From: an uncultured Candidatus Bathyarchaeia archaeon
GTDB lineage: Archaea > Thermoproteota > Bathyarchaeia > Bathyarchaeales > DTEX01
Direction of reading: 5' to 3'
Assembly (NCBI GenBank): GCA_964430035.1
Contig: CAYSEL010000010.1
Coordinates: 1 to 33,093 of the forward strand
Length of the DNA stretch: 33,093 nt
Positions within the stretch are counted from its first letter, which is position 1. The number at the start of each line of letters is the position of its first letter. Under the pieces are notes generated by a model. It was not told where the DNA came from. It worked only from the letters and a program-made list of their open reading frames with translations, and ran no database searches. Below, in pieces: positions 1-33,093 of this stretch. The position numbers and the translations under genes were made by a program.

Positions 1-2511
1 ATCTAGGAGTCTAGCCTTTGCAGACTCTATGAGTATGCGCCCCATTTTTTCCGGCGGGATAAGGTCAGTCTTCATGCTAACTCTTTCAATACCGACAGAC
101 GCGACCGGTGTAGGACCGTCAATTGTCTCAACTTTGACTACTTTGATTTCCCCATTACTGAGCCTGTCGAAAACCTCAATCAATCTTTTTAGGTCAAGAT
201 CTTTAGTGAAGACTTCTTTAAGTGCTTCCTCATAAATGATCGTCCCTTCAAAACTTTTTATCAAGCTACGCAGGCTAACACTGCTTAAGTCAACATGCTT
301 CTTTACCGCACCAAACCTTCTTGCAACATGGATCATCCGCCTCTTGAATATTCCAGTTTTGACCGACGCTTGCGTCAATTTTTCTTCAATATACTCAGAC
401 GGTGCTTTCTTCAGATCTTCAAGTATCTCCGCGACAGTGTCTGCTTTCACTTCACCCATCGTCTGGATAAAGATCCTATATGGGTCATGCTGAACAATGA
501 CTGAATGTCCTGTCTGCTCAGTTATCATGTGGCCCAAGAGTTGAGCTAAAGCCCTGTTTGTTAATGAACCAAAGTTACACTGTAATATGACGAAGTCCTC
601 CCACTCTTCAAGCGTTATGCGCCTGTTAGTTGGAACGGGAATGCCTTTCTCAACACTTCTCAAGGTCTCTGAGATGGCTGCGAGGATCGTATCCTCGTCG
701 GACGGATATTTTTTGGCTAGTTCATGGGCGATCTCTTTTGGGCTTAAGCCCCTCTTTGCGAGCTCTTCAACGAGCGCACGGATTGATCCGACTTCTTGGG
801 CAACTTCGAAGGGTACTGGAATCTCTTCTCCAACCCAGCTTGGTATGGAACCAGTAGGATCATCAACAGATTTAACGTAGATCTTATCACCTAAAATATT
901 CAGGATCCTCCATGGGCTTCCACGAATTATGAACTTGACACCCGGCTTCCCATACTCGGCTACAAAAGCTTCATCAAGCAGTCCAATAGCCGTCTCAGTC
1001 TCTCGGTCTATGACAAGATAATGCTTCTCATCTGGGATCATAGAGAGATTCTCGAAGAAGTACTCGAAGAGAGGCTTGCTTCTACGAGGCTTGAGAACAA
1101 GCATGTCTTCTTCCGATATCCAAGCAAGCCTTGGGAACCGGCTGTGCATATATTCTAAGACTCGGCGAATATCTTCCAAGGTGAGGTTGCGGTACGGATA
1201 AGCATTCTTGAACATCTCTAAGAACTCATTAAAATGGAGCCTTCTCCTTTTCATCAAGATTCCAGCAATCTGGTGCGCTAATGTGTCGTAAGGCTTATCT
1301 GGTATATCGACAGGCTCCAACTCTTCATTGTACGCTCTCCTACCTATCACAAGTGCTTCTAATGTGTCATCTGAGTCCATTGTTATGATTATGCCCTTTG
1401 CGACGCGCCCTATCCTGTGCCCGCTTCTTCCTACACGTTGTATTAGGCGCGTAACCTGCCTAGGGCTCATATATTGGATGACAAGGTCGATTCTGCCGAC
1501 ATCTATTCCTAGTTCTAAAGAACTTGTACATATAAGCCCTTGAAGATCACCTTCTTTCAGACCCCTTTCAGCCGCGACTCTCGAAGGTTTAGCTAGGGAT
1601 CCATGATGGATTGAGACTGGAAAGTTTATATCCCACACTTTGAACCTGCTGGCTAAAACCTCTGATATGGTTCTAGTATTCGTAAAGAGAAGAACTGAGT
1701 TATGCTCCTCGATCAGTCTACGGATAACCCTAAGCCTAGCCGCAACCTCAGGATGTGTAAATAGGGCTGAAGCTAATGAGTAATCTTCAGGTTCAGGCTT
1801 GGGATAGAGGATCTGGAGCTTCATTAACCTAGATACAGGCACACTTACAATATCGACTGGACGATTATTCCCAACTAGGAACCGCGCAACCTTCTCCGGA
1901 GTTCCAATAGTCGCCGACAAACCGATTATCTGGAAATCTTTACCCGTAATCTCGCGAAGCCTCTCAAGAGCAATAGCCAGTTGGCTTCCACGTTTATTGT
2001 CAGCCAACTCGTGAACTTCGTCTACAATCACCCACCTGACTGTCTTAAGGTGGCGGCTCATTATCCAGCCGAAAAGGATGGCTTGGAGCGTCTCAGGAGT
2101 AGTTATCAGAATGTCCGGGGGGCTTCTTGCCTGACGTGACCTTTCACTTGTCTCGGTGTCGCCGTGTCTAACCGCCAATTTTATGTCGAGATTGTTACAC
2201 CACCACTCAAACCTCTCAAGCATGTCGCGGTTTAAAGCCCTTAATGGCGTGATGTAAAGAACCTTTACACCCGGCTCTGACCTTGGGTTTTGAATAAGCA
2301 TGCTGAAAATGGGAAGCATCGCCGCCTCAGTCTTTCCAGTCGCAGTAGGCGAGATTAGCAAGACATTCTTTCCCTCGAGAATTTTTGGAATAACCTTCTG
2401 TTGGGGCTCTGTTGGAAATTCGAAACCTTTCTCCTCTAGCAACCTGCGAACAGGACGGGTAAGAGTCTCAAAAACATTTTCCCGCGTACTTTGAGTGTCT
2501 TGAAAAGGCAT
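1..2511 (-). CDS. Lhr-type DEVH-box superfamily-2 helicase. The N-terminus is in the window and the C-terminus runs off the left edge.
   Basis: This ORF is absent from the supplied ORF track because it is open to the window edge. My minus-strand translation from ATG (2511..2509) stays open for 837 codons down to position 1. It contains SPTATGKTEAA (motif I/Walker A), VIVDEVHEL (motif II, DEVH), LSATIG (motif III) and QRVGRSGH (motif VI). The long C-terminal extension is typical of Lhr-like helicases. Confidence 0.88.
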   Translation of the reverse strand, partial: MPFQDTQSTRENVFETLTRPVRRLLEEKGFEFPTEPQQKVIPKILEGKNVLLISPTATGKTEAAMLPIFSMLIQNPRSEPGVKVLYITPLRALNRDMLERFEWWCNNLDIKLAVRHGDTETSERSRQARSPPDILITTPETLQAILFGWIMSRHLKTVRWVIVDEVHELADNKRGSQLAIALERLREITGKDFQIIGLSATIGTPEKVARFLVGNNRPVDIVSVPVSRLMKLQILYPKPEPEDYSLASALFTHPEVAARLRVIRRLIEEHNSVLLFTNTRTISEVLASRFKVWDINFPVSIHHGSLAKPSRVAAERGLKEGDLQGLICTSSLELGIDVGRIDLVIQYMSPRQVTRLIQRVGRSGHRIGRVAKGIIITMDSDDTLEALVIGRRAYNEELEPVDIPDKPYDTLAHQIAGILMKRRRLHFNEFLEMFKNAYPYRNLTLEDIRRVLEYMHSRFPRLAWISEEDMLVLKPRRSKPLFEYFFENLSMIPDEKHYLVIDRETETAIGLLDEAFVAEYGKPGVKFIIRGSPWRILNILGDKIYVKSVDDPTGSIPSWVGEEIPVPFEVAQEVGSIRALVEELAKRGLSPKEIAHELAKKYPSDEDTILAAISETLRSVEKGIPVPTNRRITLEEWEDFVILQCNFGSLTNRALAQLLGHMITEQTGHSVIVQHDPYRIFIQTMGEVKADTVAEILEDLKKAPSEYIEEKLTQASVKTGIFKRRMIHVARRFGAVKKHVDLSSVSLRSLIKSFEGTIIYEEALKEVFTKDLDLKRLIEVFDRLSNGEIKVVKVETIDGPTPVASVGIERVSMKTDLIPPEKMGRILIESAKARLLD

Positions 2512-2584
2512 TTCCAAGCGAACCTCAACTAAGAGATAGAAACAAGATGTCTGCTAAAAGCGTTTTGTAGATTCCTAGTTAATA

Positions 2585-2601
2585 GACCATCCCGGATGGT
2601 C
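2585..2601. promoter_or_regulatory. Perfect 17-bp palindrome GACCATCC-c-GGATGGTC in the divergent helicase/GH4 promoter region; candidate operator.
   Basis: The 8-bp arms are exact reverse complements. The palindrome lies just upstream of an AT-rich TATA-like stretch (AAAAGTTTTAAAGG, about 2608-2621) and about 50 nt upstream of the GH4 ATG. Confidence 0.35.
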
Positions 2602-2642
2602 GGCATAAAAGTTTTAAAGGTTCACATTAATTCATTAAGCAA

Positions 2643-3935
2643 GTGATTCGCATGACTAAGATTACTTTCATTGGAGCTGGTAGCGTCGTCTTTGCAAGCC
2701 GTCTACTCACAGATATTCTCTATCACCCTGAGCTTAGAGGTTCCACAATCTCGCTTATGGATATAAACGCTGAGCGTCTTAAGCTAATTGATGGACTTGC
2801 CCGTTTCATGACCTCAAAATTCGCGCCGACGGCAAAAGTTGAATCGACACTAAACCGAAGGGAGGCTCTAAAAGACTCGGACTACGTGATTCTCATGATT
2901 CAAGTCGGAGGGTTAGAAGCCTTCGAAAATGACATCTATATACCTCTAAAGTACGGCGTAAACCAAGAGGTTGGGGACACTATTGGTCCAGGAGGGGTCT
3001 TCAGAGGATTAAGGACAATTCCCGTCCTCTTAGAAATATGCTATGATATGGAGGAGCTCTGCCCAGACGCGCTTCTCATAAATTACGTAAACCCGATGGC
3101 GATGAATTGCTGGGCTATGAATAAGGCGACAAAGATTAGAAATGTCGGTCTCTGCCACAGTGTGCAGGGAACAGCTATGCAGTTAGCCGGATACATAAAT
3201 GTGCCTTACGAGGATGTATCCTACTGGGTTGCAGGAATAAATCATGAGGCTTTCTTCTTGGAGTTCAACTATAAGGGGGAAGACGCTTACCCGCTTCTGT
3301 GGGAAGCCTCAAGGAAGAAGGAGATTTACGAGAAGGATAGGGTTCGTTTCGAGATGATGAAGTATCTAGGCTACTTCATAACAGAGTCAAGCCATCATCT
3401 AAGCGAGTATGTACCCTACTTTCGCACAACTGAGGAGAGAAGAAGGACATACTGCGAACCAAAATGGTTCTACCTTGAAATCTACAAAGAATCTTGGAAG
3501 CCACATTATACCCGTATAGAGAAGCAGATAAAGGGTGAAGAACCAATCAAGTTAAGTCGGTCCCACGAGTACGGAGTGGACATAATATACTCAATGGAGA
3601 CTGATAAGCCGTGTCGAATAAACGGCAACGTAGAGAATAATTGGCTCATAACAAACCTCCCAAATGGATGTTGCGTCGAGGTTCCATGCTTAGTTGACAA
3701 GAGAGGTATCCATCCGTGCAGCGTAGGTGACCTTCCGCCTCAATGCGCAGCCCTGAATAGGACAAACATAAACGTTCAAGAGCTCGCAGTCAAGGCAGCC
3801 TTAGAGAAAGATCGTGTTGCTGCTCTACAAGCGACCATGTTCGACCCGTTAACTTCGGCCATCTTGACGCCGAGAGAGATCGAGGCGATGGTTGACGAGA
3901 TGTTTAAGGCTGAGGCTCAATGGATACCCTTCTAA
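2643..3935 (+). CDS. Glycoside hydrolase family 4 (NAD+/Mn2+-dependent alpha-glucosidase/alpha-galactosidase type).
   Basis: 430-aa ORF. It has an N-terminal Rossmann motif KITFIGAGSVVF, plus INYVNPMA and GLCHSVQG, the GH4 Cys-His signature region. The ATG at 2652 (MTKITF...) is the more likely start than the GTG at 2643. Confidence 0.85.
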   Translation: MIRMTKITFIGAGSVVFASRLLTDILYHPELRGSTISLMDINAERLKLIDGLARFMTSKFAPTAKVESTLNRREALKDSDYVILMIQVGGLEAFENDIYIPLKYGVNQEVGDTIGPGGVFRGLRTIPVLLEICYDMEELCPDALLINYVNPMAMNCWAMNKATKIRNVGLCHSVQGTAMQLAGYINVPYEDVSYWVAGINHEAFFLEFNYKGEDAYPLLWEASRKKEIYEKDRVRFEMMKYLGYFITESSHHLSEYVPYFRTTEERRRTYCEPKWFYLEIYKESWKPHYTRIEKQIKGEEPIKLSRSHEYGVDIIYSMETDKPCRINGNVENNWLITNLPNGCCVEVPCLVDKRGIHPCSVGDLPPQCAALNRTNINVQELAVKAALEKDRVAALQATMFDPLTSAILTPREIEAMVDEMFKAEAQWIPF

Positions 3936-4080
3936 ATAGTTAAACATATGGAGACCGCGCTTCTAAGCCTAAAGAGATAAAGAAACGTTATGCCAGAACA
4001 AAACTTTATACGTTTGGCAGACTCTTAGTTTGGAGTGTATCTGCTCAAGATTGTTTAATCAATTATAGGCGGTTTAGCTT

Positions 4081-4584
4081 ATGTGGGATAAGGTGGCTAA
4101 ATGCTTTGAAGACTACCCTGAACGTTTAGCTGTCGCAAAAATATTGATCAAGAATGGACTAAGCGTAAGAAACAGCCGTATCTACTGCGACGAGATAATG
4201 ATTCCTGCTTTAAGGGTAGGTCGAGCTGCTAAGGTTGACAGGCGAACCGTCACTCAGACGATTAAAATGATTGAGTCCGACCCTGAACTATCCCTTATTT
4301 TTAGAGGCCTTAGGCCAGCTGGAGCTTCTCTGCGTGAGATCGCAAAGTTTCTGGGTCTAGGCGTGGTTGAAATTACGCCTGAAAACGCAAGAATTCCAGG
4401 AATCCTTGCTCGTTCGGCATTGTTAATCGCTGAGGAGAATATCAGCATAAGGCAGGCTATAGTTGATGATCCTGAACTTACCCCTGAACCTAAACTCACT
4501 CTGATTGCTGAGAGAAAGATTCCAGGGGATCTTATTCCCAAATTCTTGAAGATAAAGGGCGTTGCTAAAGTTTCAGTGTATTAA
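4081..4584 (+). CDS. Archaeal HTH + ACT-like domain protein (COG2150-type predicted regulator of amino-acid metabolism).
   Basis: 167 aa. The overall pattern MWDK..YP.R..VAK.L..NGL.V...IYC..I.I....IARA..VDRR.V..TI..IE..PEL...F, followed by a C-terminal ACT-like segment (ISIRQAIVDDPE...LTLI.E..IP), matches my recollection of this conserved archaeal family. It sits 35 nt upstream of a LysE exporter. Confidence 0.6.
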   Translation: MWDKVAKCFEDYPERLAVAKILIKNGLSVRNSRIYCDEIMIPALRVGRAAKVDRRTVTQTIKMIESDPELSLIFRGLRPAGASLREIAKFLGLGVVEITPENARIPGILARSALLIAEENISIRQAIVDDPELTPEPKLTLIAERKIPGDLIPKFLKIKGVAKVSVY

Positions 4585-4618
4585 TTGGTCTTCTAAGTAA
4601 AGAAGAGGAAAAAATAGT

Positions 4619-5245
4619 GTGCTAGATATACTAGGCATCGCGTCGCTCTCATTCATCGCCGCTCTCTCAGGAGCAGTTGTCCCTGGACCAGTCTTCGTCA
4701 TAGTCGTCTCCGAAGCTTTAAAGAAGGGCAAAAAAGCTGCTCCTTTGATAGTATTGGGTCATCTCATCATTGAAGCCTTCATAATATTAATTATCTTTTT
4801 AGGTTTAGGCGCTTTTCTCAATTCGACCCAAGTGACCACAGTTGTTAGATATATTGGCGGCTCAATACTTATCCTAATGGGGGTCTATCTGGTTAAGACA
4901 GCTAAAAACTTCAAAGCTGAAGCAATGAAACCCCAGGTTCGATTTGCATCGAAAGGCTTAGTTGCAGCTGGTTTCTTAAGCAGCGGCTCAAACCCACACT
5001 TCTTCCTATGGTGGTTGACAACTGGTGCACCCATAATGGCTCTTTCCTTAACGTCAGCTGGAGTAATCGGATTCACCGCTTTCCTGATTGGGCATGCTAC
5101 AGCGGACCTTCTATGGTTTAGCTTCATAAGTTTTTCAGTGGACAAGGGGAGAAGGCTTTTAAACGAAAGGATTGTTAAGGCGATACTATTAGGTAGTGCA
5201 ACCTTTCTATGGATCTTCAGTGCCGCTTTGATTCTTTTTTGGTGA
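4619..5245 (+). CDS. LysE/RhtB-family amino-acid exporter (membrane protein).
   Basis: 208 aa with about 6 hydrophobic helices. The N-terminal motif SGAVVPGPVFV..V and the size are typical of LysE-type translocators. GTG start preceded by GAAGAGGA. Confidence 0.75.
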   Translation: MLDILGIASLSFIAALSGAVVPGPVFVIVVSEALKKGKKAAPLIVLGHLIIEAFIILIIFLGLGAFLNSTQVTTVVRYIGGSILILMGVYLVKTAKNFKAEAMKPQVRFASKGLVAAGFLSSGSNPHFFLWWLTTGAPIMALSLTSAGVIGFTAFLIGHATADLLWFSFISFSVDKGRRLLNERIVKAILLGSATFLWIFSAALILFW

Positions 5246-5444
5246 ACCCTAATTTATAATCACCTTGTCACATCCGCATGTTCTTTAAGCGAAGCTTATC
5301 TGAAAAATTATTTCCTTCGTAGAACAGATCTCTAATTCATAATGCAATATAGAAAAGCAGGAGAACTTCAGAGATTACATTTCTAATACCAATATAGTTT
5401 ATATCAAACCCTCCGAGTAGTTAATACAAGCATGGTGGAGAGAG

Positions 5445-6896
5445 ATGAGCGTCCCGCTTGAGAGAATAGACAAATATTCTTGGCGTATCCCTACGAGTTA
5501 CAAACTGGGCATGCGCGTTCCAGGCCTAGTCCTAGCGGATGAGGAGCTTCTTCAAAAGATGCGAACCGACAGAACTTTAGAGCAATGTGCAAATGTTACA
5601 CACTTACCCGGAATATACAAATACGCATTGACCTTACCAGATGGGCATGAAGGCTACGGGTTTCCGATAGGTGGGGTCGCAGCGACAGACTATGATGAAG
5701 GCGTCATAAGCCCAGGCGGTGTAGGATACGACATCAACTGTGGCGTGAGACTTTTAACTACTAACCTCTCAGTCGAAGATATTCAACCTAAATTGAAAGA
5801 ACTTGCAAGCACAATATTCATGAATGTTCCTTCTGGACTTGGGAGTAGAAGAAAAGATCTTTCAATATCATCCCATGAACTCGACCGGATCGTTACTGAA
5901 GGTGTGCCACGTATCGTGGAGCAAGGGTTCGGGTGGCCAGAAGATATTGAACGCTGCGAGGAACGTGGATGTATGGAACTTGCTGACCCAAATAAGGTCT
6001 CAGGTGCAGCTAAAAGTCGCGGGTTGAACCAGATTGGTACATTAGGCTCAGGGAACCATTTCCTTGAGATCCAGAAGGTTGACAAGATCTACAATCCAAA
6101 GATTGCGGAGGTCTTCGGTATACATCATGAAGAACAGGTGACAGTAATGATTCACTGTGGCTCACGTGGCTATGGTCACCAAATCTGCTCTGACTACTTA
6201 CGCGTGGCGGAGAAAGCGGTTCACGACTACAAGATCATTATCCCAGACCGAGAGTTGGCATGCGCTCCTGGAAAAAGTAGGGAGGGGCAAGACTATTTTA
6301 AAGCTATGTCATGCGCCGTGAACTACGCCTTCGTGAACCGCCAGATGATCACACATTGGGTTAGGCAGAGCTTCGAACAGACTTTCAAAACTCCCGCCGA
6401 CAAGTTTGGATTAAACCTCATCTACGATGTTGCCCACAATATTGCAAAGATTGAAGAGCATGAAATCGACGGTAGACAGGTAAAGGTTTGGGTTCATAGG
6501 AAAGGTGCTACACGGGCTTTTCCGCCTGGACATTCAGCCGTTCCATCCGAGTACCGCGAGGTTGGTCAGCCAGTTCTTATTCCAGGCTCAATGGGTACAA
6601 GCTCATGGGTTCTTGTAGGCACTCCAAGGTCGATGGAGATTTCCTTTGGTTCCACAGCCCATGGAGCAGGCAGAATGCTCAGCCGTGAAGCTGCAAAGAG
6701 ACGTTTCTGGGGTAATGACGTAAAGAAGAGCCTTGAAGGACGTGGAATAGTCGTAAGGTCTGCAAGCGCAACGGTATTAGCTGAGGAAGCAGACCCCGCT
6801 TATAAGGATGTTGACCGGGTAGCCGAAGTCAGCGACGCTGTAGGAATTGCTACGCGTGTCGCAAGGCTAGTCCCGTTAGCGGTAATCAAGGGATAA
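5445..6896 (+). CDS. rtcB: RNA-splicing ligase RtcB (3'-phosphate/5'-hydroxy RNA ligase).
   Basis: 483 aa with hallmark RtcB segments GGVGYDINCGVR, GSGNHFLE, HCGSRGYGHQ, HRKGATRA, GSMGTSSW and HGAGR. The length is normal, so no intein. A TATA-like TTTATATC lies about 40 nt upstream and a GGTGGAGAG SD precedes the start. Confidence 0.97.
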   Translation: MSVPLERIDKYSWRIPTSYKLGMRVPGLVLADEELLQKMRTDRTLEQCANVTHLPGIYKYALTLPDGHEGYGFPIGGVAATDYDEGVISPGGVGYDINCGVRLLTTNLSVEDIQPKLKELASTIFMNVPSGLGSRRKDLSISSHELDRIVTEGVPRIVEQGFGWPEDIERCEERGCMELADPNKVSGAAKSRGLNQIGTLGSGNHFLEIQKVDKIYNPKIAEVFGIHHEEQVTVMIHCGSRGYGHQICSDYLRVAEKAVHDYKIIIPDRELACAPGKSREGQDYFKAMSCAVNYAFVNRQMITHWVRQSFEQTFKTPADKFGLNLIYDVAHNIAKIEEHEIDGRQVKVWVHRKGATRAFPPGHSAVPSEYREVGQPVLIPGSMGTSSWVLVGTPRSMEISFGSTAHGAGRMLSREAAKRRFWGNDVKKSLEGRGIVVRSASATVLAEEADPAYKDVDRVAEVSDAVGIATRVARLVPLAVIKG

Positions 6897-6926
6897 ACTC
6901 TAAGGTCTAACAAAACATAGTCTTGA

Positions 6927-7643
6927 TCACTTATTCTTCGATTCTGAATAAGGCGTATGCAGGACTTCGCCAACTTTCTCTGTTATCTTTGGACCTAGAC
7001 CATAGACATCTTTTGCCCAACGGTTGAGGTTTACGAGAGCATTGAACGGCGTTTCATAAACGGTTAACAAGTTTATAGATTTTTCCCTTCCGATATTCGG
7101 CAGGCTTGCTAGAAAGAAGATCTGTGCATCGGCAAGAGTCTCAGTCTTCTTTATCGGATGTACCGTTGGAACCCTCTTCTCAACAATCTGCTCTTGTCTA
7201 GCTGATGTGTATAAAAGGTCAATTGTCTCCCTATAACTTGTTGTCTGTATCAGGTTCACACCTTGCTTGGCTAAGGAGAACATTGCTCCCCAAACCGCTG
7301 AAGGATTTATTCTGCTGAACCGGTATATTATTGGAAAGTATCCTTCAATTAGGATGAAGGGTTTCTGGTAAGCCTCCTTAAGAAGAAAGAGCTGCTCAAA
7401 GAGGTAGCGGTGAGTAAGTGTATAAACGAAGTCTTGAACAGTCTTCCTTTCGAACGCACATTCATCGGAGACAATGTAGTCACCTTTCTCCAAAAACTCA
7501 ACTCTAACATCAGCTCCACGTTCCCTTAGACCCTTAATGATTTTCGACGCCCCGGACGCCTCTCTACTGTCAACTATTATCTTCGGTTGCTCTTCCTCTT
7601 TTCGCTCTTTAAGGTAAGGCATTAGAGTCTCCGAGCCAACCAT
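6927..7643 (-). CDS. xpf: Short-form XPF/ERCC4-family structure-specific endonuclease (nuclease + HhH2 domains, no helicase domain).
   Basis: 238 aa. ERCC4 core IVDSRE...GDYIVSDECAFERKTVQDF (GDYxV...ERK motif). C-terminal tandem helix-hairpin-helix LASLPNIGREKS...VYGLGPKITEKV. Confidence 0.85.
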   Translation of the reverse strand: MVGSETLMPYLKERKEEEQPKIIVDSREASGASKIIKGLRERGADVRVEFLEKGDYIVSDECAFERKTVQDFVYTLTHRYLFEQLFLLKEAYQKPFILIEGYFPIIYRFSRINPSAVWGAMFSLAKQGVNLIQTTSYRETIDLLYTSARQEQIVEKRVPTVHPIKKTETLADAQIFFLASLPNIGREKSINLLTVYETPFNALVNLNRWAKDVYGLGPKITEKVGEVLHTPYSESKNK

Positions 7644-7865
7644 TCTAGAGACCTTCCTTTCGAACTTTCTCGGTCTTTTAAGACCCAGCCTATTTTAAGA
7701 TAAGTAAACCTTAACCCGACCTGCAGAGCCTCCAAAACACATCGCAAACTTTTCTCCCTCTTAAATGTTGGTTATTCTCAGTGGAGCCTTTAAAGCCTTT
7801 TTCCTAACTTTGATTTTGATACCCCTCTTTCAAATAACAAGTTTCCTTCAGCTTGGCATATTTTT

Positions 7866-8669
7866 CTAGGAACTTTTCAGAATAACTTCATCACCAATCT
7901 TTATCTTAAAAGATTTCGCTGCGTTCCCTTGGTTGACAGCTATCTCTAGTAATCCGCTGCTTCCAATTAGGACGAGGGGTGCATGTTTAGGCGCGTCTCC
8001 GTACGTTGAACAAAAATTTAGTCTGAGTTCTTCACTTTTCAGTCTCATGATAATTGGCATTCCTTCCTTAATTCTAGCCTTATTTAGGTCTTTTAAGCCT
8101 ATATTCGTGATTACGTTGCCGAAATCGTCAATTTGGACAACCTCGCCGCGTATCTTCTCCCCATTTACAACAGTCTCCGCGAAACTTGGAGTGATCGGAT
8201 CATGCACTTCCGGACCGAAGTCTGAGGGGGAGATGCCGGATGCTAAGTAAGCGGCTGCTGGGCTGAAGATGTCGCGTCCATGAAATGTTTTTGTGATCGT
8301 TTTAAGTTGATATTTTGGGTTGGCAATCTCATAGATGCATCTTATACCGTCGTTCCTTGCCGCCGGTATTAACAACCCGTTGTCAGGTCCAACATAAAAA
8401 CCACGTTTGGTCTCAATTATTATTGGTCTGCGCTCAGTGCCTACTCCAGGATCGACTACCGCCACATGGACTGTTCCTTCTGGAAAGTATGGTGAGGCTT
8501 GGGCTAGGATGAAGGCGCCCATCCTTATGTCGAACTTCTTTATATCGTGGCTTATGTCCACTATTGTAGCTTCTTGGCAAATTGAAAGTATGACTGCCTT
8601 CATCTCTGCAACATAAGGGTCTTTGATTCCAAAGTCTGAAAGTAAGGTTATAATTCTTTTTTTATGCAT
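7866..8669 (-). CDS. SAM hydrolase / SAM-dependent halogenase-family protein (DUF62; 5'-deoxyadenosine-forming hydroxide adenosyltransferase type).
   Basis: 267 aa. ITLLSDFGIKDPYVAEMKAVI, DISHDI..FDI..GAF and VHVAVVDPGVGT.RR are characteristic of the fluorinase/chlorinase/DUF62 fold. Confidence 0.85.
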   Translation of the reverse strand: MHKKRIITLLSDFGIKDPYVAEMKAVILSICQEATIVDISHDIKKFDIRMGAFILAQASPYFPEGTVHVAVVDPGVGTERRPIIIETKRGFYVGPDNGLLIPAARNDGIRCIYEIANPKYQLKTITKTFHGRDIFSPAAAYLASGISPSDFGPEVHDPITPSFAETVVNGEKIRGEVVQIDDFGNVITNIGLKDLNKARIKEGMPIIMRLKSEELRLNFCSTYGDAPKHAPLVLIGSSGLLEIAVNQGNAAKSFKIKIGDEVILKSS

Positions 8670-8884
8670 CCCCTTGCACCGGTGAAGGGCATGAAGGAAA
8701 TCTTAAGAGTAATCTATTCACCTTGAATATAAAAGGTAGGGCTGAGAAGCTTTCTGACATATTGATTACGCGTCTAGCATGCTTATATTATTTGGGATAT
8801 CTGAAATTGAATATGAATATATAGATTTACTTCATAAGATTTTTTCGAAGATTCATCACTTTTCTTCTGGGGAAAACATTGTAA

Positions 8885-9289
8885 ATGCCCGGTTTCACAG
8901 CTAAGCTGGAGCTTCCAGAATACATTCCAAAAGAGCAGATACTGGGAAAGCATGTCTTCGACTCAGAAGTCGTGTATGTAGGGGTGGTTAGAGACTGGAC
9001 CTACTCGCCAGATGGGCAGATAAAGCTGGTCATAAACACTGAGGGCACGGATCGGAAAGACGGGGGCATATTAATTCCCTTTTCGTTCATTTCGAAAGTG
9101 GGTCAGTTCATACTGTTAAAGGTGAGTAAAAGTAAGTTCGGTGAGAATGTAAAGATAGAGGGACGGGACGCTGAGAAAGAGGAAGAATACAGCAAGATTA
9201 GACCAAGCGAAATGAAGTACTTCACAGAGATCGACGAAAAGAAACTGAATGCCATAATAAAAAGGAAAATTGAGCCACCTCAAGAGTAA
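8885..9289 (+). CDS. PRC-barrel domain protein.
   Basis: 134 aa. ILGKHVFDSEVVYVGVVRDWTYSPDGQIKLVI......GILIPFSFISKVGQFILL follows the archaeal PRC-barrel pattern (l.Gk.V.d..g..lG.V.D...d...g.i..lv....iP...i..vgd.i.l). The C-terminal tail is charged. Confidence 0.6.
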   Translation: MPGFTAKLELPEYIPKEQILGKHVFDSEVVYVGVVRDWTYSPDGQIKLVINTEGTDRKDGGILIPFSFISKVGQFILLKVSKSKFGENVKIEGRDAEKEEEYSKIRPSEMKYFTEIDEKKLNAIIKRKIEPPQE

Positions 9290-9448
9290 GTTCGGTTGAT
9301 GAAAGCACTGACTAGACTATAACCTTCTCTCAGCTTCAAGGATCCATTTTTCTACCCACAACCTTCTCGCTAACCTTATTAATATCTAAACCTTTATGAT
9401 AAGGGCCTTGACGCGAAAATATGGATCAAATGCTGTGAGGGTGAAAAG

Positions 9449-10624
9449 TTGAGGGTACTCGTTATGGTTCCTGGACCGACCAACGTCCCAGACCGTGTGA
9501 TGAGAGCTATGCTTAGACCGATGATAGATCATAGAAGTCCACTGTTCAAAGATCTCTATGAGTCTTTGGATGAGAATATGAAGTATCTTTTCCAAACTGG
9601 AGGCGATGTCTATGCATTAACATCCTCAGGAACTGGGGGGGTGGAGTGCGCAGTTGGGAATTCAGTCAACCGAGGCGACAAGGTTTTAGTTCCAGTCTTT
9701 GGTCTTTTCAGTGAGAGACTTAGAGAAGCGATTATCCGTAGGGGAGGCCAGCCTGTTGACTTACCTTTAAGGTGGGGTTCCGCGCCTGAGGCTGAGCAGA
9801 TAGAAAATATTGTTGAGAATGAGAAAGGAATTAAAGCTATTGCTATCGTCTATAATGAGACCTCTACGGGGGTTAAGGTGCGTGATCTTCCTAAGATCGG
9901 CGAGATAGCTAATGAGAATAATATGCTCTTAATCGTTGATGCAGTCTCAATTCTGGGCGGAGACTATCTCCCCGTTGATAAGTGGAAGGTTGACATCTGT
10001 GTGGCGGCAAGCCAAAAATGCATAGCATGCCCGCCTGGGTTATCCCTGGTCTCAGTGAGCAAAAAAGCTTGGGAGTTCGTAGAGAAAACTAATGGTAGAC
10101 CATACTATTTTGATCTGGTTGAGATGCGTAAGTTCAGTGAGAGAAAGGAGACACCGTTCACGCCTGCACTACCCCTCTTCTACGCTTTGGATGAAGCTTT
10201 GAGGATGCTCCGTGAGGAGGGTCTAGAAAATAGGTTCAAGAGGCATAAGGTGTGCAGTGAAGCATTCTATGGCGCTATTGATGCTTTAGGTCTTAAGCCT
10301 TTTCCCGACGAGAAGGTTCGTTCACCAACTGTGATCGCCTTCAATAATCCTGAAGGCATGGACAACGCTGAGGTTCGGAGAATAATGAGGGAAAAATACG
10401 GTGTTATGATAGCGGGGGGAGCGGGCAAACTTAGAGACAAAATATTTCGCATAGGATGTATGGGAATAATTTCAGAAGCGGAGACTCTGGTCACAATAAA
10501 TGCACTTGAAAATGCCTTAGCCGAAAAGGGGCACTCGGTGAAGAAAGGAGCATCAATAGAGTCCGCTCGCGAAAAGCTCCGACTCTTAGGTTCACAGTCC
10601 AACATACTCAATGAATTGAAGTAA
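9449..10624 (+). CDS. Class V pyridoxal-phosphate aminotransferase (serine-pyruvate/alanine-glyoxylate aminotransferase type).
   Basis: 391 aa. N-terminal MVPGPTNVPDRV, NETSTGV, IVDAVS and SQKC (PLP-lysine context) fit the class V fold. The TTG start lies 5 nt after a GAGGGTGA SD. Confidence 0.85.
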   Translation: MRVLVMVPGPTNVPDRVMRAMLRPMIDHRSPLFKDLYESLDENMKYLFQTGGDVYALTSSGTGGVECAVGNSVNRGDKVLVPVFGLFSERLREAIIRRGGQPVDLPLRWGSAPEAEQIENIVENEKGIKAIAIVYNETSTGVKVRDLPKIGEIANENNMLLIVDAVSILGGDYLPVDKWKVDICVAASQKCIACPPGLSLVSVSKKAWEFVEKTNGRPYYFDLVEMRKFSERKETPFTPALPLFYALDEALRMLREEGLENRFKRHKVCSEAFYGAIDALGLKPFPDEKVRSPTVIAFNNPEGMDNAEVRRIMREKYGVMIAGGAGKLRDKIFRIGCMGIISEAETLVTINALENALAEKGHSVKKGASIESAREKLRLLGSQSNILNELK

Positions 10625-10652
10625 CTTGTTATGTTCGCCGGGAGATGCGTGG

Positions 10653-11279
10653 ATGATCCTCAGATGTGTGACTGGCGGACCTTTGGAAACAAACTGTTAC
10701 ATTGTCGGGTGTGACGAAACCTTTGAAGCGCTTGTCATCGATCCTGGTCTTACGGAGACCGAATGTAAAGAGGTTCTCCGCAAAATCTCTAAGCTTAACC
10801 TCCAAATCAAATACATAGTCAACACGCATGGTCACCCTGACCACATCCTCTTAAACGGTATGATAAAAGACTTGACGGGAGCTAAGGTTCTCGTGCATGA
10901 AGAAGACGCTCATCTACTTAAGGAGCCTTGGACTTTTCCCTTTGAAATAGGACAGGTTCAGCCAGTTGAGCCAGACGGTCTTCTACGAGATGGCGACATC
11001 ATAAAAATCGGAATTTTGGAATTCACGGTCATACATACGCCTGGGCATACGAAAGGAAGTGTCTCGCTTTACTGTGAGAGTGAGAATGTAGTTTTTACAG
11101 GGGACACCCTATTCTACGGTTCCATTGGAAGAACGGATCTTCCGGGAGGCTCCATAAAGGACATCAAGGCATCGCTTAGGGATAAGATTATGAAGCTTCC
11201 TGACCGAACAATAGTATATCCCGGACATGGTGCAAAGACAACAGTAAGTAGGGAGAAGCGTTTTAACCCATTTCTCTGA
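10653..11279 (+). CDS. MBL-fold metallo-hydrolase (glyoxalase II-like).
   Basis: HxHxDH motif present as NTHGHPDH, followed by HTPGHT, GDTLF and GRTDLPGG. I prefer the ATG at 10653 (preceded by GGGAG) to the TTG at 10626 given in the ORF track. Confidence 0.85.
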   Translation: MILRCVTGGPLETNCYIVGCDETFEALVIDPGLTETECKEVLRKISKLNLQIKYIVNTHGHPDHILLNGMIKDLTGAKVLVHEEDAHLLKEPWTFPFEIGQVQPVEPDGLLRDGDIIKIGILEFTVIHTPGHTKGSVSLYCESENVVFTGDTLFYGSIGRTDLPGGSIKDIKASLRDKIMKLPDRTIVYPGHGAKTTVSREKRFNPFL

Positions 11280-11335
11280 TGCCTAGGCTTAGATGTGGGA
11301 GGGTTCAAATCTCGGCGTAGATGTCTCCGTTCTTC

Positions 11336-12027
11336 TCAATTTTTAGATTTTTCTTCTTTTGATACTCCTTCGGCAACCCCTTGAAATGTTGAGGCTGAAG
11401 GGCAAAGATTAATGAGGACGCATTCGCTGCATCTTGGTTTCTTTGCAGCGCAGACTCTCCTCCCATGAAAGATGAGTAGGTCGGTGAACCTCGCCCACTT
11501 CTCCCTTGGGACAGCTCCATGAGATCTTTTTCTATTTTATCTTGAACCTTACTCTTCGTGAGCCCTAACCGCTCAGCCAACCTCCTAACATGAGTGTCGA
11601 CGGCTATTCCCTCAATTATTCCGTAGGCGTTGGAAAGCACAATGTTAGCTGTCTTCCGTGCAATCCCAGGAAGCATCAGAAGCTCATTCATCGTCCTCGG
11701 AACTTCGGAACCAAACTTTTCAACAAGCATCTGGCAAGCATTCTTTAAATTTCTGGCTTTGTTCTTATAGAAGCCTGTTTGTCTTATGTCATTCTCAAGT
11801 GTTTCCAGGTCAGCTTTTGCATAGTCTTCAGCGGTGCGGTACTTCTTGAATAGACTTTTTGTTACTTCGTTTACTCTCTCGTCTGTGCATTGGGCTGAAA
11901 GCATAGTTGCAACTAGCAACTCAAGCGGATTACTATACCTTAAAGCTATCTTAGCATCCGGATGCTCCTTCTCTAGGAGATCAATTATTTGGATGACCTT
12001 TTCCTTTACGTCCAAATTTTCTTCCAC
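11336..12027 (-). pseudogene. nth: Endonuclease III (Nth) interrupted by a 1-nt frameshift near 11512. The HhH-GPD domain and the [4Fe-4S] cluster loop are in different frames.
   Basis: The track ORF (11305..12027) has normal EndoIII sequence up to ...VDTHVRRLAERLGLT...IEKDLMEL, then turns into nonsense (SQGRSGRGSPTYSS...). My translation of the adjacent frame from about 11512 gives VPREKWARFTDLLIFHGRRVCAAKKPRCSECVLINLCPSAS..., which is the canonical C-x6-C-x2-C-x5-C Fe-S loop, with a stop at 11338..11336. The junction CTG|TCCCA would be restored by one extra G (CTG GTC CCA). Confidence 0.85.
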
Positions 12028-12164
12028 CGCTCCAAATTATCAAAATATAGACTTGCTATTTATAATCAGTTTTTCTCTAGCAGTTTTTCAACCTTTCCAT
12101 TTAGACACCTTCTTATGTAGTTAATGATTATGACAGAAGGAAAGATTCGAATAGAATCAAGGTT

Positions 12165-12497
12165 TCAGTAAAATTCAAGTCTCCAGACAGGGCAGATGAT
12201 GAGCAAATCATCCCTTCCAAACTCTTTAATAATGAACTGCTTCACATCTTCGTCTCGGACGTATTCTTCTCCATTCGAATGCTTCACCACAGGAATCTCG
12301 GTCTGCTTGAGCTTTTTTCCAGCAGCAAAATCAATGAAGACATATTGCTTTTCCCCATGTGGAAACATAAGTCTTAAACCTACAGGCGGCTTAGAAAGGG
12401 GCGACCTCTGCATGTTATAGACGATGCTCTTTGGGTGATGCAGAATTGCAAGCTTCTTGAAATCCTCCCATTTCTTGACTCGAATAATCTCCCCCAT
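12165..12497 (-). CDS. Hypothetical protein (110 aa), function unknown.
   Basis: Clean ORF with protein-like composition. I recognise no motif. The overlapping + strand ORF (12196..12420) has Ser/Cys/Phe-rich antisense-type composition. Confidence 0.5.
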   Translation of the reverse strand: MGEIIRVKKWEDFKKLAILHHPKSIVYNMQRSPLSKPPVGLRLMFPHGEKQYVFIDFAAGKKLKQTEIPVVKHSNGEEYVRDEDVKQFIIKEFGRDDLLIICPVWRLEFY

Positions 12498-12568
12498 GTG
12501 GAAAACACCCTTTAAAGGTCTATCTTGACATATTTTTTTCTTCCTTCAGCATTTTCTGCTTTCTTTAG

Positions 12569-12850
12569 TCAAAGTTTCTTAGATCTAAAGGGTTTGCAAT
12601 GACTTTCTTCTATAGTTCTTGTTAAATCTATCATAATATCCTCTATGTCAGCTATTGTTTTTTCGTCTTTCTTCGTATCTGTCGCCAGTAAGTCTTTCAT
12701 AAATGATTCAATTTCGTCTTTAAGCGACAGAAGGTCAATATTGCTATCTTTTCGCTTAGCATCCAAGTATTTTTTCAGTATCTCTTCAAAATGTGCTTCC
12801 ATAGTTTTCAGCCAAGACCTCAGTTTTAACGCCAACCAATTTTTGCTCAT
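12569..12850 (-). CDS. Hypothetical helical protein (93 aa), abutting the arsR stop and apparently translationally coupled to it.
   Basis: Its start at 12850 directly abuts the end of arsR at 12851. The sequence is charged and helix-prone (EEILKKYLDAKRK...EIESFMKDLL...). No motif recognised. Confidence 0.5.
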   Translation of the reverse strand: MSKNWLALKLRSWLKTMEAHFEEILKKYLDAKRKDSNIDLLSLKDEIESFMKDLLATDTKKDEKTIADIEDIMIDLTRTIEESHCKPFRSKKL

Positions 12851-13279
12851 CTATTTTTTTACATAGATGCGAGATATGACTTGTTGAAGGCATCTTACAG
12901 TCTCATTTTCTGCAATGTTGTAGAAGATCCATTTTCCTTCACGTCTCTCCTCTATCAGCCCCATATTCCTAAGTATACTTAGATGGTGAGAGACTGTCGG
13001 TTGCGTAGCTTTCAAGATGGCTGTTAACTCGCAAACGCACATGCTGCGGACCTCTAAAAGTTTCAAGATCGTTAACCTTGTTGGATGGGACAATGCTTTA
13101 AGAACTTCACTCGCTTGCTTGATCTCTCCTCTAACTCTTGCAATATGTCCAGTCAAATTCTCTATTTCTTTTCTAAGTTGAGTCTTGTCTTTTGAATCAG
13201 GACTAGACTGAATTAATCTTTCCAGACGCGCGGTTAAAAAGTTGTTTGCGCACATGGAAAAAACCCTCAAGTTTGTCAC
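12851..13279 (-). CDS. arsR: ArsR/SmtB-family metalloregulator with an alpha-3 CVC site and an unusually long N-terminal extension.
   Basis: LKALSHPTRLTILKLLEVRSMCVCELTAILKATQPTVSHHLSILRNMGLIEERREGKWIFY is a textbook ArsR winged HTH that includes the ELCVC-type metalloid-binding motif. The track start is a GTG at 13279. An ATG at 13255 preceded by GAGGG is an alternative start. Confidence 0.9.
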   Translation of the reverse strand: MTNLRVFSMCANNFLTARLERLIQSSPDSKDKTQLRKEIENLTGHIARVRGEIKQASEVLKALSHPTRLTILKLLEVRSMCVCELTAILKATQPTVSHHLSILRNMGLIEERREGKWIFYNIAENETVRCLQQVISRIYVKK

Positions 13280-13301
13280 AACAGATGAATAAAATCAATA
13301 G

Positions 13302-13309
13302 ATTTAAAT
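13302..13309. promoter_or_regulatory. Palindromic TATA-like element ATTTAAAT in the divergent arsR/operon intergenic region.
   Basis: This is the only strong AT-rich box between the arsR start (13255/13279) and the first operon gene (ATG 13354). It lies about 25-50 nt from both starts, so it could serve either direction. Confidence 0.3.
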
Positions 13310-13353
13310 ATTTCGATTTCAACCTTTTACAATCCAAACATAAGGTGATCAAT

Positions 13354-13524
13354 ATGTCGAGATGCGAGGTGTGTGGTAAGAGCGATGTCAGCTTACTATA
13401 CGCTGAACATAAGGATTTTGGCAGACTCATCAAACTTTGTCCAGACTGCTGGCGAGATGCCTACGCTGAAAATCGTTTAGTTTCAGGTTCAGGCAGCTCC
13501 GGCGGGTGTTCATGCGGCGGATGA
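13354..13524 (+). CDS. Small zinc-ribbon protein (56 aa) with a Gly/Ser-rich tail ending CSCGG.
   Basis: MSRCEVCGK...(22 aa)...CPDCW forms a CxxC...CxxC ribbon, followed by VSGSGSSGGCSCGG and a stop. AAGGTGAT lies 5 nt upstream of ATG 13354. The upstream part of the track ORF (13246..13353) overlaps arsR and the promoter and is rejected. Confidence 0.6.
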   Translation: MSRCEVCGKSDVSLLYAEHKDFGRLIKLCPDCWRDAYAENRLVSGSGSSGGCSCGG

Positions 13525-13547
13525 ACGATTAGGAAGAGGGAGAACAT

Positions 13548-13925
13548 ATGACTGGAAAACCTAGGTTTATAATGTGCTTCTGCACAGGTGAGTGCCCAGG
13601 TTTTGCGAAGCTAGATTTGTGGAAACTGATAAACTTTGTTAGAAACGAGCTAGATGTGGAATACGCCATTATACATCCGCAGCTATGCGTTACAGATGGA
13701 GACAACTTTTGGAGGGACTACTTAAAGGAGGACAGCGTGGACACTATGTATATCGTTGGAGGATGCGACCCAAGGATGCAAAGGAAGATGTTCAAGGATG
13801 CTTTTGCGGCGAAAGGTTTAGACTTTGACAGGCAAGTGGTCTCGCTTGACTTGAGGAACATGGTGACGGAAGAAGCAATGAAAAAAGTTGCAGAGACAGT
13901 TGAAAAGATGGTGAATCCCGCCTAG
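13548..13925 (+). CDS. MvhD/FlpD-like iron-sulfur protein (HdrA/MvhD-related electron-transfer module).
   Basis: 125 aa. The Cys pattern FIMCFCTGEC...(30 aa)...QLC...(25 aa)...GGCDP parallels the MvhD pattern F.CNWC...MCSGR...GGCHPGDC as I remember it. The assignment is by pattern only. Confidence 0.45.
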   Translation: MTGKPRFIMCFCTGECPGFAKLDLWKLINFVRNELDVEYAIIHPQLCVTDGDNFWRDYLKEDSVDTMYIVGGCDPRMQRKMFKDAFAAKGLDFDRQVVSLDLRNMVTEEAMKKVAETVEKMVNPA

Positions 13926-13974
13926 GAACTACAAAGACAGAAGTGCCGAACTTGATGTTAAAGGTGCAAAGGAA

Positions 13975-14256
13975 ATGGCTGAAAAAACGTACCTAGGTTT
14001 GCCTAGAAATGAGATAGACTGGTCCCCTAGGATAAACTATGAGCTCTGCATCAACTGTGGAGTCTGCCTTGAAAAATGCGACCACAAGGTCTACGCGAAA
14101 GATGGAGAAAAGGTTATAGTTGCTCAGCCCTATGAGTGCGTTGTTGGCTGCGAATCTTGTAGACATCGTTGTCCAACTGGAGCAATAAGCTTCCCGACTA
14201 GGGACGATTTGAAGTTGATGCTGAGAGCGTTGAGGAAAAAGTATGGTTATGGATAA
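13975..14256 (+). CDS. Dicluster [4Fe-4S] ferredoxin-domain protein.
   Basis: 93 aa. CINCGVCLEKC (CxxCxxCxxxC) plus CVVGCESCRHRCP (C-x3-C-x2-C-x3-CP). Confidence 0.8.
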   Translation: MAEKTYLGLPRNEIDWSPRINYELCINCGVCLEKCDHKVYAKDGEKVIVAQPYECVVGCESCRHRCPTGAISFPTRDDLKLMLRALRKKYGYG

Positions 14257-14287
14257 AACTATAGATGAAGTTTTTGGGGTGATTAGA

Positions 14288-14473
14288 ATGTGTGAATTTG
14301 ATCTGGTCGTTGATGGGAAGGTTGTCTTTAGAGAGGTAATCTATGCAGAGGCTGAAGATGGCAAGGTAGTAGTGAAAGACGTTACTAAAGAATCAAGAGA
14401 GTATCCAAATACTAGAATTGTGAAAGTTGATGTGAATCTGAGACGTTTGGTTCTTTCATCCATCTCATCTTAA
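14288..14473 (+). CDS. CooT-like small beta-barrel protein (putative metal-binding; N-terminal Met-Cys).
   Basis: 61 aa starting MCEFDLVVDGKVVFREVIYAEAEDGKVVVKDV....R...VDVNLRRLVL. The size, Cys2 and the alternating beta pattern resemble CooT (PF10133). GGGGTGA lies 6 nt upstream of ATG 14288. The track start at 14243 overlaps the ferredoxin gene and is rejected. Confidence 0.5.
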   Translation: MCEFDLVVDGKVVFREVIYAEAEDGKVVVKDVTKESREYPNTRIVKVDVNLRRLVLSSISS

Positions 14474-14515
14474 TAAAACTCGGCAAAACCTGAACAAATA
14501 AAGAGGTGAAATTAG

Positions 14516-14791
14516 ATGATTGTTGAGGTCTTAGGACCTGAACCTCCATGCGTACGTTGCCAGAAAACTTTGGAGGTCGTAAATAAGGCGGTGGAAGAGC
14601 TTAATCTTAATTGTGAGGTTAAAAAGGTCGATGCCTACGCCAAATCAACGATAGAGAAGTATGGGCTTGTTTTTACCCCAGCTGTTGCGATAGACGGGAA
14701 ACTCTTCATCGCTGGTAGGATTCCAAGTCTAGACGAGGTAAAACGCGTCTTGAAAGCACGCGTCCCCTCCAAAGACCAAAGCACCAAATAA
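14516..14791 (+). CDS. Small thioredoxin-fold redox-active disulfide protein (Thioredoxin_3 / redox_disulf_2 type), CVRC motif.
   Basis: 91 aa. The sequence is VEVLGPEPPCVRCQKT...VKKVD....I.KYG.V.TPAVAIDGKLFIAGRIPSLDEVKRVL. GAGGTGA SD upstream. Confidence 0.8.
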   Translation: MIVEVLGPEPPCVRCQKTLEVVNKAVEELNLNCEVKKVDAYAKSTIEKYGLVFTPAVAIDGKLFIAGRIPSLDEVKRVLKARVPSKDQSTK

Positions 14792-14807
14792 CACCAGGTG
14801 ATTACAA

Positions 14808-15182
14808 ATGTTGAAAGAAAAAGTTAGAATTGAAATATGCGAGACTGACCCATTCATCGGATGTTGTGGTCCAGGAAGAGCCTCATTAAAGGCGGCTGCA
14901 GAGCTACGTAACACGCTTATCGAGAGGAATGAGACTGTTAAGGCGCTTAGGGAAGAGTTTAAGGGAGAGATTGAAATCGAGAGGCAGATTATAAGCAGAA
15001 GAAGAGGTTATAATATGTACCCGCCGCACATTCGTGAGCTACTTCAAGCTCAAACTCCGCTTCCCTTCATCCTTGTAAACGGTCAACTTGTATCACAGGG
15101 GAAGTTTCCATCCTTGGAAGAGTTTAGACAACTAATCAAAGGTTTCATTAAGAGATCTACCGAGTTGATTTCCAACTGTTAG
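14808..15182 (+). CDS. ArsD-like thioredoxin-fold metallochaperone homolog (GCCGPG motif).
   Basis: 124 aa. IEICETDPFIGCCGPG resembles ArsD VFDPAMCCSTGVCG. The C-terminal LPFILVNGQLVSQGKFPSLEEFRQLI resembles ArsD LPLLLLDGETVMAGRYPKRAELARW. AGGTGA SD upstream. Confidence 0.55.
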   Translation: MLKEKVRIEICETDPFIGCCGPGRASLKAAAELRNTLIERNETVKALREEFKGEIEIERQIISRRRGYNMYPPHIRELLQAQTPLPFILVNGQLVSQGKFPSLEEFRQLIKGFIKRSTELISNC

Positions 15183-15195
15183 AGGTGATGATAAA

Positions 15196-15468
15196 TTGAA
15201 GAGAGTGGTTGCCGAAGTGATTGGTCCAAATCCTCCCTGCCAAAGATGCATTTCCCTAAAGGCGAATGTAGAGGTTGCCGCTGAGGTTCTCAAGGCTGAA
15301 GGGATTGAAGTTGAGATAAAAAGGTTAGACATTATGTCAAAGGAAGTACTATCGAAATATGGCTTACTCCTTTCTCCAGCCTTGGCGGTGAATGGAACAG
15401 TTAAGACGATGGGTTGGGTTCCAGACAACGCAACTATTGAGAAAATCTTGAAGGAGTCGGTTAAATAG
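15196..15468 (+). CDS. Second small thioredoxin-fold redox-active disulfide protein (Thioredoxin_3 type), CQRC motif.
   Basis: 90 aa. The sequence is AEVIGPNPPCQRCISL...IKRLD......KYGLLLSPALAVNGTVKTMGWVPDNATIEKIL. It is a paralog of 14516..14791. TTG start 5 nt after AGGTGA. Confidence 0.8.
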   Translation: MKRVVAEVIGPNPPCQRCISLKANVEVAAEVLKAEGIEVEIKRLDIMSKEVLSKYGLLLSPALAVNGTVKTMGWVPDNATIEKILKESVK

Positions 15469-15479
15469 CAAATTTCTCG

Positions 15480-16529
15480 GTGAGTTTTATGGCGAATAAT
15501 GTCCGACTGATACGCACTGCGTTGCTCCTCACATTCGTGTTCGCCGTTATAGGGCTTCTAATTTACTCACGTATCTCAGCTTACTCCTTAGCGCCCGTAA
15601 TGCAACCAGCGGACTTCTCAAAGTACAGTTGGTATGAGATCCCATTTCAATATCTACTCGACTATTTCGGGCATGGGTGGATATGCCTGCTCTTCGCCTT
15701 CGTAGCCGCGGGACTCGTCTACGAGTTCATGCCGAAAGAATTAATTACGAAATATATGAGCAGCAGTAAGAGTCTAGGCTACGCGATAGGGGCAGGACTT
15801 GCTCCCTTCTTCACTGTTTGCTCATGTACGATGGTTCCACTTTTCGCTGGAATACTGTACACTGGTGCAGGCATAGGTCCAGCAATCACCTTTCTCCTAA
15901 TGGCTCCATCCGCAAATATTCTGAGTATCCTAATAACAGGCGAATTCATCTCTTGGGAGATTGCTGGAGTAAGAATACTTGTGTCTCTAGCTGCAGCAGT
16001 AACAGCTGGCTTAGTAGTCTCAAAAACTCCATGGGGAAAAACTTTGGAAAGATCGCGTCAGATCGGCCAAAATCGCGGCGTAGCCAGCGGAGCTATTGAG
16101 ATCGTTAAGCCTCCGCTTGATGAAAGGTTAATTTCAGCCCTAAAGTTTGGAGTTTACCTTGCAAGACAGATTCTCCCCTACTTTCTCGCTGGTTTAGTCA
16201 TAGTGAGTTATGTTACAGCCTACACCCCTCAAGAACTCGTTCAAGGCTACTTAACCGGTGTGACTGGCGTTCTTATCGCCTCAGTTGCGGCTGGCCCTCT
16301 TTACACCCCTACGCTTGTCGAAGTGATCCTGGGCAGAAGCTTCCTTAGCCTAGGAATGTCAAAAGCTGCGTTGCTGGCGTGGCTCATGGGTCAACCATGG
16401 GACCTACCGAACATGGCGGCTGTCTCAAAGATTACAGGATGGAAAGTAGTTGTAACTTATGCTTTTGTCCTATGGATCTGCGCCGTGACTCTTCCATTAC
16501 TTTATGGGGTAACGACAGGGTCAATATGA
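15480..16529 (+). CDS. ArsP/DUF318-type permease (PF03773-like) with a CxC motif.
   Basis: 349 aa with about 8-10 TM helices. LAPFFTVCSCTMVPLFAGI is the conserved Cys-X-Cys-containing helix of this permease family. The ATG at 15489 is an alternative start. Confidence 0.8.
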   Translation: MSFMANNVRLIRTALLLTFVFAVIGLLIYSRISAYSLAPVMQPADFSKYSWYEIPFQYLLDYFGHGWICLLFAFVAAGLVYEFMPKELITKYMSSSKSLGYAIGAGLAPFFTVCSCTMVPLFAGILYTGAGIGPAITFLLMAPSANILSILITGEFISWEIAGVRILVSLAAAVTAGLVVSKTPWGKTLERSRQIGQNRGVASGAIEIVKPPLDERLISALKFGVYLARQILPYFLAGLVIVSYVTAYTPQELVQGYLTGVTGVLIASVAAGPLYTPTLVEVILGRSFLSLGMSKAALLAWLMGQPWDLPNMAAVSKITGWKVVVTYAFVLWICAVTLPLLYGVTTGSI

Positions 16530-16623
16530 TGCGGAAGCTGAACGAAAGTAACATTTACAAGAATTAAGATGTGAGGCCGTATTCAACCCGTTTTATTCAA
16601 CACTGGCTCATGCTGCATTATTG

Positions 16624-17235
16624 CTACAAAGTTTTTTCAAGTCTTTTTTCCACATTGTCCCAGTTGATGATGTTCCAGAAAGCCTCTACAAACTTGCCTC
16701 TTTCATTCTTGTAGTCGATGTAGTATGCATGCTCGAAGACATCAAGGAGCAAAAGTATCCCAAACGTTGGATATACATTTAAGTTGTGCTTCTCAACCTG
16801 CATTATTAGGGGTCTGCGGGTTTGCATGCAAACAGTTAATGCCGCCCACCCTGAGCCTTCCACGCTGATGGCTGCTTGGGAAAATTCCTTCCTAAACCTT
16901 TCGAAACTTCCAAACTCTTCATCTAGAAAGTCGCCGAGAACGCCGCCTGGTCTTCCTCCGCCCTTCCCCGGCGGTGCCATATTCTCCCAGAAAAGGGAAT
17001 GGAGCAGATGCCCACCGATGTTGAAGGATAGCTCTTTCAATGTGGATTTCATGTCCAAATCCATGTCTTCTTTTCTTGCCTTATCAAGCCTCTCTAATAT
17101 CATGTTTGCCACGTTAACGTAGGCTTGGTGATGTTTCGTGTGGTGTATCCTTAGCTGAGAACCGGAGATGTAAGGTTGGAGCTCATCGTATTTGTATGGA
17201 AGATCTGGCAAGACATAAATCTTCTTCACTTCCAA
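16624..17235 (-). CDS. sod: Fe/Mn superoxide dismutase.
   Basis: 203 aa. LPDLPY.YDELQPYIS, HHTKHHQAYV and DVFEHAYYIDYKN are the SOD_Fe/Mn metal-ligand signatures. Confidence 0.97.
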   Translation of the reverse strand: MEVKKIYVLPDLPYKYDELQPYISGSQLRIHHTKHHQAYVNVANMILERLDKARKEDMDLDMKSTLKELSFNIGGHLLHSLFWENMAPPGKGGGRPGGVLGDFLDEEFGSFERFRKEFSQAAISVEGSGWAALTVCMQTRRPLIMQVEKHNLNVYPTFGILLLLDVFEHAYYIDYKNERGKFVEAFWNIINWDNVEKRLEKTL

Positions 17236-17441
17236 TCTTTCCCCTCATCATATTCTAGCCCTTTAGATGTTATATTGTTTTTGTTAAAAGATGTATAGTT
17301 TTTGAAATTGGCAAAGAGAATAGTCTAGGTTTTTAGGTCACATCTCTGGTCGTTGATTCTGAGCAAACCTTAAAAGAGTGAAAAAAGGATTTTCAGTGTC
17401 TATCAAATGGGCAAGCAAAGTTATGGAAGGAAAAAAATTAG

Positions 17442-18368
17442 ATGGCTGAAGAAGATATTGTTAAGGTAATAGAGAAGGCAACTCGAAGCGTCGTCAACAT
17501 CAACACCTTAAAAGTTTTACACGACATCTTCTATCGTGTTGTTCCGGTTGAAGGTATGGGTTCAGGCTTCATCGTTGACGCGAAAGGCCACATCCTAACC
17601 AACTACCACGTAATAGCTAAGGCTGAAAGGGTTTCAGTAACGCTGATTGATGGACGCGTCTTGCAAGGAAAGATTGTAGGAACATGCAGAACCTCAGACA
17701 CGGCAGTCGTAAAAATTGATGGAGAAAAACTGGAGCCGATTGAACTAGGAGACTCAGACCAGATAAGAGTTGGGCAAAGGGTCTTCGCCATCGGCAACCC
17801 ATTCGGTCTGGCTGGTGGTCCCACAGTAACTTCTGGCGTGATAAGTGCAATAAATAGGACGATCCATTCGCCAGAAGGGTCCTTCAGAGATCTCGTCCAG
17901 ACCGATGCTGCTATTAACCCGGGGAATAGTGGCGGCCCATTAATCGACATTCATGGAAGGGTTATAGCAATTAACACTGCGATTATTCCCTTTGCTCAAG
18001 GCATAGGCTTCGCTATACCGATAAATATGGCTAAGGCCTGTTTGAACGATATCCTAACGTACGGTGCAACAATGCGACCTTGGCTTGGAATCAGCGGCTT
18101 AACCATAACTGAACAGATTGCTGACCATTACGATCTGCCGGTAGAAAGGGGCGTGCTCGTTGCAAATGTTGAAGTGGACAGCCCGGCAGATAAGGCTGGC
18201 ATAATGCAAGGCGACATAATTCTTGAATTTAACGGTGAAAGAGTAAACTGCATAGAGGATCTGCAGAGCAGCATAAGAGAAAGAAAACCAGGCGACATAG
18301 TTGAACTCTTAATCGTGAGAGGACTGGTCAGAGGAAGAATAGAAGTAACCCTTGAAAGCGCCCCATAA
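17442..18368 (+). CDS. htrA: HtrA/DegP-family trypsin-like serine protease with a C-terminal PDZ domain.
   Basis: 308 aa. The catalytic triad contexts are LTNYHVI, DTAVVKI and GNSGGPL. The PDZ domain is GISGLTI......GVLV..V...SPADKAGI..GDII. No obvious signal peptide. Confidence 0.9.
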   Translation: MAEEDIVKVIEKATRSVVNINTLKVLHDIFYRVVPVEGMGSGFIVDAKGHILTNYHVIAKAERVSVTLIDGRVLQGKIVGTCRTSDTAVVKIDGEKLEPIELGDSDQIRVGQRVFAIGNPFGLAGGPTVTSGVISAINRTIHSPEGSFRDLVQTDAAINPGNSGGPLIDIHGRVIAINTAIIPFAQGIGFAIPINMAKACLNDILTYGATMRPWLGISGLTITEQIADHYDLPVERGVLVANVEVDSPADKAGIMQGDIILEFNGERVNCIEDLQSSIRERKPGDIVELLIVRGLVRGRIEVTLESAP

Positions 18369-18429
18369 AACAATGATAGAAACGCTAATATCTTTTCGAT
18401 ACCTCATTAAATAGGGAAGTGTTGAATCT

Positions 18430-18744
18430 ATGCCCATTGACCCAGACTTCCAGAAGAATCGAAGGAAGGTTGGAGAGCAAGAAGGCGTAGCAATTTGGGA
18501 CCCTTATGACCCCCCTGAGAAGATGGGTATACGTGGAACAAATGTTGCTGTCGACTGGGACATATGCGAAGGGCATGGAATCTGCATTGAGGTCTGCCCA
18601 GTTCAGCTCTATGAGTGGCGCGAGACGCCAGGCCACCCCAAATCCGGGAAGAAAGCTTTTCCAGCAAGAGAATCCACATGTATACAATGCCTTGCCTGCG
18701 AGACACAGTGCCCAGTTCAAGCAATAAAGATCACACCGCCTTGA
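18430..18744 (+). CDS. Sulfolobus-type ferredoxin with an N-terminal extension (3Fe-4S/4Fe-4S dicluster).
   Basis: 104 aa. It is colinear with the Sulfolobus zinc-containing ferredoxin as I recall it (IDP.....NR..VGE...PP...GI.GT.V.VD.D.C...G.C...CPV......TPGHP...KKA.P.....C..C.AC...CPV.AI...PP). The cluster motifs are CEGHGICIEVCP and CIQCLACETQCP. Confidence 0.85.
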   Translation: MPIDPDFQKNRRKVGEQEGVAIWDPYDPPEKMGIRGTNVAVDWDICEGHGICIEVCPVQLYEWRETPGHPKSGKKAFPARESTCIQCLACETQCPVQAIKITPP

Positions 18745-19225
18745 CAATTTACACCTTATGATCCTCCATTTTTCTGATTTTCAAGGAGATTAGATTTCTA
18801 TTAGTTTGAGCATGTGTTCAATATTTGAGGAAATCCATAACCTCATAATTGTTGAGGATCCACGTTATCTTCAGCTATCCACTTCTCTAGAATTAGCGTT
18901 AAAACTTTGCTTCTTGAGAACAGATTGCTGAGCAGAAAAGCCATTGAAGCCTCAGACATGTGCAACCATGCGGTTTTCTAGACGACGTAACATTGATAAG
19001 ACTTGTTGACTAGATGCAAATGAAAAAGATTGAAGGCGTCTACACTGCGGGCGACTGCACATGCAGCAACGATCATTGGAAACGGTGTGATGACGATGAT
19101 ATGGGCATAAAAGATCCGTCAATGAAGCTAAAACTCAAAGATGCAGAAAATTAAAAAAGGAGCGAGCATTCCTCATCAAAACGGAAAAAGAGACTGCACT
19201 GGAAAAATTTGGGGGTAGGCATTGA

Positions 19226-20269
19226 ATGAATGACGAAAGCATATTTGTGGTCACAGTGTCTTCGGGATTCGAGGCTCAAGCAAAAGAAGAGGTTCAGAAG
19301 ATAATCCCAAACGCGGAGGTTAGGAGCATCTTCTTTAAGGGCAACCTCCTCGTGAAATCCAACGAAGACAAAGATGAAATCATCGCTACCTTCAGAAACG
19401 CTGAGACCAAGCATATAGGTCGGGTCTACCCTGTGGACTCGATTATAAAGATTTCGAAAGGCAAAGAGAGCATCATGAAACTTTATGAGGCCCTCATACG
19501 TTTAGGGAAACTACAAAGTGGAGACAAGTATCTTGTTAGATGCAGGAGAAGGGGGAGCCACAGCTTCTCAAGCAACGAAGTTGAGAGAGAATTGGGTGCA
19601 CTACTCGGGAAGGCAACTGGAGCCACCGTAAACCTAAGAGACCCGGAAAAGGTTGTAACTGTACAGATCTTTCAAGATATAGCGTTCATAGGCATAACAG
19701 ACTTTGAAGATATCATCGCCAAAAGTCTAGGCGTGGGGAGGAAGTACAAGAAGGGCGAACGCCCCTTCACTAGAGCGGAGCACAAAATTAGGGAAGCTAT
19801 TGAAGCCTTCAACCTAAAGATTGATACGGACTATGAGGTTCTAGACCTTGGCGCCTCTCCGGGAGGTTGGACAAAGGTGCTTTCAAGTCTCGCAAAGAGA
19901 GTTGTAGCCGTTGATCCGGCGGAGTTAAATCCGGCGGTGGCTAGGCTTCCTAACGTTGTCCACTTGAAGTGTAGGGCGGAAGAGGTCCCGAACGATCTTG
20001 GTAGGTTCCATCTAATCGTGAATGACATGAACCTCAACCCCTCTGAATCCGCAAGAATAATGAACCAATTAGCTGATCACCTTGAAGAAGGTGGGACCGC
20101 GTTGATGACGATAAAGTTCGTGACAAGGGGGAGGAGGCACATCTCAGAGGCAATTGAGATTTTGAAAGCCAGATACGGGGATTTTAGAGTTAAACGATTG
20201 CCTCATAACAGGTTTGAGACTACCCTGTTTATGCGCAAAATTTCAGGAAGATATATCGGGAAGAAATAA
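19226..20269 (+). CDS. THUMP-domain + FtsJ/RrmJ-like SAM-dependent RNA 2'-O-ribose methyltransferase (RlmM-like architecture).
   Basis: 347 aa. The N-terminal ~160 aa has a THUMP-like pattern. The C-terminal part carries TRAEHKIREA (K), VLDLGASPGGWT (SAM loop), VNDMNLNP (D) and MTIKFVTRG (K), which are FtsJ tetrad contexts. Confidence 0.75.
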   Translation: MNDESIFVVTVSSGFEAQAKEEVQKIIPNAEVRSIFFKGNLLVKSNEDKDEIIATFRNAETKHIGRVYPVDSIIKISKGKESIMKLYEALIRLGKLQSGDKYLVRCRRRGSHSFSSNEVERELGALLGKATGATVNLRDPEKVVTVQIFQDIAFIGITDFEDIIAKSLGVGRKYKKGERPFTRAEHKIREAIEAFNLKIDTDYEVLDLGASPGGWTKVLSSLAKRVVAVDPAELNPAVARLPNVVHLKCRAEEVPNDLGRFHLIVNDMNLNPSESARIMNQLADHLEEGGTALMTIKFVTRGRRHISEAIEILKARYGDFRVKRLPHNRFETTLFMRKISGRYIGKK

Positions 20270-20327
20270 TCCCCGAAAGGCTTATGATGTTAGAAGCCAT
20301 AGGTTTCTGTGGAGCGTAGCATAGGTT

Positions 20328-20807
20328 ATGGGCAGGGATAATGAGTTATTAAAGTTTCTCAAGAGTCAGATTGAAGTTGAAAACTATATTGTAAAGTCGT
20401 TGAACGAAGCTTTGGATGAGATAGAAAACCCGGCGGTTAAAGGAACGTTGAAAGGTATATCCCTAGACTCTATAAAGCATGCTGAAATGTACGCTTCAGC
20501 CATCGCCCTGTTAACGGGTAAACCAAAGGCTCTCGCTGAGAGGCACCTTGATAAGCAGAAGAGCCTCGTAGAAAGACACATTGAACTGGAACTAGAACTC
20601 ATAGATAAGATTAGCCAAGAGATCATAAAGGTCAAGGACGATAAGGTCGTGCTACTTTTGGATGCGATCCTAGCGGACGAAAAGAGGCATCATGAACTTC
20701 TTAAGCGGGTTCTAGAAATAATAGTTAAAGGCGAGACAATAACTGATGAGGAATGGTTCGGCATCCTCTGGAAGAGCGTTCCATTTCACGGAGCCCCAGG
20801 AGGATAA
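20328..20807 (+). CDS. Ferritin-like / rubrerythrin-like four-helix-bundle protein (putative di-iron site).
   Basis: 159 aa. Carboxylate/His pairs are spaced as in ferritin-like domains (EVENY, DSIKHAEMY, ELELELIDK, ADEKRHHELL). Confidence 0.45.
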   Translation: MGRDNELLKFLKSQIEVENYIVKSLNEALDEIENPAVKGTLKGISLDSIKHAEMYASAIALLTGKPKALAERHLDKQKSLVERHIELELELIDKISQEIIKVKDDKVVLLLDAILADEKRHHELLKRVLEIIVKGETITDEEWFGILWKSVPFHGAPGG

Positions 20808-20870
20808 CTAACCTGTATCAGCTTTGCCAATTAACCTTTTTTTGGCTAGGGATCTGGGGAAAGACGACTC

Positions 20871-22088
20871 ATGAATGGCATGGTACCATTTAGACTTCTC
20901 ATCACACGTCAAGAAGCTTTAAAGATGATACTGGACTCCGTCAATCCGGTCGATAGTACTGAAAAAGTTTCGATTGAGAGATGCTCAGGCCGTGTTCTAG
21001 CTGAGGAAATTGTTGCCGAAAGTGATATTCCGCCCTTCAACCGTTCCGCCATGGACGGCTACGCTTTAAAAGCCGATGAAACCTATGGAGCCTCTGAAAA
21101 CAATCCGAGGAGACTTAAGCTCATTGGTGTCTTACATGCCGGAGAAAAGACTGAGACCGTCGTGAATAAAGGTGAATGCATACGTATAGCCACTGGCTGT
21201 CCAATTCCTCAAGGTGCAGATGCTGTGGTCATGGCAGAATTCGCTGAAGAAGCGAATGATGTAGTCTCGGTCTTCAGAGCTGTTCACCCAGGCGCTAACA
21301 TAGCAATGAAAGGAGAAGATATGAAAAAGGGGGATACTATCCTAAAAAAGGGAGACTTCCTAACTCCGTCTAAGGTCGGCGTCCTCGCGGCTCTTGGACG
21401 CAGGGAGGTCTTAGTCTACCAGAAACCACGTGTAGCCGTGATTCCAACTGGTGTTGAGGTTTGCGAACTAGGCTCTGAACTCAAGGAGGGACAAGTTTAC
21501 GATGTGAACTCCTACACCCTGATGTCATTACTCTGCGAGAATGGCGCCGAGGTTGCGCGGTCTCCCATAATTCGTGATTCTTACGAGGATTTGAAGTCTG
21601 CGGTCAATAAGTTTCTTGACTGTGACCTGATAGTATTCTCTGGCGGTAGTTCAGTGGGTGAAAGAGACCTATTAGCGAGGGTTATTGAAGAAACTGGCAC
21701 ACTTATCTTTCACGGGGTCCAGATAAAACCCGGCAAGCCCACCCTCTTCGGTATTGTGAAGGGGAAACCAGTACTCGGCATGCCCGGCTACCCAACCTCT
21801 TGCCTCAGCAACGCGTATATTTTCCTTGTTCCAGCGGTTAGGAAGATTGCAAGGCTCCCGCAGAAGCCTCTTAGAACTGTTAAGGCTAAGATGGGGAGGA
21901 GGTTTGTCTCAGCTTCGGGAAGGGAGCAGTTTCTGCCAGTGAAAATAGTTGATGGGCGAGCATACTCCGTCTTCAAGGCTTCAGGCGATATAACGAGTAT
22001 GGCGAATGCTGATGGGTACATCATCTTGCCAATCAATTTAGACGTGATAGAGGAAGGAGAAGAGGTTACTGTCACTCTCTTTGAATAA
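20871..22088 (+). CDS. moeA: Molybdopterin molybdenumtransferase MoeA.
   Basis: 405 aa. RVLAEEI.A..DIPPF.RSAMDGYA, I.TG.P.P.GADAVV, VIPTG.E, SGGSSVGE.D and MPGYP.S are typical MoeA segments. Confidence 0.93.
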   Translation: MNGMVPFRLLITRQEALKMILDSVNPVDSTEKVSIERCSGRVLAEEIVAESDIPPFNRSAMDGYALKADETYGASENNPRRLKLIGVLHAGEKTETVVNKGECIRIATGCPIPQGADAVVMAEFAEEANDVVSVFRAVHPGANIAMKGEDMKKGDTILKKGDFLTPSKVGVLAALGRREVLVYQKPRVAVIPTGVEVCELGSELKEGQVYDVNSYTLMSLLCENGAEVARSPIIRDSYEDLKSAVNKFLDCDLIVFSGGSSVGERDLLARVIEETGTLIFHGVQIKPGKPTLFGIVKGKPVLGMPGYPTSCLSNAYIFLVPAVRKIARLPQKPLRTVKAKMGRRFVSASGREQFLPVKIVDGRAYSVFKASGDITSMANADGYIILPINLDVIEEGEEVTVTLFE

Positions 22089-22114
22089 TTGAAAAATTTT
22101 CAAAGAGTTAAGTA

Positions 22115-23009
22115 ATGTGTTGTGAAAAAATGCGAGTCGATAAGTTTCAAGGAATCTTTACAGCATTGGTCACCCCTTTCAACAGTGAGGGAGAAGTAAA
22201 CAGGAACAGTTTACGAGAAGTCATACGTTTTCAAATCGAGAAAGGCGTAAACGGACTCTTCGTATGTGGTACAGCTGGAGAAGGACCTTTAATGTCTGTT
22301 AAGCAACGTAAAATCGTCGCCGAGACCGTTATCGGAGAGGTCTCCAACAGGGTAACAGTCATTATCCATGTTGGAACAACGAACACGAACGAAGCGGTCG
22401 AACTGGCGAAGCATGCCGAAGACATTGCGGCGGATGCTGTAGGCGTTGTCTCACCGTACTATTACAAGCCAGATCTTGATGGTCTTTTCAATCATTATAG
22501 GATAATCTCAGAATCTGTTGAGATCCCAGTCTTCGTATATAATATACCACAAATGACAGGATTCAACTTAACGCCTAGGATCGTGGCGAAGATCTGTGAA
22601 CTGCCGAATGTCATAGGCATAAAAGAGTCAAGCAACAACTTGATACAGATTAGGGAGATCATTGAGACCGCGCCGAAGAAGATAGTGGTCATTAATGGTT
22701 CCGATAACCTCACTTTTGCCGCGTTTATGGTTGGCGCTGACGGTTTAATCTCCGGAACTGCCAATGTAGATCCTGAACTCTTCGTGGAACTGTATAAGGC
22801 TTACAAGAGCGGTGACTATTCACGGGCTCTTAAGATTCAAGAAACTCGTAAGAGTCTTAGAGAATTTCCCATTCATTGCTTCATATAAGTCTGCTTTGGA
22901 GCTTCGGGGGATAAGAGCGGGTTTACCTAAGAGTCCGCTCAGACCATTAAGACCCGAAGAAGTCGAGGAGCTGAAAAAGAGTTTGAAGGCATTAAACCTT
23001 TTCTGGTAG
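22115..23009 (+). pseudogene. DapA/KDG-aldolase-family class I aldolase split by a 1-nt frameshift (track ORFs 22115..22888 and 22812..23009).
   Basis: ORF1 has ALVTPF, CGTAGEG, VYNIP and VIGIKES (Schiff-base Lys) but ends prematurely (...ALKIQETRKSLREFPIHCFI*). The next frame continues with the family C-terminus (...LVRVLENFPFIASYKSALELRGIRAGLPKSPLRPL...). Removing one A from the AAA run at 22842..22844 joins them as ...ALKIQELVRVLE.... Confidence 0.8.
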
Positions 23010-23135
23010 ATCCCTAAATCAGTTCATAAAAGGTCTCCTCTTTCACCGATTTTTAGCCGAAACAACACATTAGGTAGAAATTGATTTTTCAGTTAGCTTT
23101 AATATGGAGATGATTAAAAGAATAATTACTTTGAG

Positions 23136-23561
23136 GTGGAAAAGATGGTGAAGGTCGAAGGTTATGAGGTCCCGGAAGGGCTTTACTACTCGAAAGATTG
23201 GATGTGGATTAAGAAAGAGGACAGTAAGGTAAGAATAGGCATAACAGACTATGCGCAGAAGCAGCTGAAAGATGTTGTCTTCGCTGAACTACCAAAAACG
23301 GGAGAAAAAATCGTAAGAGGCGAACCATTCGGCACCCTTGAGTCTGTCAAGGCAGTTTCTGAACTGATTGCTCCAGTCAGCGGTACGGTTGAGCAAGTTA
23401 ATAGCGAAGTCATAGACAAACCTGAGACGCTTAATGAAGACCCCTACGGTGAGGGTTGGCTCTTGGTAGTTTCGCCTACAAGCCTAGAGGAGGACCTTAA
23501 AACTCTCATGAACTTTGAAAGAGCTGTTGAATGGCATAAGGAACTTGCTAAAGGAAGCTAG
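23136..23561 (+). CDS. gcvH: Glycine-cleavage-system H protein / lipoyl carrier protein.
   Basis: Motifs are YSKDWMW, RIGITDYAQ and ESVKAVSELIAPVSG (lipoyl-Lys motif), followed by NEDPYGEGWL. The ATG at 23145, 7 nt after GAGGTG, is probably the true start. Confidence 0.92.
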   Translation: MEKMVKVEGYEVPEGLYYSKDWMWIKKEDSKVRIGITDYAQKQLKDVVFAELPKTGEKIVRGEPFGTLESVKAVSELIAPVSGTVEQVNSEVIDKPETLNEDPYGEGWLLVVSPTSLEEDLKTLMNFERAVEWHKELAKGS

Positions 23562-23566
23562 GCCGT

Positions 23567-24910
23567 ATGCCTCGAAAAATAGTTATCATCGGGGCGAATG
23601 CGGCTGGATTAGATGCAGCTGTAGCCGCTAGAAAGACTGATAGGGATGCTGAGATCACCCTTATTACTAAAGAGAATGTCGGAGCCTATTCGAGATGCGG
23701 TCTACCCTTCGCCCTCGGAGGGCAGATAAAATCTTTTGAAGACTTAATTGTTTACCCCTACAGCTTCTACCGGATGATGAAGTTTGACTTAAGGTTAGAG
23801 ACCACCGCTAAATGTATAGATACAAAGGCAAAGAAAGTTGAGGTCGAGACTAGAGAAGGTGAAAAGGAAATCCTTGAGTTTGACAGCCTTATTCTAGCCA
23901 CGGGTTCATACTTCTTTAAACCACCTGTGAAGGGGATAGAGAAAGAAGGTGTTATGCTTCTCCACACGATTGAGGAAGGCAAAAAGATTGACCAGATGAT
24001 TAAGGATGGAGCAGATTCTGCGGTTGTCCTTGGCGCTGGATTTCTAGGACTAGAGACAGCTGTAGCCCTTGTCGAGAGAGGGGTGAAAACGACGGTTGTT
24101 GAGATGCTTCCATACGTCCTTCCAAGGTTACTAGACTCAGACATGGCTAATGATGTTCAGAGAATGTTGGAAGAGAAGGGCTTGCGCATAATTGTTGGGC
24201 AAGCAGCTGAAGAAATTTTCGGAGAAGAACGCGCCGAAGGTGTTTTAGTTGCTGGGGAGAAGATTCCAGCCGACTTCGTCATAAACGCTTGTGGCGTTAG
24301 ACCAAATGTTGAGCTTGCTCAGAGGTCAGGTATTACTCTAGGCAAGACGGGAGGGATTTTAACGAATGTACGGATGGAGACAAACATAAAAGACATCTAT
24401 GCAGCTGGAGATTGTGCCGAGACAATTCACTTAATAACAGGAGCACCTATTATTCCAGCCTTGGGAACAACGGCTGTACGGCAGGGTAAGATAGCTGGGG
24501 TAAATGCTGCAGGTGGTTATGCAACATATCAAGGAGCCTTATGTTCTGCTGTTGCGAAGATGTTTGATTTTGAGGTCGGAGTGACTGGACTGAACGAGGC
24601 CTTCGCGAAACGCTACGGGTTTGAGACTATTATTGGTAAGATCACCTCTAAGACTAGAGCCGATTACTATCCAGGAGCCCAGCCTATAAAGATTAAGCTC
24701 GTTATCGATAAGGACTCGAAGAGAATAATTGGCGGTCAAATAATTGGCGGTGAAGAGGTGACCCAAAGGATAAATGCACTCTCAATAGCGATACAGAAGC
24801 AGATTTCCATCTACGAGTTGGCGAAGGCTGACACGTGCTACGCTCCACCTTTGAACGAGACTTGGGAACCTTTGGTTCTCGCCGCTGAGACTGCCCTTAA
24901 GAAGATTTAA
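23567..24910 (+). CDS. FAD-dependent pyridine-nucleotide-disulfide oxidoreductase of the CoA-disulfide reductase / NADH oxidase (single redox-Cys) type.
   Basis: 447 aa. KIVIIGANAAG (FAD), YSRCGLPF (single active-site Cys context), VVLGAGFLGLE (NAD(P)H) and IYAAGDCAE. No C-terminal rhodanese domain. Confidence 0.85.
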   Translation: MPRKIVIIGANAAGLDAAVAARKTDRDAEITLITKENVGAYSRCGLPFALGGQIKSFEDLIVYPYSFYRMMKFDLRLETTAKCIDTKAKKVEVETREGEKEILEFDSLILATGSYFFKPPVKGIEKEGVMLLHTIEEGKKIDQMIKDGADSAVVLGAGFLGLETAVALVERGVKTTVVEMLPYVLPRLLDSDMANDVQRMLEEKGLRIIVGQAAEEIFGEERAEGVLVAGEKIPADFVINACGVRPNVELAQRSGITLGKTGGILTNVRMETNIKDIYAAGDCAETIHLITGAPIIPALGTTAVRQGKIAGVNAAGGYATYQGALCSAVAKMFDFEVGVTGLNEAFAKRYGFETIIGKITSKTRADYYPGAQPIKIKLVIDKDSKRIIGGQIIGGEEVTQRINALSIAIQKQISIYELAKADTCYAPPLNETWEPLVLAAETALKKI

Positions 24911-26916
24911 AGTGTGCCTTCTTTTAACTTCTTTATTTCGCCTTGACCAAATGGTATCAGCCTCTGAATCTCGTCTAAGGGAATCTTAAGTATTTCTTCA
25001 CGTTTTTCTAACGCTAACTGAGATAGTTTACTCCTTATCTTCTTTGCAAGTCTTCCACCTTGCTCCGCCCCTGGTACCAATGTAACGAAAAGATTTGTCT
25101 GTTTAGCGATTGCTCCAGGAGGTCCACTGATGACCTTGAATGAATCTTCTTCCTTCTTAACTCCAACAGCGATTTCTAATGGCAGATTCCTGACATAGTT
25201 CTTTGTCCCATACACCATGAATGATCCTCTTGGCAAGTACTCGCCTGAAGGCGGCGTCTTGCTGACCTGTTCAGGAGAAACCCAGTAGACATCAACCGTT
25301 CCAAAGCCTGATTTCCAAGCGCTGGAGTAGGAGGCAGCAAACTGTGACGCTTCCATAATCGTCTGCTCAGGCGGTTTCACTCCATGCGTCTTTATCACTG
25401 TGAAGGGAGCTCCGGAAACATCCGCGTGAAGAATAATATCTTTGGGTTCCGTGTTCCTCTTTATTAGAGCCTCATTTGTGTAGGCGTCTTTACCAGCAAC
25501 GACTAGGAAGCCATCTGAAGAGTAGAACCATCTGTATTTTTCGTACCATTCCTTTTTTCTCACTCTCATAAGGGGCTCCTCCGCTTCTTTCATTGCCTCC
25601 GCCATTCTTAGTCTCGTCTCCTCGATCTTTCTTTTTGTCTCAAGCATAGCTGCCTTAGCGCCTTCAGCCTTTTTCTCCGCCTTCTTTGCCTCGTCATAAT
25701 ATTTGGCTGCATTTCTCTGGGCTGAAAGTTTAAGGTCGATATCGATTGTCTCCCCTTCCAGAGATATTCTAAGCATCGGGACCTCCGGCTTAAGGTCTTC
25801 GAAATAGATAGTTGGGAAGAGGCGCTCTTTCTTCGCCTCTCTCAATTTCTTAATTATTTCTTCCCATCTCTTTCCGCTTCTTTTCTCGTTCATCACCTCT
25901 TCGATGATCTGCTGCACCTCGTTCAAGTGCCTATATATTGCGTCCCCTTTTCTCCTGAAGGCTTCAGCATCATTTTCCGCCTTACGGAGGGCTTCCTCTT
26001 GTCCTCGAAGAATTCTTTCTAACTTCGCTAACTTCTGTTCTCTCTCCTCCTCAAAGTTAGAAACTTTTTCGGCAACAGAGACCTTAGCATAGTATTCATC
26101 AAGGGCTTCATTAAAGGATTCGAATTGTAGAGTTTTGAATTGAGAGTATTTCTTCAGTTCAATCGGGATGACGTCGACCCATTCATCATCTGCACCGACA
26201 ACAATAGAGGGCTTCTCCTTCTCAAGTGAGATCTCAGAAAGAATTTCTTGTAAACTGTTGAATATTGAATCTAAATCCTCACCTTCTAAGGAAGAGCAAA
26301 CCTTATCTTTAGGGATAGAGGCACGTAGAAGGATTTCCTCAACATAGGTGCCACTAATGCCTAGAAATCTTGCCATAGCCCTCATAACCTCAATTTGACC
26401 GAAAACTTTCAAATCATCCATGTCTTCTCTCGCCAGATGCGTAGGGTCCTTACCTTTCGGCGGTGGATAGGCGAAAATCTCTCCTCGAAGAATATTTCTG
26501 TCTCTCATCCTCTTGTAGCAGAGCGCATGCAAAATTCGCTTGTCTGGGCCGACTAGTATTACGTTCCCTTGACCAAAGAGCTCCACCACGAGACTATACT
26601 CGCCCGTATGACTTGAGACCTTAATCTCTAAGATGCGTTCGAACCGATATTGCTCAACGCCTCCTATTCTGCCGCCTCTCAAATATTTTCTAAGCGCCAT
26701 ACAGAAACTCGGCGGCTTCAAAGGTTTTTCCATGATGTAGGATGTGAGATGGACTCGTCTACCCGCCTCAACTAATAATTGTTTTTCTAAGCCCTCTCCT
26801 CCACGAAGCTTTAAAAGTATGGTTTTAGGATTTAATTGGTAAATGTTATCTATTCGAAAACCTTTAAGAGCTCGGTCAAGCTCTAAAGCGATGACGGCAA
26901 TGTCGAAGCTGCTCAT
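24907..26916 (-). CDS. rqcH: NFACT-family protein (archaeal Rqc2/RqcH homolog; FbpA-like N-terminus + coiled coil + NFACT-R/DUF814).
   Basis: About 669 aa. MSSFDI.....EL...L.G.RI.NIYQ (NFACT-N), a long charged coiled-coil middle, and WYEKYRWF.SSDGF.VV.GKDA..NE.L......P.DI..HAD..GAP (NFACT-R). The ATG at 26916 (GAGGGT SD upstream) is preferred over the GTG at 26937. Confidence 0.9.
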   Translation of the reverse strand: MSSFDIAVIALELDRALKGFRIDNIYQLNPKTILLKLRGGEGLEKQLLVEAGRRVHLTSYIMEKPLKPPSFCMALRKYLRGGRIGGVEQYRFERILEIKVSSHTGEYSLVVELFGQGNVILVGPDKRILHALCYKRMRDRNILRGEIFAYPPPKGKDPTHLAREDMDDLKVFGQIEVMRAMARFLGISGTYVEEILLRASIPKDKVCSSLEGEDLDSIFNSLQEILSEISLEKEKPSIVVGADDEWVDVIPIELKKYSQFKTLQFESFNEALDEYYAKVSVAEKVSNFEEEREQKLAKLERILRGQEEALRKAENDAEAFRRKGDAIYRHLNEVQQIIEEVMNEKRSGKRWEEIIKKLREAKKERLFPTIYFEDLKPEVPMLRISLEGETIDIDLKLSAQRNAAKYYDEAKKAEKKAEGAKAAMLETKRKIEETRLRMAEAMKEAEEPLMRVRKKEWYEKYRWFYSSDGFLVVAGKDAYTNEALIKRNTEPKDIILHADVSGAPFTVIKTHGVKPPEQTIMEASQFAASYSSAWKSGFGTVDVYWVSPEQVSKTPPSGEYLPRGSFMVYGTKNYVRNLPLEIAVGVKKEEDSFKVISGPPGAIAKQTNLFVTLVPGAEQGGRLAKKIRSKLSQLALEKREEILKIPLDEIQRLIPFGQGEIKKLKEGTL

Positions 26917-26954
26917 CTCAACCCTCAACAAGCCCACCAGAGGTAGATGATTAA

Positions 26955-27224
26955 TTGGAAACTTTAAACATTATTTATGTGATAAAGATTTTTCTAGGAG
27001 CTTTGGCAGGCGTACTCTGCGTATTACTTGGGGTCAATGACATCATCACAGGTGTAATGGTAAGCTTAGCAGTCTATTTTGGTTCTGACAGGATTTTGAA
27101 GCAGATTTTTATTGAGAAAGTTAAGAAGCAGTCAAGCATCACTAGAACTGGAGTTGGCATCTATATCATATCATGGATCTTCTTCTGGATACTGATCTAT
27201 ACGTTCGTCTACACTTACGGTTAG
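26955..27224 (+). CDS. Small membrane protein (89 aa, about 3 TM helices), function unknown.
   Basis: Three hydrophobic stretches (IFLGALAGVLCVLLGV, ITGVMVSLAVYF, GIYIISWIFFWILIYTFVY). The TTG start is uncertain. Confidence 0.45.
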   Translation: METLNIIYVIKIFLGALAGVLCVLLGVNDIITGVMVSLAVYFGSDRILKQIFIEKVKKQSSITRTGVGIYIISWIFFWILIYTFVYTYG

Positions 27225-27607
27225 CTTTGAACATCTTTGTTCGGCGCGTTTCTTTGAGCCGTTCTGAGAGCAACTCGCATATAGTCGCAGAGCGCTGAGA
27301 AATAGCCTCTGTCATAATCGGCTAGAAAACGGCTTTCAGATTTCTCAAGAAAATCTTTATAATGCTTCTTTAAAGCGTTAACATCGTTAAGGTTAATGTT
27401 TGCAAAGAATTCGTAGGATGCTTCATTTCCTGACTTATTCGTTAAGATTATTCCGTTGAGAGCGGTCAAGTATCCTTGATTAAAATCTTTCTGTCCGTTC
27501 CTCTCCATCTTAGACTTAACCCTTTCAAGAACCCTCTCAGCCTCAGTGAACTTTCTTTCGGAAATAAGCTGAAAGAGACGAGTAATAAGCATCAAGGGAA
27601 GAGACAT
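27221..27607 (-). CDS. Hypothetical helical protein (128 aa) immediately downstream of radA.
   Basis: The start lies 7 nt after the radA stop on the same strand. Composition is helical and protein-like. No motif recognised. Confidence 0.5.
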   Translation of the reverse strand: MSLPLMLITRLFQLISERKFTEAERVLERVKSKMERNGQKDFNQGYLTALNGIILTNKSGNEASYEFFANINLNDVNALKKHYKDFLEKSESRFLADYDRGYFSALCDYMRVALRTAQRNAPNKDVQS

Positions 27608-27614
27608 TCTCTTT

Positions 27615-28598
27615 TCAATTCTCCTGATACTCTTCCATGTCCTCTATTCCGTTTTCAGTTATCTTGAAAATGGTCTCACCTTCAGGTAGGTACGGGCTTG
27701 AGACTAGACGGGCTATCCTGACGGGCCCTTTGGCCGCCTTTCTAAGATAAATTCTTGTGTGGCTTGTATGTGCCACGATGTGACCGCCGATTGGGCGAAT
27801 AGGCTCTTCAAAAAAGACTTCAGGGCTTGACATTACTTGATTCGTGACTAAGGCAACCACATTGAAGGCTCTAGCTAAACGGATGAGTTTATGCATGTGC
27901 TGGTTGAGCCTCTGCTGCCTCTCAGCTAGATTCTCTCTGCCAATGTACTCGCTTCTGAAATGCGCTGTCAAAGAGTCCACGATGATTAGACGAATATTAT
28001 TCTTCTTCACGATCTCATCAGCATTCTCGACTAAGAAAGTCTGATGGTCCGAGGTATAGGCCTCAGCCAATATGATATTCTTGAAGACGCTGTTCGGATC
28101 TAGACCAACATGCCTAGCCATCTGAATAATTCTTTCAGTTCTGAACGTATTCTCCGTGTCTATATATAAGGCTCCACCGTTAAGCCCGCCCCTCTCAGGC
28201 GGGAGCTGAACGTTCACGCAGAGCTGATGGGCGATTTGGCTCTTTCCTGAACCATACTCACCGTAGAACTCTGTTATTGCTTGCGTTTCCAGCCCCCCGC
28301 CGAGGAGTTCGTCTAGTTTTTTGCTTCCAGTCGTCAATCGTAGAACATTTTGCCGCCTCTCAAGGAGTTCATCAACCCGTATAAACGACAAGGAGCTTGA
28401 AGACCTTGCAGCATTTATAATTTCGGAGGCTTTCTTTTCGCTTATGCCGGCTTGCATTAATTCTCTGATGGTAGCCATCGCTAAGGATTCAACTGTGTGG
28501 AATCCAAGTTCACGGAGTTTGTTGGCTATGGAAGGCCCTATGAAAGGTATTTCTTCAATCGTCTCGTATTTCTTCTTTGCATTCTCTTTTTTAGCCAT
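27615..28598 (-). CDS. radA: DNA repair and recombination protein RadA.
   Basis: 327 aa. The N-terminal HhH domain has [15 protein letters not shown]. Walker A is GEYGSGKSQ, followed by [10 protein letters not shown], and Walker B is LIIVDS. No intein. Confidence 0.97.
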
Positions 28599-28685
28599 CT
28601 ATCTTCAAAGTTAATTTTAGTATGCGAATATATTTAAATTAGACGAAAAAAGAGAAAGGAATGGTCTTATTAGCGAGGGCTAAGT

Positions 28686-29564
28686 TTGGATCTTAAAGTT
28701 CTGATTGAAGATGTTGCAGTAAATCTTCTCAGGTTATCCGTTATTGAGCTACCGAGAGATGTGAAGGAAGCTTTGGAAAAGGCTTATCATAAAGAGACAA
28801 GCAAGATTGGAAAGGCACAATTGAAAGCGATGCTTGACAATATAAAGATGGCTGAAGAGATGCATACACCAATTTGCCAAGATACGGGCTTAATCTCATT
28901 CTATCTGAAGGCTGGCTCAAGATTCAAAGGTTTAGAAAAGGTTGAGGATGCGTTGCGGAGAGCAGTTAGGAGGGCTACTTTTGAGGTTCCCCTTAGACCG
29001 AACGCTGTGAGCCCGTTCACACAGATGAATACAGGTGACAATGTTGGACTGCACGTTCCATATATACATTGGAGCATTACAAGTGGAGACTTTCTCGAGA
29101 TAACGGCCCTTCCAAAGGGAGGAGGCTCCGAGAATACAAGCGCATTAAGGATGATGCAACCAAGTGATGGGTTAAGTGGATTAAAGAGGTTCGTAGTTGA
29201 CGTTGTTATTGAAGCCGGAGGAAAGCCATGCCCACCAACAATAATAGGTGTAGGAGTAGGCGGCGGACCGAACATAGCTATGGAACTTGCAAAGATTGCT
29301 CTTCTCGAACCCTTAGACAGATTGAACCCGGACAAAGAGGTTGCTCAACTGGAGCTTGAACTCTACCAAGCGGTAAACAAGACTGGCATTGGACCTATGG
29401 GTCTAGGCGGGGACACGACAGCCTTGGCTGTTAAGGTTAATTATGCCCATCGTCACCCCGCATCCTATCCTGTAGCGGTTGCTTTCCAATGCTGGGCTGC
29501 TAGGAAGGCTACTGCCCGCATCCACTCGAAAGGCGAGGTTGAATATCTAACACATAAGGTTTAA
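28686..29564 (+). CDS. fumA: Class I (Fe-S) fumarate hydratase / tartrate dehydratase, alpha (N-terminal domain) subunit.
   Basis: 292 aa. ICQDTGL, PKGGGSEN, PP...GVGVGG and GIGPMGLGG are typical of the FumA/TtdA alpha subunit. Confidence 0.9.
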   Translation: MDLKVLIEDVAVNLLRLSVIELPRDVKEALEKAYHKETSKIGKAQLKAMLDNIKMAEEMHTPICQDTGLISFYLKAGSRFKGLEKVEDALRRAVRRATFEVPLRPNAVSPFTQMNTGDNVGLHVPYIHWSITSGDFLEITALPKGGGSENTSALRMMQPSDGLSGLKRFVVDVVIEAGGKPCPPTIIGVGVGGGPNIAMELAKIALLEPLDRLNPDKEVAQLELELYQAVNKTGIGPMGLGGDTTALAVKVNYAHRHPASYPVAVAFQCWAARKATARIHSKGEVEYLTHKV

Positions 29565-30199
29565 TGGAACTTTTACATGAGTATCAATTGGTGGTTCGAA
29601 TCGTGAAATTTCATCTTGAGACTCCGATCTTGGAGAGGCAAGCGCGCAAGTTAAAGGTTGGAGACATCGTTTACATTTCAGGTCTTCTTGTCACTGCACG
29701 TGACGCTGCCCACAGAAGAATAATCCAACACTTAAAAGAGGGGAGATCACTGCCATTTTCATTAGACGGCTTGCCTCTTTTCCACTGTGGACCCCTAGTT
29801 AGAAAGGTAAACGATGAGTGGAAGGTGCTCACTGCGGGACCAACCACAAGCATGAGGATGGAGCTCTTCGAAGACGAGATAATAAAAAGTCTAAATGTTC
29901 GCTTGATAATTGGGAAAGGCGGGATGGGGGAAAAGACGCGGAGAGCACTAATGGAGTTTGGCGCCGCCTACGGAGTCTTCACGGGCGGGGCGGGCGTTCT
30001 CGCAGCTGGACGCATCAAAAAGGTGAAAAACGTCGAATGGTTAGACCTAGGCATTCCAGAGGCTGTTTGGGTCTTCGAGGTTGGGTCTTTCGGCCCCATA
30101 ATTATTAGCATAGACTCGTATGGGAACAGCCTATTCGATATGGTTCAATACGAGGCTAAAAAAAGAATGGAAGAGATAGTCAAAAATTTCAAGTCTTAA
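29564..30199 (+). CDS. fumB: Class I fumarate hydratase / tartrate dehydratase, beta (C-terminal domain) subunit.
   Basis: LKVGDIVYISG...TARDAAHRR, GP.TS.RM, IGKGGMG and FG fit the beta subunit. The start ATG overlaps the alpha subunit's stop (TAATG). A GTG at 29603 is an alternative start. Confidence 0.88.
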   Translation: MELLHEYQLVVRIVKFHLETPILERQARKLKVGDIVYISGLLVTARDAAHRRIIQHLKEGRSLPFSLDGLPLFHCGPLVRKVNDEWKVLTAGPTTSMRMELFEDEIIKSLNVRLIIGKGGMGEKTRRALMEFGAAYGVFTGGAGVLAAGRIKKVKNVEWLDLGIPEAVWVFEVGSFGPIIISIDSYGNSLFDMVQYEAKKRMEEIVKNFKS

Positions 30200-31827
30200 T
30201 AGGAGCTGAAAACGCCTTTTCTTTTCAAGACCAAAAGGGCAACAGCATAAATTATGGCGGAAATCATAACTAACATTAATAGAGGAGCTAACCGCGCAAT
30301 CAAAATCGCCGCTGCAAGATAGACTTGCATCTTGAAACTGTTACCTACAGAGTTAACTGCTTGACGATACAAGAACTCAGCAATATACCTGAAAGGTTGA
30401 AAAATAGGGTTAATTTGGTCTATTATGCTTTTAGCCTCAACCAAGACTTTGGGATATGCGAAGACATCTGGGATAACGAACCCCCAATTGTTAAGGATTT
30501 GAATGACAGATTCGTTTGCAGCTAGGCTTAGATAGTATGTGAGGGCAGAATTGTCGTTGATTCTCTCACCTTTGATTAGCTTGAAGAAACGGGCGTAATA
30601 ATTCAGCCCGCCCCTATTTTCAGCTAACCTACTCACAACGTAATATGAGGCTACATAGTAAGCTTGGATATTTTGAGGCTCATATTCTGGGGACCATTGT
30701 TGCAGAAAACCAAAGTCTCCGCCAGTTATGGACAAGAGTTGGGAAGATAAGGATTCAAGATCATCCATCACCATAGCCGCTCCTTCATAGCCTAATCTCT
30801 GAGCAATCTCCACACTGATGTACTGTGCCATACCCTCATGGAACCATAGCAAGTCTTCTGGTGAGATTCCAGCCTTCCAGATAAAGTGGTGGATAAGCTC
30901 ATGAAGAGCCGTTATCTCCATGTATCCCTCCACATACCGTATGGAGAAGATGTTTATGTGGATGTTGCCCATCTTATCAGAGATGAATGGAACGTATCCC
31001 ATTACAGAGAATAAAGAGTAAAAATCTGGAAGGAAGAATTGGATCTCGGCGCTATCAAGGGTTACGTTGAATAGGCTGACGAGACTGTCATATGTTCTGT
31101 TGAATAAATCTAAGATTTTCTCTGCATACTCCTTGTAACGTGAAATCGTATTAAATGTGAAGATTCCACTCTTCAATGTTTTATGCTCAGCTTGTGCTCC
31201 TGTAGTTCTAAAACCAACCTCGATTCGAACAAGATTTTCCGATTCAATTGGTCCGAAGAACACATAGTTTGAACCATAACTTGAGGGCTTATAATTAAGA
31301 TAGCTTCCAAAGACTAAAGCCTGATCCCGAGAAACTCTGAAACCTTCGGGCAACGTAACTTTAGCTGTCAGTTTTCCTGCCTTAAATCCTATCTGCGGTG
31401 AGTAGAATATGCCTTCAGGCTCGATTATGAGGGCTGCCATTGTGAAATTGAAACTGATAATCATCTTGAATTCGGTTCCATCAGATTCAAAGGAAAAACT
31501 GAAAGCTTCGTAAAAATAAAATTTGGATCCAGTTAAGCTCTCGGCATCATTCAAAGACCACTTTGTTATTTTTCCTCCAATCGAACGGTTTGTCCACTCC
31601 AAGTATTTAGGCACCAAAACCCATGAAGTTCCTTGCTTGCTCGAAGTGGTGTAAATTATCGTTGTATTTGCAAGTCCGTCCCTGTCAACGATGAATTCGT
31701 AACTGAAGAAGTCAGATGGGCTTGCGATAATAAGATTCGTATAAGATGAGAGGTTTAAGGCTAAAAAAAGAATCAGAGCTACATAGGATATGCGGAAAAG
31801 CTTACAGCGACATTTTTTAAAATCCAT
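30196..31827 (-). CDS. Membrane-anchored gluzincin-type zinc metallopeptidase (HEXXH-X18-E, M1-like catalytic core) with a large N-terminal domain of unknown function.
   Basis: 543 aa. N-terminal hydrophobic anchor/signal ISYVALILFLALNL. ITALHELIHHFIWKAGISPEDLLWFHEGMAQY gives HELIH plus a Glu exactly 18 residues later in a WFxEGxAxY context. C-terminal TM segment LAPLLMLVMISAIIYAVALLVL followed by KRKG. Confidence 0.7.
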   Translation of the reverse strand: MDFKKCRCKLFRISYVALILFLALNLSSYTNLIIASPSDFFSYEFIVDRDGLANTTIIYTTSSKQGTSWVLVPKYLEWTNRSIGGKITKWSLNDAESLTGSKFYFYEAFSFSFESDGTEFKMIISFNFTMAALIIEPEGIFYSPQIGFKAGKLTAKVTLPEGFRVSRDQALVFGSYLNYKPSSYGSNYVFFGPIESENLVRIEVGFRTTGAQAEHKTLKSGIFTFNTISRYKEYAEKILDLFNRTYDSLVSLFNVTLDSAEIQFFLPDFYSLFSVMGYVPFISDKMGNIHINIFSIRYVEGYMEITALHELIHHFIWKAGISPEDLLWFHEGMAQYISVEIAQRLGYEGAAMVMDDLESLSSQLLSITGGDFGFLQQWSPEYEPQNIQAYYVASYYVVSRLAENRGGLNYYARFFKLIKGERINDNSALTYYLSLAANESVIQILNNWGFVIPDVFAYPKVLVEAKSIIDQINPIFQPFRYIAEFLYRQAVNSVGNSFKMQVYLAAAILIARLAPLLMLVMISAIIYAVALLVLKRKGVFSSY

Positions 31828-32033
31828 TATGGATACTTCAGCCTACATCTTTTTGTGCAACATCTAATAACAACGAAACATGGCACAATTCATTAAAAAA
31901 GAAAGCGAGATATTAACATTATGAAGAAAAAATAACATAAGCCATGCCACCTTGGAAATCTCTACGCGTCTAAAATAAGGTATATTAAGGTTTAGGCCAG
32001 AATTATTTGATTGAATAAAAGAAGAGATGAAAG

Positions 32034-32264
32034 GTGGCTGAGATGAAGACTTATTTAACTGTATGGTTTAACAGTGAAGGCGCCTCACCCTCAGAGGTTG
32101 CGGAGAGGCTTAGAGCGATGGGGTTTAAACCCATAAGAGGGTACTACGACCATGTTTATGACTGGAAAAAGAAAGTAACACTTGAAGACATATTCCAGCT
32201 CAGCGACGCATTGCATGAAACCCTGAAAGGACTAAAGGTTCTTTATAAGCTTGAAACTATTTAA
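32034..32264 (+). CDS. Hypothetical small protein (73-76 aa).
   Basis: Clean ORF with protein-like composition. The ATG at 32043, 5 nt after AAGGTGG, is the probable start. No motif recognised. Confidence 0.45.
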   Translation: MAEMKTYLTVWFNSEGASPSEVAERLRAMGFKPIRGYYDHVYDWKKKVTLEDIFQLSDALHETLKGLKVLYKLETI

Positions 32265-32322
32265 AGAAGGCGAAATCATACTCTGAGAAAGGCTGAAACC
32301 TAAAGGATTAACCTTCACTAAG

Positions 32323-32353
32323 TTTATATCTGACTACAGCAAACTTTATATCT
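32323..32353 (+). promoter_or_regulatory. Tandem archaeal TATA boxes (TTTATATCT twice, 22 bp apart) upstream of the 23S rRNA.
   Basis: The exact 9-mer TTTATATCT occurs at 32323..32331 and 32345..32353. It matches the archaeal TATA consensus (YTTATATA-like). The repeats lie about 160-190 nt upstream of the first recognisable 23S sequence. Confidence 0.55.
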
Positions 32354-32509
32354 TGAGTGTGCACTCAAGAAATTTTGCACAGCACCTTCAAGAAGATGCA
32401 CCTCCTCATCAAGATGCAATGAGGAGCGAAGGGTGAAGTGAGGGAACAATAAATCTCTCACGATGAACACCACGCATAGGCCAAACGTCAAACAGATGCT
32501 GAACCCGAT

Positions 32510-33093
32510 TAAGCCCGACATGCCACGCCGTCTGGGGGATAGCTCGGCTTGAACGCCGAGGAAGGGCGTGACAAGCTGCGATAAGCCTCGGGTAGGCGCA
32601 TGTAGCCGTAGAACCGAGGATCCCCGAATGGGACCTCCTATCATGAAGGCTGAAAGGCTTTCATGATGCTCCTAACCATGGAGCGGGAACCCCCCGAACG
32701 GAAACATCTTAGTAGGGGGAGGAAGAGAAACCGATAGGGATTCCCTAAGTAGCGGCGAGCGAAAGGGGAACAGTCCAAACCAAACCCCGCAGGGAAACTT
32801 GTGGGGGATGTGGTGTGGTGGGTCCAGCTGCCTCCTACTCAGCCAAGCCGAAGTGGTCTGGAACGGCCCGCCATAGAGGGTGAGAGCCCCGTAGGCATAA
32901 ACTGAGAAGAGTTGAGCTGGAATCCCCGAGTAGTGCACCTTGATTTTGGTGCACGAAACTGGGAGTCATCAACTTCCAAGACTAAATACGTTTCAAGACC
33001 GATAGCGTACCAGTACGGTGACGGAAAGATGAAAAGTGCCCCGAAAGGGGGGTGAAAAGTGCCTGAAACCAGATGGTCACAGACGTGTGCAGC
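32510..33093 (+). rRNA. rrl: 23S (LSU) rRNA, 5' domain I, partial (continues past the right edge). The 5' boundary is approximate (+/-30 nt).
   Basis: Universally conserved LSU segments are present: GGGGGATAGCTCGGCTTGAACGCCGAGGAAGGGCGTGACAAGCTGCGATAAGCC, CCCGAATGGGACCTCC, GAACGGAAACATCTTAGTA, AGTAGCGGCGAGCGAAA, CCGATAGCGTACCAGTACGGTGACGGAAAG and GTGAAAAGTGCCTGAAACC. Confidence 0.93.

Follow-up and report, generated by a model that had tools for sequence, protein, structure and literature searches.

A conserved Fe-S protein pair attached to a thioredoxin and permease module in a candidate metalloid detoxification operon of a Bathyarchaeia-like archaeon

The 33,093-nucleotide stretch of DNA analysed here (the window), from a hot-spring archaeon, contains a gene cluster in which an undescribed and very highly conserved pair of Fe-S proteins, g2 and its ferredoxin, is attached to a known exporter and thioredoxin module. 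The pair turns up again in arsenic-resistance clusters of over a hundred species of Archaea and Bacteria. Two cores are conserved independently of each other, namely a thioredoxin-like protein with its permease, and g2 with its ferredoxin. With a probability that we put at about one half, the cluster, from a thermophilic Bathyarchaeia-like archaeon, is an ArsR-repressed operon for metalloid detoxification of the arsenic type, in which the Fe-S pair would supply electrons at ferredoxin level to thiol or substrate chemistry before export. The operon would then consist of a predicted export module (core A: g7, with its paralogue g5, and g8 with its membrane CSC motif) and the Fe-S pair (core B: g2 and g3), two independently conserved two-gene cores to which thiol accessory proteins are added.

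Eight genes, g1 to g8, lie on the same strand between 13354 and 16529, with intergenic gaps of 11 to 49 nt, and an ArsR/SmtB gene diverges from them. The features are as follows (L numbers designate the loci compared):

12165..12497, minus strand: orf110, conserved small protein (homologues), final gene of the transcription unit on the arsR side
12569..12850, minus strand: orf93, small protein (homologues in L016/L115, L087, L089, L110)
12851..13255, minus strand: ArsR/SmtB metalloregulator (HTH_5, E=1e-19; NF033788, 101.6 bits, cut-off 55)
13294..13317, no strand: 24-bp imperfect palindrome ATCAATAGATTTAAATATTTCGAT, centred on the archaeal TATA-like TTTAAATA
13354..13524, plus strand: g1, 56-aa zinc-ribbon protein (CxxC...CxxC, Gly/Ser linker, C-terminal CSC pair)
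13548..13925, plus strand: g2, stand-alone HdrA N-terminal-domain-like Fe-S protein (profile and AF2/Foldseek)
13975..14256, plus strand: g3, dicluster-type ferredoxin of a distinct subfamily (Fer4 and Fer4_21 matches)
14288..14473, plus strand: g4, 61-aa CooT-like protein with a Met-Cys start (GGGGTGA site upstream)
14516..14791, plus strand: g5, thioredoxin-fold protein (CVRC) of the MTH895/ArsE family (PF13192, E=2.5e-18)
14808..15182, plus strand: g6, ArsD-like thioredoxin-fold protein (invariant vicinal Cys pair, EIYEGDPFxGCCGPG)
15196..15468, plus strand: g7, thioredoxin-fold protein (PPCQRC; PF13192, E=1e-11)
15489..16529, plus strand: g8, ArsP_1/DUF318-type permease (PF03773, E=1e-40; TVCSCT motif)

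The gaps measure, in order, 23, 49, 31, 42, 16, 13 and 11 nt, as initially annotated, the last depending on the start codon (20 nt, not 11, with ATG 15489 as the permease start). Shine-Dalgarno sites of the GGTGA/GAGGTG type are found upstream of g1, g4, g5, g6, g7 and g8, and g2 and g3 are preceded by AGGAG-like and AGGTG sites. Re-examination confirmed all the ORFs of the initial annotation with their coordinates and strands, the divergence from an ArsR with a CVC motif, and the cysteine motif claimed for every product (verified in ArsR and g1 to g8); the reading of the genes as a single closely packed unit controlled by an ArsR-type regulator is also supported. Each of g1 to g8, as well as ArsR, has homologues elsewhere, and therefore none is a chance ORF. 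The reported absence from the window of canonical arsA, arsB/acr3, arsC and arsM agrees with Pfam searches of the larger ORFs and with ACR3 and ArsC probes, which gave no match. Profile searches upheld the family calls for ArsR, the dicluster ferredoxin, the two PF13192 proteins and the ArsP_1 permease, did not uphold MvhD/FlpD for g2, and left the ArsD-like and CooT-like calls at the superfamily or transitive level.

Neighbourhoods were counted over 113 unique g2 loci, within 5 kb for the permease and the thioredoxin. A ferredoxin follows g2 in 111 of them, and g3 is its obligate partner. One or more ars-type markers accompany g2 in 91 loci. ArsR lies near g2 in 72, an ArsP-type permease in 36, a thioredoxin in 37, a DGC protein in 26, ACR3 in 7 (one representative matches TIGR00832 at 469 bits) and an ArsC-like gene in 4. 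A compact, co-directional ArsR-permease-Trx-g2-ferredoxin operon is found in Omnitrophota, Ratteibacteria, Acetothermia and Anaerolineae, the tightest examples having gaps of about -4 to 15 nt; the same co-directional order is shared by other phyla, Aminicenantes and Eubacteriales among them, and the combination recurs in Bathyarchaeia too. Since this compact operon recurs across phyla, the association of the Fe-S pair with the export module is no accident of the window genome. The co-conservation census proposed in the initial annotation retrieved conserved sub-blocks, the full eight-gene order being restricted to the population of the window itself (L004, L005). About two thirds of the g2-ferredoxin loci have neither permease nor thioredoxin within 5 kb, so that the pair must function without them in places. 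Conversely, most close permease relatives have no g2-ferredoxin pair, L086 and L088 retaining only remnants of g2 or the ferredoxin, and the export module can therefore do without the Fe-S pair. Both observations count against the main reading.

The ArsR, permease and thioredoxin neighbourhood had been presented as not known to be described together with an Fe-S pair, an ArsD-like chaperone and a CooT-like protein, and our search of the literature available to us found no description of its combination with an Fe-S pair. The mechanism of the ArsR, permease and thioredoxin neighbourhood had also been called unresolved, which is not wholly so: in Pseudodesulfovibrio mercurii ND132, arsenic induces an operon of the composition ArsR-ArsP-ArsE(PF13192)-DGC (bioRxiv 10.1101/2022.10.17.512643).

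The g2 protein carries the motif CFCTGEC...C...GGC, and five cysteines (C10, C12, C16, C47 and C73) are invariant in the family alignment, together with Arg, His and Asn residues besides the cluster ligands. Its members are 67 to 89% identical across Archaea and Bacteria. It had been annotated as MvhD/FlpD-like, an assignment that we rejected: no Pfam family matches g2, FlpD/MvhD included, and both profile and fold show homology to the N-terminal domain of HdrA, which g2 represents as a protein of its own. Against PDB sequences the g2 profile finds HdrA (E=0.0016, residues 9-89), with the four HdrA cysteines aligned, and the six best Foldseek matches of its AF2 model (pLDDT 86) are all HdrA. 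In HdrA, the cluster of this domain takes one cysteine in trans, and sits on the branch that leads to free ferredoxin and to the ferredoxin domain inserted in HdrA (PMC9012536). Compared with HdrA, g2 has one extra invariant cysteine, C16, which could replace the trans ligand, and it most likely carries one cluster, predicted to be of the [4Fe-4S] type. Its partner g3 has eight invariant cysteines (CxxCxxCxxxC and CxxxCxxCxxxCP) and conserved N- and C-terminal extensions. Together, g2 and g3 resemble the low-potential Fe-S branch of HdrA, minus the HdrA flavin domain.

As to the export module, about 26 of 28 relatives encode a g7-type thioredoxin immediately 5' of the permease, which bears out the claim that ArsR, an ArsP-type permease and a small thioredoxin-fold protein recur together. 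The CxxC of this thioredoxin is conserved, and 51 of 52 relatives keep a CxC motif (CSC or CVCSC) in the permease. For g8, the ATG at 15489 has GGTGA 4 nt upstream and is the start chosen in the gene calls of JGI and ENA (346 aa); GTG 15480 is an alternative. The protein scores 78 bits against NF033936 and 67 bits against SaoE; that its nearest curated models, both with scores far under their cut-offs, are a Cu/Zn exporter family and SaoE speaks against an arsenic reading. Plasmids of Staphylococcus and Sulfuricella carry distant ArsP_1 permeases within annotated ars clusters, and the Sulfuricella permease adjoins a small vicinal-Cys (GDCCVxC) protein.

The remaining genes encode small thiol proteins. 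No curated family was found for g1 in profile searches; its tail reads GGCSCGG, 10 other distinct archaeal contigs encode proteins of this architecture whose tail is GSGSSGGCCG or CSC, and Chloroflexi and Omnitrophota loci have FmdB-type ribbons with the tail GGxCCS. The CooT-like call for g4 falls below the Pfam CooT cut-off (19.4 bits versus 27) and stands transitively, by clear homology to PF10133-annotated genes in L087 and L088 (phmmer, 59 and 43 bits); similar ORFs are found in L067, directly 3' of the ferredoxin, and in L076. For g5, TIGR00412 gives 64.6 bits (cut-off 62). The ArsD-like call for g6 holds for the fold, at the superfamily level: scores are under the cut-offs for Pfam ArsD (25.5 versus 27 bits) and NF033727 (27.4 versus 90 bits), C19 and C20 are the only invariant cysteines of the family (n=18), and ArsD's third cysteine is missing, whereas the AF2 model (pLDDT 84) has ArsD (3ktb, 3mwh, 3kgk) and thioredoxins as top Foldseek matches, at E about 2e-3.

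On the opposite strand, ArsR most likely starts at ATG 13255 (134 aa; GTG 13279 would give 142 aa), and has an N-terminal extension of ~50 aa and an alpha-3 CVC motif, the CVC(E) motif being kept in most aligned ArsRs that neighbour g2. It does not have the N-terminal SGC cysteine common in many archaeal relatives, a point against an arsenic reading. Behind it on the same strand are two conserved small genes additional to the initial annotation. The ATG of orf93, which matched no family in profile searches, abuts the ArsR stop codon, and the two are therefore probably translationally coupled. For orf110 there was neither a Pfam nor an NCBIfam match; homologues adjoin the permease module or ArsR in 3 g6 loci and in 10 g2 loci, not counting L004/L005, which are the window's own contigs. 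The 24-bp palindrome occurs once in the window versus 0 expected by chance. Its core ATTTAAATATTTCGAT is located just 5' of g2 in L013, L016, L036, L043 and L046 and, judged from coordinates, upstream of g2 also in L023 and L033, with near-variants in L028 and L045. This conserved palindrome is likely the ArsR operator and, with its TATA-like box, a candidate promoter of the eight-gene operon.

How might such an operon work? The evidence counted for the main reading includes the operon structure, the link to ars genes, an ArsR above cut-off with CVC, the palindrome, the HdrA relationship of g2, the obligate g2-ferredoxin pair, the compact operon of other phyla, the conservation of the thioredoxin CxxC and permease CxC, the arsenic-induced operon of P. 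mercurii and the permeases of plasmid-borne ars clusters. We infer that a thiophilic metalloid would bind the ArsR CVC site, so that ArsR leaves the TATA-overlapping palindrome and the eight genes are co-transcribed. Electrons from reduced cellular ferredoxin could then pass via g3 into the g2 cluster, and g2 would either re-reduce the CxxC and vicinal-Cys proteins after these have reduced a pentavalent or oxidised substrate, or merely hold them reduced. The trivalent species, carried on dithiols (g6 GCCG, g1 CSC tail, g5/g7 CxxC, possibly g4 Cys2), would be handed to the permease CSC site and exported. Against a redox relay, As(III) binding by dithiols needs no redox step, and dithiols in a strict anaerobe may stay reduced unaided.

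The pair could instead be the catalyst itself, a ferredoxin-dependent reductase of pentavalent or oxidised metalloid (arsenate, thioarsenate, methylarsenate, perhaps antimonate) supplying trivalent substrate to ArsP/ACR3, with the thioredoxin-fold, ArsD-like and zinc-ribbon proteins as carriers only. We consider this unlikely. It would fit the position of g2-ferredoxin where arsC usually stands, often with ArsR alone or ArsR and ACR3 (L120, L135, L141), the absence of arsC from the window, the fifth cysteine and other invariant residues of g2, and its extreme conservation (about 70% identity across domains), as suits an enzyme with a fixed small substrate. However, ArsC-like genes at times accompany the pair (L013, L065, L132, L169, L175), which also weighs against the main reading, arsenate reduction needs no ferredoxin-level potential, and we know of no arsenate reductase with the g2 fold. 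More doubtful again is a transition metal (Ni, Co, Cd, Zn, Cu) as substrate, with ArsR as a CadC/SmtB-type sensor, an SO_0444-like exporter, and CooT and the vicinal-Cys proteins as chaperones. In its favour, the permease scores best, at 78 bits, with the curated model for the Cu/Zn efflux family SO_0444, the alpha-3 CVC motif is also found in Cd/Pb/Zn sensors, a CooT-like gene lies inside the cluster and NikR-FmdE-TM1506-CooT adjoins the g6-Trx-permease block in L087 and L088, both pointing to nickel and away from arsenic, and in L087 PadR stands in place of or beside ArsR, adjoining a P-type ATPase. Yet the SO_0444 score is far under its cut-off of 300, CooT-like genes occur in few g2/g6 loci (the window, L067, L076, L087, L088), and the same families are surrounded by ACR3, ArsC-like and arsenic-induced ArsP-ArsE-DGC contexts.

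We find it improbable, more so than a metal substrate, that the cluster is a thiol/disulfide or sulfur-stress regulon, in which ArsR would sense oxidants or reactive sulfur by its cysteines, g2-ferredoxin would act as a ferredoxin:disulfide reductase for general thioredoxin-like proteins, and the permease would move a thiol or sulfur compound. A SOD gene adjoins the window cluster, related loci have CcdA/DsbD-like membrane proteins (16 loci), OsmC, AhpC/TSA, rubrerythrin/ferritin and universal stress proteins as neighbours, and ArsR-family sulfur sensors exist, one of which, BigR, gives the window ArsR 63.8 bits, below its cut-off of 155; but the window ArsR has the alpha-3 CVC rather than the cysteine arrangement of BigR/SqrR, and these operons repeatedly contain genes specific to arsenic (ACR3, ArsC-like). 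Least credible to us is that there is no relay, the Fe-S pair, CooT and export modules having come under one promoter by chance in the window lineage. This would account for the restricted range of the exact gene order, for modules that are separate in most genomes and shuffled in L016, L036 and L038, and for the decay of g2-ferredoxin in L086 and L088 beside an intact export block. Nevertheless, the Fe-S pair stands beside the export module in both domains and in varied orders, including overlapping or near-overlapping genes, and the permease frequency near g2 given above (36/113) compares with well under 1% expected, by a rough estimate, for a one- or two-copy gene.

The operon consists of eight co-directional genes on the + strand (13354-16529), separated by 23, 49, 31, 42, 16, 13 and 11 nt. 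The initial annotation had described it as a tight run diverging from an ArsR/SmtB regulator, and the coordinates, gaps and strands are borne out by the ORF list and the sequence, in which the GGTGA/GAGGTG-type ribosome-binding sites reported ahead of most of the genes are also seen.

Genes of the operon (g1 to g8)
13354-13524, + strand: g1, zinc-ribbon protein
13548-13925, + strand: g2, HdrA N-terminal-domain-like protein
13975-14256, + strand: g3, ferredoxin
14288-14473, + strand: g4, CooT-like protein
14516-14791, + strand: g5, Trx-fold protein
14808-15182, + strand: g6, ArsD-like protein
15196-15468, + strand: g7, Trx-fold protein
15489-16529, + strand: g8, ArsP-type permease

For g8, the more likely start is the ATG at 15489 (346 aa), which has GGTGA 4 nt upstream and agrees with public gene calls; for ArsR, it is the ATG at 13255, giving a product of 134 aa. 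The ArsR side is a small operon too: orf93 (12569-12850) abuts the ArsR stop codon and is followed by orf110 (12165-12497), and homologues of both were found in related clusters. The same contig is present in two hot-spring-type metagenome assemblies, and Bathyarchaeia MAGs hold the closest relatives of both g2 and the permease. The remaining window is housekeeping (GH4, RtcB, ERCC4, HhH-GPD, SOD, HtrA, MoeA, GcvH, RadA, fumarase). Canonical arsA, arsB/acr3, arsC and arsM genes had been noted as absent from the window, and none was found there by Pfam searches of its larger ORFs and by ACR3 and ArsC probes.

The product of g2 had been labelled MvhD/FlpD-like, and this label had to be abandoned: FlpD (PF02662) is not matched, nor is any other Pfam family at E<=0.1, and MvhD is missing from the top fold matches. 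Profile and fold point instead to the N-terminal domain of HdrA. Against PDB sequences, the g2 profile retrieved this domain (9sfi_A, E=0.0016), with the four HdrA cysteines aligned at g2 positions 10, 12, 47 and 73, and comparison with the NCBIfam HdrA N-terminus gave E=0.002. The six best Foldseek matches of the AlphaFold model (pLDDT 86) are all HdrA (E about 1e-4 to 5e-4, TMq 0.56-0.63). By profile and modelled structure, g2 is a predicted HdrA N-terminal Fe-S domain, flavodoxin-like alpha/beta with a CxC...C...C pattern. A 22-member alignment of the family has five invariant cysteines (C10, C12, C16, C47 and C73) and a mean column identity of 72%. When 1.84 billion cluster representatives were searched with the profile, only about 141 relatives came up, and nearly all of these stand alone, with lengths of 110-135 aa. 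Of the long matches, the few with a Pfam assignment are ordinary HdrA-type flavoproteins at marginal E-values and one DUF116 fusion, while the other longer ones match no Pfam family; this 'Rosetta stone' search of longer matches gave no fusion of g2 to Trx or permease, and the search of plasmids no g2 match. Homology of g2 to the neighbouring DGC-domain proteins was also considered, and is not significant (hhalign probability 3.8%).

In HdrA, the cluster of the N-terminal domain is held by cysteines of that domain plus one from a partner subunit, and lies on the low-potential path that leads from FAD via an inserted ferredoxin domain to free ferredoxin (PMC9012536). Taken together, g2 and g3 therefore resemble that low-potential branch freed from flavin. 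The likeness comprises the profile, the fold, the aligned cysteines and the pairing with a dicluster ferredoxin. However, g2 is a separate protein of 125 aa with an extra invariant cysteine (C16), it comes without FAD/thioredoxin-reductase domain, HdrB, HdrC or MvhD (the window and the g2 neighbourhoods contain no hdrB, hdrC or FAD domain), and its context is of the ars type, not methanogenic. C16 may stand in for the ligand that HdrA receives in trans, or it may serve as a reactive thiol. A functional analogy can be drawn with the FTR of plastids and cyanobacteria and the FTR-like reductases of methanogens, where a [4Fe-4S] protein passes electrons from ferredoxin to a Trx-fold CxxC. It is an analogy only: g2 is related to FTR neither in sequence nor in fold, and has one spare cysteine, not a redox-active disulfide beside the cluster.

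Of 185,579 species genomes, about 160 contain g2; their proteins share 63-86% identity with that of the window, and archaeal and bacterial members about 70% with each other. The archaeal range covers Bathyarchaeia, Brockarchaeota, Methanomethylicia, Odinarchaeia, Hadarchaeales and Nitrososphaeria, and the bacterial range Chloroflexota, Omnitrophota, Ratteibacteria, Acetothermia, WOR-3, Aminicenantes, Caldisericota, Atribacterota, Coprothermobacterota and others. For 113 unique g2 loci, ORFs were called in the fetched sequence and searched with the window proteins and with neighbour-derived probes, and genes lying at most 5 kb from g2 were counted.

Genes within 5 kb of g2 (number of loci among 113)
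g3-type ferredoxin, after g2: 111
ArsR: 72
PF13192 Trx: 37
ArsP-type permease: 36
DGC-domain protein (PF08859): 26
CcdA-like membrane protein: 16
GcvH-like protein: 12
Zinc ribbon: 8
ACR3: 7 (one representative confirmed: TIGR00832, 469 bits)
LMW-PTP ArsC-like gene: 4
ArsD-like g6: 4

At least one ars-type marker occurs somewhere in the fetched locus in 91 of the 113 cases. ArsR, permease, Trx, g2 and ferredoxin all lie on one strand in 17 loci, and in Omnitrophota, Ratteibacteria and Acetothermia the spacing from one gene to the next is about -4 to 15 nt.

Several of these loci have features of their own. In a Chloroflexi UBA7937 locus (L067, 4277-9314), a single co-directional run encodes ArsR, a GcvH-like protein, two DGC proteins, OsmC, Trx, ACR3, g2, ferredoxin, a CooT-like protein and a CC-tailed zinc ribbon; it is the bacterial equivalent of the gene set in the window, except that ACR3 takes the place of ArsP. 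In loci of Brockarchaeota/Thermoproteota (L015, L019-L021, L024-L027, L029, L031 and L032), an extremely conserved 135-aa DGC protein (PF08859) lies on the same strand directly upstream of g2 and its ferredoxin, at about 150-550 nt from g2; neither ArsR nor permease was detected in these fetched loci. The GcvH-like, lipoyl-carrier-type proteins of 12 loci (L056, L061, L066, L067, L077, L080, L083 and others) are often beside DGC, and the lipoamide that such a protein carries, a protein-bound dithiol, would lend itself naturally to binding As(III). A second ferredoxin paralogue, common in archaeal loci, is found between g2 and the g3-type ferredoxin in L007, L009, L011, L013, L016-L018 and L023; its first motif is altered (CDPxKCDYFCVDYC) and its second lacks one cysteine. 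The window has the g3 type only. Finally, in three Bathyarchaeia loci (L028, L043 and L046), nitroreductase-family (PF00881) and glutamate-synthase-domain proteins are encoded about 3 kb downstream of g2 on the opposite strand; this may be relevant, since the ArsEFG system is reported to carry out nitro-reduction.

On the permease side, 28 relatives (46-78% identity) were compared. Nearly all have a g7-type Trx gene immediately ahead of the permease, and most have a divergent ArsR; g6 is present in about eight and g2 with its ferredoxin in only three. The g6 family always lies within a (Trx)-g6-Trx-permease block. As to whether the eight-gene order is conserved, the exact order is confined to the window's own population (L004 and L005), but sub-blocks are kept elsewhere; in L016, L036 and L038 almost the same genes are present, differently arranged. 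Upstream of an intact g6-Trx-permease block, L086 has a short g2 fragment (4494-4616) and L088 the C-terminal half of a g3-type ferredoxin (4783-4995). Since only these remnants are left, the Fe-S pair appears, from the sequences, to have decayed in both lineages, that is, to have been lost secondarily. Immediately downstream of the same block, L087 (7367-9577) and L088 (7005-9222), both Bathyarchaeia-type contigs, carry a NikR/FmdE/TM1506/CooT (PF10133) set; the regulator side of L087 has PadR and a P-type ATPase.

Most of the remaining family assignments made from the sequence held. The dicluster ferredoxin g3 is above the Fer4 cut-off (35 bits; cut-off 21) and has eight invariant cysteines, in a CxxCxxCxxxC motif and a variant second motif, CxxxCxxCxxxCP. 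Both Trx-fold proteins are above the PF13192 cut-off: g5 (CVRC) also matches TIGR00412, 'MTH895/ArsE family' (64.6 bits; cut-off 62), whereas g7 (CQRC) matches PF13192 only (45 bits; cut-off 24.8) and stays at 42 bits with TIGR00412. The permease g8 matches PF03773 (ArsP_1/DUF318) at 140 bits (cut-off 32.3; E=1e-40) and has the expected CxC in TVCSCT, a motif found as CSC or CVCSC in 51 of 52 g8 relatives. No NCBIfam equivalog was reached by g8, the best curated models being a Cu/Zn exporter and SaoE, both far below cut-off. Chen et al. (2015) reportedly identified the Campylobacter jejuni ArsP as an efflux permease for methylarsenite and roxarsone(III). It shares Pfam family and membrane CxC motif with g8, a predicted exporter that is, however, distant from it and always coupled to a Trx-fold gene.

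Two labels held in part. The ArsD-like label of g6 agrees with its vicinal cysteine pair and with the fold search, in which ArsD structures and then thioredoxins came top for a model of pLDDT 84 (E about 2e-3, TM about 0.5), but g6 scores below the cut-offs of PF06953 (25.5 bits; 27) and NF033727 (27.4 bits; 90), and neither g6 alone nor its family profile matched ArsD among PDB sequences. The family (n=18) has an invariant EIYEGDPFxGCCGPG motif, whose vicinal pair contains its only conserved cysteines. ArsD carries As(III) on a dithiol and passes it on to a transport system. Like it, g6 is predicted to place its vicinal pair (Cys12-Cys13 in ArsD) in the loop that follows the first strand of a thioredoxin fold; unlike it, g6 lacks a third conserved cysteine (Cys18 in ArsD), no ArsA was found in the window, and the partner would be a secondary permease. 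The CooT-like label of g4 is backed by the Met-Cys start of this 61-aa protein (the family norm being about 60-70 aa, with Cys2) and by homology to the PF10133-bearing genes of L087 and L088 (59 and 43 bits, phmmer), but its CooT score (PF10133) is below cut-off (19.4 bits; 27). For CooT among PDB sequences, g4 gave an uninformative E of about 1, and a word-index homologue search returned only g4 itself, its relatives having come by phmmer in fetched loci. A similar Met-Cys ORF directly follows the ferredoxin in a Chloroflexi locus. As for g1, it matched no curated family; proteins built like it, with a zinc ribbon joined by a Gly/Ser linker to a C-terminal CC or CSC, are encoded on 10 other distinct archaeal contigs, and an FmdB-type analogue with a GGxCCS tail is found in Chloroflexi and Omnitrophota loci.

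The regulator is a firm ArsR/SmtB member, as first assigned, being above cut-off for both PF01022 HTH_5 (70.5 bits; 22; E=1e-19) and NF033788 (101.6 bits; 55). An As(III)-type alpha-3 site combines a CxC in the first HTH helix with a third thiol, as in ELCVCDLC of the R773 ArsR. The CVC recognised earlier is present in the window protein (SMCVCEL) and, by alignment, in most relatives beside g2; the third cysteine is absent from the helix, and a Cys2 exists if the start is at 13255. Archaeal ArsRs beside g2 have an N-terminal extension of about 50 aa with a conserved RLxRLxxSGCP...D motif; the window ArsR lacks the SGC cysteine of many of them, because SSPD stands for SGCP. The divergent intergenic region contains the following element.

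13294-13317: 24-bp palindrome ATCAATAGATTTAAATATTTCGAT, centred on an archaeal TATA-like box, TTTAAATA

It occurs once in the window against 0 expected by chance, and its core is found just upstream of g2 in several related loci. Archaeal repressors usually block initiation through an operator overlapping the TATA box, and the palindrome supplies a candidate operator for an archaeal ArsR. Scans for sigma-70 promoters and intrinsic terminators are uninformative for an archaeon.

The ArsR-ArsP-Trx neighbourhood is already known and annotated. In Pseudodesulfovibrio mercurii ND132, an ArsR-ArsP-ArsE(PF13192)-DGC operon (DND132_2311-2314) is induced by arsenic (bioRxiv 10.1101/2022.10.17.512643). 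The window shares with it an ArsR-family regulator, an ArsP_1 permease with CxC and an adjacent small PF13192 CxxC protein; in contrast, it has no DGC gene, and adds g2 with its ferredoxin, a second Trx-fold protein, and the ArsD-like vicinal-Cys, Cys-tailed zinc-ribbon and CooT-like proteins. In bacterial relatives of the window cluster, g2 and ferredoxin follow Trx, in the slot taken by DGC in ND132. The ArsEFG organoarsenical system, said to have been described by Chen, Zhang and Rosen in 2019, reportedly combines a Trx-like ArsE with the transporter ArsG (NF040495); the window has an ArsE-family protein but no ArsG-like gene, and the CcdA-like protein of 16 related loci matches ArsG weakly (32 bits; cut-off 200). 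In the Sec-assisted organometallic (SAO) system, reportedly defined by Haft and Gwadz in 2023, the ArsP-like exporter SaoE, the Trx-like SaoT and the Cys-Cys-COOH protein SaoC resemble g8, g5/g7 and the g1 tail. However, g8 reaches only 66.6 bits with SaoE (cut-off 325), and the window is without MerB-like lyase (SaoL; no such gene among the window ORFs scanned), ABC transporter or selenocysteine. Plasmids, too, have annotated ars clusters that include distant ArsP_1 permeases, and next to one such permease is a small vicinal-Cys protein with GDCCVxC.

The initial annotation had known of no description of ArsR, permease and Trx in combination with the Fe-S pair, an ArsD-like and a CooT-like protein, and we likewise found no account of the ArsR-permease-Trx set joined to the Fe-S pair in the literature searched, nor of the g2 family with its obligate ferredoxin partner, of their link to ars clusters across both domains, or of the accessory vicinal-Cys proteins; full-text searches gave no paper tying an HdrA-like protein to ArsP or ArsR. 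The cluster ties a strongly conserved Fe-S family, for which Pfam has no model, to ArsR, ArsP, ACR3 and ArsC-like genes. How aerobes and model bacteria detoxify arsenic is well understood: NADPH-linked thioredoxin or glutaredoxin recycles ArsC, and ArsA/ArsB receive their substrate from ArsD. For uncultured anaerobes and archaea of hot springs, knowledge is far more limited.

An arsenic-type (metalloid) detoxification operon is the best-supported reading. The arsenic context is supported because ACR3 and ArsC-like genes share operons with the same families, because the related ND132 operon is arsenic-induced, because distant ArsP_1 permeases sit in plasmid ars clusters, and because ArsR is of the CVC type. 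In such an operon, ArsR would sense a thiophilic metalloid, electrons at the ferredoxin level would enter via g3 and g2, the substrate would be carried or reduced by dithiol proteins (the g5/g7 CxxC, the g6 CC, the g1 tail and perhaps Cys2 of g4), and the CSC permease would export it. The small dithiol set (Trx-like CxxC, ArsD-like CC, Cys-pair-tailed zinc ribbon) may show how ArsP-type permeases get their substrates. It is a genuine possibility that anaerobic metalloid resistance has, in the Fe-S pair, a new redox component coupled to ferredoxin, and the family is a concrete, testable candidate for such a step. To the more specific proposal, that g2 and its ferredoxin form a new ferredoxin-driven reductase built on a free-standing HdrA N-domain, acting either as disulfide reductase for the thiol carriers of metalloid export or directly on arsenate, thioarsenate or methylarsenate, we give a probability of roughly one in four. 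If true, the pair would fill a gap in the arsenic detoxification of strict anaerobes and thermophiles, as its missing low-potential redox component, in more than 10 phyla of both domains.

Four observations count against a strict relay from ferredoxin to permease. The Trx-permease core and the Fe-S core each occur without the other in most genomes, as expected if the cluster were a mere mosaic of modules, a view to be set against the loci of both domains in which the Fe-S pair lies beside the export module, some with overlapping or near-overlapping genes. As(III) is bound by dithiols without a redox step. A rival reading is direct, ferredoxin-dependent reduction of pentavalent arsenic species by g2 and g3; the presence of ArsC-like genes alongside the pair in five loci weakens the idea that it simply replaces ArsC. 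Nickel is hinted at by the CooT and NikR neighbours, and the nearest curated permease models include a Cu/Zn exporter, which would suit an operon for transition-metal homeostasis, but that exporter model and SaoE are both far below cut-off. A thiol or sulfur-stress regulon is a further rival; the CVC arrangement of ArsR speaks against it, and the ACR3 and ArsC-like partners speak against both it and metal homeostasis.

Two further places in the window deserve mention. The stretch at 23136-24910 encodes a GcvH homologue and, after it, a lipoamide-dehydrogenase-like pyridine-nucleotide-disulfide oxidoreductase that has a dimerisation domain; this pair, outside the cluster, looks like ordinary glycine-cleavage or lipoamide metabolism. 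At 18385-18747, a 104-aa ferredoxin-type ORF on the + strand overlaps two antisense ORFs of similar length, and family support (Fer4 families, public gene calls) exists for the + strand ORF only.
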